A stretch of DNA of 64,000 nt from an uncultured Verrucomicrobiaceae bacterium. GTDB lineage: Bacteria; Verrucomicrobiota; Verrucomicrobiia; Methylacidiphilales; CAYYVW01. Made by a program: the position numbers and the translations under genes. The stretch lies in NCBI GenBank assembly GCA_964473925.1, contig CAYYVW010000001.1, positions 162,155 to 226,154 on the forward strand. The letters are read 5' to 3'. The notes beneath the pieces were generated by a model. That model had not been told where the DNA came from. It made no database searches and was given only the letters and a program-made list of their open reading frames with translations. Positions 1 through 64,000 of the stretch are shown piece by piece; position 1 is the stretch's first letter; each line of letters opens with the position of its first letter.

Positions 1-9
1 GAAAGGCAA

Positions 10-348
10 ATGCACAGCACGCTAATCGCCGTTGCGGGTTCAGATATCGATGCAAAAGATGCTAGCGCGTTCTTTGAAGGGATATCTAAAGGGTTGAAAG
101 AACCTTTTGTAAGTGAGTCAGGCAATCCAATTTGCCGCTTACCAAAAGAACATCTTTACCGAGAAATGTTCACCCATGCTCAAGCAATTGAAAAGTTGCC
201 TACTAGAAAAGCAGTGCATGCCTATCTATGCAAAAAACTAGGAGCGGCGCTTGTGGGCGATTTAGATGCATTTAATAAGCTTTGCTTTCGCATCGGTCTC
301 AAAGCAGGAAAGCAAGGAAGGCCTAAAAAGAGGACACGAGAACAGTAA
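10..348 (+). CDS. Hypothetical protein of the element, basic C-terminus (GRPKKRTREQ); frame is open to position 1, so it may be 5'-truncated by the window
   Basis: ORF track. No stop codon in frame between position 1 and the ATG at 10. No family recognised. Confidence 0.4.
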   Translation: MHSTLIAVAGSDIDAKDASAFFEGISKGLKEPFVSESGNPICRLPKEHLYREMFTHAQAIEKLPTRKAVHAYLCKKLGAALVGDLDAFNKLCFRIGLKAGKQGRPKKRTREQ

Positions 349-474
349 ATCAGGGTCCTCAATGTTTCCGCCTAGTTGAGTTAATTAGAGCGGCATGAAA
401 GTATATCTCTCGATACACAGCAGGCAATTTGCCTGCGCCTCCACTACGCACTTCGGTTCAGCAAGGAGGGTCTC

Positions 475-759
475 ATGAACGAGATCAAACTCCTCGCCGA
501 ACTGAAACTGCTTGAAGGCACGAGCAGCATCAAAGCGCTCGCTGACTTAACCGTTGGCTTACCGAGCGGTGACCTCACCATTCGCGGCCTGCGTGTTATC
601 CATCAGCCAAGCAAAGAGGCCTGGGTAGCCTTCCCTCAATCGTCTTACGTCAAAGACGGTAAACAAATTAATAAAGATATTCTTATTCTCTCGCGCAGCT
701 TGAGAAAAGAAGTCTGTGACCTGGTTTTGACCGAGTATGAACGATCAACTCGCGTCTAA
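475..759 (+). CDS. SpoVG-family DNA/RNA-binding protein
   Basis: IKALADLTV...LTIRGLRVIH...AWVAFPQ...LRKEVCDLVLTEYER aligns by eye with Bacillus SpoVG (MRAIASITLD..VVHDIRVI..LFVAMPS...IQDAVLTEYHR). An AGGAGGG Shine-Dalgarno lies just upstream. Confidence 0.75.
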   Translation: MNEIKLLAELKLLEGTSSIKALADLTVGLPSGDLTIRGLRVIHQPSKEAWVAFPQSSYVKDGKQINKDILILSRSLRKEVCDLVLTEYERSTRV

Positions 760-1648
760 CGGATTCCCGCGCGTCCTGAAAGCCTCTGACGCGCTGGAAG
801 GGGCATACGGCGGTAACAGCCATGCCGGGTGGGTGGAGCCTCAAGCTCCGCCCACCTTTGGCGGGCCTGCCGGAGCCCCCGGTAAAGAGGCTTCCCGGCT
901 TATGCCAGCGAAGGGCTCGCCGCCTTTACTTGACCCTCTTAAGCATAATCGCAACACGGCCCGGCCATGTTCCTGCGGTCGATGGAGTGTGGGGACTCAA
1001 GAGAAGATTGGCTTTCGCTACGTAAGACTCGGCTGCAAACGGTGGACCTGTCCCCGCTGTGGACCTCGTAAAGCTAAACGCGTTAAACACGCGATTATCA
1101 AACAGGCTCAAAGCCAGGATTTACGTCGCTTCCTAACGCTGACATTGGATCCACGCAAATGCACCGCCAAAGAATCCGTTCCATATATCAAAAAAGTATG
1201 GGGAAAGATGCGAGTATCGCTTAAGCGAAAGCTAGGAAGCTCGCCGAGCTTCATTGCAATTCTAGAGCTGCAAAAGTCTGGATATGCCCATCTGCATGTT
1301 CTGGTGAGCTGTTACATTCCACAGCAGTGGATCTCCTCGGCGTGGCAGGGAGTTGGCGGCGGGCGCATCGTTGATATTCGCCATGTCGACGTACACCGCA
1401 TTGTCCCCTACCTGGCCAAGTATCTGACCAAAGAACTGCTACTGACGGAAGTTTCCCGTAAAGCACGTCGCTTTACCACGTCCCGGGATATTCGGCTCTT
1501 TGAAAAGACCACTACAGGAACCTGGACCTTAGTGAAATATCCATTGGAATTATTGCGTCTATATCTTGGCGCGCTGGTTGTTCAAGAGATACCTAGCGCC
1601 GAAGGTGAACTGGATGGATTCATTTCTTTACGAAGGATTGAAGTATGA
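737..1648 (+). CDS. HUH-superfamily rolling-circle replication initiator (Rep) with N-terminal Cys4 zinc motif
   Basis: Three Rep motifs are present: motif I FLTLTLD, motif II (HUH) YAHLHVLV, motif III (catalytic Tyr) VPYLAKYLTKE. A Zn-binding-like pattern CSCGRW...CKRWTCPRCG precedes them. The start is uncertain (an alternative Met lies at MPAKGS). Confidence 0.75.
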   Translation: MNDQLASNGFPRVLKASDALEGAYGGNSHAGWVEPQAPPTFGGPAGAPGKEASRLMPAKGSPPLLDPLKHNRNTARPCSCGRWSVGTQEKIGFRYVRLGCKRWTCPRCGPRKAKRVKHAIIKQAQSQDLRRFLTLTLDPRKCTAKESVPYIKKVWGKMRVSLKRKLGSSPSFIAILELQKSGYAHLHVLVSCYIPQQWISSAWQGVGGGRIVDIRHVDVHRIVPYLAKYLTKELLLTEVSRKARRFTTSRDIRLFEKTTTGTWTLVKYPLELLRLYLGALVVQEIPSAEGELDGFISLRRIEV

Positions 1649-2049
1649 GCACACAGCCCAACATTACGTTACGTGGCTTGCTGCCGCAGCCAGAGCTTCC
1701 CTGTTATGCCTGCCAAAAGGCTTTGCCGATACAAACAACCAAGGTCGGCAAACCTTATCTGACCTGCAATGAATGCGGTATTCAGATATTTATTCGCGGG
1801 AAAGCGGGAATAGCTAGAATTGAAAAATTAAAGGAATTTTGGAGCAAGGAAATTAAACCTTCTCTGGAGATTTGTCTTTTAATTAATCAATTAAAGCAGC
1901 TCAGAGAGCAGCGCGAGCAGTTAAATCCCGGGTTAACGGAAATTTTAGGAGAAAATGAAAAGTTAGCTCACGATCGAAAAATATTGGATAAACAAATCGA
2001 ATTAATTGAGGAAAAAATCAAAAAGGCAGAAATAAGAGGTGCTTTATGA
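1645..2049 (+). CDS. Zinc-ribbon (CxxC...CxxC) plus coiled-coil protein, unknown function
   Basis: CYACQK...(16 aa)...CNECG is followed by a heptad-like K/E/L-rich tail. The start ATG overlaps the Rep stop (ATGA at 1645..1648). Confidence 0.55.
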   Translation: MSTQPNITLRGLLPQPELPCYACQKALPIQTTKVGKPYLTCNECGIQIFIRGKAGIARIEKLKEFWSKEIKPSLEICLLINQLKQLREQREQLNPGLTEILGENEKLAHDRKILDKQIELIEEKIKKAEIRGAL

Positions 2050-2354
2050 GTCTATCGATTAAGGATGTATTTAATGCTCGGAGATTACCGGGACGAATTC
2101 CCAGCGAATTAGCGGCAGAATTATTGGGATTCTCCAAAGTGGATATTCCCGTATTAATTCAGAATAAATTGCTCAAGCCTTTGGGAAAGCCTGTGCCAAA
2201 TGCTCCAAAGCTGTTTGCAACGGTGAATATTCAGGAATTAATGAGTAATTCGGAATGGTTATCTAAGGCAACCAAAGCCCTTTCGGCCTATTGGAAGGGA
2301 AAGAATGATAGGAAATTCCAGAATTCCTCGGAAAGCATGCGAATGGTAGCTTAA
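2046..2354 (+). CDS. Helix-turn-helix, excisionase-like DNA-binding protein
   Basis: IPSELAAELLGFSKVDIPVLIQNKLLKPLGKP resembles an MerR/excisionase-type HTH. ATGA overlap with the preceding gene (2046..2049). Confidence 0.5.
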   Translation: MSLSIKDVFNARRLPGRIPSELAAELLGFSKVDIPVLIQNKLLKPLGKPVPNAPKLFATVNIQELMSNSEWLSKATKALSAYWKGKNDRKFQNSSESMRMVA

Positions 2355-2620
2355 TTCGCCTTATTATTCCGCCGCAATATTCGCAGCGACGCGGCTTCAT
2401 TCGGATAAAGCATGGCAACGGGCACTTTTAAGGCCTTGGCGAGCCCTGCAATTTCAAAATCCGCTACCCACCTCACCTGCGCTTCAATTTTAAAGACAAT
2501 ATCCCGGCTCGCGTCCCAACCGAATAATTGACAACGCACCGCTAATTCCGTTTGCGACATTTTCTGTTGCAAACGGATTTTCTTAACAATTGGGCCAATA
2601 ACGTTTCTTGGCTTAGTCAT
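2351..2620 (-). CDS. XRE-family (HTH_3) transcriptional regulator
   Basis: IGPIVKKIRLQQKMSQTELAVRCQLFGWDASRDIVFKIEAQVRWVADFEIAGLAKALKVPVAMLY is the canonical XRE/Cro-CI helix-turn-helix layout. It is divergent from the cargo operon. Confidence 0.8.
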   Translation of the reverse strand: MTKPRNVIGPIVKKIRLQQKMSQTELAVRCQLFGWDASRDIVFKIEAQVRWVADFEIAGLAKALKVPVAMLYPNEAASLRILRRNNKAN

Positions 2621-2621
2621 G

Positions 2622-2639
2622 AGCGCTGAATTCAGCGCT
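2622..2639. promoter_or_regulatory. Operator 1: perfect 18-bp palindrome AGCGCTGAATTCAGCGCT, immediately followed by TTGACA (2639..2644)
   Basis: Read directly from the sequence; it is self-complementary. It lies 2 nt upstream of the XRE start codon and overlaps a consensus -35 hexamer for the + strand cargo gene. Confidence 0.6.
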
Positions 2640-2668
2640 TGACAATTAATCGAATATTTCCGAATTAA

Positions 2669-2685
2669 TGCGCTGAATTCAGCGA
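2669..2685. promoter_or_regulatory. Operator 2: second copy of the same palindrome (TGCGCTGAATTCAGCGA)
   Basis: The core GCGCTGAATTCAGCG is identical to operator 1. It is centred about 46 bp away and 20 nt upstream of the ATG at 2705. Confidence 0.6.
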
Positions 2686-2704
2686 ACTCAGGAAATTAAT
2701 TCTT

Positions 2705-3142
2705 ATGAGCCTTAAAGATTTGGCATTTAAATATTGGGATGCTACCGGAACCGTAATTGATTTAATCAAAAAGTGGGAACCAGGGGCCTGTAACACGGAA
2801 AAGGATTACGAGGAAAGTCTTTGTAAGTACTTGCATGAGAACTTGAAAGACATTCAGGTTACCAAGCAGTATGCAAATGGCCGATTTAAAGCGGATATAG
2901 TGGTTGGAGATAATGTAATTATTGAAATTAAATACAATTTAAAGACTACCGGGCAATATCAGCGCTTGAGCGGGCAATTACAGAGTTATAAAAGTTGGAA
3001 AGGCAATACGATCTTATTACTCACTGGAACTACGGAGCCAAATTTAAAGAAGCAGGTGATTAAAGATATCGCGGATAATTTTACTGATCAGTTCGGTGGC
3101 ACATTTGGCGGAGCTGATAAAGTGGTTTTGATTGAGAAATAA
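2705..3142 (+). CDS. Small PD-(D/E)xK (restriction-endonuclease-fold)-like protein
   Basis: EKDYEESLCKYLHENL (helix with acidic residue) ... KADIVVGDNVIIEIKYN fits the D-x(10)-E-x-K catalytic pattern of the fold. No sequence family could be named without a search. Confidence 0.5.
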   Translation: MSLKDLAFKYWDATGTVIDLIKKWEPGACNTEKDYEESLCKYLHENLKDIQVTKQYANGRFKADIVVGDNVIIEIKYNLKTTGQYQRLSGQLQSYKSWKGNTILLLTGTTEPNLKKQVIKDIADNFTDQFGGTFGGADKVVLIEK

Positions 3143-3272
3143 ATCGAACCGCGTCTTGGAATTGCCCATGATGCGCTGAGTTTATTTTAAATTCGGTATT
3201 GGTTAATGATAGCCATAACAGCTATTGCCCTTAAAATTGGGTTTCAGCCCAAAGGCAAAACTAGCCATTGTT

Positions 3273-3788
3273 ATGCAGTCAAAACCGTCCTCAGAGATTC
3301 AACATCGAGCTATCCACCCTCAAGTTCGAATCGGCCATGTCCATTTAAAGGTAGCTGACTTGGATCGAGCGCTCGCTTTCTATCGTGATGTACTAGGCTT
3401 CGAAATCACACAACGTTATGGGAGCCAGGCAGCATTCCTTTCTGCTGGCGGCTATCACCATCATATCGGACTGAATACATGGGAAAGCGCGGGAGGATCA
3501 CTCCCACCAGCAAATACCACCGGGCTTTATCACCTCGCGATTCTTTATCCAACACGCGCTGAATTAGCGGATGCATTGCGCCGTCTCATGGAAGGAAAGA
3601 TTCCGCTGGAAGGCGCCTCGGATCACGGCGTCAGCGAAGCTCTCTACTTGCGCGATCCTGATGGAAATGGAGTGGAACTTTATTGGGATCGCCCGCAAGA
3701 ACAATGGCCGCGCACTGCTGATGGCGAACTAGCGATGATCACTGAACCTCTCGATTTGGATGCGCTACTGAAGGAAGCAGTTAATTAA
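3273..3788 (+). CDS. VOC-family (glyoxalase / extradiol dioxygenase-like) protein
   Basis: IGHVHLKVADLDRALAFYRDVLGFEI...YHHHIGLNTW...LYHLAILYP...SEALYLRDPDGNGVELYWD is a tandem VOC beta-alpha-beta-beta-beta module. I prefer the ATG at 3273 over the TTG at 3225 given in the ORF track. Confidence 0.8.
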   Translation: MQSKPSSEIQHRAIHPQVRIGHVHLKVADLDRALAFYRDVLGFEITQRYGSQAAFLSAGGYHHHIGLNTWESAGGSLPPANTTGLYHLAILYPTRAELADALRRLMEGKIPLEGASDHGVSEALYLRDPDGNGVELYWDRPQEQWPRTADGELAMITEPLDLDALLKEAVN

Positions 3789-3889
3789 CTATATCGCTGA
3801 GAATTTCAGCTCAACTTTCCTGAAAAATTCGGACAAGAGGATAATTTAAAAATAAATAGCTTTAGTAAAAGCAGAGAATCATTCAAATT

Positions 3890-5065
3890 ATGACCATTGG
3901 CGTCATAATTGACATGGACGAATTAGATAAACCTCCCAAGGTTCCCCCACAGACCACAAATGATTGGTCTTTTGCTAAGGTTTTTGAATTGTCCGCCAAG
4001 ATTAGCTTGGGAATTGCATTTTTTATTTACGGAATAGGTTTTACCATTTGGTATTCCTATTTAGGCCAATTTGGGGTTTATCCACCGAATCTCCCGCAAT
4101 TTAGTTTCTTATCGGCAGCTTCTTGTTATTTATTTTATATAATCCTGTTTCCATTGCCAGCAGGAGTTTTGATTTACCACCTTCTTAAACCAACAGAAGA
4201 ATCATATAAAACTGCCATTGGAGAACTTATTTTAAGATTATGGTTTGTTCCCCTCGTTTTTTTATCAAATTTTTATTTTTATTATAACCAACCAAAAACC
4301 AATTTATCTTTTAGCGATCCACATATTCGTTTGTTTATTGTCATTGGCATTGTAGGAGCAGCCCATGTTCTTATTTATTGGACAAAGAGATTATGGGGCA
4401 AAAACTCAAACAAACCTCATACCATAGGTTGGGAAAAATGGGTTTTTGTTTATCTGGTATGCTTAACGCTCGGGTCCACATATTTATCGCGGGAAATTCA
4501 TTTACAATTCCTCATTTATACGATTTTTGTACCGCTTTTATTTTTCTTAAAGGAAATAGAAACCCTACAAGATTCTAATAGTTTTTATCATACAGAGCGT
4601 TCTCTTAAAATATTCTTGGTAATAATTCTTATCTCAGCACTTGTTACTCATGTTTACTACTTTGCTATTTGGCAATTTGAATCAGTCCCTAGACGATCTG
4701 GAGGCGGTCGGGCTGCTTTAGTCTTATTGCATCCAAAGCAAGAAATGTCTGAACAGTTAATTAGCTCTCTTGAACTACCTAGAAAGGGACATTTTCTAGG
4801 TCCTGTAAGAATGATTTTGCAGACGGAAAATCAAATTATTTTTTTCTTAAAAGATGAATGGGGAAAAAGCGGCAAAAAAATTGCACGTGCTTTAGATTCA
4901 AAGTTAATTGATGGGATACAATATTTAGATGAATCTCAAATTGAAGAAAATTTGAAAAAACAAACAAAGGAAATGGATCTCACTTGGAGTCAAGAATTAG
5001 ACCCCGCAATTAGTTGGCTCAGAAATCTTGTTAAAGAGACGATATTTGCTGAGTTTGCGAAGTAG
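3890..5065 (+). CDS. Polytopic membrane protein (about 7 predicted TM helices) with a roughly 110-aa soluble C-terminal domain, unknown family
   Basis: Repeated hydrophobic stretches (ISLGIAFFIYGIGFTIWY, CYLFYIILFPLPAGVLIY, LWFVPLVFLSNFYFYY, LFIVIGIVGAAHVLIY, WVFVYLVCLTLG, FLIYTIFVPLLFF, IFLVIILISALVTHVYYF). This is the most AT-rich gene in the window. Its 3' end overlaps the integrase 3' end by 35 nt. Confidence 0.6.
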   Translation: MTIGVIIDMDELDKPPKVPPQTTNDWSFAKVFELSAKISLGIAFFIYGIGFTIWYSYLGQFGVYPPNLPQFSFLSAASCYLFYIILFPLPAGVLIYHLLKPTEESYKTAIGELILRLWFVPLVFLSNFYFYYNQPKTNLSFSDPHIRLFIVIGIVGAAHVLIYWTKRLWGKNSNKPHTIGWEKWVFVYLVCLTLGSTYLSREIHLQFLIYTIFVPLLFFLKEIETLQDSNSFYHTERSLKIFLVIILISALVTHVYYFAIWQFESVPRRSGGGRAALVLLHPKQEMSEQLISSLELPRKGHFLGPVRMILQTENQIIFFLKDEWGKSGKKIARALDSKLIDGIQYLDESQIEENLKKQTKEMDLTWSQELDPAISWLRNLVKETIFAEFAK

Positions 5066-6113
5066 CTTTAAACTCCACAATCTTCCCTTCCCGCTTTGCT
5101 TCATAATATTCCAGCGGCAGAGTCACATTCCGGGCTCGCCGCGCGTAGGCACGATGAACGGCATTGCTGTTATGGCCCAGGTGGGCCATTGCTTCGCGCT
5201 CGGGCATTCCGGCGTTGCAGGCGCGCTCGGCCCAGGCGTAACGGTAGCTATGGAGGGAAATCCCCTTGAGACCCAGGACGAGGCAACGCTTGCGGAATCG
5301 GGAGGCGCGGACCATTTCTTCCTGCAAGTGGAGTATGGGAAAAAGCCAACCCGTTTGCGGTAATTGATCCAAAACGGCTTGTAAGCGCGGGCCAATGACA
5401 AGCGTGGCACCGGCGACACGCTGGCCTTCGAGCTTACGACGTTGATACATCAAAAGCTTTTGCTCCAGATCAACGTTATCGCGGTGGAGACAGGCAATGT
5501 CTGTCTGCGAGCCGCCCGTTTCCCAAAGGAGTTCGTAGTAGAGGCGGTATTCAACGTTTGTTTCAGAATCAATAATGCGTTGATGTTCGTCGGCAGTGAT
5601 GCCGCGCTTTTGTTTGTAAACGATCTTAGGCCAGGCACGTTTGGCGAGGACGGGATTGAGGAGCCAGCCAAGGCCGAGGGCGCGGTTGTGGAGAATGCGA
5701 AGCCAAACGTTCGTCGAAACCCCTGCCCTCGGATGGCGGAGGACAGCGAGCAAGTGCGAACTGTCGGTGTAAACGAGCGGGATGTTTTTGAGCGGGAGGA
5801 ATGGCGGGCTAATAATCACTTTCTTCCAACGCCGCAACGTCGCGCCTTTGTACTGAATCGCCATGTCCTCCATAACATCATTCCACGTCCGCGTGACCAT
5901 TTCGGGAGAGCTGGCGGAGAGGTACGTCTTTGCCATCGACACATTCAAATACGGCTGACTGGCCGCTTGGTTGCGCGCGGCGTGCAATTGCTCGGCAACG
6001 GCCTTGCTGCGGGTCTTCAGGGACTCTTGCTTGGCAGTGAGATTGTCCTGAAGATAGAAGACGCCGTTCTTGCGGCGAAACATGCGGAAGCGGTTTTTCA
6101 CGGGATTTTCCAC
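5031..6113 (-). CDS. Tyrosine recombinase / phage-type integrase
   Basis: C-terminal catalytic region: ...ETGGSQTDIACL..., ISLHSYRYAWAERA, AMAHLGHNSNAVHRAYAR (R...HxxR...H...Y pattern). Adjacent to a tRNA gene. Confidence 0.9.
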   Translation of the reverse strand: MENPVKNRFRMFRRKNGVFYLQDNLTAKQESLKTRSKAVAEQLHAARNQAASQPYLNVSMAKTYLSASSPEMVTRTWNDVMEDMAIQYKGATLRRWKKVIISPPFLPLKNIPLVYTDSSHLLAVLRHPRAGVSTNVWLRILHNRALGLGWLLNPVLAKRAWPKIVYKQKRGITADEHQRIIDSETNVEYRLYYELLWETGGSQTDIACLHRDNVDLEQKLLMYQRRKLEGQRVAGATLVIGPRLQAVLDQLPQTGWLFPILHLQEEMVRASRFRKRCLVLGLKGISLHSYRYAWAERACNAGMPEREAMAHLGHNSNAVHRAYARRARNVTLPLEYYEAKREGKIVEFKATSQTQQISSL

Positions 6114-6311
6114 GAGGAAAATCTATCCGAAAGCCTTAGCCCTCCCTTAGTGGGGGATGACCAAGTCCACGTTAGGTAATGACCGAGTACGTTATCGGTG
6201 CGCTACTTACGCGAACCCTGCTGGCAATTTCGCTGGCAAATGGGCCAGAAAACGCCTTTTGACCGACTTTTTGAAAATGCGGTGACTGGTAATCAAGCAC
6301 TTGCAAAACCT

Positions 6312-6398
6312 CGGACAGGGTGGGATTCGAACCCACGGACCTTTTAAGGGGTCTCTCGATTTCGAGTCGAGTGCCTTTAACCGCTCAGCCACCTGTCC
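6312..6398 (-). tRNA. tRNA-Ser (anticodon CGA), no encoded CCA
   Basis: The reverse complement folds as a cloverleaf. Acceptor GGACAGG/CCTGTCC; anticodon stem CTCGA/TCGAG with loop CU-CGA-AA; long variable arm (GACC..GGTC); T-arm GTGGG-TTCGAAT-CCCAC. Confidence 0.9.
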
Positions 6399-6518
6399 TG
6401 GAAATGGGAGTCGCGCGCGCAGGGTGCTTGCTTAGCGAAAATCAACGGCGGCGTCTACTCTGGAACTTGTTTAACAAACCAATAGACGTCTGCCGGGCAT
6501 TGCGGCATAGCAAAATAA

Positions 6519-7958
6519 ATGCAAATACCGGAACCATACGTAGCGGGCGGAGCGATTGAGAGCACGGCGTGGTCAGCATTTGGTTCGCCATTTGAGGCAG
6601 GCATGAGTTTGATGGTTGTGCCCATCAGCTATCTGGATTCTGTCGGTAAAAGGGGTTGCGATAGGGCAGGCTTGGAATCTGGAATTATTGCAAGCGCGTA
6701 TTTGCTAAGTAACCGAGAAAAGCCAATTGCTCGTTTGAATCTGGTGCCCGCACGGACCGCGCTGGTTTCACGCTTGCAATGCGACATGCAGCATGGAATC
6801 GAATTTTCTTTGGGCGAGGCGCCCGCAGCACCGAGCAGGGCAAGGGTGGTGCAAGCGGATTTTGGGATATCCTATTATTCTACGCAAGGTCCGGCGCAGT
6901 ATGTTGATTGTTTTTTACGAAGCCAGGCCGCTCATCAACCGTTGGGAACGGCTCGTCCGGCTTACACTAAAAGTTGGCCGTCTTTTGATATTCCTGAAGA
7001 ACCGTTCGCTTTGGATGAGGGCGAGGCCCGGGCCCGCTTCTGGTTTGATGACAAAGGTAATCCACAAGCGACAGCTCTTTCGGTGGCCGGTGACACGCAA
7101 ACACTCGTGATACGCTTTGGCTCCAACGGAGAGGCAAAGAAGGCGCGCGTTGTGTCCCAAAGATTGGAATCGGTAAGAAACCCAGACCAGATCTTTGACA
7201 ATTCGACGGGGTATCCGGCTGTTATGGACCCGCAAGCAACTGGAGTGATTTTCGAAGAATGCCGGACTCTCTCCCAGGCGTTGACGGGTTGGCTGGCAGA
7301 GGCCAGCGAGGGCCGCACTGTTGGGGGCGTTAGCATGAGTGTCGCACCAACTCCGCTTGTGCCGGATTTTCATCGGCGGGAGGCGATCGAAGAGAAACAG
7401 GCTGTCCTACGAGAGGCTCTAGCCCCGCAAATGCAAGCACGCGAGCAAGCCAAACAGAGAGCCTTGTGGGAAGCCCGCGCGCCGGAGCGGGCGGCGAGGG
7501 AACAGCGCCAAAAGGAACGGGCTGCGCGCGAAGCAGCCCAAGTCGCAGAGATAGAAGCAAAGCTTCGACAAGAAGAGGAAAAGCGGGCTCTCCTTGCAAC
7601 ACTGATCCGGCTGAGGCAAACGGTAAAAGGAGCTACTCCCCTCAGTCATTCCTTGCCCAAATGGGCGGTTCTTTTGCGAGAGGAAAAAGAAGGAGCAGCA
7701 CAACAAGCCCGGGAAGCCTTGAGACAGCGCCGAAGGGAATGTCATCGAGAATACCGAGCAAATTGCTCTCAACCGCGACAAGAGCGAGCTTACACCTATG
7801 ATTGTGGCAGAGATTACGCGGGCATTGCTTCTGTCCCGGGAAGAAATCTACACCGGAGTATCTCGCTTGCCGTTGACGCCGCCTGCCATCAGGTCGACGA
7901 AATATTTATTCAGCGCGCTCCCTCGACTAGTTTGCGGAATTTAATTGGCCTCGATTAG
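6519..7958 (+). CDS. Hypothetical protein with central E/R/K/A-rich coiled coil; 3' boundary doubtful
   Basis: The first ~300 aa look like ordinary globular sequence. A charged helical stretch follows (REQAKQRALWEARAPERAAREQRQKERAAREAAQVAEIEAKLRQEEEKRA). The last ~70 aa look non-protein-like and overlap a 48-aa HTH-like ORF in another frame (7798..7944). Confidence 0.35.
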   Translation: MQIPEPYVAGGAIESTAWSAFGSPFEAGMSLMVVPISYLDSVGKRGCDRAGLESGIIASAYLLSNREKPIARLNLVPARTALVSRLQCDMQHGIEFSLGEAPAAPSRARVVQADFGISYYSTQGPAQYVDCFLRSQAAHQPLGTARPAYTKSWPSFDIPEEPFALDEGEARARFWFDDKGNPQATALSVAGDTQTLVIRFGSNGEAKKARVVSQRLESVRNPDQIFDNSTGYPAVMDPQATGVIFEECRTLSQALTGWLAEASEGRTVGGVSMSVAPTPLVPDFHRREAIEEKQAVLREALAPQMQAREQAKQRALWEARAPERAAREQRQKERAAREAAQVAEIEAKLRQEEEKRALLATLIRLRQTVKGATPLSHSLPKWAVLLREEKEGAAQQAREALRQRRRECHREYRANCSQPRQERAYTYDCGRDYAGIASVPGRNLHRSISLAVDAACHQVDEIFIQRAPSTSLRNLIGLD

Positions 7959-8022
7959 CCGCCCACTTCCCGCTTGCGCGCGTAGGCGCAGTTTGTAAAA
8001 GTGGGCGGCTCTTTGGGGTCTC

Positions 8023-8097
8023 GGGTTGTTAGCTCAATGGTAGAGCAGGTGCCTTTTAAGCACTTGGTTGTAGGTTCGAATCCTACACAACCCACCA
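8023..8097 (+). tRNA. tRNA-Lys (anticodon UUU), CCA encoded
   Basis: Acceptor GGGTTGT/ACAACCC; D-arm GCTC-AATGGTA-GAGC; anticodon loop CU-UUU-AA; T-arm GTAGG-TTCGAAT-CCTAC; 3' ACCA. Confidence 0.9.
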
Positions 8098-8105
8098 GCT
8101 CTTTT

Positions 8106-9122
8106 CTATTCGTTAAAGAGCTTGTGAAACACGCTCAAGGGGAAGCGTGAGCCCGGGCACTCCGTCCCGCGCGTTTTCATTTCGCGGTGGCCGAATACTT
8201 CCGGCGCAGGCGAGCCGCAGCGCTCCTGCAGGTGTGTGACGAGCTCAATCGCCGCGGCCATTTGCTTGGCGCTGGGCGCGCGCTCGTTGAAGTTCCCGAC
8301 AAAGCAGATGCCGATCGAGATGGGGTTGAGCGCCTCGTTGGCGACGTGCCCGCCTTTGATCTGCCGCCGCCATCGATTGCCGACTTCGATCTCGCCGTCG
8401 CCCGAATCGTTTCCGTTGCCGATGACAAAGTGGTAGGCCAGCCCGTTCTCCATGTGCCGGACGTTCTTGTGGTAATACTCGAAGATCTTCGCGTCGCCGC
8501 TCGGCGTTCCGCTGTGATGCAGAACTATGTATTTCCACCGGCCTTTGACCACGCGCGGCGCATCAATCTCCCGCAGCAACGCGCGCGTTAAAAAGCGGTA
8601 GGCCGGCTTCTCGTCATCCTCTTCCTTTTTGTTTTTCTTTTTTGGAGAGTCCGGCTCTTTTTTCGTTAGCTTCTCTGACGGCTCGGGAGGATTGCGTGAC
8701 GGCGCAGCGCGACCCGGTTCGGGTACGGTGGTGAGTTTTTCCGCGGAAGAACCCTTGGTGTGCTTGGGGAGTCGGAGCTTTTGTCCGACGATGATATGGT
8801 TGCCGCGCAAGCCGTTCACTTTTTTGAGCGCCTCCACACTCACCCCATACTTGCGGCCGATCGCGCTGAGCGTTTCTCCCTTGGCGACGCGGTGAATCTG
8901 CTCCTGAGAAGCAGGAGCTGCAGCCTTCTTCTCACCTACCTTTTTCTTCGACGCCGATGCGTCCCCCGGGTGCGTCACGTACTGCGCCCGGACGACCGCA
9001 GCTTGAAAAAACGAGAGCCCAAGTCCAGCTATGAGAATTAGAACTGCCAGTCGCAATCGCACGCGCGCCACCTTATCTAAACCGCTCCGCATTGCCAGCC
9101 CGGACGCCCATCCCACGATCAA
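8106..9122 (-). CDS. LysM-domain N-acetylmuramoyl-L-alanine amidase (Amidase_2/PGRP type), membrane-anchored
   Basis: N-terminal TM (LAVLILIAGLGLSFF). LysM (HRVAKGETLSAIGRKYGVSVEALKKVNGLRGNHIIVGQKLRLP). Amidase_2 (YIVLHHSGT...YHFVIGNG...IGICFVGNF...VFGHRE...ECPG). Confidence 0.85.
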   Translation of the reverse strand: MIVGWASGLAMRSGLDKVARVRLRLAVLILIAGLGLSFFQAAVVRAQYVTHPGDASASKKKVGEKKAAAPASQEQIHRVAKGETLSAIGRKYGVSVEALKKVNGLRGNHIIVGQKLRLPKHTKGSSAEKLTTVPEPGRAAPSRNPPEPSEKLTKKEPDSPKKKNKKEEDDEKPAYRFLTRALLREIDAPRVVKGRWKYIVLHHSGTPSGDAKIFEYYHKNVRHMENGLAYHFVIGNGNDSGDGEIEVGNRWRRQIKGGHVANEALNPISIGICFVGNFNERAPSAKQMAAAIELVTHLQERCGSPAPEVFGHREMKTRGTECPGSRFPLSVFHKLFNE

Positions 9123-9205
9123 CCATTCCGCAAGCCGGCAAATCTTAACAAATGTTTATGCGCGGCAGGTTGAAGGAAGCGGGTCGCTGCGGTACCTTTA
9201 CTCAG

Positions 9206-9961
9206 ATGAGCAATCCCCTGGCAGCAGATCGGCAATTTGCTTATCTGGATGGTGAATTGTTCATTCTTCCGCGAAATGACCAGGACACGCGCTGTGGCAA
9301 TGTGGATGCGGTCGAAACTATAGCTGAATTGGCTGCCCGGGCTGGTTTGAGTCGTCAGGTATTGGAACCGGAAGAAAAGATAGATTTAGCAAAAAAACTC
9401 GGAGATGCCCTGTACATCCACAGCGCATGGACCATGCCTGATATGGATCAAATTCCTCCACCGAACATTCGGCCGCAGATAGTCACTCGAGAGAGGGTCA
9501 CTGTGCATAATGGAGGAGTGGGCTACCATCCGGTGCCGTTGAAGGAACCCCCTCCCGATGGTCGGCGACCAAACCGAGTTGCTTCAAACGATCTCGCGGG
9601 CTTCCGAAGAGCCATGGCCAATCTGCAAGCAGCTTGGGACGTCCTGCCTGAATCGGGTCCGCCAGAAAGCGAAAGCACCCGAGATTTTGTCAGAAAAGAG
9701 ATCGCCGGCCGCCTCAGTCGCTACGGACAAGAAGAGGCTGCGCTTGTCGTGGCTCCCGTCCTCGAACATGTACTTGGCATGAATTACATTCCACCGACCA
9801 CTCCGCTGCCTGCAGGCAAATCTGCCGAAAGCGTGCGGTATCGCTTTACCACCGATGCACCTGGTGCGGATTCCGCTCCCGCTCTCCGGCAGCCGCTGCC
9901 GCCGCTTGCGCTGCTTGATCCGCCGCGGACTTCGGTAGCCGATGGGGCGCTTCGTCTATAG
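9206..9961 (+). CDS. Hypothetical protein
   Basis: ORF track (9152..9961). I prefer the ATG at 9206 (MSNPLAADRQF). No family recognised. Confidence 0.4.
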   Translation: MSNPLAADRQFAYLDGELFILPRNDQDTRCGNVDAVETIAELAARAGLSRQVLEPEEKIDLAKKLGDALYIHSAWTMPDMDQIPPPNIRPQIVTRERVTVHNGGVGYHPVPLKEPPPDGRRPNRVASNDLAGFRRAMANLQAAWDVLPESGPPESESTRDFVRKEIAGRLSRYGQEEAALVVAPVLEHVLGMNYIPPTTPLPAGKSAESVRYRFTTDAPGADSAPALRQPLPPLALLDPPRTSVADGALRL

Positions 9962-10005
9962 CTACACTTGCCAACACCATCCGCGAGCGTTAGAAGCATG
10001 GGCCG

Positions 10006-10749
10006 GTGAGACACACCACACGTAACTCGGGCCGCCTACTGGTCCTCCAGCAGATGCGGGATTCGAGCGCCGGCTTATTGCAAGAGGCCGCAGACCAAGC
10101 CGGCATTTTTCTGGAAAGCATCTTCCTAGGGGACGTCCCCTGCCCGCGCTCGGCACGGGAATGGGACGGCGTCATCGCGCTCGGCGGGCGGATGAATTGT
10201 CTGCAGGAGGCGGAGTATCCGTTTCTTGTAGAGGAAAAGGCGCTGCTGCACTCCATCCTCACGGATCAAACACCTTTTCTGGGCATCTGCCTGGGTGCGC
10301 AGCTCCTGGCTATATGCGCAGGCGGCCGGGTGGAGCTGGGCTGCTGCCCGCAGCATGGGGACTACCCGCTCACGTTCACGGAAGCCGGGCAGCACGATCC
10401 GCTCTTTGCCGGGTTTCCCACTCAAATCCAAGCCTTTGAATCACACAGCGACTGCATCGCCGATATCGGCTCGGGCATCGCGCTCTCCGAGCCGTTCCAA
10501 GGATGCCATCAAGCATTTCGGGTGGGCCCGTGCGCGTACGGGCTGCAATTTCACCCCGAGCCGACCGAGTGCATGGCGCGAGCGTGGCTTGAGAAAGACT
10601 TTGCGGACGCGCCCGATAAAGCCGACCACGCTGCCGCCGCGCACGAGGCCCGCGCGGCCGAGCATCGCCAGCGCGCGCTCCTGCTGTTTAAGAACTTCTG
10701 CAAGATTGCAGGAATTCCGGCGGACCACCTGGCGGCGCCTCAAAGATAA
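10006..10749 (+). CDS. Class-I glutamine amidotransferase-like protein
   Basis: Nucleophile elbow FLGICLGAQLLA, followed by ...GLQFHPE... (His-Glu of the triad). Confidence 0.8.
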   Translation: MRHTTRNSGRLLVLQQMRDSSAGLLQEAADQAGIFLESIFLGDVPCPRSAREWDGVIALGGRMNCLQEAEYPFLVEEKALLHSILTDQTPFLGICLGAQLLAICAGGRVELGCCPQHGDYPLTFTEAGQHDPLFAGFPTQIQAFESHSDCIADIGSGIALSEPFQGCHQAFRVGPCAYGLQFHPEPTECMARAWLEKDFADAPDKADHAAAAHEARAAEHRQRALLLFKNFCKIAGIPADHLAAPQR

Positions 10750-11292
10750 AACCTGCAAATTTTAGGTAGACGTTCCGCCCTCGCTGCGGTACTTGTCATT
10801 CAACATCAGGAAATCCGGCTCGAAGGGGCGGGGTTGCCAACCGGGTTGTAAGAGAAGCCACGGTGGCCACGCAAGCGGCGAAAGTCTTTTGCGGATGTGC
10901 GGGAAAAACCCGAACTAAGTTCTCTTGGGTAAGGCGCCTTGAGCGCTCGAGCCCATTCCTGGTGTGTCATCCATAAGGAGACATACCACAATGAGCAACA
11001 CAGCAAAATCCACTCCGCGCGCATCGCTCGGGGCTTCATCCAGCACCCCCTCAGTCGGAGGCATTGCGGTTCCAGAGGCAAACAGTCCTCTCGGCCCTCT
11101 CGGTGAGGCTCTGACACAAGTTATCCATCTTCGGGGCACCCATCCCGATCATCGGGATCTCCGCCGCCTTCTTGCCGAAGTTGAACGGCTTCGGCGAGCG
11201 GGAGAGGGGGTGGGCGAAAAATTGGTTTAACGGCCTAGCCGAGACTTCGCTTTAGCTCCCGCCAAAGTCCTATCCTCGGCGGCGGCTAAAAC

Positions 11293-11312
11293 TTTGTGAA
11301 AAATTTCACAAA
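11293..11312. promoter_or_regulatory. CRP/FNR-family type binding site (TGTGA-N6-TCACA) upstream of nuoB
   Basis: Perfect 20-bp palindrome TTTGTGAAAAATTTCACAAA, 30 nt upstream of the nuoB ATG. The core matches the textbook CRP half-sites exactly. Confidence 0.5.
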
Positions 11313-11341
11313 TTGCCCTTGCTTGCGCTCTTAGCGGCATT

Positions 11342-11953
11342 ATGCTGTCGGGTGTTATGATCCACGGGCGGCCGGCGGAGTTTCAGCCTCGTGCGCACGA
11401 GCTGGGCTACAACTCAAAAGTCGAGGGCAATATCGTCCTGACGACGCTTGAGTCCGCCGTCAATTGGATGCGTAAAAACTCCCTTTGGCCTATGCCGATG
11501 GGGCTGGCCTGCTGCGCGATTGAGCTGATGGCGGCGGCCTCCGCCAAGTTCGACATTGCCCGCTTTGGCGCCGAGGTGATGCGCTTCTCGCCCCGGCAGT
11601 CGGATTTGCTCATCGTCGCAGGGACCGTCACCTACAAAATGGCGCTGGCCACCAAACGCATCTACGACCAAATGCCCGACCCCAAGTGGGTCATCGCCAT
11701 GGGCGCATGCGCGAGCACCGGTGGCATGTACCGCAGCTATGCCGTCCTGCAGGGGATCGACCGCCTGCTGCCGGTGGATGTCTATATTTCCGGCTGTCCG
11801 CCGCGGCCCGAGGCGCTGCTCGAGGGTCTCATGCGTCTGCAGACCAAAATCATGACCGAGCCGTCGCTGCGCCAGCTCAAGCAAAAGCCCGAGGCTCCCC
11901 TCACCCCCGCTGCTGTGGCCCAAATTCCTTCGCTAGCACAAACTGCTGCTTAA
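11342..11953 (+). CDS. nuoB: NADH-quinone oxidoreductase subunit B
   Basis: N2 cluster ligands [28 protein letters not shown]. Start uncertain (alternative Met at 11357). Confidence 0.9.
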
Positions 11954-11959
11954 CTTCCG

Positions 11960-12547
11960 ATGAGCTCCGTATCTCCCACGACTGTTCTGAATGAGCTCAC
12001 GCGCACGCTCGGCGCAGATCTGCTCGGCACAGTCGAGTTCCGTGGCGAAACGACGCTGCATCTGCGTCCCGAAGCATTGGTCCGCGCGGCGCAGGCGCTC
12101 AAAGCTGCCGGCTACACGTTCCTGGTGGATATCACCAGCATCGATCATTACGGCGAAGAGCTGCGGTACGAAATCGCATACGAGTTTTACAACTTCACCC
12201 AACGTACGCATCTGCGGCTGAAGATCGCGCTGTCGGAAAATGCTCCCCAGGCCCCTTCCCTCGCCGCGCTCTATCCGACGGCCGACTGGCACGAGCGGGA
12301 AATTTTCGACATGATGGGGATCACCTTCACTGGCCACCCCGATCTGCGGCGCATCCTGATGTGGCCGGGCTATCCGTATTATCCGCTGCGCAAAGATTTC
12401 CCGCTGGAGGGCAAGCCGTCCGATATGCCGGGCGAGGCGTTTAGCGAGATCGCACCGCTCGAAGGCGGCCCGTTTGTCACCTCGCCTTCGGATGCGCTCG
12501 TCATGGATAAAGAACCCCGTGCGCGTCGGCCGATGGGAAGCTCTTAA
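11960..12547 (+). CDS. nuoC: NADH-quinone oxidoreductase subunit C
   Basis: WHEREIFDMMGITFTGHPDLRRILM is the 30-kDa subunit signature. Confidence 0.9.
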   Translation: MSSVSPTTVLNELTRTLGADLLGTVEFRGETTLHLRPEALVRAAQALKAAGYTFLVDITSIDHYGEELRYEIAYEFYNFTQRTHLRLKIALSENAPQAPSLAALYPTADWHEREIFDMMGITFTGHPDLRRILMWPGYPYYPLRKDFPLEGKPSDMPGEAFSEIAPLEGGPFVTSPSDALVMDKEPRARRPMGSS

Positions 12548-12559
12548 TTTTTTACGAAC

Positions 12560-13795
12560 ATGAGCACTTCCACCCTCCTCGAGCATCCAGACGCGGCGGC
12601 GCGCACGGGGATCGGCTCCGGTGAAATGGCCGGCGAGCGGATGGTGCTCAACATGGGGCCGTCGCATCCGTCGACCCACGGCGTGCTGCGCATTTTGCTT
12701 GAGCTCGACGGCGAGATCATTACGCGCGCCGAGCCAGATATCGGCTACCTCCACCGTGGCGACGAGAAAATCGCCGAGAACATGACCTACAATCAGTTCG
12801 TCCCGTACACCGATCGGCTCGACTACCTGGCGCCGCTCGCCAACAACGTGGCGTACGCGTGTGCGGTAGAAAAACTGATGGGCTGGCAGATCCCCCCGCG
12901 CGGCGGCGCCATCCGCGTCATCTGCTGCGAACTTGCACGCATCTCCGCGCACCTTCTCGGCCTCGGCGCGATGGGCCTGGATCTGGGCGCGATGACGATC
13001 TTCCTCTACACGTTCACCGAGCGCGAAAAAATTTATGACCTGTGCGAGAAGCTCACCGGCGCGCGCTTCACGACCAGCTACACCCGCATCGGCGGGATGA
13101 CGCGCGACCTGCCCCCCGGCTTCATCGAGCAGGCCCGCGCATTCGTCCAACAGTTCAAGCCCAAGATCGAAGAGATCGACGGGCTCCTGACGCGCAATCC
13201 GATCTTCATCAACCGCAACAAAGAGATCGGCGTCATCTCTGCGGAAGATGCCGTTGCGTATGGCCTGACCGGTCCCAACCTCCGCGGCAGCGGCGTCGAT
13301 TACGATGTCCGACGGGCGAATCCTTATCTCGGGTATGAGCAGTACCAGTTTGAAGTCCCAGTTGGCACGACCGGCGATTGCTTTGACCGCTACCTTGTTC
13401 GCTTGGAAGAACTGCGCCAAAGCTGCCGCATCCTCGAGCAGGTGCTGACAAGCGTCCCCAGCGGCCCGTACTTTGTCACCGATTTCAAAGAGTACCTCCC
13501 TCCGAAAGAGACGGTCCTCACCAAGATGGAAGAGCTCATCCACCATTTCATCCGCGTCACCGAAGGGATCAACGCGCCGCCGGGCGAGGTCTACTTCGGC
13601 GCGGAGAACCCGAAGGGTGAGCTCGGCTTTTTCATCCACAGCAAGGGCGGTGGTGTTCCGTACCGGCTGAAGATCCGCGCGCCTTCCTTCGTCGCCCTCA
13701 GCATCCTGCCCAAACTGCTGCCTGGCCACATGGTTAGCGATGTGCCTGCCATTCTCGGCAGTTTGGATTTTGTCATGGGAGAATGCGATCGATGA
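12560..13795 (+). CDS. nuoD: NADH-quinone oxidoreductase subunit D
   Basis: MVLNMGPSHPSTHGVLR, YLHRGDEK, and C-terminal LDFVMGECDR. Confidence 0.95.
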   Translation: MSTSTLLEHPDAAARTGIGSGEMAGERMVLNMGPSHPSTHGVLRILLELDGEIITRAEPDIGYLHRGDEKIAENMTYNQFVPYTDRLDYLAPLANNVAYACAVEKLMGWQIPPRGGAIRVICCELARISAHLLGLGAMGLDLGAMTIFLYTFTEREKIYDLCEKLTGARFTTSYTRIGGMTRDLPPGFIEQARAFVQQFKPKIEEIDGLLTRNPIFINRNKEIGVISAEDAVAYGLTGPNLRGSGVDYDVRRANPYLGYEQYQFEVPVGTTGDCFDRYLVRLEELRQSCRILEQVLTSVPSGPYFVTDFKEYLPPKETVLTKMEELIHHFIRVTEGINAPPGEVYFGAENPKGELGFFIHSKGGGVPYRLKIRAPSFVALSILPKLLPGHMVSDVPAILGSLDFVMGECDR

Positions 13796-15681
13796 GCGCT
13801 ACCCATACCACGTGCGCCTCCGCACTCTCAGCCGAATTCATTGCGCAAACGGATGCCATTGTCGCGCGCTACCCGGCATCGCTTCGCAGCGCGAGCCTGC
13901 CGCTCTTACATCACTGGCAAGAGGCCTTCGGGTGTGTCGGCGAGGACGGCGTGGAATGGATCGCCGGCCGTTTACAGCTCGAGCCCATTCAAATCCTGGA
14001 GCTCGTCACGTTCTACCCCATGCTCCGGCAGCATCCTGCTGGCCGAGTCCAGTTCAAGGTGTGCCGCACTCTTTCGTGCCAAATGCGTGGCAGCGCGGCG
14101 CTGGCCGATCAGCTCAAGGCTCGCTGTGGCATTGCGCAGGAAGATCCACATGGCCTCGCCGTTAGCGAAGATGGCAAGTTCTCCGTCGAATTTGTCGAGT
14201 GTCTGGCCGCGTGCCATAACGCACCGGTCGTCTTAGTCAACGAAGCGTTCCACAAAAACGTCACGCCAGAACGCGCGGCCGAGCTCGCCGATAAAGCGCG
14301 CACCAATCCGACGGCTGATTTCCTGGGAGATGCGCCCATCGCTCGTCCCACGCATCCGCTCGAGCATCGCCTCATCCTGAAAAGCGTCGATACGTCCGGC
14401 TACACCGTAGATCTCGACTGCTACCTGCGCCATGGCGGCTATGAGCAGCTCAAGAAAGCGCTTGGCATGGCGCCGGAGGCGATTGTGACCGAGGTCAAAA
14501 CATCCGGCCTGCGCGGCCGCGGCGGCGCGGGCTTCTCCTGCGGGGTGAAATGGGGCTTCATCGATCACGCCAAAAACACCAAGCCCGTCTATCTCATCTG
14601 CAACGCGGACGAATCCGAGCCGGGCACCTTCAAGGATCGGCAGATCATCTACAAAGATCCGCATCAGCTCCTCGAAGGGATGATCATCTCCGCCTTCGCC
14701 AACCGGGCGCACTTGGCCTACATCTACATCCGCGGCGAGTTTGTCGAAGGGGCTAAAATCCTCGAACGCGCGTTGGCCGAAGCGCGAAAGCAAAATTTTC
14801 TAGGTAAAAATATTCTCGGAACCGGCTATGATCTTGAGATCTACGTCCACCGCGGCGCCGGCGCGTACATCTGCGGGGAAGAGACGGGACTGATCGAATC
14901 GCTCGAAGGCAAGCGCGCCTATCCGCGCATCAAGCCGCCCTATTTTCCGGCGGTGCTCGGCCTCTACCAATGCCCGACGATCGTCAATAACGTGGAGACG
15001 CTCTGCGCCGTCAAACACATCATCGAGCTCGGCGGCGCGTCGTACGCCAAGCTCGGCCGGCCCGGCAACACCGGCACGCGCATCCTGTGCGTGAGCGGCG
15101 ACGTGCAGCAACCGGGCTATTACGAGATTGAAGTCGGCGCTGTCACGCTTGGTCAGCTCGTACATGAAATGTGCGGCGGCCCCCTCGCCGGCCGCAAAAT
15201 CAAGGCGATCATCCCGGGCGGCTCATCGGCGAAGGTTCTCGCGGCGCATGAGCGCTTTCGGTGGAAGGTAAAGCAGGCGGACGGCTCTGCGACCGATCAC
15301 GAGGGCAGCTGGGAAGATCTTCCGCTAGATTTTGATGCGCTCGCAGCAGCGGGTTCAATGGCAGGTTCGGGCGGCGTCATCATCCTGGACGACTCGCGCG
15401 ATATGGTTGCGGCGCTTGAGAACATCGCCGCGTTCTACGCGCATGAATCGTGCGGCCAATGCACGCCGTGTCGCGAAGGCTCGCTCTGGATGCACAAGGT
15501 GTTGCGCCGGATGACGTCCGGCGAAGGCCGCGGCGCTCAGGATGCCAAGCTCCTTCATAACATCGCCGATAACATCGCGGGCCGCACGATCTGCGCGTTC
15601 GGCGAAGCGTGCGCTTGGCCGGTGCAAAGTTTCACAGAAAAATTTCCGGAAGAATTCGCTGCAAAGAGCTCCGCCAAATAA
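13792..15681 (+). CDS. nuoEF: Fused NADH-quinone oxidoreductase subunits E and F
   Basis: The N-terminal ~170 aa are NuoE (CRTLSC...ECLAACHNAP 2Fe-2S ligands). The remainder is NuoF (GLRGRGGAGFSCGVKW, ADESEPGTFKD, ESCGQCTPCREG). The ATG at 13792 overlaps the nuoD stop (ATGA). Confidence 0.9.
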   Translation: MSATHTTCASALSAEFIAQTDAIVARYPASLRSASLPLLHHWQEAFGCVGEDGVEWIAGRLQLEPIQILELVTFYPMLRQHPAGRVQFKVCRTLSCQMRGSAALADQLKARCGIAQEDPHGLAVSEDGKFSVEFVECLAACHNAPVVLVNEAFHKNVTPERAAELADKARTNPTADFLGDAPIARPTHPLEHRLILKSVDTSGYTVDLDCYLRHGGYEQLKKALGMAPEAIVTEVKTSGLRGRGGAGFSCGVKWGFIDHAKNTKPVYLICNADESEPGTFKDRQIIYKDPHQLLEGMIISAFANRAHLAYIYIRGEFVEGAKILERALAEARKQNFLGKNILGTGYDLEIYVHRGAGAYICGEETGLIESLEGKRAYPRIKPPYFPAVLGLYQCPTIVNNVETLCAVKHIIELGGASYAKLGRPGNTGTRILCVSGDVQQPGYYEIEVGAVTLGQLVHEMCGGPLAGRKIKAIIPGGSSAKVLAAHERFRWKVKQADGSATDHEGSWEDLPLDFDALAAAGSMAGSGGVIILDDSRDMVAALENIAAFYAHESCGQCTPCREGSLWMHKVLRRMTSGEGRGAQDAKLLHNIADNIAGRTICAFGEACAWPVQSFTEKFPEEFAAKSSAK

Positions 15682-15685
15682 TTCT

Positions 15686-17389
15686 ATGTCCTGCTCCTGT
15701 TCTGGTTTAGTTAAAAATCCGCACAACCACGACGCACCGTCTGCGGATGCGCCGCTGGTCAATGTGCAGATTGATGGCCAGTGGGTGCAAGTGCCCAAGG
15801 GCCTGAATGTCATCGAGGCAGCGCGCCGTCACGGCAAGTTCATCCCGCACTATTGCTACCACCCCAAGCTTTCCGTGCCTGGCAACTGCCGCATGTGCCT
15901 GGTCGAGCTCGGCAGTCCCAAGATGGACGCCAACCGCCAGCCCGTCCTCGGCCAAGATGGCAAGCCCGAGATCGCATGGAATCCCCGGCCGCAAATCAGC
16001 TGTGCCGCCACCGCTACCGAAGGAATGGCGGTGCGTACCGGCTCGCCCCTCGTCGAGGAATGCCGCAAGGGCGTGCTCGAGTTTTTACTCATCAACCATC
16101 CGCTCGACTGTCCCATTTGTGACGAGGCGGGCGAATGCCGACTGCAAGAATTCTCCGTGCAATACGGCAATGCGGGCAGCCGGTTCGTCGAGGAGAAAGT
16201 TCACAAACCCAAGGCAGTCGACCTCGGCAAAAAAATCGTGCTCGATGACGAGCGCTGCATCCTCTGCTCGCGCTGCATCCGCTTCACCGACGAATTCGCG
16301 CACGACCCGGTCCTGGGCTTCACCGAGCGCGGCAGCCACACCACCCTTACCGCACATCCGGGCCAGCGGTTTGATAACGAGTATTCGCTCAACACGGTCG
16401 ATATTTGCCCAGTCGGTGCACTCACGAGCAAAGATTTCCGCTTTCAAATGCGCGTCTGGTTTCTCAAAGAGACCAAAAGCCTCTGCACCGGATGCTCAAC
16501 CGGCTGCAACGTGACGATCGGCAGTCGCGAAGGAAAAGTCTATCGCCTGACTCCGCGCATCAACGAGAGCGTCAATTCGCACTGGATGTGTGATACCGGC
16601 CGCCTCGGCTTTCACTACCTGCAGGATGCTCGGCGCATCACCCAGCCGCAGGCCCGGGTTGGCTCCACACTGCTGCCGATCGAATGGTCACAGGCGTTCA
16701 CGCAAATCCGGGAGCGCTTGCAAAACGTCCAGCCCGCGCAAATCGGTATCCTTCTTTCTGCGCGCATGACCAATGAGGAGATCTTCCTCGCTGCCGAACT
16801 GCGCCGTGCACTTAGTCAGGGAGACGCACAGGCCGTCACGACTGCCCTCGTTCCTCGCCCCACACAAGCGGATGGCCTCCTCCGTGGTGATGATCTCAAC
16901 CCCAACACCGCCGGAGCAGCGCTCCTGGGTTTCGATGTCAACCAATCCGCTCTTGAAAAACTGACCGGCGCCGCAGCGTCGGGCAAACTGCAAGCCTTGC
17001 TCGTCTTCCATGAAGATGCACGGGCGGCCGGCATCCCTCTAGCGGCGCTGCAGCAAATTCCGCTGCACATTCATTGCGGTTTGCTCGAAAACGGCTCGAG
17101 CGTCCACGCGCACTATCTCCTGCCAGGCGCCGGCTTCGCTGAAAAACGCGGCACCATGATTAATCGCGGTGGGCGACTGCAACGCCTTCAGCAAGCCATC
17201 ACCACTCCAGGCAGCGCGCGGGATGACTTGGAGATCCTCCTCGCTCTCCTCCATGCCTTCAATGCGCACACCGACTTGCGCGACTTTGATTCCATCTTTG
17301 CCGCCATGACCGCTGCTACGCCTGCCCTCGCCGGCCTCACCTGGGGCAAGATTGGGGAGCAGGGCATTGACTTGCCTAGTCAGAGTTGA
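15686..17389 (+). CDS. nuoG: NADH-quinone oxidoreductase subunit G
   Basis: CYHPKLSVPGNCRMCLVE (2Fe-2S), HPLDCPICDEAGECRLQ and CILCSRCIRF (4Fe-4S). The ATG at 15686 is preferred over the overlapping track start at 15542. Confidence 0.9.
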   Translation: MSCSCSGLVKNPHNHDAPSADAPLVNVQIDGQWVQVPKGLNVIEAARRHGKFIPHYCYHPKLSVPGNCRMCLVELGSPKMDANRQPVLGQDGKPEIAWNPRPQISCAATATEGMAVRTGSPLVEECRKGVLEFLLINHPLDCPICDEAGECRLQEFSVQYGNAGSRFVEEKVHKPKAVDLGKKIVLDDERCILCSRCIRFTDEFAHDPVLGFTERGSHTTLTAHPGQRFDNEYSLNTVDICPVGALTSKDFRFQMRVWFLKETKSLCTGCSTGCNVTIGSREGKVYRLTPRINESVNSHWMCDTGRLGFHYLQDARRITQPQARVGSTLLPIEWSQAFTQIRERLQNVQPAQIGILLSARMTNEEIFLAAELRRALSQGDAQAVTTALVPRPTQADGLLRGDDLNPNTAGAALLGFDVNQSALEKLTGAAASGKLQALLVFHEDARAAGIPLAALQQIPLHIHCGLLENGSSVHAHYLLPGAGFAEKRGTMINRGGRLQRLQQAITTPGSARDDLEILLALLHAFNAHTDLRDFDSIFAAMTAATPALAGLTWGKIGEQGIDLPSQS

Positions 17390-17422
17390 CAAATCACCCG
17401 CGCAGGAGGATAGCTTGAAAGT

Positions 17423-17728
17423 ATGAGCCACGTTCTTCGTCATGCTTGTAGACCCTGTTGCAGTATTCACGAAAAAATTCATTTCTTAAGAAGAGGGCTC
17501 AGCAGCGCCATAAATGTCGCGATGCTAGCCGGCGGATTGGCAACTGTTTACTCGCTCGCTACCCGCGAGACGCCTCCTACCCCAGATCCCCAAGCAACGT
17601 CGGCTCCCGTTCCTGCCGCCCGCTCGAACACACTTTGCATTCGCAACCCTCGCACTAGCGAGTGTCAGCCGGTCGATCAATTGCGTGCAACTCCTCGTCG
17701 GCAACCCTCCCTCTCGCCTGCTCTTTAA
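17423..17728 (+). CDS. Small single-pass membrane protein (basic N-terminus, TM, Pro/Thr linker, Cys pair)
   Basis: TM AINVAMLAGGLATVYSLA, then TPPTPDPQATSAPVP, then C-x9-C. TTGACA at 17386..17391 upstream. Confidence 0.35.
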   Translation: MSHVLRHACRPCCSIHEKIHFLRRGLSSAINVAMLAGGLATVYSLATRETPPTPDPQATSAPVPAARSNTLCIRNPRTSECQPVDQLRATPRRQPSLSPAL

Positions 17729-17784
17729 AACAGCTCCAGAACCCAGGTTGACAAATTCTTCCGCATGCGGGAAGTATCCCAATT

Positions 17785-18276
17785 ATGTCTTCTCGTCGTG
17801 AAATTGCTCAAAGATTAAGAACGGTCCGACTCGGTGCCGGTGGAATTGCAAGCACTGCACTGCTTGTCGTCAGTTTAGCCGCACTTCTCTCAGGAGATAA
17901 AAGCCCTACGCCCACCGAACCGGTGCCTGCACCGGTTTCCGGTCCCGCGCCGGAACTACCTCTTGAGCGCAAACTTGCGACTGTACCAAGCTCGACCCTA
18001 GAACCGGGACTCGCCTTCGAGGCATTCGCTCCCGCGCCGCCTGCTCCTCCTCCTGTGCCTCTTGCCAACGAAGATCGTCCGATCTTCGCCGTGAATCCAG
18101 AGACCCTCCGCTGTGTCCCTGCCAGGACGCTCGTTCTTCCACCAGGAACTCCACTCGCATTATGCGCCGCTCCACGCCCTTCCCTTTGCGTTGATTTCGA
18201 TTTTGGTCCTTTAGGCCAACTTGCAACAGGCTCTAACTCATTGCGCTTTTGCGACAGCCCTAGAAATAATCCTTAA
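17785..18276 (+). CDS. Small single-pass membrane protein, Pro-rich, 4 Cys
   Basis: TM IASTALLVVSLAALL, then a Pro-rich linker (PTPTEPVPAPVSGPAP, APAPPAPPPVP). TTGACA at 17748..17753 in the same GTTGACAAAT context as the previous gene. Confidence 0.4.
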   Translation: MSSRREIAQRLRTVRLGAGGIASTALLVVSLAALLSGDKSPTPTEPVPAPVSGPAPELPLERKLATVPSSTLEPGLAFEAFAPAPPAPPPVPLANEDRPIFAVNPETLRCVPARTLVLPPGTPLALCAAPRPSLCVDFDFGPLGQLATGSNSLRFCDSPRNNP

Positions 18277-18290
18277 CACCCCTTCGGATA

Positions 18291-18629
18291 ATGCGGCCAT
18301 CTCCCTCACGCTCTCTTTTACGCGGCCCCTTCACTTGGGAAAAATTCGGCGCCTGGGTCGGCCTTCTCGTGGCTGCCGGTAGTGCGGTAGTAATATATGA
18401 CCAACTCAAGGGTAACAATCCTAGTAAATCCGCCCCTTTGCAAAAGCCCAAGTCAACTCCAACCGCCCCTGTCACGCCCGCTGTTCCCTCCGGCGCAAGT
18501 GACCGACGACGCGATATGATGAGCTGCACATCCGTCGTGAGAGACGGCACAGCCGTTATTACCTGCGATCCCAACAGTATCCGTCGGCCGGAAGATATCG
18601 GCTGGCCAATCAGATCACCCTTGCCGTAG
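18291..18629 (+). CDS. Small single-pass membrane protein, Pro/Thr linker, Cys pair
   Basis: TM FGAWVGLLVAAGSAVVIY, then KPKSTPTAPVTPAVP, then CTSVVRDGTAVITC. Confidence 0.4.
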   Translation: MRPSPSRSLLRGPFTWEKFGAWVGLLVAAGSAVVIYDQLKGNNPSKSAPLQKPKSTPTAPVTPAVPSGASDRRRDMMSCTSVVRDGTAVITCDPNSIRRPEDIGWPIRSPLP

Positions 18630-18644
18630 TCCGGTTATCCAAGC

Positions 18645-20381
18645 TTAATCCGCCGACTTCCAATCCATGAGCCGAAGCTGGATTGTATCGCGATAATCGT
18701 CCCAGCGTAAATTTCCACCCAAGAAGAGAGGCAGCGACGGCGTATTCGCCAACCAGTGCGCTTGACCAAACGCCACCGCTTCCGTTCGCCCGGCTCCGGT
18801 GCGAATCGTCATCTTCAGGTGTTGCGCTTCTTTCCCGAAAGCCGAGGGCAGACGATCGAACATGACCGGGCCGACCGCCAGCACCGGCTCCGGGTTCCCC
18901 TGCCCAAACGGCGCGAGCTTTTGGAGCTCTTCCCACAATCCAACCGTGATCGCTTGCGGATCAATCAATGCATCGATTGCCAGTCGCGGTTGCCACGCAT
19001 CAGCGGGGACGTTTTCCGCAAGCCACGCTTCTAGCGCACTACAAAATGCCGGCAGCTTTTCTTCTTGAATCGTCAGCCCCGCCGCCATCGCGTGTCCACC
19101 GCAGCGCTCCAAATGCTCTTCGCATGCCCGCAGCGCGTCGGCGATATGACATCCGGCGATGCTGCGCGCGCTTCCCTTCCCGATGCCGGCATCGTCAAAC
19201 CCAATGATGATCGCGGGCCGGTAGTGCAGTTTTTGCAGGCGTGACGCGACAATGCCCACCACGCCGGGATGCCAGCCACGTCCGCCCACCACGATCGCGC
19301 GGCTCCGCTCCGGATCAAACTCAGCTTCGAGCCGCGCCTTTGCTTCTTCCAAAACGCCTCGCTCAGTCTCTTGCCGCTCCCGGTTGCGCAGATCGAGTGC
19401 CTGCGCCAAACGCTCGGCCTCCTGCGCATCGTCGGTCGTCAAGAGCTGCAATGACTCGAGCGCATCCCCCAGCCGCCCCATCGCATTGAGCCGCGGACCA
19501 ATCTTAAAGCCGATATCATACGGCGTCGCCGCACCTTTCATCCCCGTGATTTCTTTGAGCGCACGCAATCCCGCATTCTGCGTTTGCTCGAGCACGCGCA
19601 AGCCGTGATGTACGAGGATCCGGTTCTCCTCCACGAGCGGCACGATATCAGCAATCGTCCCCGTGGCGGCCAGATCTAAGTAATTTCGCAAATCGAAAAC
19701 ACGTTCGCCTTCGGGTAGCAGCTTGAGAAGCCCGTGACAAAGTTTGAAAGCCAGACCCACCGTCGCAAAATAGGTCCGCGCGCCGTCCCGATGCGGATTC
19801 ACAACGGCGGCACACTCCGGCAACCGATCGCCCAGCGTGTGGTGATCGACGACGATAACGCTCGTCCCTTGCGCCTGCAACCATGCGATCTCATCGGGTG
19901 AATTCGTCCCGCAATCGAGTGCGACGAGCACGCCCGGAGCGCCGCCGTGCTCCTGCAAGCATCGTTCCAACCCGTCGCGCGTGAGGCCGTATCCCTCGTC
20001 CATCCGGTGTGGCAGAAAGCTGCGAATCTTTTGAGCGCCAAGTTTTCTGAGCGCTCGCAGCATCAGGGCGGATGAAGTGACGCCGTCGACATCGTAGTCG
20101 CTATAGAGAATGATCGACTCACTCTGCGCAATCGCATGCAACAAGCGCTCGGCCGCAACGCGCAGATCGGTGATCAGGAACGGATCGCCCAAGGCTTGCA
20201 GCTTCGGGTCGAGGAATGCGCGCGCGGCGGCCTCGTCCGTGAATCCGCGCTGTCGCAACAGCGTTGCCAGAATCGGTGAAACGCCCAACGTGTGCCCCAA
20301 CGCCTCCGCTTGCGGATCCGGCGGCGGCCACTGCCAGATCGGGACCGGAGGCGCGCTCGTCATGCGATCAGGCGCTCGCAC
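18645..20381 (-). CDS. recJ: Single-stranded-DNA-specific exonuclease RecJ
   Basis: DHH-family motifs DYDVDGVTS, ALDCG, VVDHH, and DHHA1 GGHAMAAG. Confidence 0.9.
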   Translation of the reverse strand: MRAPDRMTSAPPVPIWQWPPPDPQAEALGHTLGVSPILATLLRQRGFTDEAAARAFLDPKLQALGDPFLITDLRVAAERLLHAIAQSESIILYSDYDVDGVTSSALMLRALRKLGAQKIRSFLPHRMDEGYGLTRDGLERCLQEHGGAPGVLVALDCGTNSPDEIAWLQAQGTSVIVVDHHTLGDRLPECAAVVNPHRDGARTYFATVGLAFKLCHGLLKLLPEGERVFDLRNYLDLAATGTIADIVPLVEENRILVHHGLRVLEQTQNAGLRALKEITGMKGAATPYDIGFKIGPRLNAMGRLGDALESLQLLTTDDAQEAERLAQALDLRNRERQETERGVLEEAKARLEAEFDPERSRAIVVGGRGWHPGVVGIVASRLQKLHYRPAIIIGFDDAGIGKGSARSIAGCHIADALRACEEHLERCGGHAMAAGLTIQEEKLPAFCSALEAWLAENVPADAWQPRLAIDALIDPQAITVGLWEELQKLAPFGQGNPEPVLAVGPVMFDRLPSAFGKEAQHLKMTIRTGAGRTEAVAFGQAHWLANTPSLPLFLGGNLRWDDYRDTIQLRLMDWKSAD

Positions 20382-22668
20382 GAACTGCCTTCGCCCGCTT
20401 GCGCTTCTGGTGGGAATAGTCGAGCCATTCGGCCAGCGGTGGCGAGATGAAGTGCGAGGAGTAGAGTCCGGACAAAATACCGATGAGCATCGCCAGCGCG
20501 AAGTCGTGGATCACAGGGCCGCCGAAGAAAATGAGTGCGAGCGTCGCGATGATCATCGTCGTACCTGTGAGGAGCGTGCGCGCCAACGTCAAATTCAAGC
20601 TGCGATTGATCTGCTCACGCAGGGTGCCGCCTTCGCCCAGCTTCATTCCTTCGCGGATTCGGTCGAAGACGACGATCTTATCGTTGATCGAGTAACCCGC
20701 AATCGTCAGGAACGCTCCGACCAAGGGAAGCGTGAGCTCGCGCTGCAAGAGCGCCATCATCCCGATCGCGATGAGCACGTCGTGCAGCTGACCAATCGCG
20801 GCGGCGACGGCCTGCGCCCATTCAAACCGGATCGCGGCGTAAACCAAGATGCCCAGCAGGCCCAGGCCCAACGCAAAGAGCGCGCGGTGCTTGAGCTCAT
20901 CGCCGACTTGCGGCCCGATGCTGTCCAAGCTTCCGTGCGCAAAGCCGGCTTGCGGGAAGCGCTCGCGCAGCGTCCGCTCAACCAACTCGCCCTCGCCCAC
21001 GCGCGCCTGCAGTACCAGCTGCTTGGCGTCGCGCGCATACTGAATCAGACACTCACGCACTCCCGCTTGCTCGAGCGCGGAGCGAACTTGCTCGACCGGT
21101 ACCAGCTGCTCGTAGCGAAGCGTCAGCGCATCACCGCCGGTAAAGTCAACACCGAGCAGCTCGCTCTTCTTTTGCGAGAAAACGAAGATCGATGCAAGGA
21201 TGAGCACCATTGAGAGCGCCACTGCCGGCTTGCCATACCGGAGAAAGTCAAACTTTGGATTACGCAGCATGTGCATCATCGTGAGCTTCGAGATTCGATT
21301 GTGCGCCAGCAGCCACTCAAACACGTTGCGAGTCACGACGACTGCGGCAAACAAATTAGCGATGATGCCCAAGGTCAGCGTGACGGCAAAGCCCCGCAGC
21401 GGGCCCGTCCCCAGGAACATCAGCACTACGGCTGGAATGAGCGTCGTAATGTTGGAATCAAAAATCGCGCTAAATGCCCGGTCGAACCCGGCATGGATCG
21501 CCTGCCGCAGCGGCTTGCCATGCGCGAGCTCGTCCCGGATGCGCTCGTAGATGAGCACGTTCGCATCCACCGCGATACCGATCGTCAGCACGATCCCCGC
21601 GATGCCCGGCAACGTCAGCGTAAAATGGAACTGCGCCAGCAGGCCCATCATCAAAATCAAATTCACGACCAGCGCCAAGACCGCAACCAAACCGGCAAAG
21701 CGGTAGTAAATCACCATAAAGATAATCACACCGACAAACGCGATTACGCCCGCATTACGCCCGCTTTCGATAGAATCGCGGCCCAATGAAGGATCAATCC
21801 CGCGCTCCTCAATAATCTGCACTGGCGTTTCCAGCGGATTTTCAAGCACGCTCGAGAGCTCGTCCGCCTCCGTTGCATTCCCCATTCCGTTGATCACCGC
21901 GTTGCCGTCGATGCGCTCATTGACCCGTGGCGCACTCCGCACTTCGCCGTCGAGCACAATCGCGAGTCGCTGGCCGACCGCCTTCTCTGTCAAATCACCG
22001 AATAGGCGCCTTCCCTCTCCGTCAAATTCAAGCGCCACCTCGGCGCGACCAATCTGATCAAACGTTTTGAACGCGCGCGATACATGCTTGCCCGACATCG
22101 CCGCCGTCCGGTCGACCACGATCCAGCCTTTGACCTGCTCGCCCTTCTGATTTTCAAATGTATTGGGCAGCACCTCATGCGTGATGGCGGCCTCAATCGG
22201 AAGCTGCCGGCCGCTTTCCTCCCACTGCTGCACGAGCGTATCGCTCTGTGGGTGTACGAGGCGGAATTCCAGCTTGGCAACCTTGGAGAGTTTCGTCCGC
22301 GCCTCCGCCTTATCGGCTTCTGCCAGCCCAGGAATCTGCACGCTGATCCGGTTCGAGCCGATTGGCTGCAGCATCAACTCGCGCGTTCCGGTCGGATCCA
22401 GCCGCTTGCGGATCACCTCCACCGCTTGGTCCAGCGCCGCCGGAGAAAGCTGCCCCTGCAACTCTGCCACGTACGACGTTCCGCCCTTCAGATCGAGCCC
22501 CAGCTTGATCGCCCGATCCAGCGGGAAAAGCCAGCACAGGCAGCTAACAAGCGCCGCAGCCGTCGCTGCTAACCCTAGCTGGCGACGCTTCTTTTCGTCG
22601 TCCGAAGCCAGGTACCAGATAAAGCAGATGAAAAAGGCGAGCGCCGCCGCCAAAGAAACATAGAACAT
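20368..22668 (-). CDS. secDF: Fused protein-export membrane protein SecD/SecF
   Basis: GLDLKGG near the N-terminus. There are two RND-like 6-TM halves, each with the conserved motif (DANVLIYERIRDE; INDKIVVFDRIRE). Confidence 0.9.
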   Translation of the reverse strand: MFYVSLAAALAFFICFIWYLASDDEKKRRQLGLAATAAALVSCLCWLFPLDRAIKLGLDLKGGTSYVAELQGQLSPAALDQAVEVIRKRLDPTGTRELMLQPIGSNRISVQIPGLAEADKAEARTKLSKVAKLEFRLVHPQSDTLVQQWEESGRQLPIEAAITHEVLPNTFENQKGEQVKGWIVVDRTAAMSGKHVSRAFKTFDQIGRAEVALEFDGEGRRLFGDLTEKAVGQRLAIVLDGEVRSAPRVNERIDGNAVINGMGNATEADELSSVLENPLETPVQIIEERGIDPSLGRDSIESGRNAGVIAFVGVIIFMVIYYRFAGLVAVLALVVNLILMMGLLAQFHFTLTLPGIAGIVLTIGIAVDANVLIYERIRDELAHGKPLRQAIHAGFDRAFSAIFDSNITTLIPAVVLMFLGTGPLRGFAVTLTLGIIANLFAAVVVTRNVFEWLLAHNRISKLTMMHMLRNPKFDFLRYGKPAVALSMVLILASIFVFSQKKSELLGVDFTGGDALTLRYEQLVPVEQVRSALEQAGVRECLIQYARDAKQLVLQARVGEGELVERTLRERFPQAGFAHGSLDSIGPQVGDELKHRALFALGLGLLGILVYAAIRFEWAQAVAAAIGQLHDVLIAIGMMALLQRELTLPLVGAFLTIAGYSINDKIVVFDRIREGMKLGEGGTLREQINRSLNLTLARTLLTGTTMIIATLALIFFGGPVIHDFALAMLIGILSGLYSSHFISPPLAEWLDYSHQKRKRAKAVRASA

Positions 22669-22723
22669 GAGAGCACGCTGCTATATCACAAGCCCCTCCC
22701 GCTGCAAGTCGTCATTCGCGCGG

Positions 22724-23053
22724 TTACGAAACCGCCACCGACTTCTGCACCGAAGCGATGTGCGATTTGAGCACTTCGATCTTCACGTTGTCGGCGATCT
22801 TCACGACAAAGGTCCGGTCCTTGACGTTGGTGATCGTGCCCAAAATTCCGGCACTCGTCACCACGTCGTCCCCCGTCTTTGCGGCGGCGACGAGCGCGTC
22901 GTGCGTCTTCTTCGCTTGTGTTTGCGGACGAATGAGCAGGAAATAAAAGATCACCGCGATCATCAGAAACGGAAAGTACTGCATCCAAATGGGCGGCTTC
23001 GCGGGCACGGCGGATTCGAGCTGGGCAGTGAAGAGGAGGAGAGAAGTGGTCAT
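22724..23053 (-). CDS. yajC: Preprotein translocase subunit YajC
   Basis: Single N-terminal TM (FPFLMIAVIFYFLLIRPQ) and GDDVVTSAGILGTITNV. Conserved tgt-yajC-secDF synteny. Confidence 0.85.
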   Translation of the reverse strand: MTTSLLLFTAQLESAVPAKPPIWMQYFPFLMIAVIFYFLLIRPQTQAKKTHDALVAAAKTGDDVVTSAGILGTITNVKDRTFVVKIADNVKIEVLKSHIASVQKSVAVS

Positions 23054-23118
23054 AGAAGTAGGTGGGGGTGGAAGTTTTGGAAATTGGAAGAGCGCTCATA
23101 TATATATAGGGCGCCGCG

Positions 23119-24264
23119 TCAAACGCCAGCAGAAGCTGTCGCCGCAGATGCAAGGTATCGCGCCATGAACGTTTGCCGAAATTCACCAAAGCGGTTCATT
23201 TCAAGCGCGCGGCGGATGTTCTTCATCAAGTTGATATAAAAGTACGTGTTATGCAGGCTGATGAGCAACATAGCCGTTAGCTCCCGGCCTTTGAGCAGAT
23301 GGCGCAGGTACGCCCGAGTGTGCTGCTGACATGCGGGGCAAGCGCACCCGGGCTCGAGCGGCTCCTGGTCCCACTGGTATCGGGCGTGCCGGATGTCATA
23401 CATTCCGTCGTGAGTGTAGACGCTTCCGTGGCGCGCCATCCGGGTAGGCAGGACGCAGTCAAACATATCGACCCCCTGCGCAACCATCTCAACCAGCTGA
23501 TTTGGGTGTCCGAGGCCCATGGCATACCGCGGCCGATCTTCGGGGAGATGGGGTACAGAAGCCTCGATCGCAGCATACATCTCGGGCTCGGGCTCGCCGA
23601 CGCTGACGCCGCCGATGGCATAGCCGTCGAACTTGACCTCTTGCAGGGCCTCGGCGCACTTTTTACGTAAATCAGCGAATTTACCACCCTGGACGATTCC
23701 AAACAGGAGCTGCTTCCGGTGCGCCTCTTTGTCTGAAGCATGATGATGATTATAACATGCTTGGGCCCAATCGATTGTACGCTGGACAGCCTTTTTAACC
23801 GCAGCTTCCTCAGCATCCCATGGCGGACACTCATCCAGGACCATCATGATGTCCGATCCTAGCGCCTGCTGCATGCCGATTGCCTCCTTAGGTCCAAGCC
23901 AGACGAGGTCGCCATTGATGTGAGAGCGGAATTCAACACCCAAGTCACTCATTTTACGTATCTTAGACAAGCTGAACACCTGAAAGCCGCCGCTATCAGT
24001 CAAAATCGGACGCTGCCAGTTAATGAATTTATGCAGACCCCCCAGCCGCTCGATCCCTTCCAAGCCCGGCCGGAGAAGCATGTGATACGTATTGGCCAGG
24101 ATGATCTCCGCATCTAAATCATATAAGTTACTGGCAGTGAGCCCCTTAACCGATCCTTGCGTCCCGACGGACATGAAGACAGGCGTCTCGATCGCCCCAT
24201 GGGCCGTAACTAGCCGTCCACGTCGGGCTCGGGTCTGGCTGCACTTGGTGAAAAGTTGAAACAT
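23119..24264 (-). CDS. tgt: Queuine tRNA-ribosyltransferase
   Basis: PVFMSVGTQGSVKG, ILTDSGGFQVFSL, GYAIGGVSVGE, Zn site CACPACQ...H. Confidence 0.95.
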   Translation of the reverse strand: MFQLFTKCSQTRARRGRLVTAHGAIETPVFMSVGTQGSVKGLTASNLYDLDAEIILANTYHMLLRPGLEGIERLGGLHKFINWQRPILTDSGGFQVFSLSKIRKMSDLGVEFRSHINGDLVWLGPKEAIGMQQALGSDIMMVLDECPPWDAEEAAVKKAVQRTIDWAQACYNHHHASDKEAHRKQLLFGIVQGGKFADLRKKCAEALQEVKFDGYAIGGVSVGEPEPEMYAAIEASVPHLPEDRPRYAMGLGHPNQLVEMVAQGVDMFDCVLPTRMARHGSVYTHDGMYDIRHARYQWDQEPLEPGCACPACQQHTRAYLRHLLKGRELTAMLLISLHNTYFYINLMKNIRRALEMNRFGEFRQTFMARYLASAATASAGV

Positions 24265-24445
24265 AACAAAAATCTAGACCGCTCTCTTTCTTGCGGGCCC
24301 TCGGCGTTAGCTAAAACCGCCGAGTTAATCAATGAGAATCCCTTCCCATAAAAAGGATCATTTTCCCGTTGACGCTGCGGATCGATGCTTATAGCGTGGC
24401 ACCCCTTTTTACAGAAGTACTTACAAAAAATCAGACGTCTTATTT

Positions 24446-25609
24446 ATGGCAGAAGAACTTAGCTACGTTTTAATCAATCCTTATACCCTTTCCAAGTCGA
24501 GGACGGGAGGGATCCTTGCTCGCCTCTTGACGCGGACCGCGCTCGAGCTCGTCAGCGCCGAAATGTTTGCCCCCAGCAAGGAGCTCGTCGAGGAGTACCT
24601 CAAGGTCGTCGTCCACAGCCAGGCGCCAGAAGACAGGCACATCCAAGAACTCGTGCGGGACTACGTGCAGCAGAATTATATGCCGGACGCTAAAACTGGT
24701 CGCCGGAAGCGGGCCATGATGCTCCTGCTCAAAGGCGAGAATGCTGTCCGCCGTACTTACGACGCCGTCGGCAAAATTTACCGCGAATCCATCAAGGGCG
24801 AAACAATCCGCGAAACGTATGGGGATTATTTGCTCAATGCAGATAACTCTGTTCGTTATTTTGAACCGGCCGTCCTGATCGCGCCAAGCGTAGAAGAAAC
24901 GCGCGAGCACCTGTGCATCTGGGGCAAGTACGCCGAGAAGGATTCAGCGCTCAACCAAGACGCCGCAGTCGCGAACGAACCTGACCATGAGCGCACGCTC
25001 GTCATCATCAAGCCCGATAACTTCCGCTTCCCGAGCGGCCGTCCCGGCAACGTGATGGATCTGTTTGCCAAAAGCGGACTCCAGATTGCTGCGATCAAGG
25101 TCCACCGGATGACACCCGCCGAAGCGCTCGAGTTTTACGGACCCGTTCGCGACATACTGCGAGAGAAGCTCTGCGGACCTGTGGGTGATCGGGCGAAAGA
25201 TTTGCTGCAATCCGGCCTTCAGATTCAATTGGACGCGGACACCGTGAAGCAACTTGCTCAGGTAGTCGGCCCTATCGCCGGACAGCAACAGTTCGACAGC
25301 ATCGTCCATTTTATGACCGGCCGCTGGCCTGCGCAAACGGGCAAGGATCAGCTCAATGAACCTGGCACCGAGAAATGCATCTGCCTCGTCTACGAAGGCA
25401 AGGATGCTGTTGCGCGGATGCGCGAGGTACTCGGGCCAACTGATCCGGCAAAGGCGCCTCCGGGCTCGATCCGGCGCGAGTTTGGCCAGACGATCATGGT
25501 CAATGCGGCGCATGCTTCCGACTCGACCGATAATGCCAGGCGCGAGCTGGGTATCATCAAGATTGGTGAGAATAATTTTGGCTCCCTCGTCAAAAATTTT
25601 TGCAAGTAG
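24446..25609 (+). CDS. Nucleoside-diphosphate-kinase-family protein with a degenerate N-terminal NDK-like domain and an insertion-bearing C-terminal catalytic domain
   Basis: C-terminal half: ERTLVIIKPDNF...EFYGP...PGSIRREFG...NAAHASDS (catalytic His context NxxH[GA]SDS). N-terminal half: SYVLINPY...IRETYG...EPAVLIAPS, which is NDK-like but lacks the His. Confidence 0.7.
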   Translation: MAEELSYVLINPYTLSKSRTGGILARLLTRTALELVSAEMFAPSKELVEEYLKVVVHSQAPEDRHIQELVRDYVQQNYMPDAKTGRRKRAMMLLLKGENAVRRTYDAVGKIYRESIKGETIRETYGDYLLNADNSVRYFEPAVLIAPSVEETREHLCIWGKYAEKDSALNQDAAVANEPDHERTLVIIKPDNFRFPSGRPGNVMDLFAKSGLQIAAIKVHRMTPAEALEFYGPVRDILREKLCGPVGDRAKDLLQSGLQIQLDADTVKQLAQVVGPIAGQQQFDSIVHFMTGRWPAQTGKDQLNEPGTEKCICLVYEGKDAVARMREVLGPTDPAKAPPGSIRREFGQTIMVNAAHASDSTDNARRELGIIKIGENNFGSLVKNFCK

Positions 25610-25691
25610 CGGCTGGGTTCGCGTTTGACACGACAGGCCAAAGCGTTAGCTTTCCTCCTCCTATTACACCTTACTTTTACCCATTACTTAC

Positions 25692-26864
25692 ATGATGACT
25701 ATGCAAGCTTCCAACCGCGCTGCGGCGCTCTCCCCTTCCCTCACGTTCGCTATTGATGCCAAGGCCAAGGCCATGAAGGCTGAGGGGATCGAAGTGATCA
25801 ACTTTAGCGCGGGCGAGCCCGATTTTGATACTCCCGATCATATTAAAGCCGCCGCCATGGGCGCGCTGGACGCCGGCTTCACCAAGTACACGCCGACAGC
25901 CGGCATCCCCGAGCTGCGCGCCGCAATCGCGGATAAGCTGAAGCGGGAAAACGGGCTCGATTATAAGCCCAATCAAATTGTGGTCTCCTGCGGCGCTAAG
26001 CACGCGTGCTTCAACGCGATGATGGCGACGCTTGAAGCGGACGACGAAGTGATTATCCCCGCTCCGTACTGGGTAAGCTACCCCGAGATGGTCAAGCTTG
26101 CGGGCGGCGTTCCGGTAATCGTCCCGACGACGGCGCAGAAGCAGTACAAGCTCACGCCCGAGCAATTTCAGGATGCGATGACGCCTCGCACCAAGATGAT
26201 CATCTTGAACACGCCGAGCAATCCGACCGGAAGCGTTTACACCGAGAACGAGCTGGCAGCGCTGGTTGAAGTTGCGCTGGAGGAGGAAATCCTCATTCTC
26301 TCCGACGAGATTTACGAGAAGCTCATTTATGATGGTGTGAAGCACTCGAGTATCGCCGCTCTGAGCAAAGAAGTTTATAATCTAACGCTGACGGTCAACG
26401 GCTTCAGCAAGCCGTACGCGATGACCGGCTGGCGCGTTGGCTACGTTGCCGCGCCTGAGGCAATCGCCAAGTCGATTGATAACGTGCAAGGGCACAGCGT
26501 CTCGCACGTCACCAGCTTCGCCCAGAAGGGCGCGCTGGCGGCTTACAAAGGACCCCAAGAGGGTATTACCGCGATGGTGGCCGAGTACGATACCCGCCGC
26601 AATCGGATGACGGAGCTGCTCGATGGCATTACCCGCCTTTCCTACGTTCGGCCCCAGGGCGCGTTCTACGTGATGGTCAACATTGCCAAGACGGGGCTCG
26701 ACTCCCGCGCGTTTGCCGAGCAGCTGCTCGAGAAGAAGCAGGTCGCGGTCGTCCCGGGCGTTGCGTTCGGTGATGACAAGACGATCCGGCTCTCCTACGC
26801 GACTAACCTCGCCTCCATCGAAGAGGGCCTCAAGCGCCTGAACGACTTTGTGACAGGGGCGTAA
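25692..26864 (+). CDS. Aspartate/aromatic aminotransferase (class I PLP enzyme)
   Basis: FSAGEPDFDTP, YTPTAGIPELR, ILSDEIYEKLIYD, NGFSKPYAMTGWRVGY (PLP Lys). Confidence 0.9.
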   Translation: MMTMQASNRAAALSPSLTFAIDAKAKAMKAEGIEVINFSAGEPDFDTPDHIKAAAMGALDAGFTKYTPTAGIPELRAAIADKLKRENGLDYKPNQIVVSCGAKHACFNAMMATLEADDEVIIPAPYWVSYPEMVKLAGGVPVIVPTTAQKQYKLTPEQFQDAMTPRTKMIILNTPSNPTGSVYTENELAALVEVALEEEILILSDEIYEKLIYDGVKHSSIAALSKEVYNLTLTVNGFSKPYAMTGWRVGYVAAPEAIAKSIDNVQGHSVSHVTSFAQKGALAAYKGPQEGITAMVAEYDTRRNRMTELLDGITRLSYVRPQGAFYVMVNIAKTGLDSRAFAEQLLEKKQVAVVPGVAFGDDKTIRLSYATNLASIEEGLKRLNDFVTGA

Positions 26865-26883
26865 TCCAAGATCTCGCCCTTTC

Positions 26884-26921
26884 AAAAAGAGGTCGCCCTG
26901 AAGGGGGCGGCCTCTTTTTTT
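26884..26921 (+). terminator. Rho-independent terminator after the aminotransferase gene
   Basis: AAAAAGAGGTCGCCC-TGAA-GGGGGCGGCCTCTTTTTTT: a GC-rich stem (one G.T pair) followed by a T-run, 20 nt after the stop codon. Confidence 0.65.
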
Positions 26922-26979
26922 CTGTTTTTTATAGAACAGGTTGACGTTTTGATAAAAGAGCGGCACTGAAGTACTCAGT

Positions 26980-28320
26980 ATGCCTCAGCTTTCTCGTCGT
27001 GTAGTCGAACTGCGAGAGTCGGTGACTCTTTCGCTTGCCGCAAATGCAGCTGACCTTGAGAAAAGAGGTGTAGACGTCGTTCGACTTGATGTTGGTCAGC
27101 CAGATTTCCAACCGATGGTATTCGCCCGGGAAGCTGGCGCCAAAGCCATGGCTTCTGGCTCCGCTGGATATACGCCTAGTAGAGGAAAGGCGGACGTAAG
27201 GGAAATATACGCTGGCTTCCTTGAGTATGTATATGGAGTGCACTACAATCCCGGAACTGAAATTCAGCTCGCTGCCGGCGGCAAACAAGGTTTGGATCTA
27301 ATTTTCGGCGGAGTGTTAGATCCTGGTGGAAAGCAAGAAATCCTCACAACACGGGATTGCTGGCTAAGCTATAAGCCCGTGGTCGAACGTCATGGCGGCG
27401 AACTGATCGGGGCTCGTTCCGTTCGTGATTTTCCAGCCGCCATTACACCTCAAACAAAAGCAATTCTTATCCCTGCTCCAAATCCTACCGGAGTTGCCGC
27501 AACCCGTGAAGAGCTAGAGCTGATTGGGCGTTTAGCCGAGCGCTCGGATATTTGGGTAATCGAAGATGCTATTTATGAAGGCTTTAATTACGATCGCCTA
27601 GGCCATCCCGGAACCGCTCGCGATACCGCTCTTGCCACCACTCGGTGTCCTGGCTTGCACAGTCGAACGATTATTTCGACTTGTGAATCGAAAAAGGGAG
27701 CAATGCCAGGTTGGCGAGGGGGCGCAGTTCTTGGTCCCGCAGCAGCAATGAAGGGCTTAGCAGCGGATTCTAGTCACGCTTTTGGAAATCTTTCCACGCC
27801 AGTGCAAGACGCGCTAGCAGCAACTTGGCGTGATCCTGAGGCTTACTCACAATGGTTTGAAGAGCATCGACTGGAATATCAGAGGCGCCGTGACGTCACA
27901 GTTGCGATGGCAAACGAGATCCCTGGCGTAAGATTGTGGCACGGCAAAGAGCCGGATAGTGCTTTTTATGCTTATCTGGAAGTTAATCCTGATTTGGGGG
28001 TTGGCGCAATCGACGTTGCCCAAGGGTTGCTTCATGCTGAGAAACCGACTGTGGTGGTGCCGGGAGATGATTTTGGCGTCTCAGACACACCTGATCGCGA
28101 AGGGTCGGTAGGAGCTCCTATGTGCTTTCGAGTAGCGTATACTAGCACACGATTCGAAGAAGGCATGGAACGGATTACTCAGCATTTTAAGAGACTTACG
28201 GGAGATTGCTCGTTTGGCCGAAATCAAGTCGTCCTTCCTGAGGTAGATACACTGCCTGCAGTAGAAACCTCTTCCATTCCAAGCTCAGAACGAGCCCCGG
28301 AAAGACTTCCTGGCGATTGA
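26980..28320 (+). CDS. Class I/II PLP-dependent aminotransferase, divergent, with a ~50-aa C-terminal extension
   Basis: DVGQPDF, YTPSRG, VIEDAIYEGFNYD, STCESKKGAMPGWRGG (SxxK-MxGWR PLP motif). Visibly lower GC than its neighbours. Confidence 0.75.
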   Translation: MPQLSRRVVELRESVTLSLAANAADLEKRGVDVVRLDVGQPDFQPMVFAREAGAKAMASGSAGYTPSRGKADVREIYAGFLEYVYGVHYNPGTEIQLAAGGKQGLDLIFGGVLDPGGKQEILTTRDCWLSYKPVVERHGGELIGARSVRDFPAAITPQTKAILIPAPNPTGVAATREELELIGRLAERSDIWVIEDAIYEGFNYDRLGHPGTARDTALATTRCPGLHSRTIISTCESKKGAMPGWRGGAVLGPAAAMKGLAADSSHAFGNLSTPVQDALAATWRDPEAYSQWFEEHRLEYQRRRDVTVAMANEIPGVRLWHGKEPDSAFYAYLEVNPDLGVGAIDVAQGLLHAEKPTVVVPGDDFGVSDTPDREGSVGAPMCFRVAYTSTRFEEGMERITQHFKRLTGDCSFGRNQVVLPEVDTLPAVETSSIPSSERAPERLPGD

Positions 28321-28351
28321 TTTTTAGGAAGCGGGAGCCTAGGCTGCCCGG

Positions 28352-29476
28352 ATGTTCCGCCGCTCTCTCTTACAAGCCCTGTTTTTGACCTTTGCGCTGG
28401 GGGCTTTGATCCCCCTGGCCTCTTGCGAGAAGGCGCCGCAGGATAAATTCCGCCTCGGACTGGCAGCCGCGCTCACCGGCGCGGACGGGACGTTCGGCAG
28501 CACGATGATTCAAGGCGCGCAACTGGCCGTGGAAGAATGGAACGCCCGCGGCGGCGTCCTGGGCAAGCAGATTGTCTCGGTCGCGCGGGATGACGAGGGC
28601 AAGCCCGAGAAGGCGGTGACGGTAGCGCAGGAGCTCGCCAGTCAAGGCGTCGGAGCCGTGGTCGGACACTTCAACAGTGGCTGCAGCATCCCAGCATCGA
28701 GCATCTACAGCCAGTACGGCATCGTACAAATCACGCCCTCCTCAACAAATCCGGAGCTAACGAACCGGGGTCTGGAGACCGTTTTCCGCAATGTCGGCCG
28801 AGATGATCAACAAGGAGCCATCGCGGGTCTTTTCATGCGGCAAAAGCTGGGCATGAAGAAGATTGCCGTCCTGCACGATAAGCTGGCCTTTGGTGAAGGG
28901 ATCGCGCGCGAAGTAAAGCGCTCTTTTGAAGGGGTCGGCGGTGAGGTGATTGTTTTTGACGGGATGAGCTCCACCGAGTTGGATTTCCGCGCGAACATAG
29001 CTGCGATTAAGGCCTCGGGCGCGGAAGGGATTTTCTGGGGAGGGATGTACTCCCAGGCGGGGCCGCTTTTTAATCAATTGCGCCAGGCGGGGTTGGAGAT
29101 TCCGTTTGTAGCAGCGGACGGCTCTTACAGTCAGCCGCTCATCGATACGGTGGGGGCGAATCCATCGAAGCTATATCTTACCTACGGCCCGGATTACACC
29201 AAGCTTGCGGCGGCTCAGCCTTTCTTGGCGAAATATCATCAGCGTTATGGGCAAGAGGGAGCGTACTCGGTTTATGCGTACGATGCGGTCAATATTCTAC
29301 TGACGGCGATTACGGATGCGCAAACGACCGATGCCAAGGCGGTCGCTCAAAAATTGCGCACGCGTGCTTTTGAAACCTGCCTGGGTACGGTGGAGTTTGA
29401 TTCTCGCGGTGATTTAAAAAAAGCGAACTTCATCCCGTGGACTGTTCGTGACGGCCGGTTTGTACCGTTTGAATAA
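28352..29476 (+). CDS. Branched-chain/hydrophobic amino-acid ABC transporter substrate-binding lipoprotein (LivK/BraC type), copy 1
   Basis: Lipobox LASC. Type-I periplasmic binding protein pattern LTGADGTFG...AVEEWNARGGVLGK...RDDEGKPEKAV. Confidence 0.85.
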   Translation: MFRRSLLQALFLTFALGALIPLASCEKAPQDKFRLGLAAALTGADGTFGSTMIQGAQLAVEEWNARGGVLGKQIVSVARDDEGKPEKAVTVAQELASQGVGAVVGHFNSGCSIPASSIYSQYGIVQITPSSTNPELTNRGLETVFRNVGRDDQQGAIAGLFMRQKLGMKKIAVLHDKLAFGEGIAREVKRSFEGVGGEVIVFDGMSSTELDFRANIAAIKASGAEGIFWGGMYSQAGPLFNQLRQAGLEIPFVAADGSYSQPLIDTVGANPSKLYLTYGPDYTKLAAAQPFLAKYHQRYGQEGAYSVYAYDAVNILLTAITDAQTTDAKAVAQKLRTRAFETCLGTVEFDSRGDLKKANFIPWTVRDGRFVPFE

Positions 29477-29515
29477 TTTTCTTCTTATCCCATCACTCTT
29501 CAAAAAAGGCACCCC

Positions 29516-30706
29516 ATGAAGCTGAATGCTCCTCGCTCTCTCATCGCTCTAAGTGCAGTCCTCCTGCTTACTTTGACTGGCTGTCAGCGTGCGGAGAATC
29601 CTCAACCGACGGATGAACCATTACCGCAAAAACAAGCGCAGCCTCAGGCTTCCGCTCCAGCATCCAAGAAAGATCCCATAAAAATTGCTTACGCGGGCGT
29701 GATGACCGGCCCAGACGGAAGCATGGGTGTTAAGCTTTTTCATGGAGCGGATGTTGCTGTCGAGGAGTGGAACGCTCGCGGCGGCGTACTGGGGCGTCCG
29801 ATCGAAGTGATTCGGCGGGATGATGAGGGCAAGCCGGACAAGGCGGTCTTGGTGGCGCAGGATCTAGTCAACCGCGACATCGCAGGCGTGCTCGGGCCTA
29901 TCAATAGCGGCTGCACTCTGCCTGCGTCGGCAATTTACAACGCGAGCCGAATTATGGAGTTGGTCGTTTCAACGAATGTGGAAATAACTCAACGCGGCTT
30001 TGATAATTTATTCCGCTGTAACGGCCGGGATGACCAGCAAGGGAGCGTCGCGGCGGATTTTATTACTAATAAGCTTAAAATCAAAAAACTGGCCATTTTG
30101 CACAATAAGACGGCATTTGGGGAAGGAATCGCGAAGAGAGTGAAGGAATGCTTTGAAGCGGTCGGCGGACAAATCGTCGCATTCGATGGCGTTTCTGAAG
30201 GTGAGCTGGATTTTCGCTCGAACATCGCAACGCTCAAAGCGGCAGGCGCGGAAGCGGTCTACTGGGGTGGCATCTATGGACAGGCGGGCCCGTTTTACAA
30301 TCAGCTGCGTCAGGCAGGGTTGGAAATCCCGTTCATTTCATGCGACGGCTCGTTTGATCAAAGCATGATCAATATCATCGGCGGGCAGCCGAAAGATTTC
30401 TACGCGACTTTTGTCCGTGACTGGAGCAAGCAGCCGGGAGCTCAAAAATTCGAGCAGCAGTTTAAAGCCAAGCAATTCGGAGACCCAGGCGCTTTTGCCT
30501 TTTACGGTTACGACTCGGCCAACGTGCTACTCAAGGCCATCGAAGTAGCGGGCACAACCGAAACCGATGCAGTGATCCGCGCAATGCGATCTACCACGTT
30601 TGACGCAATTTTGGGTAAACTCACCTTTGATGAAAAAGGCGATATCCGAGACGTGCCCTATGTAATCTGGACGATTGCAGACGGTAAATTCAAACCGCTT
30701 GAATAA
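29516..30706 (+). CDS. LivK-type substrate-binding lipoprotein, copy 2
   Basis: Lipobox LTGC. Clear paralog of copy 1 (EEWNARGGVLGRPIEVIRRDDEGKPDKAV; YNQLRQAGLEIPF identical blocks). Confidence 0.85.
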   Translation: MKLNAPRSLIALSAVLLLTLTGCQRAENPQPTDEPLPQKQAQPQASAPASKKDPIKIAYAGVMTGPDGSMGVKLFHGADVAVEEWNARGGVLGRPIEVIRRDDEGKPDKAVLVAQDLVNRDIAGVLGPINSGCTLPASAIYNASRIMELVVSTNVEITQRGFDNLFRCNGRDDQQGSVAADFITNKLKIKKLAILHNKTAFGEGIAKRVKECFEAVGGQIVAFDGVSEGELDFRSNIATLKAAGAEAVYWGGIYGQAGPFYNQLRQAGLEIPFISCDGSFDQSMINIIGGQPKDFYATFVRDWSKQPGAQKFEQQFKAKQFGDPGAFAFYGYDSANVLLKAIEVAGTTETDAVIRAMRSTTFDAILGKLTFDEKGDIRDVPYVIWTIADGKFKPLE

Positions 30707-30724
30707 CCATTTGATTTTTTTCTC

Positions 30725-31870
30725 ATGCCAGGCCGCGAATTCACGAAAGTTCACACGCTTTGCTGTGCAGCCCTTTTTATTCCTCTGGCGCTCTTTGGCT
30801 GCAAGAAAGCAAGCTCCCCTCCCCTGCGCAGCGAAGCAAAAGAACCCGTTAAAATAGGGCTCACCGCAGTCATGACCGGCCCGAACGGCAGCGCCGGCGC
30901 GCGCTATCTGCAAGGCGCCGAGTTGGCGATTGAGGAATGGAATGCCCGCGGAGGCGTCTTGGGTCGTAAGATTGAAATCGTTCGGCGCGATGATGAGGGC
31001 AAGCCAGAGAAAGCCGTGATGGTGGCTCAAGAGATCATCAGTGAAAAGGTGGATGCGGTCATCGGGCCGTGGAACAGCGGCTGCGCGCTTTCGGGCTCTC
31101 CGGTCTTTCATCAAAACGGCGTCCCACAGATCCTAATGGCCTCCAATGCCAAGGTAACGGAACAGGGCTTTTCGCGGCTTTTTCGCATCGGCATTCAAGA
31201 TGATAAACAGGCCGGCTCGATCGACAATCTGTTGCAAAAATTAAAGCTCAATCGCATCGCTATCCTGCACGATAAGACAGCGTACGGACAAGGCGTAGCG
31301 GAAAAAGTAAAGCTCTTGACTGAAGCGCGCAACGCTCAGGTAGTGGTCTATGACGGCCTCAATACCGAGGAGTTGGATTTTCGCTCGAACTTAGCTGCCA
31401 TTAAATCCAGCGACGCACAGGCAGTTTTTTGGGGCGGCATCTACAACCAAGCGGGACCGCTCTACAACCAGATGCACGAGCAAGGACTGGATATTCCGCT
31501 GATGCTTCCGGGTGGATCAATGGATCCGCGACTGATTGAAACAGTCGGAGCCAATGCCCCGCAACTTTATGCCGCCTTCGGACCTCCTCCTGTCGATGCT
31601 GTCGCTGCAGAAAACTTTTTCAAAAAATTCAATGCCCGGTTCGGGCCGGAAGGCTCCTTCTCTCTCTACGGCTACGAAGCGGCCAACATTTTGCTAATCG
31701 CGATGGAGCGCACGGGGTCGGTCGATTCGGCGCGCGTTTCAGCGACGCTGCACCGAGACTCATTTAAAACGCTTTTGGGCGAGGTGCGCTTTGATGCTCA
31801 GGGCGACTGCCAAGGAATTCATTCTGGCGTTTGGATTATTCGCGACGGCCGTTTTGTTCCCGAGAAATAA
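30725..31870 (+). CDS. LivK-type substrate-binding lipoprotein, copy 3
   Basis: Lipobox LFGC. Paralog of copies 1 and 2 (EEWNARGGVLGRKIEIVRRDDEGKPEKAV). Confidence 0.85.
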   Translation: MPGREFTKVHTLCCAALFIPLALFGCKKASSPPLRSEAKEPVKIGLTAVMTGPNGSAGARYLQGAELAIEEWNARGGVLGRKIEIVRRDDEGKPEKAVMVAQEIISEKVDAVIGPWNSGCALSGSPVFHQNGVPQILMASNAKVTEQGFSRLFRIGIQDDKQAGSIDNLLQKLKLNRIAILHDKTAYGQGVAEKVKLLTEARNAQVVVYDGLNTEELDFRSNLAAIKSSDAQAVFWGGIYNQAGPLYNQMHEQGLDIPLMLPGGSMDPRLIETVGANAPQLYAAFGPPPVDAVAAENFFKKFNARFGPEGSFSLYGYEAANILLIAMERTGSVDSARVSATLHRDSFKTLLGEVRFDAQGDCQGIHSGVWIIRDGRFVPEK

Positions 31871-31925
31871 TTTTCTCGCGCGAGCAAGCCGTTCCTTGCA
31901 CCATTGTTGCAACGCGCTCGAGCTG

Positions 31926-32843
31926 ATGAATTGGGAATCTTTTGGCGAAATTTTGATCAACGGCCTTTCCCGTGGCGCGATCTACGCCTTGGTCGCGCTG
32001 GGCTACACGATGGTCTACGGGATTCTCGGCATGATCAACTTCGCGCATGGAGAGATTTTTATGATCGGCATGTTCGCATTCTTATATGCGATCGGCATCG
32101 CCGCGACGCTTTTTGGCGGCACCATCATCATGCAATTTGCATTTGCGCTTTTGATTGCCATGATCATCACGGCTGCGTTCGGCTATTTGAATGAGCGCGT
32201 CGCTTACCGCCCGTTGCGTGGCGCGCACGTCCTGGCGCCGCTCACCAGTGCGATCGGTATCTCCACGATCCTGATGAACTTCATCTGGCTGACAGTGAGC
32301 AAGGATCACGTTAACTTCCCGCGTGCGTACAAAGCGTGGTTTGACCAGAAACTCGTCATTGCCGGAACAACGGTCTCGTATCTGCAAATCTCAATCCTCC
32401 TGACAGCTCTCGCACTCATGGCCGCTCTTTTCTGGCTGATTCACCGGACAAAGTTTGGCATGGCGATGCGGGCAACTTCTCAAGATCAAAAGATGGCAGC
32501 GCTCGTCGGCATACCGGTTAATCGCGTGATTGCGCTGACCTTCGTGCTGGGCTCGGTCCTGGCAGCAATCGCCGGTGTGATGGTCTCGATGTACCAAGGC
32601 GTTTTGGTTTTCAATGCTGGCTATCAAATGGGCTTAAAGGCCTTCACCGCCGCAGTGCTCGGGGGCATTGGTAACATTCCCGGCGCCGTATTGGGGGGAT
32701 TGCTCGTCGGATTGTTGGAAGATGGCACCAGTTATTGCATTGGCAGCGATTGGAAGGACGGGACTATTTTCGCGATGCTCATGCTCGTCCTGATTCTTCG
32801 TCCGCGTGGCCTCTTGGGCGAACGCGTCGCCGATAAAGTATAA
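31926..32843 (+). CDS. livH: Branched-chain amino-acid ABC transporter permease LivH
   Basis: INGLSRGAIYALVALGYTMVYG, INFAHGE, GLKAFTAAVLGGIGNIPGAVLGG. The ATG at 31926 is preferred over the overlapping track start at 31791. Confidence 0.85.
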   Translation: MNWESFGEILINGLSRGAIYALVALGYTMVYGILGMINFAHGEIFMIGMFAFLYAIGIAATLFGGTIIMQFAFALLIAMIITAAFGYLNERVAYRPLRGAHVLAPLTSAIGISTILMNFIWLTVSKDHVNFPRAYKAWFDQKLVIAGTTVSYLQISILLTALALMAALFWLIHRTKFGMAMRATSQDQKMAALVGIPVNRVIALTFVLGSVLAAIAGVMVSMYQGVLVFNAGYQMGLKAFTAAVLGGIGNIPGAVLGGLLVGLLEDGTSYCIGSDWKDGTIFAMLMLVLILRPRGLLGERVADKV

Positions 32844-32885
32844 ACCCCAGAGCGGCACGTCTTTCGCTTTCATCAAATTCTGCTC

Positions 32886-34181
32886 ATGCGCAATTCCAAT
32901 ATTCGCTCTTGGTGTTTTTTGTTCGGGATTGCTGCGATTGCAACTTTTCCGTACTTTTGGCTTCAACTTGCCTTTGATTTCAGTGCAGGAACCGTAGGTA
33001 TCGTCTGGCGGCCGGAGCGCGGCGTCACCTTTTTCAAAGATCTTTTACCCACACTTTTAGTCACACTGACCATTGCGTTTGGAATTTATTGGGCGCGTCG
33101 GTGGAACGCCGAGCGACTGCAAAGGAAGGCTTCCGGGCTGGGTGATTTGACTGATGCACCTTCCAGTACCGAGCCATCGATTCAAAAGAAGCAGAGCATC
33201 TTGACGCCTCGCGTTTGGCTGGGTCTTGCCATCCTGGCCAGCGCCGCATGGTGGCTGGACGCCAAGCATCTCGGTCAACTTTTCTTTGCTGGTCTCTATA
33301 TGCTCCAAGCACTGGGGCTCAATATTACGATTGGAATGACGGGCCTCTTGGTGCTCGGTTGCGCGGCCTTCTTCACGTTCGGAGCATACGTGTTCGCGCT
33401 CGGCGCCGTCACTTTTCCCTGGCTGAGTTGGTGGATTGCCCTGCCCATCGCGTTTTGCCTTACGGGATTGGTCGGCTGGCTCGTCGGCCTCCCCTGTCTG
33501 CGACTGCGCGGCGACTATCTGGCGATTGTCACCCTCGGCTTTTCGGAAGGATTTCGGGAGCTGCTGCGCAATTTGAAAATCACTAATGGCGATATCGGGC
33601 TCATTATTTCTCCTGCTGTTCAAATTCAATCTTTCCTCGGCCTTTCACGCATACAGGCGGCTTACTTGATTGGACTCGTTGCCGTCACACTGGCTGTAGT
33701 TCTTATTTATCGTTTATGCCAGTCCCCGATCGGCCGTGCATGGATTGCGATTCGGGAGGATGAAACAGCGGCTGCCTCTATGGGTATTCCCGTTGTGCGG
33801 CTTAAGCTGCTGGCCTTCGCTGCGAGCGCGGCGATAGCGGGAGCTGCTGGCGTCCTGTACGCAGCTTACAGCGGCTTCATCAACCCCGCGGCCGCGAGTT
33901 TTGAGCAATCGATCCTGATTTTGGCGATGATCATCGTGGGCGGGTTGGGCAGCATTCCGGGCGCGCTTTTGGGAGCGGGGCTCCTTTTCTTTATTCCAGA
34001 AATCCTCCGTGATCACTTCCCGGCGTTGATGGATTACCGCCTGTTCTTATTTGGAATCATCTTGGTCGTGATGGTGCGCATTCGATCAAAAGCAGTGCTG
34101 CAGGATAAAAATCGCGGCACACCCCCTACTGATTCCCAAGCCAACAATTCGTCTTCAACCACCGCCCGTGTCTCCGCATGA
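32886..34181 (+). CDS. livM: Branched-chain amino-acid ABC transporter permease LivM (long N-terminal extension)
   Basis: LGLNITIGMTGLLVLGCAAFFTFGAY, RLRGDYLAIVTLGF, AIREDETAAASMGI. Confidence 0.85.
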   Translation: MRNSNIRSWCFLFGIAAIATFPYFWLQLAFDFSAGTVGIVWRPERGVTFFKDLLPTLLVTLTIAFGIYWARRWNAERLQRKASGLGDLTDAPSSTEPSIQKKQSILTPRVWLGLAILASAAWWLDAKHLGQLFFAGLYMLQALGLNITIGMTGLLVLGCAAFFTFGAYVFALGAVTFPWLSWWIALPIAFCLTGLVGWLVGLPCLRLRGDYLAIVTLGFSEGFRELLRNLKITNGDIGLIISPAVQIQSFLGLSRIQAAYLIGLVAVTLAVVLIYRLCQSPIGRAWIAIREDETAAASMGIPVVRLKLLAFAASAAIAGAAGVLYAAYSGFINPAAASFEQSILILAMIIVGGLGSIPGALLGAGLLFFIPEILRDHFPALMDYRLFLFGIILVVMVRIRSKAVLQDKNRGTPPTDSQANNSSSTTARVSA

Positions 34182-34948
34182 AGCCGATTCTTCAAGCTCA
34201 GGGTTTGTGCAAGTCATTCGGTGGACTGAAGGCGGTGCATAACGTCGAAATCGCCCTGCGGCCGGGAGAAATTTTAAGCCTCATTGGGCCCAACGGTGCT
34301 GGTAAAACGACGCTTTTTAACTGCCTGAGCGGCATCTACACCCCCGATAGCGGCCAGCTCTTTTTAAACGGGAAAGAGATCACCGGCCTTCCTTCACACG
34401 AAATCTGCCGGTTTGGAATTGCCCGCACATTTCAAAACATTCGTTTGTTTGGAAAAATGACGGCCTGCGAAAATATTTTGGCCGCGCAATACCAACACCG
34501 AACGCGAGCCCCGTGGGGTTTTCTGCTGCGAACGCCTCATTATCAAGTGGAAGAAAAAGATTTTCTTGGCCGGGCTCAAGCGCTCCTTGAATTTGTCGGG
34601 CTCGGAAAAGAAGCGCATCGGCCTGCGGAAAGCCTCTCTTACGGTCTTCAGCGCCGCCTTGAGATTGCGCGCGCGCTTGCAACCCAGCCCAAAGTACTGC
34701 TTTTGGATGAGCCCGGTGCGGGCATGAATCCACGCGAAATCGGGGATCTTCTGCAGCTCATCCTGCGCATTCGAGAGCGTGGCTTTGCGATTTTGTTCAT
34801 CGAGCATCACATGAAAGTCGTGATGGAAATCTCCGACCGCATCTGCGTCCTCAATCACGGGCAGATGATTGCGACTGGAACTCCTTCCGAAGTTCGCAAG
34901 CATCCGCAAGTCGTCGCGGCTTATTTAGGCACAGAACAGACGCACTAA
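34178..34948 (+). CDS. livG: Branched-chain amino-acid ABC transporter ATP-binding protein LivG
   Basis: Walker A GPNGAGKTT, signature LSYGLQRRLEIARAL, Walker B LLLDEPGAGMN. ATGA overlap with livM. Confidence 0.9.
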   Translation: MKPILQAQGLCKSFGGLKAVHNVEIALRPGEILSLIGPNGAGKTTLFNCLSGIYTPDSGQLFLNGKEITGLPSHEICRFGIARTFQNIRLFGKMTACENILAAQYQHRTRAPWGFLLRTPHYQVEEKDFLGRAQALLEFVGLGKEAHRPAESLSYGLQRRLEIARALATQPKVLLLDEPGAGMNPREIGDLLQLILRIRERGFAILFIEHHMKVVMEISDRICVLNHGQMIATGTPSEVRKHPQVVAAYLGTEQTH

Positions 34949-34967
34949 CCGGCTCATCCGCTTTTTT

Positions 34968-35693
34968 ATGTCAACGATTCCCTCCTCTTCTTTGCTCGAA
35001 GTGATCGATTTGCACGTGCATTTTGGCTCTCGTGAAGTACTGCACGGGATCAACCTGCGTGTTGCCGCAGGTGAGATTGTTGCGCTTCTGGGAGCCAACG
35101 GTGCTGGCAAAACGACAACGCTTTCGACAATTGCCGGAATGTTCCCCATTCAATCCGGACAGATCCATTGGCAAGGAGGGAGCCTGCCCTCATCGGCCGA
35201 CGCTGTATTGCGGCGCGGAATTTGCCTCTGCCCAGAGGGGCGGCGCATCTTCTCTCGATTGACGGTGGAAGAAAACCTTTGCATCGGCAGTTTTGTCCGC
35301 GATTCGAAAAAAGACCGTCAAAAAATCGATCGAGCTTATACACACTTTCCTATTCTGGCCGACCGGCGGCGACAGCTCGGCGGAACGCTTAGCGGCGGCG
35401 AACAGCAAATGCTCGCCATCGCGCGAGCACTCATGAGCGAACCGACGCTGCTGATGCTCGACGAGCCATCGCTGGGCCTGGCACCGCTCATCGTTGAAAA
35501 AATCTTTGAAATCATTCAATCGATCCACGCTGATGGAACCACCATTCTATTGGTTGAGCAGAACGCCCGGCTGGCCCTGCGCCTTGCCAATCGAGGGTAT
35601 GTAATGGCCGCGGGGCAGATTGTACTGGAGGATTCCAGCGCCAATCTTTTGGCCAGCGATGAAATCCGCCGCGCGTACCTTGGCGAAGAGTAA
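34968..35693 (+). CDS. livF: Branched-chain amino-acid ABC transporter ATP-binding protein LivF
   Basis: GANGAGKTT, LSGGEQQMLAIARAL, LMLDEPSLGLAP. Confidence 0.9.
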   Translation: MSTIPSSSLLEVIDLHVHFGSREVLHGINLRVAAGEIVALLGANGAGKTTTLSTIAGMFPIQSGQIHWQGGSLPSSADAVLRRGICLCPEGRRIFSRLTVEENLCIGSFVRDSKKDRQKIDRAYTHFPILADRRRQLGGTLSGGEQQMLAIARALMSEPTLLMLDEPSLGLAPLIVEKIFEIIQSIHADGTTILLVEQNARLALRLANRGYVMAAGQIVLEDSSANLLASDEIRRAYLGEE

Positions 35694-35702
35694 GCGCAGC
35701 CT

Positions 35703-36473
35703 CTAGCGAATGATGCCGCGGCTGGACTGCTTGATAAAGGAAAGCCACGACTCGAGCATGGGGCTGGGGCTCATGTCCGACTGTAGCTGCTCCAACGCCT
35801 GCGTGGTGTTGAGCTTTTTGTTGTATAAAATTTTGTAAGCTTGGCGTACTTCGGCAATTTGCTCTTCCGACCAGCCGCGACGCTGCAGTCCGATCGTATT
35901 GACGCCGCGCACCACCGCCGGATTGCCGTCCACCACAAGATAGGGAGGGACATCTTGCACGACTTTGCTGCAACCGCCGATCATCGCGTATCGGCCGATC
36001 CGGCAGAACTGGTGAGCCGCGGCAAGCCCGCCGATGACCGCAAAATCTTCCACGGTGACATGGCCTGCTAGTGTGGCGTTGTTCGAAAAGATGATGTCGT
36101 TGCCAACGGTGCAATTATGCGCAACGTGCGCGTACGCCAAAAATGTGTTGTCCGAACCGATGACCGTCGTCTCTCCGGAGCCAGTGCCGCGGTTGATCGT
36201 TACAAACTCACGGAAGACATTCCGCGCACCGATTTCCAAGTGCGTTGGCTCCTGGACGTACTTGAGGTCCTGTGTACGCCCGCCGATCGCACAAAAGGGA
36301 TAAAACTCATTCTCTTCTCCGGTGATGAGGGGCCCCGATAAGCTGACGTGATGATGCAGTCGGCACCCGGGCCCAACCACAACACCTTGCCCTACTACAC
36401 AATAGGGGCCAATTTCCACATTCGCACCCACCTCGGCCTTGGGATCGACAACGGCTGTCCGATGAATTGCCAT
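35703..36473 (-). CDS. lpxA: Acyl-ACP--UDP-N-acetylglucosamine O-acyltransferase
   Basis: N-terminal hexapeptide repeats (IHRTAVVDPKAEVGANVEIGPYCVVG...). C-terminal helical domain NTIGLQRRGWSEEQIAEVRQAYKILY. Confidence 0.9.
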   Translation of the reverse strand: MAIHRTAVVDPKAEVGANVEIGPYCVVGQGVVVGPGCRLHHHVSLSGPLITGEENEFYPFCAIGGRTQDLKYVQEPTHLEIGARNVFREFVTINRGTGSGETTVIGSDNTFLAYAHVAHNCTVGNDIIFSNNATLAGHVTVEDFAVIGGLAAAHQFCRIGRYAMIGGCSKVVQDVPPYLVVDGNPAVVRGVNTIGLQRRGWSEEQIAEVRQAYKILYNKKLNTTQALEQLQSDMSPSPMLESWLSFIKQSSRGIIR

Positions 36474-36487
36474 ACGAATGCCCGCTC

Positions 36488-37813
36488 TTAAGACAACTTT
36501 GCATCCACCATGGCGAACATCAGCTCACCTTCGGAGACAATCTCTCCATTGACCAGACATTGCCCCACCGCACAGCCGATCTTGCCGCGATTGCGCGTGA
36601 GCTCAACCTGAATCATCAGCGTATCGCCCGGCAGCACTGGCTTGCGGAACTTAACCTTATCGGCGCTGAGGAAGTAGCCCAATCGCGTCGCCTCACTCTT
36701 CTGACGCAGCATGAGGATGCTCGCGACCTGCGCCATTGCTTCTACCTGCAACACGCCAGGCATGACGGGATGCCCCGGGAAGTGACCCGCGAAGTACGGC
36801 TCGTTGATCGTAATGCTCTTTTGGCCAATCGCCTTGTTTTCTCCCTCAAAACGGAGAATGCGATCCACCAAAAGGAAGGGATACCGGTGCGGCAAGATCG
36901 CCATCACTTGATTGATATCCAGACCCCCCTCACCTACCGGGATTCTCTCTACCGGCATGAGCTGCGCCTGGTACTGCCGGTACTGCTTAGCAATCGCCTT
37001 GGCCAGCTCGACATTGAGCGCATGCCCGGCTTTGGCCGCAAAAATATGTGCCTTGAGCCGGAATGGCAGGAGCGCAAGGTCGCCGATAATATCCAAAATT
37101 TTGTGCCGCACGAGCTCATCCGAGAAACGCAGCGGTTCGCGAGATAAAATGTTATCGCCCTGGATAACAATTGCATTCTCAAGGCTGCCGCCCTTGATGA
37201 GCCCTTTTTCCATCAGCGGCTCGACCTCTTCGTAAAACACGAACGTACGCGCCGGAGCAATCTCTTGGCCGTACGTTTTTTCACTGAGCGTGTAATTTAA
37301 AAACTGCGTGTGCTTGCCGAGGTGATTGGCGTTGACGCACGTCACTTCGAAGCGATCGGCGGGCCAAGCAATGGCATAGCCGCCATCTTTACCCATCACA
37401 CGGACCGGCTCGCGCAGTTCAAAGAACCGAACAGGGGCCTTAAGCTCGACCCGGCCCGCTGCTTCCAAAGCATTGGTGAAGATTTTGGCGCTGCCATCTC
37501 CGATCGGCGGCTCATTCGCGTTGAGTTCGAGGAAGGCATTGTCGATCCCCGCTCCGCGCAACGCGGAAAGGAGATGCTCAACCGTATGAATTTTAACGCT
37601 TCCTTCGCCGAGCGTTGTGGCGCGCTCAACCTGTTTGACTAAATCCAGATGCACCGAAATCATCGGCTCGTCCGGTAAATCCAAACGCTTGAAGACGTAT
37701 CCCGTGTCTGCAGGCGCCGGCTTGATCGTGAGCGTTACAGCATGGCCGGTGTGAAGGGCCGTGCCTTTGACTTGCGCCGGTCGCTCCACCGTAGTTTGCA
37801 TCAAAATTGACAT
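36488..37813 (-). CDS. lpxC-fabZ: Bifunctional UDP-3-O-acyl-GlcNAc deacetylase / 3-hydroxyacyl-ACP dehydratase (LpxC-FabZ fusion)
   Basis: LpxC: GTALHTGH, TVEHLLSALRGAGIDN, HKILDIIGDLAL. FabZ: ILPHRYPFLLVDRI, NEPYFAGHFPGHPVMPGVLQVEAMAQ. Start at 37813 (MSILMQ) is preferred over 37870. Confidence 0.9.
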   Translation of the reverse strand: MSILMQTTVERPAQVKGTALHTGHAVTLTIKPAPADTGYVFKRLDLPDEPMISVHLDLVKQVERATTLGEGSVKIHTVEHLLSALRGAGIDNAFLELNANEPPIGDGSAKIFTNALEAAGRVELKAPVRFFELREPVRVMGKDGGYAIAWPADRFEVTCVNANHLGKHTQFLNYTLSEKTYGQEIAPARTFVFYEEVEPLMEKGLIKGGSLENAIVIQGDNILSREPLRFSDELVRHKILDIIGDLALLPFRLKAHIFAAKAGHALNVELAKAIAKQYRQYQAQLMPVERIPVGEGGLDINQVMAILPHRYPFLLVDRILRFEGENKAIGQKSITINEPYFAGHFPGHPVMPGVLQVEAMAQVASILMLRQKSEATRLGYFLSADKVKFRKPVLPGDTLMIQVELTRNRGKIGCAVGQCLVNGEIVSEGELMFAMVDAKLS

Positions 37814-37934
37814 CGATGCGACATGCTTACCGTTCCTCGCATAATTAATCAAGCGAGGGATACGGCCCACTCCCGCATGCGCTTGACTTTTTCAAACCGG
37901 CACGCTGCCATGACGCGGTTCTGTTCCCACTGCT

Positions 37935-38723
37935 GTGAAAATTATTTTTTTAGGAGACGTCGTTGGAGAGCCTGGCCGGGATGTGGTCCGCGCCGCCATC
38001 GCTGACCTCAAGACGACGCATCAGCCCGATTTCTTCATCATAAATGGAGAGAACGCGGCAGGTGGTAACGGCATCACGCCACGCCTCTGTTACGAGCTGA
38101 TGCGCGCCGGCGCGGACGTCATCACGCTTGGCGATCATGCGTGGGATCAGCGAGAGATCCTGGACTTCATCGACTCGGAGCCGCGATTGATCCGCCCGCT
38201 CAATTTCCCGCAAGGAACGCCCGGGAAAGGCTCCATCGTTGTGTCGAGCAACGGAAAAAAACTAGCCGTTATCAACCTACTAGGCCGCGCTTTTATCAAT
38301 GCCGCGGTCGATAATCCATTTTTACTGATTGGACCAGAGCTCGAGCGCTTGCGCGCTGAAACGCCCTGCATTTTCATCGATTTTCATGCGGAAGCAACGT
38401 CTGAAAAAATCGCGTTCGGTCATGCCGTCGACGGCCAAGTCACCGCGGTCGTTGGGACGCACACGCATGTGCAAACTGCCGATGAAAAAATTCTCTCTGG
38501 CGGCACCGCGTATCTGACCGATGCCGGATTCTGTGGTCCGCATCACTCGGTCATCGGCCGGGATATTGCCAGCATCCTGCATCGGTACCGGACGCTCCTG
38601 CCCCAGCGTGCTCATGTTGCCACAGGCGGCTTGCAGGCAGACGGCGTTTTTATTGAGTGCGATGATGCCTCCGGCCGCGCGCTTAAAATTGAGCGTTTGC
38701 AATGGAAGCTGCCGGGCTCGTAG
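37935..38723 (+). CDS. YmdB-like metallophosphoesterase (2',3'-cyclic-nucleotide phosphodiesterase family)
   Basis: MKIIFLGDVVGEPGR, INGENAAGGNGIT, TLGDHAWD, DFHAEATSEK, GTHTHVQTAD. Confidence 0.8.
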   Translation: MKIIFLGDVVGEPGRDVVRAAIADLKTTHQPDFFIINGENAAGGNGITPRLCYELMRAGADVITLGDHAWDQREILDFIDSEPRLIRPLNFPQGTPGKGSIVVSSNGKKLAVINLLGRAFINAAVDNPFLLIGPELERLRAETPCIFIDFHAEATSEKIAFGHAVDGQVTAVVGTHTHVQTADEKILSGGTAYLTDAGFCGPHHSVIGRDIASILHRYRTLLPQRAHVATGGLQADGVFIECDDASGRALKIERLQWKLPGS

Positions 38724-38732
38724 CATGAGCGC

Positions 38733-40040
38733 GTGCCTGCGCGTTCGCCCTCTTCTACTGCAACTGAGTTGATTGAGAAGCCATTAACGGTCTCGCAACT
38801 CACGCAGCGGGTTCGCGCATCGCTGGAAGCCTCCATTGGGACGGTGAGCGTCGTGGGAGAAGTTTCCAACTTTCGCGCTCCGGCGTCTGGGCATTGGTAT
38901 TTCACACTCAAAGACAGCGGCTCGACGCTGCAGGCAGTGATGTTTCGGCACGATGCGATGCGGGCCCGGCTTGCGCTGCGTGACGGCCTTTCGGTGATCG
39001 CCCATGGTCCGATCACGGTGTACGAGCCGCGCGGACAATATCAGCTTCAAGTCACGCGCCTGGAAATGCAAGGCCATGGGGCGCTGCAAGCACAGCTCGA
39101 AGCCCTTAAGCAAAAGCTGCAAGCCGAAGGGCTTTTTGATCCAACCCGCAAACGTCCACTGCCTGTTTTCCCTGAGACCGTGGGAATCGTCACCTCCCGC
39201 ACCGGCGCCGCATTGCAGGATTTTTTACGTGTGCTTGAACGCCGCGCCCCGGGCATTCGCATTCAAGTTCGCGATGCGCGCGTGCAAGGACTGGAATCTG
39301 CGCGGCAAATCACCGCTGCGATCCGCGCGTTTAATCAAGCTGGGGAGATTGACGTGCTCGTCGTTGCTCGCGGTGGCGGCAGCTTGGAAGATCTGTGGGT
39401 TTTCAATGACGAGGGCGTCGCCCGCGCTTTGGTGGAATGTCGCATGCCCACCATTTCGGCCATTGGACACGAGACCGATTTCACGCTGGCGGACTTGGTG
39501 GCGGACGTTCGCGCGGCCACTCCTTCCGCAGCTGCTGAGATGCTCAGCCGCAGCTGGGAAAGCTGGCGGCAAAGCGTGGAAGAATACCGCCGGCAACTTT
39601 CCCACCACCTCCGGGTCCAGCTGGATCAATGGAACGCACGTCTACTCTTGTGCCGCAAAAGCTACGCTCTACGCGAACCTCGACGCGTCGTTCAAAATTA
39701 CGCCCAAAAACTCGATGGCATGATTGAAGCGTTGCAGCGCGGCTGGGCTCAATGGAAGGCCGAGCAGCGCTCTGCGCTCCAAGGCAATGCGGCGGTCTTT
39801 AAAGCCCGGCATCCGCGTCGAGCTATTGAAGAGAAGCGCCGCCTGCTGCGTGTCTGGCAGGAACGGCTGGAAGCCATCAGCCCTCGTGCCACGCTGCAAC
39901 GGGGATATGCGCTGGCGTTCGATGCGCGCGGGAATCTTGTCCGGAAGGCAGAGCCTGCGCTAGTCGGTCAACCTATCCGGGTGGAACTTGCTGCCGGAAC
40001 ACTTGCGGCGCAAGTGACTGCTGCACAAAAGAAAGATTAA
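38733..40040 (+). CDS. xseA: Exodeoxyribonuclease VII large subunit
   Basis: N-terminal OB fold (VSVVGEVSNFRAPASGHWYFTLKD), VGIVTSRTGAALQDFL, ARGGGSLEDLWVFNDE, ISAIGHETD. GTG start. Confidence 0.9.
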   Translation: MPARSPSSTATELIEKPLTVSQLTQRVRASLEASIGTVSVVGEVSNFRAPASGHWYFTLKDSGSTLQAVMFRHDAMRARLALRDGLSVIAHGPITVYEPRGQYQLQVTRLEMQGHGALQAQLEALKQKLQAEGLFDPTRKRPLPVFPETVGIVTSRTGAALQDFLRVLERRAPGIRIQVRDARVQGLESARQITAAIRAFNQAGEIDVLVVARGGGSLEDLWVFNDEGVARALVECRMPTISAIGHETDFTLADLVADVRAATPSAAAEMLSRSWESWRQSVEEYRRQLSHHLRVQLDQWNARLLLCRKSYALREPRRVVQNYAQKLDGMIEALQRGWAQWKAEQRSALQGNAAVFKARHPRRAIEEKRRLLRVWQERLEAISPRATLQRGYALAFDARGNLVRKAEPALVGQPIRVELAAGTLAAQVTAAQKKD

Positions 40041-40053
40041 GAGCTCGCAGGTG

Positions 40054-41451
40054 TTATTCCCCTGCACGCGCGGTCCGATCTATCACCTGGCTGAGCGACA
40101 GGAATGCTCCCTGCTCAACCAAAAGCTGCGTCGTTTCTCCCGCACGAATGGCAAACGGGACAAAGCTCCAATAAACCTGCCCTTGGCGAGTGGCGCGGAT
40201 CCACAGCAAATAAACGCCCGGCGCAAATTGCGGCTGACGCTGCAACTCTCGCCAAGAGACATGCCCTTCGGGGCTCAGCGTGAGCGGCATTAAAATTGCA
40301 GGCGTCGGAACTTGAAGGATTTTCTCGCGCAGCGGCGCTTCCAGCGCTTCTTGCGCACGGACGGCCTGCGTGACGCGCGACTCTTGCTGGCGCACTTCTT
40401 CCTGAATAGGCACGAGTTCGTTCTGCAGCTGTGTCTCTTCAGCGCTGAGCTTTTCTAACCGGCCTTGCAGCTCTTTGAGTGGCTCAGCGGAAGAGGCCTG
40501 GAGCCTGGTCGCCTCCTGCTTGAGCTCTTCCTTGCGCGCTTGCCAGTCTTTCATGTACTGACGCCATTCGGCTACCACCGACTCGGCCCAATCGCGCTCC
40601 GCCGCCCCGTTGACACCCTTGGGCGGATCATAGAGCGCTAGGCGAAATGCGTTGGCCCATGCCTCGGGCGAGGCGAGCTTTTCATCCAGCTCGTATTTGA
40701 CTTTGAGCTGCGCTGCACGTCCGCGGATTTGCGCCGCGACCTGATGCAAGCGCTCGTCGTACTGGACTTGCAACTGCTGCCAGCGTTTTTGCCAAAGCTC
40801 ATCGGCCTGCGATTTGGCGCTGTTGACGACCCGATCCATATCCGTCCGCGCGTCCGCCATGGATTGCTGGATCAAGCGCCGCTTCTCTTCTTTTCCGGCC
40901 GCATCAGCCTGTGCCTGAGCCTGTTGCCGGCGGGCTTGCGTTACGTCCGAGAGCATCGGCGCGCGCTGCTCGCGCCATTCCTGCGCCAATTCTAAAATAT
41001 CCGGCCGGAAATCTCGAACAAGCGCCGCTCCTTCCAGACGGAAATCATCCGCCGTCATGACGGAAAGCTCGAGCCGCGTTTCCTTCAAGAAATACTGAGC
41101 GCTAAACGCCAGCACCAGCACCCAGGCAATTAAGATGACGCGCCAAACCCACGCACGCCAACCGGTGAAAGGAGCGTCCACCCGCGAAGATCCGCCCTCC
41201 GTCACTTCTCCTTCGATGACAGCGGCATTGAGCGTTCGTTGACGGCGCGCGAGGAGCGGTTGCGGTGTTTTATCAAACTCCGGCGTAGTAGCCGTTGCCG
41301 AAACCGGAGGAGCAAGAGGAGGAGTTGGAGCACTGCCCCAGCTCGTTGGCGGAGGAAGCGGAGGAAGCGGAGGAGTCAGCGACGGAGGTGGCGGAGGCGC
41401 ACCGCCTGACGGCAACGAGCGTTGCAACAGCGGTACGGTGCGACGATCCAT
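40054..41451 (-). CDS. Membrane-anchored coiled-coil protein, Pro-rich N-terminus, unknown function
   Basis: PPPPPSLTPPLPPLPPP, then TM (WVWRVILIAWVLVLAFSAQYFL), then ~250 aa rich in Q/E/R/A heptads, then a short C-terminal domain. Last gene of the trpS-scpA-scpB string. Confidence 0.55.
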   Translation of the reverse strand: MDRRTVPLLQRSLPSGGAPPPPPSLTPPLPPLPPPTSWGSAPTPPLAPPVSATATTPEFDKTPQPLLARRQRTLNAAVIEGEVTEGGSSRVDAPFTGWRAWVWRVILIAWVLVLAFSAQYFLKETRLELSVMTADDFRLEGAALVRDFRPDILELAQEWREQRAPMLSDVTQARRQQAQAQADAAGKEEKRRLIQQSMADARTDMDRVVNSAKSQADELWQKRWQQLQVQYDERLHQVAAQIRGRAAQLKVKYELDEKLASPEAWANAFRLALYDPPKGVNGAAERDWAESVVAEWRQYMKDWQARKEELKQEATRLQASSAEPLKELQGRLEKLSAEETQLQNELVPIQEEVRQQESRVTQAVRAQEALEAPLREKILQVPTPAILMPLTLSPEGHVSWRELQRQPQFAPGVYLLWIRATRQGQVYWSFVPFAIRAGETTQLLVEQGAFLSLSQVIDRTARAGE

Positions 41452-41479
41452 GATGAACTTAGTTTAAATTAGGACCTTC

Positions 41480-42091
41480 TTATTCTTCTGTCACAGGAAG
41501 CGGCAGTTGCGCATCTGCCTCCGCGCTGACAGGCCAGCGCAACTCTTCAACCTGCGGCAGCTCGTGTAAATCTTTTAATCCGAATGCCTCCAAAAATTGC
41601 GCAGTCGTCACATATAACTGAGGCCGCCCCGGCGCATCCGCGCGTCCGGCGACCATCACCAAATCACGATCGAGCAAGCTGGCTAAGACTCCATCGACGG
41701 CAACTCCGCGAATAGACTCCACCTGCGCACGCGTTATCGGCTGGCGGTAAGCGATAATGGCCAGCGTCTCGAGCGCTGCCGGCGTGAGCCGCCCTGGGCG
41801 TGCCGTCTGCGTCAGTTGCGCAATCCACGGATCAAGCGCGGGGGCCGTACGAAGCTGATATCCCCCTGCAATCTGTCGCAGTTCCACCCCACGGCCATTC
41901 GCGTTGCACGCTTCCGCAAGCTTTGAGAGCGCAGCTTCAATTTCAGTAACGGAAACTTTACCGGCATCAAAACCATTCGCGGCTTCCGGATGCAATTCGG
42001 CCGCTTCTTTCAACGCTGTTTGAATCGCACTGGCAGCCAAAGGCTCACGCGCTGCAAACAGCAACCCTTCGAGTATCGTAATCAGTTCCAT
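41480..42091 (-). CDS. scpB: Segregation and condensation protein B
   Basis: ILEGLLFAAREPL, ETLAIIAYRQPITRAQVESIRGV, GRPQLYVTTAQFLEAFGL. Confidence 0.85.
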   Translation of the reverse strand: MELITILEGLLFAAREPLAASAIQTALKEAAELHPEAANGFDAGKVSVTEIEAALSKLAEACNANGRGVELRQIAGGYQLRTAPALDPWIAQLTQTARPGRLTPAALETLAIIAYRQPITRAQVESIRGVAVDGVLASLLDRDLVMVAGRADAPGRPQLYVTTAQFLEAFGLKDLHELPQVEELRWPVSAEADAQLPLPVTEE

Positions 42092-42105
42092 GAATGCATT
42101 TAAAA

Positions 42106-42915
42106 TTAGCCCGCTACGTTTTCCACACCGGTTTGAAGGCCAGCCTCTGTGATCGTGGACGCTGCTGCCCGAACGGTAATGGCACCTCGATCGGCGGCCT
42201 GCTCAATGCAAATCCGCTTGAGCCGCGTTAACTCAAGCAACGCCAGAAACGTCACGACGACTTCAACGCGAGACGCATCTTCGGGGAAAAGCTCCTCAAA
42301 CTGCACCGGCATGTGGGACTCCATACGCTCTAAAATTAGCTCCATCTTTTCAGAAACTGTCCACCGATCCTGGCCAATTTCATGCGTGGGGCCGAGCGCG
42401 CGCGTACGTTCCAGCACTTTTTGCAACGCAGCCACCAGATCAACCAGATGGACTTCCATCACACCGGGAGAGGTATTCCGGCGCGGCAGCCGATCCGTTT
42501 CAAACCATCCGCGGGCATGCGTCTTTTCCTGCAGCGCGAAAGAATCTTGCAAAGAAGCAGCGGCATCCTTGAATTTTTTGTACTCCACAAGTTGACGGAT
42601 GAGATCCCACCGCGGATCAATCTCATCGCCATCCTCGTCCGTCGGCGGCTGTTCCGCCACGGGTAAGAGGCTGCGGCTCTTCAAATAAACCAGCGTCGCC
42701 GCGATCACCAGAAACTCGCCGGCAACCTCAAGATTCATCTCCTGCATCTGTTCCAAGTAAGCGAGGTACTGCGTTGCAACCCGCTCCACCGGCAACTCGT
42801 ACAAATCGAGCTCTTCCTGCTTGACCAAGTGCAGCAGTAAATCGAGCGGCCCGTCAAACATGGGCAGCTCCACCCGCCACGGCGGAACAGAGTTAGGCTC
42901 AAGAGCGTAGATCAT
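42106..42915 (-). CDS. scpA: Segregation and condensation protein A
   Basis: FDGPLDLLLHLVKQEELDLYELPV, and VVVTFLALLEL near the C-terminus. Confidence 0.85.
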   Translation of the reverse strand: MIYALEPNSVPPWRVELPMFDGPLDLLLHLVKQEELDLYELPVERVATQYLAYLEQMQEMNLEVAGEFLVIAATLVYLKSRSLLPVAEQPPTDEDGDEIDPRWDLIRQLVEYKKFKDAAASLQDSFALQEKTHARGWFETDRLPRRNTSPGVMEVHLVDLVAALQKVLERTRALGPTHEIGQDRWTVSEKMELILERMESHMPVQFEELFPEDASRVEVVVTFLALLELTRLKRICIEQAADRGAITVRAAASTITEAGLQTGVENVAG

Positions 42916-42988
42916 GCGGACAGGAAGAAGATTCGGCCTCTAAGATGGCAATTTGCCCTCTCGCACGCAAGCACGCAGCGAGCCGGTT

Positions 42989-43972
42989 TTAGTCTAACCC
43001 CAGCGCCTTGCGCGCCGCCAAAATGGTCGGCTTGGCGATCGCTCGAGCGCGCTCTCCGCCTTCGTGCAGTATTGCATCCACCTTTCCCGGCTCTTTCATC
43101 AACTCGTTGTACCGCTCCCGCATGGGGGCAAAATAGGCCAGCAATCTTTCCGCAAGTGTCTTCTTCAAATCTCCGTAGCCGACGCCCCCGGCCTGCATCG
43201 CCCCCAGATATTCGCGATGCTCATCCGGAGTTGAAACAAACTGATGCAACGCGATCAGGACAGAATCTTTTATCGGCTTTGGCGCTTCGACCGGCGTCGA
43301 ATCGGTCTTGATCTGCATCACCTGCTTTACAAAAGCTTTCTCCTGCGCAAAGAGCTCAATCGTATTCCCGTACGACTTGGACATTTTCTGGCCGTCGGCT
43401 CCGGGTACGACGGCAACATCATCGAGAATATACGCCTCGGGCACCGTTAGGACGGGGCCAAACCGATCGTTGAATTTCTGCGCTAAATCACGCGCGATTT
43501 CCATGTGCTGCTTCTGATCTTTCCCTACCGGCACCAAGTTCGCTTGGTAAAGCAAGATATCCGCCGCCATCAAAATAGGATACGTGAAGAGAGAGTGGCT
43601 CGCAGCAATCCCGCGCGCGATTTTATCCTTATAACTGTGCGCCCGCTCCATGAGGCCCATCGGTGTTACTGTCGAGAGATACCACATCAGCTCCAAGTGG
43701 CCAAAGACGTCGCTTTGCCGAAACAGAATCGTCCGCTTGAGATCCAAACCCGATGCAATATATCCGGCTGCCAGCGCCGTCGACTGTCCGCGCAACACGT
43801 CCGGGTTTTCAAGCGACGTGAGCGCGTGCCAGTCGGCAACGAAATACAAACAATCCCCCTTCTCTTGTAGGGCGACCGCTTGGCGCATCATGCCGAAGTA
43901 GTTTCCAATGTGCAGCGCGCCAGAGGGCTGGATCCCTGAAATAATGCGCGGTCGGCTTTTTTGAGCAGTCAT
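42989..43972 (-). CDS. trpS: Tryptophan--tRNA ligase
   Basis: SGIQPSGALHIGNYFG (HIGH region), VPVGKDQKQH, KMSKS. The start at 43972 (MTAQKS) gives the usual ~327 aa; the track start at 44044 is also possible. Confidence 0.9.
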   Translation of the reverse strand: MTAQKSRPRIISGIQPSGALHIGNYFGMMRQAVALQEKGDCLYFVADWHALTSLENPDVLRGQSTALAAGYIASGLDLKRTILFRQSDVFGHLELMWYLSTVTPMGLMERAHSYKDKIARGIAASHSLFTYPILMAADILLYQANLVPVGKDQKQHMEIARDLAQKFNDRFGPVLTVPEAYILDDVAVVPGADGQKMSKSYGNTIELFAQEKAFVKQVMQIKTDSTPVEAPKPIKDSVLIALHQFVSTPDEHREYLGAMQAGGVGYGDLKKTLAERLLAYFAPMRERYNELMKEPGKVDAILHEGGERARAIAKPTILAARKALGLD

Positions 43973-44047
43973 GGTTTTTTCCGAAGACGCGAAATCCTGC
44001 CCGACCCTCCGCCGCTTGTCCAGAAGCGGCTTAGCATGTGCCACTCG

Positions 44048-45166
44048 CTAATGCGTATGAAAATTTTTGTAGACCCGCCGCACCCGCGTGCCGATGCCAG
44101 TTAAGATGTCATGCGCGATCGTATCCGCCCATTCGGCCAGTTCTTCCGAGCCGATCTCCCCTTCCCGCTGCACTCCCAACAGCACCACCTCGTCTCCCAA
44201 GCGCACTTTACCGGCCGCCGTTACGTCCACCACGATCTGGTCCATCGTCACCCGGCCCCGAACGGGGCACCGAACGCCATGCACCAGTACATGGCTGCGG
44301 TTGGAGCATGCGCGCGGATAGCCATCCGCATAGCCGACGGGGATCGTCGCGAGTACCTGCGCACGCGGCAATCGGTAGGCGGTGCCATAACTAATGGTCC
44401 GACCCGCCTTGACGCGTCGGACATACGTCACATGACTTTTCCAAGTGACGACGCGGCGCAAATCGAACTTCGTGACCTGCTTCATCCCGATCCCAAAGAG
44501 GGCGCGGCCGAGCCGGACCGCATTGGCGCGCATTTCCGGATACCGGAAGCAGGCCGGGCTGTTCGCCGCATGAACGAGCCAACGTGAAAGTTCCGCTGGA
44601 TGCTTCTTTAAAAAATGAACAAAGCGCTGCCATTGAAGATGAGTAAATTCAGAATCTTCATCCGCGCTGGCAAAATGCGTGTAAACCCCCGTCAGCTTCA
44701 CGTGCCGCAGCGTTTGGATGCGTTTGAGCAGCGCATCCGCCTCTTCATGCCAGACGCCCAGGCGGCCCATCCCGGTGTCGATCTTCAAATGGATGTGCGC
44801 CACGTGCTTGTGCTTGCGAGCGATCTCCTCCAGCCAGCGCGCCTCTTTCCAAGAAGAAACGGTAATGGTGCAATCGTGATGAATCGCGCTAGACATTTCT
44901 CCATGCAACAACGCGCCGAAAAGCAAAATGGGCTGATTAAGTTCCGCTTTGCGCAGCAAGCTGGCTTCCTGCAAATTTGCAACGGCGAAATGCCGCAGCT
45001 TGAGATGATGTAATTCCTTCGCGACAGAGATGAGCCCATGCCCATACGCATTGGCTTTGAGCACCGGGATAATCTGTGCTCCACTTGCGCGTAAGTGCCG
45101 CTCAATCACGCGAATATTATGCTTGAGCCACCGGCCATCGACCTCCACCCACGAGCGCGATATCAT
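44048..45166 (-). CDS. alr: Alanine racemase
   Basis: VLKANAYGHG (PLP Lys), THFASAD, GRVTMDQIVVD. Confidence 0.9.
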   Translation of the reverse strand: MISRSWVEVDGRWLKHNIRVIERHLRASGAQIIPVLKANAYGHGLISVAKELHHLKLRHFAVANLQEASLLRKAELNQPILLFGALLHGEMSSAIHHDCTITVSSWKEARWLEEIARKHKHVAHIHLKIDTGMGRLGVWHEEADALLKRIQTLRHVKLTGVYTHFASADEDSEFTHLQWQRFVHFLKKHPAELSRWLVHAANSPACFRYPEMRANAVRLGRALFGIGMKQVTKFDLRRVVTWKSHVTYVRRVKAGRTISYGTAYRLPRAQVLATIPVGYADGYPRACSNRSHVLVHGVRCPVRGRVTMDQIVVDVTAAGKVRLGDEVVLLGVQREGEIGSEELAEWADTIAHDILTGIGTRVRRVYKNFHTH

Positions 45167-45169
45167 ATA

Positions 45170-45751
45170 TTAGTTCGCTTCCAAATAAATTGGCTCTAGC
45201 TCCGCATTTTTCCAGCCGCTCGCAGAAGCGGGAACTTCCAGCAGCTTTTCCGCACGCGGGGTTTGAACGACATCAATAGACAAGACGGGCGCCGACGCAA
45301 CGGCCAATGTCATCTTGCTTGCTTCGTCTTCCACCTGCTCCTCTTTGATCAGATACGTCTCTTTGAGGAGTCTGCCGCATTCAAACACCGTCACGTAACA
45401 AAATCCTCGACGGGCTGAGCTGAAGACACCGAGCCGGGAAGCCTCCGGATGCTGCGCCGCAATCGCGTGCGCACTGGAAATTCCAACCACAACACTCCCC
45501 TGCGCCGCTGCGATCGCGTAACCGGTCGTAATGGCAATTCGAACGCCGGAGTACGATCCCGGCCCCAGCCCCACGACAATCTGATCGATCGTGCCCTTGT
45601 GAAGCTCGAGCTTTGCCAGCTCTTCGAACAACCGTTCGCCATGATGCGCTTGTCCGGCATGACTCCAGCTTGCGGATTCGATCACTTTGTCTCCTTGCGC
45701 AAGCGCGACGCTGGCCTCTGCGGTGGAAAGTTCGAGAGCAAGTCGCAACAT
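45170..45751 (-). CDS. tsaB: tRNA t6A37 modification protein TsaB
   Basis: LALELSTAEASVAL, VVGLGPGSYSGVRI. Start at 45751 (MLRLAL) preferred. Confidence 0.8.
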   Translation of the reverse strand: MLRLALELSTAEASVALAQGDKVIESASWSHAGQAHHGERLFEELAKLELHKGTIDQIVVGLGPGSYSGVRIAITTGYAIAAAQGSVVVGISSAHAIAAQHPEASRLGVFSSARRGFCYVTVFECGRLLKETYLIKEEQVEDEASKMTLAVASAPVLSIDVVQTPRAEKLLEVPASASGWKNAELEPIYLEAN

Positions 45752-45765
45752 AAAGCATTCGATTC

Positions 45766-46203
45766 TTACAGCACGCGCCACGTTACGCGCCGCCGATCGG
45801 GCGCAGATACTTCCAACTGATACCAGATCGTGCCCGGCGGCAGCAGCGCCTCCGCGCGCTCAGGCCATTCGAGTGCGGTGATCCCATCCACGCTTGGCAG
45901 GTACGCGTGCAGCATAGGATCTTTTGCCTCTTTCTGGCTTTCCAGTCGATAGAGATCCAAATGATAGAGCGGAAATTGTCCACCGCTTTGATATTCATGC
46001 ACCAGAGTGTAGGTCGGGCTCGTCACTTCATCCGTGCATCCCAAACCGGCTGCCAGGCCACGGATCACTTCGGTTTTACCAGCGCCCAGCGGCCCTTGGA
46101 ATGCCAGCACTTGTCCCGGCTTGCATTTCGCCGCGAGCGACGCGCCAAACTCCCGCGCCGCTTGCGCGCTTAAAAGTTCTACAAATTGCTGCGGAGAGGA
46201 CAC
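45766..46203 (-). CDS. tsaE: tRNA t6A37 modification ATPase TsaE
   Basis: LAFQGPLGAGKTEVIRG, SPTYTLVHEY, YHLDLYRL. Confidence 0.85.
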   Translation of the reverse strand: MSSPQQFVELLSAQAAREFGASLAAKCKPGQVLAFQGPLGAGKTEVIRGLAAGLGCTDEVTSPTYTLVHEYQSGGQFPLYHLDLYRLESQKEAKDPMLHAYLPSVDGITALEWPERAEALLPPGTIWYQLEVSAPDRRRVTWRVL

Positions 46204-46215
46204 GGGGATTAAACT

Positions 46216-47175
46216 CTAAGCAATCAGTCGGCGGACACGAACATGCGCGGGCAAAAGCTTTTGACAGTCCGCAAGCATCAGCGCGCTTTCTTTCGCCGCT
46301 CGCTTCGTCCCTCGAATAACGATTGATCCAATGCAGGTGAGCCTCGTTTTCGGGAAGGGCCAGCGTTGTAGAAGCGTCCGGCTTGCCGCGGCGGAAGCAG
46401 TGAAGAGTAGCTCGTAATCCTCTCCGTCCACCAATGCCGCACGGATGCTTGCCTTCGGATGCCGCGGCAAGCGCGCCGGCTTAATTAAAAAATCAACGCC
46501 CGACGCGACCGCGATGCGCGGCAAGTCCGCCGCCAGGCCATCGCTCAAGTCGCACATCCCTGAGGCGATTTTCTGCTTCGCGAGCCACTGCCCTTCTTTG
46601 ACACGCGGCAAAAACGTCAGATGCCGCCCGCTTGGCAGCGAACCGCCCAGCCTACCGGTCACCCAAATAAGATCTCCCTTCTTTGCCCCCGAACGTAACA
46701 CCGGCAATGCTCCACCCAAGCTGCCGATCCCCGCGATTGAAATGAGCAGCGTTGGCGCGGTTGTGTTTTCTCCACCGACCAGCTGAATATCAAACTCGCG
46801 CGCAAATCGCGTCAGTCCGCGATAAAGTTCCTTCACCTGAGCCAGCGTCAATTTTCGCTTCGGGCTCGGATACGCGACCGTCACTACCGCGTGTGTTGCG
46901 CGGCCGCCCATCGCCGCCATATCGCTGGCAACCCGCGCAAGGGCCTTACGTCCTACCAATGCCAGCGGCGTTTTGCGCATGAAATGCACTCCCTCCACGA
47001 CGGCATCCGTCTTGAACAGCAAAAGCGTCGAACGCCGTCCGTGGGGAATCTGCAAAACGGCGCAATCATCTCCTACGCCAACGCGGACCGAAGCGTCCTG
47101 CCTCCATCCCGAAGTCAGAAGAGCAATCAACGCATCTTCGCTTGCAAGTTTTCCTGCGGATTGGGAGCGGGCCAT
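46216..47175 (-). CDS. thiL: Thiamine-monophosphate kinase
   Basis: VGVGDDCAVL, DMAAMGG, QLVGGENT, CDLSDGLAADL. Start at 47175 (MARSQS) is preferred over 47319. Confidence 0.85.
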   Translation of the reverse strand: MARSQSAGKLASEDALIALLTSGWRQDASVRVGVGDDCAVLQIPHGRRSTLLLFKTDAVVEGVHFMRKTPLALVGRKALARVASDMAAMGGRATHAVVTVAYPSPKRKLTLAQVKELYRGLTRFAREFDIQLVGGENTTAPTLLISIAGIGSLGGALPVLRSGAKKGDLIWVTGRLGGSLPSGRHLTFLPRVKEGQWLAKQKIASGMCDLSDGLAADLPRIAVASGVDFLIKPARLPRHPKASIRAALVDGEDYELLFTASAAASRTLLQRWPFPKTRLTCIGSIVIRGTKRAAKESALMLADCQKLLPAHVRVRRLIA

Positions 47176-47397
47176 GGTGCGGTCTATAAATGTAGCGATT
47201 TTTCGACTACCGAGTCGAGTTTCTAAACACGTCAGCAGTGCTTCAATTTTAACATGAGATCGTTTTCCCGAGCGGAGTGAAACGCAGTCGAGGGACCTAG
47301 CCGGAACTAATCCCTTCATTGTAGATCATGCGTGATGCCAACCAGGCCCCTCGCGGCAGCTCGGGGAAACGACGTAAACTTTCCATTTAGGACACGC

Positions 47398-48459
47398 TCA
47401 ATCTCCGCCCACTTGCTCCAGCGGCATTGCCCAATCGACGCGCGGCTGCGCCTCCAGCCATGCAGCGTCTTCCGATGAAACCGGTTTGCCTTCTTGCTGC
47501 GAAATGCGAATCCGTTCCGCGCGTGGATTGAAAGGCTCCAGTTCACCCAAAAAGCGACGCAATAAAATCGCACGGGCCGCCGGATCCAGCGTCGGCACCG
47601 TCGCGCACGGCAAGGCACCTGCCTCTTCATTGGAGAGCGCTCCTGCCACGTTCCCCTCGGGGTCAGCAAGCTGTACGAGGCCCGACTGGACGTATACAGC
47701 CACGCGATCCGGCTCGCACCAAACCGCCAATCGGCCGCCTTCGGAGGAGATCTTCCCCAGGGGCGTCATTACCTCCAACTGCTGCGGCTGACCTGCCGAC
47801 GGACGAATGTGCGCGATTAAAAGCCCACGATCGAGCCGCAGCTTCGCACGCGTTGAACCTACAGTGGCACTGCACGCAATCTGTACTTGGGCGTTTCCGC
47901 CAAAATCCCAATCTTGAAAATCCCCCAGCCGGACGCGCGCGCGCGCTCCCTTTTCTGTCCGAAGTACCGCCGCAGAAGAAAGGCGAGCCGGAAGCCCGTT
48001 TTCTTTGATGGTACGAAACTTGCCCGCCGCATCCGCCATCTCGACCACGCCCGTTGCACGCGTTAACCGTGCCGTCCCAGCGTCTAAGAGTTCAGCGGAT
48101 GATTCACTCTCCTCTGCCCAATATGTTGTTTGCAAAAGATACAAAGGGCCGCGGCGTTTTACTTGCTCTCGGTCTTTCAACCGGCCATCCCCCAGCGACT
48201 CAAAAACTTTCACCGGCAAAAAACAATCCGTGCGCCCCATTTCTTCGTAAAGCGCTTTGGCGGGATAAGCAGCCCACAACCCGCGATAAATGGCGTGTGT
48301 TTGCGCCTCACCTATTATTTCTTCTTCGGATTCAGCTGCAGCAGGAAGAGTTGGCTCCGCTGCCCATGGCATCACTCCTTGATCCTCTGCCAGTGCCGTT
48401 CCCCACATCCAACAGGCCAGAAACGACAAGAAGGCAAAAAAAAGGACGCGTCTCATCAT
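47398..48459 (-). CDS. Secreted protein, possibly FecR-like beta-sandwich domain
   Basis: Signal peptide FFAFLSFLACWMWGTALA. The central segment (ARVRLGDFQDWDFGGNAQVQI...GLLIAHIRP...LEVMTPLGKISSEGGRLAV) resembles a FecR fold pattern, but the call is weak. The start overlaps the rpe stop (ATGA). Confidence 0.45.
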   Translation of the reverse strand: MMRRVLFFAFLSFLACWMWGTALAEDQGVMPWAAEPTLPAAAESEEEIIGEAQTHAIYRGLWAAYPAKALYEEMGRTDCFLPVKVFESLGDGRLKDREQVKRRGPLYLLQTTYWAEESESSAELLDAGTARLTRATGVVEMADAAGKFRTIKENGLPARLSSAAVLRTEKGARARVRLGDFQDWDFGGNAQVQIACSATVGSTRAKLRLDRGLLIAHIRPSAGQPQQLEVMTPLGKISSEGGRLAVWCEPDRVAVYVQSGLVQLADPEGNVAGALSNEEAGALPCATVPTLDPAARAILLRRFLGELEPFNPRAERIRISQQEGKPVSSEDAAWLEAQPRVDWAMPLEQVGGD

Positions 48460-49130
48460 TCTCTTAAATCGTTTGGAATACCACGCAGCGCGGTAATTTC
48501 TGCTGCTGCATCCACCGCGCTAAAAACAGAAGTTCCTGCCGCGATTACGTCCGCTCCCGCTTCCCGGCTTGCCGCCGCCGTTTGAACATTGATGCCTCCG
48601 TCCACTTCCAAATCAAACGTCCATCCATGTTGGCGTCGTAAATCATCTGCCAATTTTACTTTATCGAGCACCTCCGTGATAAACCGCTGACCGCCAAAGC
48701 CAGGAGAGACCGTCATGCACAGCAAAAGATCCACCTGCTCTAAATATGGCATCACTTTTTCCAGGGGCGTCGTCGGTTTGAGCGCTAGCCCCGCCCGGCA
48801 CCCCAGCGCGCGAATCTTGGCCAGCGTCGCTTCCACTTTAATATCCGCCTCTAGATGAATGGTCATCCCCGAAACGCCCGCTCGGGCAAACGCCTCCAGA
48901 AATTTATCCGGGCTCGCCAGCATCAAATGCACCTCTACCGGCACTGAAGCGACTTTTTTAATTGCCGCGACCGTCGCCGGTCCAAACGTCAAATTCGGCA
49001 CAAAGTGCGCGTCCATAATATCGACGTGCAGCCAATCCGCACCGGCCGCCTCAACTCGCAGCGCCTCCTCCGCCAGACGCCCCACGTCGGCTGCCATCAT
49101 TGAGGGTGCAATGCGCACGGGCTTAGCCAT
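48456..49130 (-). CDS. rpe: Ribulose-phosphate 3-epimerase
   Basis: IAPSMMAAD, HVDIMDAHFVPNLTFG, VSPGFGGQRF, EVDGGI. Confidence 0.9.
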   Translation of the reverse strand: MAKPVRIAPSMMAADVGRLAEEALRVEAAGADWLHVDIMDAHFVPNLTFGPATVAAIKKVASVPVEVHLMLASPDKFLEAFARAGVSGMTIHLEADIKVEATLAKIRALGCRAGLALKPTTPLEKVMPYLEQVDLLLCMTVSPGFGGQRFITEVLDKVKLADDLRRQHGWTFDLEVDGGINVQTAAASREAGADVIAAGTSVFSAVDAAAEITALRGIPNDLRE

Positions 49131-49148
49131 ACCTACAAATCTATCAGA

Positions 49149-50249
49149 TTAGATTTTAACGCGAAAGCGCTCAGTTGACTTCAAATCAAGCGCGAACGCA
49201 GCACAGAGCGCCGCCGTTTGCTCCAAGTCTTTGCGGTGCACGGTCTCGACTGGCGTGTGCATGTACCGGTTCGGCACACCAATCGAAACCGCTGCCACAC
49301 CGCCGCGCTGTATGAAAATCCCCTCGGCATCCGTCCCCGATCCGCACGCGTCGATCCCCCGCTGGAACGGAATTCCACGCTTGTCGGCTACTGTGCAAAG
49401 TCGGTCGACGACTGCGGGATGATTGACGCTCCCACGATTGATCTGCGGCCCTTTCCCCATGCGCAGTGAACCGTATTTCTTCTTGTTCGCTCCCGGGATA
49501 TCCGTCGCATGTGCTACGTCGATGACAACCGCCACATCCGGGTTCACCGAATAGCCGACCATCTGCGCGCCAAAGAGCCCGTTCTCTTCCTGAATCGTCG
49601 AGGCGGCAATCACACACGCCTGTAGCCCCTTTGCTTCGCTGCACAGACGCAACGCCTCAGCCGCGATAAAGGTTCCGATCCGGTTATCGCACGCGCGCGC
49701 GACCCACAGGTCTTCGGTCAATTGCTGACAACCCGCCGTGTAGGTCACCAAATCGCCCACCGCAACTCTTTCCTCCGCTTCCGCGCGGCTGCCGGCGCCG
49801 ATATCGATGTACAAATCATCAATCTTAGGAGCTTCTTTCTTGCCCTCCCGATCCTGCATATGAATGGCGATTGAGCCAAAGACGCCCAGCACGGGCCCGC
49901 CTTTCGCATGCACATGCACGCGTTGTCCACGCGCCAGCGCCAAGTCGGGGCCGCCGACGTTGTTCACATACAAAAAGCCATCGTCATCGATGTATTGAAT
50001 TTGAAAGCCTATTTCATCCGAATGCCCTGCGATCATCACGCGCGGGCTCCCTTTGGGGTTGAGCACCGCGACGGCATTCCCATACGTATCGGTGTGCGCT
50101 TCATCGGCAAAGCGGTCGACGTAATCCAGCCAGACGCGCTGGCCGGCCGCTTCGGCGCTCGACGGGCTGGGTGTTTCCAAAAGTCGCTTTAAAAAATCCC
50201 AAGCGCCACGTGGAGTCGACAAGGGCGAGGACGACTTTTTACGTTTCAT
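49149..50249 (-). CDS. M42-family glutamyl aminopeptidase / endoglucanase-like peptidase
   Basis: TDTYGNAVAV, IAGHSDEIGF, RACDNRIG, STIQEENGLFGA, VIDVAHATD. Confidence 0.85.
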   Translation of the reverse strand: MKRKKSSSPLSTPRGAWDFLKRLLETPSPSSAEAAGQRVWLDYVDRFADEAHTDTYGNAVAVLNPKGSPRVMIAGHSDEIGFQIQYIDDDGFLYVNNVGGPDLALARGQRVHVHAKGGPVLGVFGSIAIHMQDREGKKEAPKIDDLYIDIGAGSRAEAEERVAVGDLVTYTAGCQQLTEDLWVARACDNRIGTFIAAEALRLCSEAKGLQACVIAASTIQEENGLFGAQMVGYSVNPDVAVVIDVAHATDIPGANKKKYGSLRMGKGPQINRGSVNHPAVVDRLCTVADKRGIPFQRGIDACGSGTDAEGIFIQRGGVAAVSIGVPNRYMHTPVETVHRKDLEQTAALCAAFALDLKSTERFRVKI

Positions 50250-50345
50250 CCCCTCATCGATACTGCCCGCGCCCGGCCTACGTCAAGGCCGTAAGCATCC
50301 TTTTGAGTTGGAGAATCAACCTCACGCACACTATGTTAGCGGCAC

Positions 50346-51365
50346 ATGACTCCTGTCAAAACCCTCCTCATGGCGCTTCTGCTCGCATGCCTGCTCATCA
50401 CTTCCGCATCCGCAGCAGCTCCACAAAAAATTTCCGTCGGCTACGTTCCCAACAATGCGTTCGCGCCGCTCTTTGTCATTAAAGGAGAAGGCTGGGATAA
50501 AGAAGCCGGCTTAGACCTCCAGCCCCAGCGCTTCCCCTCGGCCGCGGTCGGCATGCAGGCATTCGCCCAGGGTCATGTCGACGTCCTCTACAGCATCACT
50601 TCCGTTGTGCTCAATGCCGCTGCTACTGGAATCGACCTGCGCATCCTGTACGCCGGGCTCAAAGAAGGCGACCATCTTTACGGCCACGGCAAACTGGCCG
50701 ACCTTTGGCATCTTGGAGCCAAGCGCGCCTGTGCCGAGTTTACCAAGCAAGCCGACCGCAAGCCTCGCTTCGTCGCGTTCTTTCGCGGCAACATGACCGA
50801 TGTCGTGCTGCGTTATTATCTCAAGCAGCAAGGCATTTCTGAAAGCGACGTGGAAATCACCAATATCCCCGGCCAGGACCAATTCCAGCAGGCCCTCCTT
50901 TCTGGGCAGTACGACGCCATGTGCTCGTTCGAGCCACTCCTTACCATCACGCAAGATAAGGGGCTGCCCATCCGCAAGCTAGTGGATGCTCATGAGCTCA
51001 TGCCCGAGCACACCGTCGTTTCTATCGTCACCACACCTCAATTTATCGCACAAAATCGCGCTGCCCTCCTCTCGCTAGGGCGTCTTCACCGGCGAGCTGT
51101 CGATCTTATCCAACAAAGCCCCCGTCGTGCTGCGCCGCACATCTCCAAATTCGTCGGCGAGAACTTGATTCCGCTCTCGCTCATCGAGCGAGTCCTGCCG
51201 GCAGAAGGAAAAGATTTCACCTATAACCTACCCAGCATGCTCGGTCCACTCCAGCTCCTCCACGACGTCATGCGCGAGCAAGGCCTGCTCAAGGCACCGG
51301 TCGACCTCAAGCGCCTGGTTGATTCAAGTCTGGATGACGAGCTCAATAAAGAAGCCAAGCGCTGA
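50346..51365 (+). CDS. Periplasmic substrate-binding protein (NMT1/SsuA/TauA-like), orphan
   Basis: Signal peptide LLLACLLITSASA. KISVGYVPNNAFAPLFV is typical of NitT/TauT-family binding proteins. No adjacent permease or ATPase. Confidence 0.6.
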   Translation: MTPVKTLLMALLLACLLITSASAAAPQKISVGYVPNNAFAPLFVIKGEGWDKEAGLDLQPQRFPSAAVGMQAFAQGHVDVLYSITSVVLNAAATGIDLRILYAGLKEGDHLYGHGKLADLWHLGAKRACAEFTKQADRKPRFVAFFRGNMTDVVLRYYLKQQGISESDVEITNIPGQDQFQQALLSGQYDAMCSFEPLLTITQDKGLPIRKLVDAHELMPEHTVVSIVTTPQFIAQNRAALLSLGRLHRRAVDLIQQSPRRAAPHISKFVGENLIPLSLIERVLPAEGKDFTYNLPSMLGPLQLLHDVMREQGLLKAPVDLKRLVDSSLDDELNKEAKR

Positions 51366-51368
51366 ATT

Positions 51369-51502
51369 GTCATCCTGACCGGAGCGAGCAACGCGAGCGC
51401 CGTCGAAGGATCTGGGTTCTGGCGGTTTACGCTTTGAAAGCAGACAGGAGCGGCTGTTTTGGCACCTCACCAACCCAGATCGCTCAACAAGCTCGGGATG
51501 AC
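51369..51502. repeat. Nested-inverted-repeat intergenic element (MITE/REP-like), copy 1
   Basis: GTCATCCTGAccGGAGCGA...GAAGGATCTGG ... CACCAACCCAGATCgCTCaACAAGCTCGGGATGAC. The termini and the internal GGATCTGG/CCAGATCC blocks are mutually complementary. It lies between convergent genes. Confidence 0.8.
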
Positions 51503-51507
51503 GTTTT

Positions 51508-51951
51508 TTACTCCAAAAACCGCGCCCGCTCCGCCTCGGTTGGAACGCGGCAGGCGTCCCGCTTTCCAAACCACCGGTACCGGTTGCGCGCGATAATCCC
51601 GTAGATAAAATCCGCCAACCAGCGGGTCGGCGGTACAATGCGATACGCCGCCAGTTGCATCCGGCCCATCCATCCGAGAGCCCCCGGCAGCTGCGCCAAA
51701 ATCTTGGCCGTCGCCTCCGACTTAATCCAAATTTCATCCTCCCCGCCCCACACCACGACAGACCCTACCTCACCCAACTCGGGCCGCTGCTGCACGAGCT
51801 GCGCAAACGTCTTCCCCTGCTTCGTCGCAAAACGCAGTCGCTGTCCTTCGTCATTCTTGAGACAAAAATCCACCCACCGGCTGCACCAAATGCACAGGCC
51901 ATCAAAAAAGATCACCAGCTCACGCGGATTGGAATTTACATTCATATACAA
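51508..51951 (-). CDS. DCC-family thiol-disulfide oxidoreductase (DUF393-like)
   Basis: VIFFDGLCIWCSRWVDFCLKND (FDGxCxxC motif), and ...RNRYRWFG near the C-terminus. Confidence 0.75.
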   Translation of the reverse strand: MYMNVNSNPRELVIFFDGLCIWCSRWVDFCLKNDEGQRLRFATKQGKTFAQLVQQRPELGEVGSVVVWGGEDEIWIKSEATAKILAQLPGALGWMGRMQLAAYRIVPPTRWLADFIYGIIARNRYRWFGKRDACRVPTEAERARFLE

Positions 51952-51987
51952 TTGACGCCTCGGCCATCCTGCGCCAATTCATAGAAC

Positions 51988-52608
51988 GTGCAAGGATCGA
52001 CCCCCAACGCCATCCGCATCGTCTTTGTCTGCTGGGGCAGCACCTGCCGCAGTCCCCTGGCCGCGGTCTTGCTCAAAACGCTGCTCGCCGACTATCCACA
52101 GTTCCAAGCCTCCGCCCGCGGCTTCGACGCACAAGAGGGAACCGAAGCCAGCGCCCATGCCGTCACCGCGTTGGAAGAGTGGGACTCTCTTCTCGCTCAA
52201 GAACTCTCCCAACACCGCAGCGCACAGCTTACGCTTGAAGATATGGCGCACGCCCACCTGATCGTCGCAATGGATTTGAACGTCCTATTCAAGCTCCGGC
52301 CATTTTCGGCAGCAGAAAAAGAAGCCATCGCACAGAGCACTTTTATCGAAGCCCCCACAAGCGTCATTCAAACTTATGACGGCCTAGCGGAAAAACTCAT
52401 TTTGATCACCGAACCTCACGCTGGCGTCCACTCTGTCCACCCCGGCATTTCCGATCCCTACGGCGGCCCCTGCCAAGACTATTGCACTTGCCGGGATATC
52501 ATTTCCACCACGCTCACCCAAACACTCCTTCCGTTCCTCTCAAAACGTTTCGGCGTAAAAATCTCGAACGTACGGGAGCTGGGGCGTATCGCTTCGCGCG
52601 GGGCCTAA
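51988..52608 (+). CDS. Low-molecular-weight protein tyrosine/arginine phosphatase
   Basis: P-loop IVFVCWGSTCRSPLA (CX5R-S) and Asp loop ISDPYGG. GTG start. Confidence 0.75.
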   Translation: MQGSTPNAIRIVFVCWGSTCRSPLAAVLLKTLLADYPQFQASARGFDAQEGTEASAHAVTALEEWDSLLAQELSQHRSAQLTLEDMAHAHLIVAMDLNVLFKLRPFSAAEKEAIAQSTFIEAPTSVIQTYDGLAEKLILITEPHAGVHSVHPGISDPYGGPCQDYCTCRDIISTTLTQTLLPFLSKRFGVKISNVRELGRIASRGA

Positions 52609-52681
52609 ATCATTTTTCATTCAAATTCCGCTCTTGCATCGCGGCGACCTCTGATTTACGTTCCGACCCCTTCAGGTTCCA

Positions 52682-52755
52682 GGAGCCATAGCTCAATTGG
52701 TTAGAGCGCCTCCCTGTCACGGAGGAGGTTGCGGGTTCGAGCCCCGTTGGCTCCG
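52682..52755 (+). tRNA. tRNA-Asp (anticodon GUC), no encoded CCA
   Basis: Acceptor GGAGCCA/TGGCTCC; D-arm GCTC-AATTGGTTA-GAGC; anticodon stem CCTCC/GGAGG with loop CU-GUC-AC; T-loop TTCGAGC. Confidence 0.9.
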
Positions 52756-52817
52756 CAGAACACTCCCCCGAAGCGGTTCTATTTGACTTCACCCTCATTT
52801 CACTTTAAGTTTTATTA

Positions 52818-53264
52818 ATGAAACGTCTGCTTTTCCATTCCTTACTCCTCCTTGCTACCTTCTCGCTGATCACTCCCGCCGCCCAAGCAGCTCCGCGCAA
52901 TATTTCCTTATCGGGCATTATTCAGACAGTCAACGCTGTCACCCGCTTTGAAGGTGACATCGAAGTTCGCCTTTCCGTTGCACCTAACTTCATTCCCGGG
53001 CAAATCAACGGTTCGGGCAGACTCGTCAATCTCAGCACCGTCAAGGGAACTCCTGTGTCCGTGTTCGATGCCCGGCGTACCCCTTCTAATCCTTTTGGAC
53101 AGCCAATCCCGATTGTATTTTCAAGCCTGACTCCGGGTATGGTAGTGCGATTTGATGCACAAGTCCCCGGCCCCGGCATTCTCCCCATTCCTAACAAAAT
53201 GCCGTTGCTGCGCGTCACCGTTGTTGGCAGCCCAAGCGTCATCATCGGCCCAGGCCCGGTATAA
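52818..53264 (+). CDS. Small secreted protein, unknown function
   Basis: Signal peptide LLLLATFSLITPAAQA. The remainder has a beta-rich composition. Confidence 0.5.
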   Translation: MKRLLFHSLLLLATFSLITPAAQAAPRNISLSGIIQTVNAVTRFEGDIEVRLSVAPNFIPGQINGSGRLVNLSTVKGTPVSVFDARRTPSNPFGQPIPIVFSSLTPGMVVRFDAQVPGPGILPIPNKMPLLRVTVVGSPSVIIGPGPV

Positions 53265-53334
53265 GTTTTCTCTTCTTGAATTAATTCATTAATCATTGAC
53301 ACGGCAAGTGCCGTCGATACGATCCCCCGACCTT

Positions 53335-53655
53335 ATGGCAAATACCCGCTCGGCAGCAAAACAAGCACGCGTCGCGCTTCGTCGTCGTCAACGCAATCGC
53401 AGCACCACTGCCGCTTATAAAAAGCTTCAACGCGAGATCCGGCAGCTCGCCAAGGCCGGCAACTCTCAGGAAGCCATCGCGCTCTTGCCCCGATTTCAAT
53501 CCAAGCTCGATCGAGCCCTCAAAGCTGGCATCATTGGCCGCAACTTCGCTGCGCGCAACAAAAGCCGCGCCGTTAAGTTAATCCAGCGCCCTGCCGCTGC
53601 CGCAGGTGCTAAGCCTGCCGCTTCTAAGAAAAAGAAAACGGTCGCTGCTTCTTAA
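53335..53655 (+). CDS. rpsT: 30S ribosomal protein S20
   Basis: MANTRSAAKQARVALRRRQRNRS...KSKLDRALKAGIIGRNFAARNKSR. The ATG at 53335 is preferred over the TTG at 53296. Confidence 0.9.
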   Translation: MANTRSAAKQARVALRRRQRNRSTTAAYKKLQREIRQLAKAGNSQEAIALLPRFQSKLDRALKAGIIGRNFAARNKSRAVKLIQRPAAAAGAKPAASKKKKTVAAS

Positions 53656-53704
53656 GACAAAGCCCGCCCTCTCCAGTTCGCATTCTACGTAAGCGCCGCT
53701 TCAC

Positions 53705-54652
53705 CTAGGTGCGCTCTGTCGGAATCAACCCTTCGATCGCCAGGCAGGCTCGCTCTACTGCCAAGGTAGGATCCACCCGGAAGGCCAGTCCGCGGGCCAG
53801 CAGCTCCAGCGCTTCAATCGCATGCCGGGTCGCCGCCTCCTTGCTTTGGCCAGCCCAGTACCACCGCTCGAGCGCCGCCAGCGTCTCTTGCCTCGAAAGC
53901 TGCACATCTCGCTCAACTGCAGCACGATGCGCTTCAACCGCATCTTCAGATTCTTCACCACCGGCCTCAGCCGCTTTCTCAAGCTCTTCCACTGTAGCTT
54001 GCCAATGATCCTGTAAAAGCCGTGCACGAGCGTAGGCTCGTAAACCCGGCTGCGTGTTTTCTTTCCCAGCTTGTTCCCATTGAGCAAGAAACGTCTGAAG
54101 AGAAGCGCTCAGATCCTCCACTCCCTTCTCCTGACCTTCCTCCCAAATATCTAGCCGCATGCAACGTGATACAATTGTCGGCAAGAGCGTGTCGGGCTGA
54201 GTCGTCCAAAGTATCAGAAGTGTATCGGGCGGAGGCTCTTCCAGCGTTTTAAGGAATGCATTCGCCGCAGATGCCTGCCCCACACAGAGCCGATCGGCCT
54301 CGGCAATGATGGTGACTTTTTGTCTCGCCCGCATTGGCTTGAGATAGATCGCTCGCTCCAAATTCCGAACCTGCTCGACCGTAATGTGGCGCGCCTTGGA
54401 CTGCGGGCTCACCAAATAGAAGTCCGGATGCTGAGACGGATCAACTTCTGATCCCTCTTCTCGTAATGCCATGGCAGCCAACATGTTAGAAATCTCTGCC
54501 AGCTGCGTGCGATTGGATCCAGTCAACAAATAGGCATGCCGTCCCCGACCCTGTGTCAGGCTCTCTCGGAATTGATCGATAATCGCCTCAGAGGTTAAAG
54601 GCACGTGCAACCTCCTGCCACACTCTGGCTTCAACTTCTTCCGGCGTTCCAT
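53705..54652 (-). CDS. holB: DNA polymerase III delta' subunit
   Basis: HAYLLTG, ANAFLKTLEEPP, TIVSRC. Start uncertain (a GTG at 54604 would reduce the overlap with tmk). Confidence 0.8.
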   Translation of the reverse strand: MERRKKLKPECGRRLHVPLTSEAIIDQFRESLTQGRGRHAYLLTGSNRTQLAEISNMLAAMALREEGSEVDPSQHPDFYLVSPQSKARHITVEQVRNLERAIYLKPMRARQKVTIIAEADRLCVGQASAANAFLKTLEEPPPDTLLILWTTQPDTLLPTIVSRCMRLDIWEEGQEKGVEDLSASLQTFLAQWEQAGKENTQPGLRAYARARLLQDHWQATVEELEKAAEAGGEESEDAVEAHRAAVERDVQLSRQETLAALERWYWAGQSKEAATRHAIEALELLARGLAFRVDPTLAVERACLAIEGLIPTERT

Positions 54653-55223
54653 CTGCCGCGATGAGCTTCACCCGCCCCGCTTCGCTACCTGCCAGCCGCT
54701 GATAGCCTGCCCGGACGCGCGTAAAGAAATCCACCCCCAGAGTTTCGAACCGATCCGCCCCTCCGCCTTCGGCTGCGCGACTTCGCATACGAGTCGCAGC
54801 CAGTTCGGGATCCACCTCCAGCACCAAGGTCAGTGCGGGGCGAGCCTCCCCCATCGCGAGCGCATTCACCGCATGAATCATCTCCAGCGGCAGCCCGCGT
54901 GCATCCCCCTGATAGACGACGCTCGAATCCGCGTACCGATCCGCGATAACCCACTTCCCGGCCGCGAGCGCCGGCCCAATCACCTCCCGCGCCAATTGCG
55001 CCCGCGCCGCCGCAAAAAGAAGGAGTTCGGCCTCGGGCGCGAGCGCATTTCCTTCGGGAGCATGCTTGAGCAGATGCCGGAGCGCCTCGCCCAGCGGCGT
55101 CCCCCCGGGCTCGCGAGTCGCGATGACGTCGTGGCCGAGCGCCTTAAGCTTTGCCCGGAGCCGTGCCGCCTGCGTTGACTTGCCGCAGCCCTCCGAGCCT
55201 TCAAACGAGATGAAGCGGTTCAT
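54588..55223 (-). CDS. tmk: Thymidylate kinase
   Basis: ISFEGSEGCGKSTQ, TREPGGTPLGE, ADRYADSSVVYQG. Confidence 0.9.
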   Translation of the reverse strand: MNRFISFEGSEGCGKSTQAARLRAKLKALGHDVIATREPGGTPLGEALRHLLKHAPEGNALAPEAELLLFAAARAQLAREVIGPALAAGKWVIADRYADSSVVYQGDARGLPLEMIHAVNALAMGEARPALTLVLEVDPELAATRMRSRAAEGGGADRFETLGVDFFTRVRAGYQRLAGSEAGRVKLIAADGTPEEVEARVWQEVARAFNL

Positions 55224-55227
55224 GGGC

Positions 55228-55668
55228 TTAAGTAAACCGTGTTAAATACGGCCCCGGCATCAATTCGCGGATAGTCTGGCGCACGACTGGCTCGCCGCCG
55301 CCGGGCATCAAGACAACGCACCCTGGCCCGTAATCGATCAAAAGCTGCCGGCAGTTGCCGCAGGGAGGCAGCAGCTCGGAAACGCCGTCTTTATTACGCA
55401 CGGCAACGATCGTCCGCAGCTCCCTATCCCCGGCGGAGAGCGCACTGCCGACCGCGATCGTTTCCGCACATGGACCGTACGCGCACACCTTGATGTTCAT
55501 GCCTGTGTAAATTTTGCCCGACGCGGTCCGGACGGCTGCGCCTACGGTGTGCTTCTCCGGGGTAAAGTTGCGATGGAGGCATTCGAACGCCGCGGCCACG
55601 AGCTCCCCCTCGGCGGGATCGAGCCCGGTCAGGCCACTCAGAAAAGTATCAACATTGGCAGGAGGCAT
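55228..55668 (-). CDS. cdd: Cytidine/blasticidin-S-type deaminase
   Basis: Zn ligands GPCAETIA and PPCGNCRQLL. Size is typical of tetrameric CDA-fold enzymes. Confidence 0.8.
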   Translation of the reverse strand: MPPANVDTFLSGLTGLDPAEGELVAAAFECLHRNFTPEKHTVGAAVRTASGKIYTGMNIKVCAYGPCAETIAVGSALSAGDRELRTIVAVRNKDGVSELLPPCGNCRQLLIDYGPGCVVLMPGGGEPVVRQTIRELMPGPYLTRFT

Positions 55669-55782
55669 GGTATGAAAGCGCGTGAATTGAACGGTCGCTA
55701 CGACTGAAATAATGAGACTACGCGTAACGACCGAAGGACGTCAATGGATGAGGAGGATGGGTAGTGGGTCAATTTAAAAAAC

Positions 55783-55885
55783 GTCATTTCGAGGGAGGGC
55801 CGCTAGGCCTGATTCGAGAAATCTTCGCCCACAGGCTGATACAACGCCCATAGGACCCAGATCCCTCGACTTCGTTCGGGATGAC
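55783..55885. repeat. Nested-inverted-repeat intergenic element, copy 2 (shorter, more diverged left arm)
   Basis: GTCATTTCGAGgGAG...GAGAAATCTTC ... GACCCAGATCCCTCGACttcgTTCGGGATGAC. The right arm matches copies 1 and 3. Confidence 0.7.
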
Positions 55886-55973
55886 ATACGTTTTCTGTCA
55901 CACACAATTCTCTGGTTCCACGCTTGCGCGAATTCAGTGAAAAACATAGCGTATTCTCCGAAGAAAATTCACC

Positions 55974-56324
55974 ATGAAACTCAAAATTCGCACGATCTAT
56001 TTTTCCAGTGTTGATCCTCAGGCCCTTTGCGATTTTTGGAGTGCGTTGCTAGAGCGCAAACCGCACAAGAATTCTGATGATTGGAAGGAGCTCATGTGCG
56101 ACAATATCCGCCTGGGGTTCCTGAAGCTCGATGAGCCGCATTCGGGCTCCAACTGCGTTCCGGTTTTTGAGTTTGATGATGCGGATTTGGACTCCTACTT
56201 CCAAAGGGCCAAAGCGCTGGGTGCGGAGCTCCTCATCGACGGCCGGGATGACCCGAATCTGCTATCGGTTGTGATGCGCGATCCTCAAGGTAATACGTTT
56301 GAGCTGAGTAAATTTCATGATTGA
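55974..56324 (+). CDS. Small VOC/glyoxalase-bleomycin-resistance-like protein
   Basis: IRTIYFSSVDPQALCDFWSALL...VMRDPQGNTFEL shows the single-module VOC pattern. Confidence 0.55.
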   Translation: MKLKIRTIYFSSVDPQALCDFWSALLERKPHKNSDDWKELMCDNIRLGFLKLDEPHSGSNCVPVFEFDDADLDSYFQRAKALGAELLIDGRDDPNLLSVVMRDPQGNTFELSKFHD

Positions 56325-56375
56325 TGCTGCGTCGTCCTCGAGCGCCGCACTTGTTCTTTCAAATTCCAGAAGTAC

Positions 56376-56511
56376 GTCATCCCGAACGGAGCGAACGTAA
56401 GTGAGCGCAGCTTGAGGGATCTGGCTTCTGCAGGGTTGCGTTCGTGAAGCGGACCGCGACAACCACCTTGCAACTTCACCAACCCAGATCCCTCGACAAG
56501 CTCGGGATGAC
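56376..56511. repeat. Nested-inverted-repeat intergenic element, copy 3 (a 13-nt right-end fragment TCGCTCAGGATGAC lies at 56544..56556)
   Basis: GTCATCCCGAacGGAGCGA...GAGGGATCTGG ... CACCAACCCAGATCCCTCGACAAGCTCGGGATGAC. The 35-nt right arm is nearly identical to copy 1. Confidence 0.8.
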
Positions 56512-56582
56512 GTGCTTCTGGGAATGAAAAGGAAGAAACGCATCGCTCAGGATGACGAGGGCGTGGAAGTTAAAAAAATACC

Positions 56583-57959
56583 CTACCGCGGCACCACTTC
56601 CTGCCCGTGGGCGGTGTCTTTGACCTGCCAGCCGAGAGCGAGGATCTGATCGCGGAGGGCATCGCTCTGGGCGAAGTCCTTGGCAGCACGCGCAGCGGCG
56701 CGGGCATCGACGAGCGCCTGCACATCCGCGGGGATGCCGTCGGGCGGATTTCCGAGACCCAGGATAGAATCGACCGCCCGCCAGACCGCGAGCAGTCCTT
56801 CCGGCGGGTCGCCCGCATCCAGCGCGCGATTGGTCGTGCGGATAAAATCAAAGAAGTAGCCGAGCGCCGCGGAGATGTTGAGATCATCTGCCAGCGCCAT
56901 ATCAAACTCTTCAAGGAACGCGTTGCAAAACGCATCGGGCACTTCCCCCTCCACGGCTACTGGCCGGACGCGCCGGACCCATTCGTCAATGCGGCCGACG
57001 GTGGCGCGCGCATCGTGAAGCCCCGCTTGCGTGAAGTTGAGTTGCTGGCGGTAGTGGACATGCAACAGCGCGTAGCGGATATCCCGCCCCGCATAGCCGA
57101 GCTCGATCAGATCTCGGACCGTGTAGAGATTGCCCAGCGACTTCGACATTTTCTGCCCTTCGACGAGGAGGTGGGCGCAGTGCGTCCAGTATTTGACGAA
57201 CGGTTTGCCGGTCGCGGCCTCGCTCTGCGCGATCTCATTCTCATGATGAGGGAAGAGGAGGTCGATGCCGCCGCCGTGAATATCGAACGACTCGCCGAGA
57301 TGCTTGATGCTGATCGCCGAGCACTCGATATGCCAGCCAGGACGGCCGGGCCCCCATGGGGAATCCCACTTCACGTCCCCATCCTCCTCCGTCCACGCCT
57401 TCCAAAGAGCAAAGTCAGCCACGGATTCTTTCTGGTACTCATCCTGCAGAACGCGCGCGCCGGGCTGCATCCCTTCCCGATCCAGTCGGCAAAGGCAGCC
57501 GTAGCGAGTGAACGCCGCGATACGATAATACACCGAGCCGTCATCGGAGACGTAGGCCGCGCCGAAAATGAGAAGACGCTCAATCAGCGCGATCATCTCG
57601 GCGATGTGATCGGTTGCGTTGGGCTGCGCCTCGGGCCGCTGAATGGCGAGCGTATCCATGTCCTGGCAAAAAGCATCGGCGTAGTACTTGGTGAACTCAG
57701 AGAGTGGCAGCCCCGCCTCGCGCGCGCCGCGGATTGTCTTGTCATCCACGTCCGTAAATTGCATCACGTGCCGCAGTTGGTAGCCAAAGCGCAGCAGCGT
57801 GCGCCGGAGCAAATCCTGCGCCATGTACGTGCGGAAGTTGCCGATGTGCGCGTAGTTGTAGACCGTCGGACCGCAGCAATACATGCGCAGCGTGGGCTCG
57901 AGCGGCTCGATGGATTCAACCTCGCGGCTGAGGCTGTTGTAAAGATGGAGCGTCCGCAT
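56583..57959 (-). CDS. cysS: Cysteine--tRNA ligase
   Basis: CGPTVYNYAHIGN (HIGH region), GWHIECS, KMSKSLGN. Confidence 0.95.
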   Translation of the reverse strand: MRTLHLYNSLSREVESIEPLEPTLRMYCCGPTVYNYAHIGNFRTYMAQDLLRRTLLRFGYQLRHVMQFTDVDDKTIRGAREAGLPLSEFTKYYADAFCQDMDTLAIQRPEAQPNATDHIAEMIALIERLLIFGAAYVSDDGSVYYRIAAFTRYGCLCRLDREGMQPGARVLQDEYQKESVADFALWKAWTEEDGDVKWDSPWGPGRPGWHIECSAISIKHLGESFDIHGGGIDLLFPHHENEIAQSEAATGKPFVKYWTHCAHLLVEGQKMSKSLGNLYTVRDLIELGYAGRDIRYALLHVHYRQQLNFTQAGLHDARATVGRIDEWVRRVRPVAVEGEVPDAFCNAFLEEFDMALADDLNISAALGYFFDFIRTTNRALDAGDPPEGLLAVWRAVDSILGLGNPPDGIPADVQALVDARAAARAAKDFAQSDALRDQILALGWQVKDTAHGQEVVPR

Positions 57960-57980
57960 GCGGCTAAAACAAAAAAGAAA

Positions 57981-58466
57981 TTACGACGGCAGCGTGACGC
58001 ACGCCACGGCCATCGCGGCGATCCCCTCCCCGCGGCCGGCGAACCCGAGCTTCTCGTTGGTCGTCGCCTTGAGATTAACGCGCGCGGCGTCGATCCCCAG
58101 CGCGGCGGCGATGTTCTGCTGCATGCCCGGAATATGCGGCGCGATCTTGGGCGCTTCGGCGATGAGCGAGGCGTCGACATTTTCAATCACGGCTTTGCGC
58201 TCGGCTGCCAGTCGCGCGATCTCCTCGAGGAAAACGCGGCTGGGCGCGTCCTTCCAGCGCATGTCGGTGTTCGGGAAATGGTGACCGATGTCGCCTGAGC
58301 CGAGCGCACCGAGGACAGCATCCGCGATCGCGTGGATGAGCACATCCGCGTCCGAGTGCCCAAGCAGTCCCAAGCCCTGCGGGTGCGCGAGCTCTACCCC
58401 ACCTAAAACAACTTTGCGACCCGGGACGAGCGGGTGGACGTCATAGCCAATGCCAACGCGATTCAT
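57981..58466 (-). CDS. ispF: 2-C-methyl-D-erythritol 2,4-cyclodiphosphate synthase
   Basis: [31 protein letters not shown]. Start at 58466 (MNRVG) preferred. Confidence 0.9.
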
Positions 58467-58539
58467 GCGTACATCGTACACACAGAACGCCGCCTCCGTC
58501 AAAAGCGACGTGGGCGGATGAAAGAGACGGATTACCCAT

Positions 58540-58956
58540 CTATATCACCATCTGTCGGGCCGATGGGTTAAAAGCAGCAAACGTACGTGGAGGCACCCCT
58601 GCAAAACCAATCCCCGTGCTGCGCGGAGGCCCAAGAACGCTGGGCGCGGTAGCTGCGGCCAATTTTCCAACCAATTCCAACAAAGATTTCTCCCTCAATG
58701 CAATCGTGGAAACGTGATCCAGCATGCTTTCCGCAAACCCAGCCACATGAGCCTTGACCGTTGCAAAGATTGCTCCCTCGGTTTTTTGAGCGTTGCTATT
58801 CCTATCACCCGTAGTGCCTATCAACCCACTCGCTCTTTCGACTTCGCTATCCAAAGCAACAAGACATCCGCCAACCAACTCTGTAAGAACGCCAAGAAAT
58901 CCGGCGTCGTCACCCACCCTGCCGCCACGCTCCAACATTGCTAACCGCACACCCAT
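58540..58956 (-). CDS. Hypothetical protein (weakly supported)
   Basis: ORF track only. No convincing RBS. Its start overlaps, out of frame, the stop of an upstream 50-aa ORF (58941..59093, -). Confidence 0.3.
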
Positions 58957-59139
58957 ATAGTTGCTTGTCGTAAAAAATCAATCATCGGCACGCCTGGGCG
59001 TTTTGAAGCAGAAACCAACCCATCTTCTTGACTGCGAACTACAGTCGTACTTTTATCAGAGGCGCCGCCCGAATAAGTCACTTGATGAATCATGTCCTCC
59101 CCTTGCCGCGCGACAGGCAGAACGTCAACCCAAAGCGCG

Positions 59140-59730
59140 TTAAAAAATAAGCATCCTTTTTTCTTCTAACCCTTTACCCAACTGAAAACAGAATGCACTA
59201 TCTCTCGGCAACGGAGAGCGAAGAATGCTCTCCGGTAACGGCGTTTCAACCAATCCAATGGGATCGCGCAAGGGGAAAGGAAGATTGAGCTCCAATTGAT
59301 TGAGGATGCGTTCCAATTCAGAATCTTTCAACTCTCGCTCTCCCTCACACCCTCGAATTAAGCTTTTGGCATAGGCAAGCCCTGCATCCAGTAGTTGGAA
59401 TCCCAAGTTCGTATCCCCGCCGGTGGTCATTTCGGCAATCTGATCCCGTGTCTTTTGAACTTCTTCCGGCGTCGCAAGCGCGCACGCTCCGAGGAACCCC
59501 GCCAAATGATAGATCTTCGCATTTTCATCCCATTTTTCATGCTTCAAAGCTCGAACCAACATTTCATGCCGATGCAGTAAGAGAGGCTCTTCCGTTTCTC
59601 TTTCAACAGGCCCTAGCCCGCCCCAATATTCACAACCAAGCCGATGTGTTTCCGGATCGCGAAAAACGGCGATACCCACCGACTCTCCTTCTTCTGTGTC
59701 AAAGTATGAAACTCGGTCGACGGCGGCCAT
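59140..59730 (-). CDS. Hypothetical cytoplasmic protein
   Basis: ORF track (59140..59796, TTG start). I prefer the ATG at 59730, which is preceded by GGAG 5 nt upstream. No family recognised. Confidence 0.45.
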   Translation of the reverse strand: MAAVDRVSYFDTEEGESVGIAVFRDPETHRLGCEYWGGLGPVERETEEPLLLHRHEMLVRALKHEKWDENAKIYHLAGFLGACALATPEEVQKTRDQIAEMTTGGDTNLGFQLLDAGLAYAKSLIRGCEGERELKDSELERILNQLELNLPFPLRDPIGLVETPLPESILRSPLPRDSAFCFQLGKGLEEKRMLIF

Positions 59731-59833
59731 AGATGCTCCAGCAAGATAATACCGCAAGCGGCAAGCTGCGTCTGCCACAATTTGTCCCACTTTCAATATT
59801 GGCGAACGGGCGGAGTTAGCGCATCATGCCGAC

Positions 59834-60349
59834 GTGTCGAACGGAAAGATAATCTGCCTGGCGCTTACGGTAACGATGCTGGCAGCTGGCTGCGCACACG
59901 ACCCGACCGAACTCGATCAGAGGGCCAAGATCATGCCGTACCCGCGTCCGTCGAACATTCCAGTCACGCGCTACCACTTTGACGTCAGCCGCGTCCCCGT
60001 GCGCATTCGGATCGAGACGGTCTCGCCCTTTTATTACGACGGCAACGATACGCGCCTCATCTACGCCAAGGTGGTCGATAACGTCGTCCTGCCCAACGGA
60101 CGGCCGCTGATGCCCAAGGGTTCGATGCTCTTTGGCCGGCAGAATAAAGAGACGGGGATCGAGTTTTTAATCACCCGCTATCAACAAGCCGGCTGGGATG
60201 AGTGGACGCTTGCCTCCGGGATTGCCGAGGTCGGCATGCCGGGAAAATATCGAACCGCCTTTTTATCCTCTTTAGCCGTGCCAAAGAGACCCGGCGCAGA
60301 TCGATCCGTGGCTGAAGAATCCAGAACCCATAACAAAATCGCGCGCTGA
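59834..60349 (+). CDS. Lipoprotein, unknown function
   Basis: Lipobox MLAAGC after a hydrophobic h-region. The segment IYAKVVDNVVLPNGRPLMPKGSMLFGR faintly resembles a TrbI/VirB10 barrel strand pattern. GTG start. Confidence 0.5.
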   Translation: MSNGKIICLALTVTMLAAGCAHDPTELDQRAKIMPYPRPSNIPVTRYHFDVSRVPVRIRIETVSPFYYDGNDTRLIYAKVVDNVVLPNGRPLMPKGSMLFGRQNKETGIEFLITRYQQAGWDEWTLASGIAEVGMPGKYRTAFLSSLAVPKRPGADRSVAEESRTHNKIAR

Positions 60350-60373
60350 TCTTTTGATTTTGCCTCCTCCACT

Positions 60374-60910
60374 ATGGCCCCGCCTGATCCAACCTCTGTT
60401 GATAACTTAAGCACGACGCCGGATGCTACCACTGCGGCGCTAGTCCAGGGCGCCGGGCGCGGGGTGCCGCCCCTGCTCATCACTCAAGGACTGCGGCCTG
60501 GACAGGTCTGGACGCGCGCAGGATTTTTCAACCGTCTAGCTGCGAATGGGATCGATCTATGTCTCACACAGGGGATTGTAATGTTATTTCTGCAAACAGC
60601 TGAAGCTCAGATATTTATACCTGTTTTCTTCTTCTATTTTATTGCCTGCGATCACTTTTTTAAGCGCTCCCTGGGCAAAATGTTTGTCGGCCTCCATTAC
60701 TATGATGTCAACGGAAACCCACCCGAATCGGGCAGGCTGCTATTCCGCGGATTTATGCGAGTGCTAGGCCCTTTTGCCATTTTATCTTGGCGCAAAACCT
60801 CCATTCTAGATCTATTCAGCGGACTGCGTGTTTTTAACATCAAAACTATAAAAATAAAAAAGCCCAAGGGTCCAGAACCGAGCCGCCGGCAATTCAGTCC
60901 AGTGCGGTAA
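60374..60910 (+). CDS. RDD-family-like membrane protein
   Basis: RAGFFNRLAANGIDLCL...(TM)...FIACDHFFKRSLGKMFVGLHYYD...FRGFMRVLGPFAIL fits the R...D...D spacing with 2-3 TM segments. The N-terminal ~45 aa are disordered. Confidence 0.55.
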   Translation: MAPPDPTSVDNLSTTPDATTAALVQGAGRGVPPLLITQGLRPGQVWTRAGFFNRLAANGIDLCLTQGIVMLFLQTAEAQIFIPVFFFYFIACDHFFKRSLGKMFVGLHYYDVNGNPPESGRLLFRGFMRVLGPFAILSWRKTSILDLFSGLRVFNIKTIKIKKPKGPEPSRRQFSPVR

Positions 60911-61072
60911 AAAAGCGCGCAAAGGCTTTATGCCAAAAGCAGATGGAGCAGCCCCCTTTCGCTCTAAATTCAAATCGACAAACGGGGCAAAAAGCACCAT
61001 TGTCTGCCCCTTGAAACGAGCGCGAATGCTCGATTTGAACGCTGATCCGCCGTCCTAAAAAAGAACCATCCT

Positions 61073-61948
61073 ATGGCCCCTGTCCGAGCAAAATTGCCCG
61101 ACCCCGAATTCGCGGCCATTCCGGCTCCACGACGGCGCTATCTTTGGGAGCTGGGCGCCGATTTAGAGCGGACCAACTGGTGGCTGTTTGTTACCTGCTC
61201 CCTGCTCCTCGGGTGCACGCTATTACTGGCAGCCGTCGTCGCCATCATCTTTTCTCGGCCGCCGCTGGTCCTCACCGATGACCAAGGCTACGTTAGCTAT
61301 CGCTCGACCGAAGTTTTCCGCCTGGATGAGCTGCGCATCAAAACGTACGTCGAACTCATCATGACTCGGCTCCTGAACATGAATCCGGGCGTGTACGACC
61401 TGGGCCCGATTGCCCTTTTGGCTTCGCCCAAAGTCGTACAAACCTACACGGACCATGCCTACTCGACAGCGCAGGATCGAGTGCGGGTCAACGAGCGGCG
61501 CTATTTTTCCTTCACAGATGTAAAGCGGTTCATTGATAATAAGTTCCCCGATTTGATCGTCCTGGCCGTCCGCGGTGAAATGGCCTACTTCCGCGAGGGA
61601 GAAAACGAGCCCGCCCCCGGCGCTCCTTCCAATCTTACGAGCTTGGCCTCTATTCGTGCGCAAAGCCAAACCGTCACCTACCTCATGTATTTGGAGCAGC
61701 GGAGGCCCACCCCTCCCAACCCGTGGGGCCTGATGACAGTCGGCCTTGCCCAGCAACAGGGAGACGAGGCGAAGGCGATCTGGGATGCTGCGATACCCTT
61801 GTATTCGACCGTTTTGCCAGACGGCACGGTCATTTCGGCGATCAATCAACAAGATATGCAGGCGCGAACACAGCAGGATATCAGCCGAAAAAAATCGGGT
61901 GTGTCGCCGACTTCAACACCAAACCCGGCTAAGCCAACCGCTCAATGA
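61073..61948 (+). CDS. VirB8/TrbF-like bitopic inner-membrane protein
   Basis: Short cytoplasmic N-terminus, one TM (WWLFVTCSLLLGCTLLLAAVVAIIF), then PPLVLTDDQGYVSY...IKTYVELIMTRLLNMN... and a C-proximal PPNPWGLMTV (the NP-x-G motif of VirB8-type NTF2-like domains). Confidence 0.6.
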   Translation: MAPVRAKLPDPEFAAIPAPRRRYLWELGADLERTNWWLFVTCSLLLGCTLLLAAVVAIIFSRPPLVLTDDQGYVSYRSTEVFRLDELRIKTYVELIMTRLLNMNPGVYDLGPIALLASPKVVQTYTDHAYSTAQDRVRVNERRYFSFTDVKRFIDNKFPDLIVLAVRGEMAYFREGENEPAPGAPSNLTSLASIRAQSQTVTYLMYLEQRRPTPPNPWGLMTVGLAQQQGDEAKAIWDAAIPLYSTVLPDGTVISAINQQDMQARTQQDISRKKSGVSPTSTPNPAKPTAQ

Positions 61949-62919
61949 AACGGCATTTCCTTCCTGCTTCGTTATTCATGCTGACGCTGATCTGCGTCGC
62001 CGGAAGTATCGTGGCTACGCATGCTCAAGCGCCGCCGCCTCCGCGGTCCAGCGCCTCGCGCGCCCGTGCGGATGCCAGCCGCAGCCAGCAGGATAACAAC
62101 AACCAAGTCGTCGTTGTCGAAGAGCCGCCGCCGCCTGTTGTCATCAACGGCAAGCGCGCGGAAGAGCTTTCGGAAGACGAGATGATCGAATTTCTCCAAT
62201 CCAAAATCCAGGAGATCGATCAAGAAGAAGGCCAAGTCAAGCTGCTTAAAATAGCACCTGGTTACCCGCTCTCGCTTTTCTTTTCTGAAACGGTGCAGGA
62301 TACGATTTTAGGCGATCCCGAGCTCATCAAAATAAGCCCCACCAACCGCGGGCTTGTTTTAACGGCTGGTGCGCGTGGTGGGGATACCCCGATGACGCTC
62401 GTATTTTCGGGCGGACGGCGCCTTTTCTACCACATCTTCATCGCGCAAAACTTCAGCAATAGCATGACGTCCCTCAAGGTGAACTTCATCAAAACCGGTC
62501 CTTCCGCGGGCAGGAGCGGCAAGCTCATTATGCGCGAAGGCAATTTGGATGTCGCGTACATCGCCAACGTCATTTTCAACTACGATGCGCTCAAAAATGA
62601 GAAGGCGCTCGATGCCCAAGCAATTAAGCGCTTCCCGGTTTTCCGCGTTTCGAACGTCACACCGTTCACCTACTACGACCTTTTCCGTTTTAGCGACGGC
62701 ACGATCGCCCTTACCTTTTCTCTCCGCAATGAAACGGGCCGGCCCGTTCGCGTGAATGAATCCAAGCTGCGCTTTACTCTGGGCAATCTCGAATTTATCC
62801 CCGATTACGCTTCGATCGACAAGTTGCGCCTCCAACCGGGTGAAGCGACCAAGGGCTTCGTGGTGATCATTAAGCCCCCCTTCTCGACCGAACAAAAATT
62901 TGAACTCAATTGGCGGTAG
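61945..62919 (+). CDS. VirB9/TrbG/CagX-like periplasmic/outer-membrane core protein
   Basis: Signal peptide (LFMLTLICVAGSIVATHA). LKIAPGYPLSLFFSETVQDTILGDPELIKISPTNRGLVLTAGARGGDTPMTLVFSGGRRLFYHIFI follows the VirB9 N-domain pattern. ATGA overlap with the preceding gene. Confidence 0.6.
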   Translation: MKRHFLPASLFMLTLICVAGSIVATHAQAPPPPRSSASRARADASRSQQDNNNQVVVVEEPPPPVVINGKRAEELSEDEMIEFLQSKIQEIDQEEGQVKLLKIAPGYPLSLFFSETVQDTILGDPELIKISPTNRGLVLTAGARGGDTPMTLVFSGGRRLFYHIFIAQNFSNSMTSLKVNFIKTGPSAGRSGKLIMREGNLDVAYIANVIFNYDALKNEKALDAQAIKRFPVFRVSNVTPFTYYDLFRFSDGTIALTFSLRNETGRPVRVNESKLRFTLGNLEFIPDYASIDKLRLQPGEATKGFVVIIKPPFSTEQKFELNWR

Positions 62920-62952
62920 GCAAAAGCCCTTAGCAATCCGCTCACGCGCGTC

Positions 62953-64000
62953 ATGTCTTTGACCTGGAAATCAATTCTACTCATCGCCCTGGGGATACTC
63001 GCGGCATGTGCTATTTTGATTTTTGTTTACGTTTACGTCACTAAGCCAGATCCCACGCGCGATATTCGCGAAGACGTGGCACGGCGCAAATCGGGCGTGC
63101 CTTCCACCTCGCAAGCGCTGGGGCAACAAGTGCCGCTCCCCGGCGAAGCGCAACCAGAACAACCCCAGGTGATCCGCGTTGACACACCCGGAGGAGCTAT
63201 TCCTTCCGAAGGAACGTCCACCAACACGCCCTCGCCACTGCCTTTCGAGCCGGGGCCCTTCCCCGCGCCATCTTCCACAACCACAATCTCAGACTTTCCT
63301 TCCATCGTCCCGACTCAAACTACGGCACCTCCGGCTTCTACAGCCGGTGGTGCGACGAGCAGTTCAACCAATCAAGCTCCTCCGCTCACCGCGCCTGGCG
63401 CGGCGACAACCGCTCAACCGCGTTCGCCGGTTTTACCGTTCCCTCAAGATGCCGGATCGGTAACGGCCGCACCCGTTCCCGGAGCGTTGGTCATCCAGAC
63501 CACACCAATTGCCCAAGGCCCCACCAACACCGACCCCCAAAGAAGAGCGGGCGGCACCAACACCAAGATTCAGCGCACACAAATTAAGGACCGCTTTCTT
63601 TTCAATAACACGCGAGATGAAATTTTAGGTAGCAGCCCGGTCATCAGCAACAATCAGCAAGCAGGCGGAGCGGCCTCGCTCAATCTGGAAAAATTTGCAC
63701 CAATCGGAGAGGATATCAGCGTCGTCCTCATGGACAACGTTGCCAGCAACAACTTTGAGGTGAGCGCCGTTGCTGCCGTTTGGTTTGATTTTTACTTCCA
63801 AGGCAATCTACTGCTGCACACCGGCACCAAGCTGCTGGGCACAGCTTCAGCGGGCAAGACGCGCGACCGGGTCCTTATCACCTTTGACCGCATCGTTTTT
63901 ACCGATGGAAAATCGATGGGGATCAGCGCCATTGCCTTAAATCAAGACGGCACTGTTGGTGTCCCAGGCTTTTTGATCGGCAATATTCTCCTATCGCGGC
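62953..64000 (+). CDS. VirB10/TrbI-like protein, 3'-truncated by the window end (not in ORF track)
   Basis: I translated the frame from the ATG at 62953 to the window end without meeting a stop. It has a TM (ILLIALGILAACAILIFVYVYV), then a ~200-aa Pro/Thr/Ser-rich linker, then EDISVVLMDNVASNN...AVWFDFYFQGNLLLHTGTKLLGTASAGKTRDRVLITFDRIVFTDGKSMGISAIALNQDGTVGVPGF, which is a TrbI-type signature. Confidence 0.7.
   Translation, partial: MSLTWKSILLIALGILAACAILIFVYVYVTKPDPTRDIREDVARRKSGVPSTSQALGQQVPLPGEAQPEQPQVIRVDTPGGAIPSEGTSTNTPSPLPFEPGPFPAPSSTTTISDFPSIVPTQTTAPPASTAGGATSSSTNQAPPLTAPGAATTAQPRSPVLPFPQDAGSVTAAPVPGALVIQTTPIAQGPTNTDPQRRAGGTNTKIQRTQIKDRFLFNNTRDEILGSSPVISNNQQAGGAASLNLEKFAPIGEDISVVLMDNVASNNFEVSAVAAVWFDFYFQGNLLLHTGTKLLGTASAGKTRDRVLITFDRIVFTDGKSMGISAIALNQDGTVGVPGFLIGNILLSR

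Follow-up and report, generated by a model that had tools for sequence, protein, structure and literature searches.

A conserved verrucomicrobial gene cluster with VirB9- and VirB10-family proteins, probably encoding a domesticated core complex of the type IV secretion type

Described systems and how the cluster compares

The outer-membrane core built from VirB7, VirB9 and VirB10 (TraN/O/F in pKM101, TrwH/F/E in R388, TraV/K/B in F, VirB7/9/10 in Xanthomonas) is, to our knowledge, known solely within type IV secretion systems (T4SS), and VirB4 is, as far as we know, held to be their universal signature. The cluster studied here reaches the right end of a 64-kb stretch of DNA from an uncultured Verrucomicrobiaceae bacterium, the whole of which is called the window in this text. 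It resembles this core in that its protein B shares the two-domain VirB9 fold, its protein C shares the layout of transmembrane (TM) segment, Pro-rich linker and barrel, lipoproteins are encoded alongside here too, and the genes follow the order 8-9-10 with translational coupling. In contrast to the MPF_T/F T4SS, however, the sequences are very distant, with A and B below the Pfam thresholds for VirB8 and CagX and no plasmid match by tblastn; the lipoproteins (170-280 aa) have no sequence relation to VirB7; VirB1, VirB2, VirB3, VirB4, VirB5, VirB11 and VirD4 are missing from the cluster; and the genes belong to the core genome and are inherited vertically.

The ComB system of Helicobacter pylori is encoded in two operons, comB6-10 and comB2-4, and needs ComB4 (VirB4); we know of no PilB/GspE-type ATPase in it. 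Both ComB and the cluster are chromosomal and non-conjugative, both combine a lipoprotein with a protein in the VirB8 position and with VirB9-like and VirB10-like proteins, and both are devoid of relaxase and coupling protein. They differ in that no VirB4 was found in the cluster loci scanned and that a PilB/GspE ATPase adjoins the cluster in four lineages. No competence genes were found linked to the cluster.

The core of the Legionella Dot/Icm system consists of the lipoproteins DotC and DotD, the VirB9-like DotH, the VirB10-like DotG and the paired VirB8-like proteins DotI and DotJ, together with the PilT-like ATPase DotB. The cluster also has two lipoproteins, tandem paralogues in the VirB8 position occur in many lineages, B matches DotH in fold, C matches DotG weakly, and the ATPase found beside the cluster in its relatives likewise comes from the PilB/PilT/GspE superfamily. 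However, DotO (VirB4), DotL (VirD4) and the other Dot/Icm components are missing, and the relatives' ATPase is of the long PilB/GspE type (680 aa), not DotB/PilT-like. As for the type IV filament machines (T2SS, T4P, Tad), this ATPase is a bona fide member of their GspE/PilB family, but the cluster has no GspF/PilC, no prepilin and no secretin inside it, its envelope parts are of the T4SS type, and the window itself has no GspE/PilB ATPase.

The genes of the cluster and their products

A preliminary description, made from the window alone, had reported a triplet of consecutive VirB8-, VirB9- and VirB10-like genes on the + strand. Their coordinates, as read from the sequence, are 61073..61948 for gene A (291 aa), 61945..62919 for gene B (324 aa) and 62953..64000 for gene C, and the reported translational coupling of A and B is there as an ATGA start/stop overlap at 61945..61948 (+). 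Gene C starts at ATG 62953 and stays open for 349 of its 443 codons; it is absent from the list of open reading frames because its frame runs to 64000 without a stop, as had been noticed. The triplet is real, but the full unit is larger. It starts at 59834, earlier than gene A, and consists of seven genes in the order lipoN (a lipoprotein gene, 59834..60349, +, 171 aa from a GTG start), an RDD-family gene for a small polytopic membrane protein (60374..60910, +, 178 aa), A, B, C, lipoprotein D and membrane/coiled-coil protein E. The last two extend the cluster about 1.9 kb past C on contig L012, which is 100% identical to the window across their overlap and adds around 9.5 kb rightward. To the right of E, this contig carries DUF4340/GldG-like ABC transporter genes on the opposite strand and parA, unrelated to the cluster. 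On the left side, the 20 kb upstream of the cluster hold housekeeping genes, and the Pfam matches tRNA-synt_1e and YgbB identify cysS and ispF in the flank, in agreement with the core-genome flank described previously. For each of A, B and C the best or only sensible library match is the expected T4SS family, and the gene order is the canonical one; the resemblance to T4SS families was confirmed not to be due to chance, with stronger tests backing the assignments of B and C. In the public annotation only the VirB10-like gene is named, and A, B and D appear as "hypothetical".

Gene C encodes a protein of the TrbI/VirB10 family, which is anchored in the inner membrane, continues into the periplasm as a Pro-rich linker and ends in a barrel. 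The fragment held by the window reaches 32.7 bits (E = 8.7e-8) against Pfam TrbI (PF03743), a low score because of its truncation, and the full-length protein from L012 reaches 56.3 bits (cutoff 35, E = 5e-15) over positions 8-181 of the 188 in the profile; eight relatives score between 47 and 72 bits. The hydrophobic TM segment (residues 1-33) is followed by a P/T/S/A-rich linker, about 180 aa long, and then by the TrbI domain, in such an arrangement that the TM segment, linker and TrbI signature described earlier are all recovered. The barrel is complete and has an inserted helical region, which in VirB10 forms the outer-membrane channel. When the family profile was compared with the PDB, VirB10 (6gyb_c, 1.7e-4) and CagY were the only matches. 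C itself also gave a weak match to DotG. A tblastn search of 72,556 plasmids with the TrbI domain gave no match.

The assignment of B, a Sec-exported protein, to the VirB9 family is well supported by structural matches, profile comparison and the CagX matches of distant relatives. It has an N-terminal signal peptide (MKRHFLPASLFMLTLICVAGSIVATHAQA) and two beta-sandwich domains (residues about 60-183 and 200-324), for which an AF2 model was obtained with a pLDDT of 68.5 overall and 70-89 within the domains. With E values between 1.6e-12 and 5e-6, all nine top matches of this model in the PDB by Foldseek are VirB9 homologues, among them TraK (1.6e-12), TrwF, Xanthomonas VirB9, DotH and CagX, and the N-domain superimposes on TrwF with a TM score of 0.74-0.79 and an rmsd of 1.7-1.8 Å. 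Comparison with ten plasmid VirB9 proteins by hhalign gave 92% probability (E = 6e-7). In direct searches against family models, B itself has no match to Pfam CagX (PF03524) at E <= 1, and distant members of its family reach it with up to 3e-11 and 43.8 bits (cutoff 34.2); the match to NCBIfam VirB9 (TIGR02781) stays below threshold (E = 0.019, 14.6 bits, cutoff 217.7), and the family profile did not find VirB9 among PDB sequences. The VirB9 likeness first proposed from an N-domain pattern is thus borne out by the Foldseek, hhalign and CagX results.

The product of gene A is plausibly VirB8-like, as judged from its place in the gene order and its ATGA coupling to B, its bitopic topology, the spacing of its NPxG motif and faint signs of an NTF2-like fold. 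A single hydrophobic helix (about residues 36-60) precedes a periplasmic domain with NPWG at residues 216-219, so the reported bitopic topology and motif are present, but the protein continues past the motif for about 70 aa as a variable tail. NPWG is invariant across the main A lineage, and NPxG lies 153-166 aa from the centre of the TM helix in the A family, compared with 162-180 aa for nine VirB8 proteins of plasmids; the probability that a motif falls within such a range by chance is about 0.003. Topology and motif spacing thus agree with the proposed VirB8 likeness, but the profile and structure tests do not prove homology. The match to Pfam VirB8 (PF04335, E = 0.038) is confined to the TM region and is given by only one of 14 family members; hhalign against plasmid VirB8 gave 3-13% probability, with forced alignments pairing NPWG with NPLG; and the family profile did not find VirB8 among PDB sequences. 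The AF2 model, computed from a two-sequence alignment, has a pLDDT of 40, and at this low confidence its Foldseek matches are weak (best E 0.019) and mostly to NTF2-like folds, including the VirB8-like OrfG. The A family is kept in all the related loci, with tandem duplicates so frequent that many relatives carry two paralogues.

The signal peptide of lipoN ends in the lipobox LAAG-C, and homologues with lipoboxes LCS-C and LTG-C occupy its place in L001 and L023. As the first gene product of the cluster, lipoN is a candidate VirB7-type partner; it matched no family in Pfam or NCBIfam. The lipobox cysteine of D is invariant. No homologue with a known function was detected for D, E or lipoN. 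The RDD protein of the window matches Pfam RDD faintly, its orthologue in L001 does so with E = 1.2e-5, and the gene is found immediately 5' of A in L001, L023/L033 and L028. In two other lineages lipoN and the RDD gene are kept together with A-C.

Conservation, chromosomal setting and neighbouring ATPases

The A-B-C core is kept in around 16 verrucomicrobial lineages and is present in every related locus long enough to show it, D in most of the related lineages and E in several; in L006-L008 the cluster is A-B-C alone. The hosts include Methylacidiphilum, LP2A and other Verrucomicrobiota, across verrucomicrobial orders. The flanks are housekeeping genes that differ from lineage to lineage, the GC content is that of the surroundings, and dN/dS values of 0.09-0.30 indicate purifying selection. 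No tRNA boundary was found at the cluster, and no relaxase or integrase families among the annotated flanking genes. These data show that the cluster is inherited vertically, is kept by purifying selection and lies outside any mobile element, and its persistence amid changing neighbours marks it as core and not accessory, a distinction that the preliminary description had left to a comparison of related genomes.

In order to search for VirB4, a profile HMM built from four plasmid proteins was run on the 64-kb window, the 9.5-kb extension and 30 related loci, and these 31 stretches, which add up to about 0.5 Mb, contained none (best E = 0.27). VirD4, VirB2, VirB3, VirB5 and an MPF_T-type VirB6 were likewise not found in the window and the 30 related loci, nor was a prepilin motif; VirB11 and VirB1 are not linked to the cluster in any of the loci. 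Pfam scans of the related loci detected no GspF/PilC platform, and no secretin is encoded inside the cluster; in L001 and L028 alone, a short gene with a secretin domain lies about 4 kb from it. Nothing could be recognised as a substrate, a pilin or a peptidoglycan hydrolase. The earlier statement that relaxase, integrase, VirB4/VirD4 ATPase and pilin genes are missing upstream therefore agrees with the annotated flanks, the window HMM search and the motif scans. Absence of a T4SS ATPase nearby had been named as an argument against a T4SS relationship; it holds for VirB4, VirD4 and VirB11, but leaves untouched the homology that ties B to VirB9 and C to VirB10.

A PilB/GspE-type ATPase adjoins the cluster in four of the roughly eleven lineages with enough flanking sequence, in two different arrangements. 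It has 680-700 aa and matches GspE/PilB at about 1e-90 but VirB11 at only 1e-11; it also matches TIGR02533 (7e-93) and GspE, PilF and PilB in the PDB (about 1e-65), with DotB among the listed relatives. In two lineages a polytopic protein is encoded 3' of it, the only sensible Pfam match of which is TrbL/VirB6 (5e-4 and 7.6e-3), and linkage of the cluster to a large secreted protein was seen as well. In the genome of the window the ATPase is not found in the 61 kb to the left nor in the 9.5 kb to the right, and most lineages, this one included, have no linked ATPase of any secretion family. The link between ATPase and cluster is one of gene neighbourhood, since they are adjacent in four of about eleven lineages and the ATPase is absent near the window cluster. 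For Methylacidiphilum infernorum V4, TXSScan reported neither T2SS, T4P, Tad nor T4SS, nor any other of the secretion and pilus systems in its models (PMC4793230, Table S3), so that the PilB-like ATPase would have no other recognised partner system in Methylacidiphilum, a genus in which the cluster was seen in three other species. TXSScan scores systems and not single genes, in such a way that a lone VirB4 would escape it.

Possible nature of the machine

The cluster is best explained as a domesticated envelope-spanning core complex of the T4SS type, fixed in the core genome within a verrucomicrobial lineage and perhaps powered by an ATPase of the pilus type, a reading to which we give a probability of about 0.6. 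It would be an undescribed variant and not a conjugative element because it is chromosomally conserved, has no VirB4, VirD4, pilin or relaxase close by, and has a PilB/GspE ATPase beside it in several relatives. Of the possibilities raised at the outset, the one in best agreement with the data is an apparatus particular to the lineage, in which the VirB8-10 scaffold has been reused. In this complex, B, C and one or both lipoproteins would form a ring in and under the outer membrane, like VirB7/9/10, and the bitopic A would take the role of VirB8 at the inner membrane. The whole may act as a conduit for a macromolecule, either exporting surface or secreted proteins or taking up DNA. Its energy would most likely come from a hexameric ATPase of the PilB/GspE type, given that VirB4, VirD4 and VirB11 are not linked to the cluster in any lineage; in the genome of the window such an ATPase, if any, would be encoded away from the cluster.

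If the machine were instead split as ComB is, a chromosomal type IV system that serves DNA uptake or some other T4SS function, its VirB7-10 core would lie in this operon and VirB4 and VirB2/3/6 at another locus. The operon content is indeed the same in kind as comB6-10, the cluster is chromosomal, conserved and non-mobile, and the missing relaxase and coupling protein are what an uptake system would predict. We nevertheless regard this as unlikely: none of the 31 stretches holds VirB4, the TXSScan result shows no T4SS in M. infernorum V4, with the caveat on a lone VirB4 given above, and the recurrent PilB/GspE neighbour in two arrangements is not a ComB trait. Less probable still is a scaffold that transports nothing, in which the VirB9/VirB10-like ring and its membrane partners would be structural or energy-transducing, as a membrane tether or a gate, with no dedicated secretion ATPase. 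VirB10 is a TonB-like energy sensor that spans both membranes, which counts toward this proposal, as do the absence of a linked secretion ATPase from most lineages and the reduction to A-B-C in L006-L008; purifying selection says that the genes are useful and does not indicate for what. However, C retains the whole TrbI barrel with its helical insertion, and the ATPase, VirB6-like protein and large secreted protein linked in several lineages point to an active machine.

The cut by the window edge, right behind a VirB8-10-like triplet, had also suggested the edge of a conjugative element. Such an element, an integrative one or a conventional effector-translocating T4SS would have its ATPases, pilin and relaxase further to the right. 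The proposed extension was made with L012, and no VirB4, VirB11, VirD4, VirB6, pilin or relaxase appeared; D and E are followed there by the ABC transporter genes and parA. With no tRNA or integrase boundary, no GC shift, conservation across orders between varying housekeeping flanks and no TrbI match among the plasmids, this suggestion does not hold up, and we consider it very improbable.

A bolder version of the preferred reading, the domesticated core complex, can be put forward tentatively, as a possibility that we judge doubtful. The cluster may represent an undescribed class of trans-envelope machine restricted to Verrucomicrobiota, a hybrid of T4SS and type IV filament systems in which a T4SS-type core (VirB6-like, VirB8-position, VirB9-like and VirB10-like proteins and lipoproteins) would be driven by a PilB/GspE ATPase free of VirB4. 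If so, it would possibly be the sole large secretion or uptake apparatus of Methylacidiphilum, where TXSScan finds none. A VirB9/VirB10 core kept by purifying selection, with no linked VirB4 and a recurrent pilus-type ATPase beside it, would mean either that the core complex can be reused with a different motor, which would set a new branching between T4SS and type IV filament machines, or that Verrucomicrobia harbour a cryptic split T4SS that current detectors overlook. The cluster would also offer a first way into the study of macromolecule export or DNA uptake in Methylacidiphilum and related bacteria.

Gene order at the right end of the window and beyond it

At the right end of the window, the three co-directional genes were found as the preliminary description had them. 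The gene in the VirB8 position (A, 61073-61948, + strand, 291 aa) is coupled to the VirB9-like gene (B, 61945-62919, + strand, 324 aa) through an ATGA at 61945-61948 (+), where the ATG of B overlaps the TGA of A, and the VirB10/TrbI-like gene (C, + strand) runs from 62953 to the window end, with 349 codons and no stop inside it. Upstream of A lie genes for a lipoprotein (lipoN, 59834-60349, lipobox LAAG|C) and for an RDD-family membrane protein (60374-60910), which recur at this place in two further lineages and belong to the A-B-C unit.

The cluster was followed past the window edge on L012, a 17.5-kb Logan contig found by exact match of protein A and 100% identical to the window across the entire overlap. 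On this contig the full-length C has 443 aa, and it is followed by a lipoprotein gene (D, 282 aa) and a gene for a membrane and coiled-coil protein (E, 308 aa). Past E, the opposite strand encodes an ABC transporter set of the DUF4340/GldG-like kind, along with a parA-like gene. The transporter set is a convergent group of four genes (L012:9627-14754; DUF4340, the GldG-like ABC_transp_aux, an ABC-2 permease and an ABC ATPase) that adjoins the cluster in this genome only, and its genes were rejected as members of the system because they are on the opposite strand and stand next to the cluster in no other lineage. On the same contig the gene caller began lipoN (L012:3343-3858) at an internal ATG, giving a product of 138 aa in which the signal peptide and the lipobox are lost; a GTG start at 59834 of the window brings back the lipoprotein signal, and the orthologues of the related loci L001 and L023 have kept this signal as well.

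Farther upstream, the window carries housekeeping genes (ispF, cysS, tmk, DNA polymerase III delta', an M42 peptidase, alanine racemase and a class I tRNA synthetase), and the GC content is equal inside and outside the cluster. A 563-aa ORF at 56607-58298 (+) runs opposite to cysS and ispF and is, almost certainly, no gene but a shadow ORF such as GC-rich DNA produces; A and B are overlapped by several antisense ORFs of this kind, among them 61223-61852 (-) and 62359-62895 (-). At the other end of the window, positions 1-6000 have a GC content of 0.43-0.49 versus 0.53-0.61 elsewhere in the window; this stretch is possibly of foreign origin or atypical in some other way.

Relationship of the three proteins to VirB8, VirB9 and VirB10

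The topologies proposed from the sequence agree with those found here, and the assignments of B and C to the VirB9 and VirB10 families held up well. In library scans, the top or sole sensible match of each of the three proteins fell in the T4SS family expected for it. B, which carries a signal peptide, is a remote homologue within the VirB9 family. Its best library match was VirB9 (TIGR02781, E = 0.019), and its family profile gave only noise against the PDB sequences. AlphaFold2, given 9 aligned sequences, models two beta-rich domains at pLDDT 70-89, and the nine best matches of this model in a Foldseek search of the PDB were all VirB9-family chains of type IV secretion system (T4SS) core complexes (E between 1.6e-12 and 5e-6), including TraK of F/pED208, TrwF of R388, Xanthomonas VirB9, Legionella DotH and CagX. 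The N-domain superimposes on TrwF with a TM score of 0.74-0.79 and an rmsd of 1.7-1.8 Å. Profile-profile comparison with ten VirB9 proteins taken from annotated plasmids gave 92% probability (E = 6e-7). An exhaustive profile search of 1.84 billion proteins returned only 42 cluster representatives of the B family, the most distant of which match Pfam CagX with up to 43.8 bits. A stand-alone 199-aa relative of the N-domain (Pfam T2SS-T3SS_pil_N, 23.8 bits) is encoded at L011:9887-10486, on a different contig of the MAG that contains the related locus L003, flanked by genes for NfeD and for the flotillin FloA and with the other cluster genes absent nearby, so that the VirB9-N-like domain serves in an unrelated membrane context too.

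C is a VirB10-family protein in which a Pro/Thr-rich linker of about 180 aa joins an N-terminal helix to a conserved C-terminal domain. The window fragment already matched TrbI (E = 8.7e-8), VirB10 (E = 0.002) and DotG (E = 0.012) in the library, and the full-length protein reached 56.3 bits against Pfam TrbI (threshold 35), covering profile positions 8-181 of 188, with 47-72 bits for eight relatives. Among all PDB sequences, its family profile matched VirB10 of Xanthomonas, CagY and nothing else. C is properly judged by Pfam TrbI and not by the MPF_T-only VirB10 HMM, whose near-failure to detect C (E = 0.002-0.12) indicates that the protein is very distant; a tblastn search of plasmids with the TrbI domain gave no match.

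A is probably the VirB8 counterpart, its homology being unproven. It has a single transmembrane helix (around 36-60) and an NPWG at 216-219, which is followed by a variable tail and so, contrary to the preliminary description, does not end the protein. NPxG is a hallmark motif of VirB8, and in A the invariant motif lies 153-166 residues past the centre of the helix versus 162-180 in plasmid VirB8 proteins, with a chance of about 0.003. Pfam VirB8 matched only the transmembrane region (E = 0.038), in one of 14 family members; hhalign against ten plasmid VirB8 proteins gave 3-13% probability, and the family profile against PDB sequences gave only noise. As word-index protein searches with A returned the query itself and one paralogue, the protein was folded from a two-sequence alignment only, and the resulting model (pLDDT 40) is unusable; its Foldseek list, non-significant, consists mostly of NTF2-like folds, including the VirB8-like OrfG. 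What speaks for a VirB8-like protein is its position and translational coupling with B, its bitopic topology, the NPxG and this NTF2-like list, homology being established neither by profile nor by structure. The gene is single in the window and tandemly duplicated in many lineages (L001:8448-9998, also the loci L023, L025, L030, L032, L034 and L035), and the tandem paralogues, highly diverged at around 22% identity, resemble the paired bitopic proteins DotI/DotJ and PilN/PilO.

Conservation of the cluster in Verrucomicrobiota

Species genomes, metagenomes and contig look-ups yielded 30 related loci from around 16 lineages, only seven of them contributed by the metagenome scan; a 34-sequence alignment was too diverse for search patterns to be derived from it. 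Every taxonomically labelled locus is from Verrucomicrobiota (Methylacidiphilum fumariolicum, M. kamchatkense, Methylacidiphilum sp. Yel, LP2A and several MAGs). Family HMMs found A-B-C in every locus of sufficient length, D, with an invariant lipobox cysteine, in most loci, and E, with three transmembrane helices and a coiled coil, in several; the profile of D gave only noise against PDB sequences. The flanks are housekeeping genes that vary by lineage (parB with a sigma factor, nonulosonic-acid synthesis genes, lolA, nuo, dnaE), and dN/dS in close pairs is 0.09-0.30. The cluster is a vertically inherited, functional module of the core genome and not a mobile element.

The loci L006 (a MAG labelled 'Akkermansia muciniphila') and L007/L008 ('Methylacidiphilum sp. 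Phi') share a reduced A-B-C layout, and their A-B-C proteins are 72-82% identical despite labels of different classes, so at least one of these labels looks wrong.

Public annotation names C a 'TrbI/VirB10 family protein' and leaves A, B and D as 'hypothetical'. Full-text literature searches found the cluster described nowhere, and nothing relevant on TrbI or VirB9/10 in Verrucomicrobia or Methylacidiphilum.

The linked ATPase and the possible nature of the machine

Plasmid-derived HMMs for VirB2, VirB3, VirB4, VirB5, VirB6 and VirD4 gave no hit either in the window or at any of the loci, and the VirB11 HMM matched a single protein family, an ATPase of 680-700 aa annotated as 'PilB' or 'GspE/PulE'. 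By NCBIfam and PDB comparisons it is of the GspE/PilB type (around 1e-90, versus 1e-11 against VirB11). It adjoins the cluster in four lineages and two arrangements, upstream and divergent in Methylacidiphilum and LP2A, downstream and convergent in the L001 and L023 lineages. In the latter two it is followed by a polytopic protein (515-528 aa) with TrbL/VirB6 as its sole sensible Pfam match (5e-4 and 7.6e-3) and with a profile that gave only noise against PDB sequences, and by a large secreted, low-complexity, coiled-coil protein. This large neighbour (590/908 aa) was rejected as a divergent VirB4, since it has a signal peptide, low-complexity coiled-coil sequence and no Walker A. Searches for a prepilin motif, a GspF/PilC platform and a secretin linked to the cluster came back empty; a short secretin-domain protein (298 aa; L001:3809-4705 and L028:4498-5394, - strand) is encoded upstream in the L001/L028 lineage only, at around 4 kb from the cluster, and is not kept beside it elsewhere. 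A TXSScan survey of M. infernorum V4, the cluster itself being seen in M. fumariolicum, M. kamchatkense and sp. Yel, reported no T1-T9SS, T4P, Tad or T4SS of any type (PMC4793230, Table S3), which leaves the PilB-like ATPase of this genus without a recognised partner system.

The cluster is a chromosomal operon for VirB9- and VirB10-family proteins, conserved under selection in Verrucomicrobiota, that also encodes lipoproteins, the bitopic protein in the VirB8 position and two more membrane proteins. B, C and the lipoprotein(s) would form an outer-membrane-anchored ring like that of VirB7/9/10, A would act at the inner membrane, and the whole assembly may be a conduit. Gene neighbourhood favours the PilB/GspE-type ATPase with the VirB6-like platform as its putative motor, which would make the machine a hybrid of T4SS and type-IV filament without VirB4, a tentative reading to which we give a probability of about 0.3. 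The main rival is a split ComB-like system whose VirB4 would be encoded elsewhere than in the window and loci searched; we consider it rather unlikely. That the proteins build a scaffold that transports nothing is more doubtful still. The edge of a conjugative element, also proposed in the preliminary description, is effectively excluded, since the cluster is conserved across lineages, no tRNA genes flank it, and to the right of the window L012 holds no VirB4, VirB11, VirD4, VirB6, pilin or relaxase. For specialists in secretion systems, the surprising part of the hybrid reading would be, if true, the independence of such a machine from VirB4.
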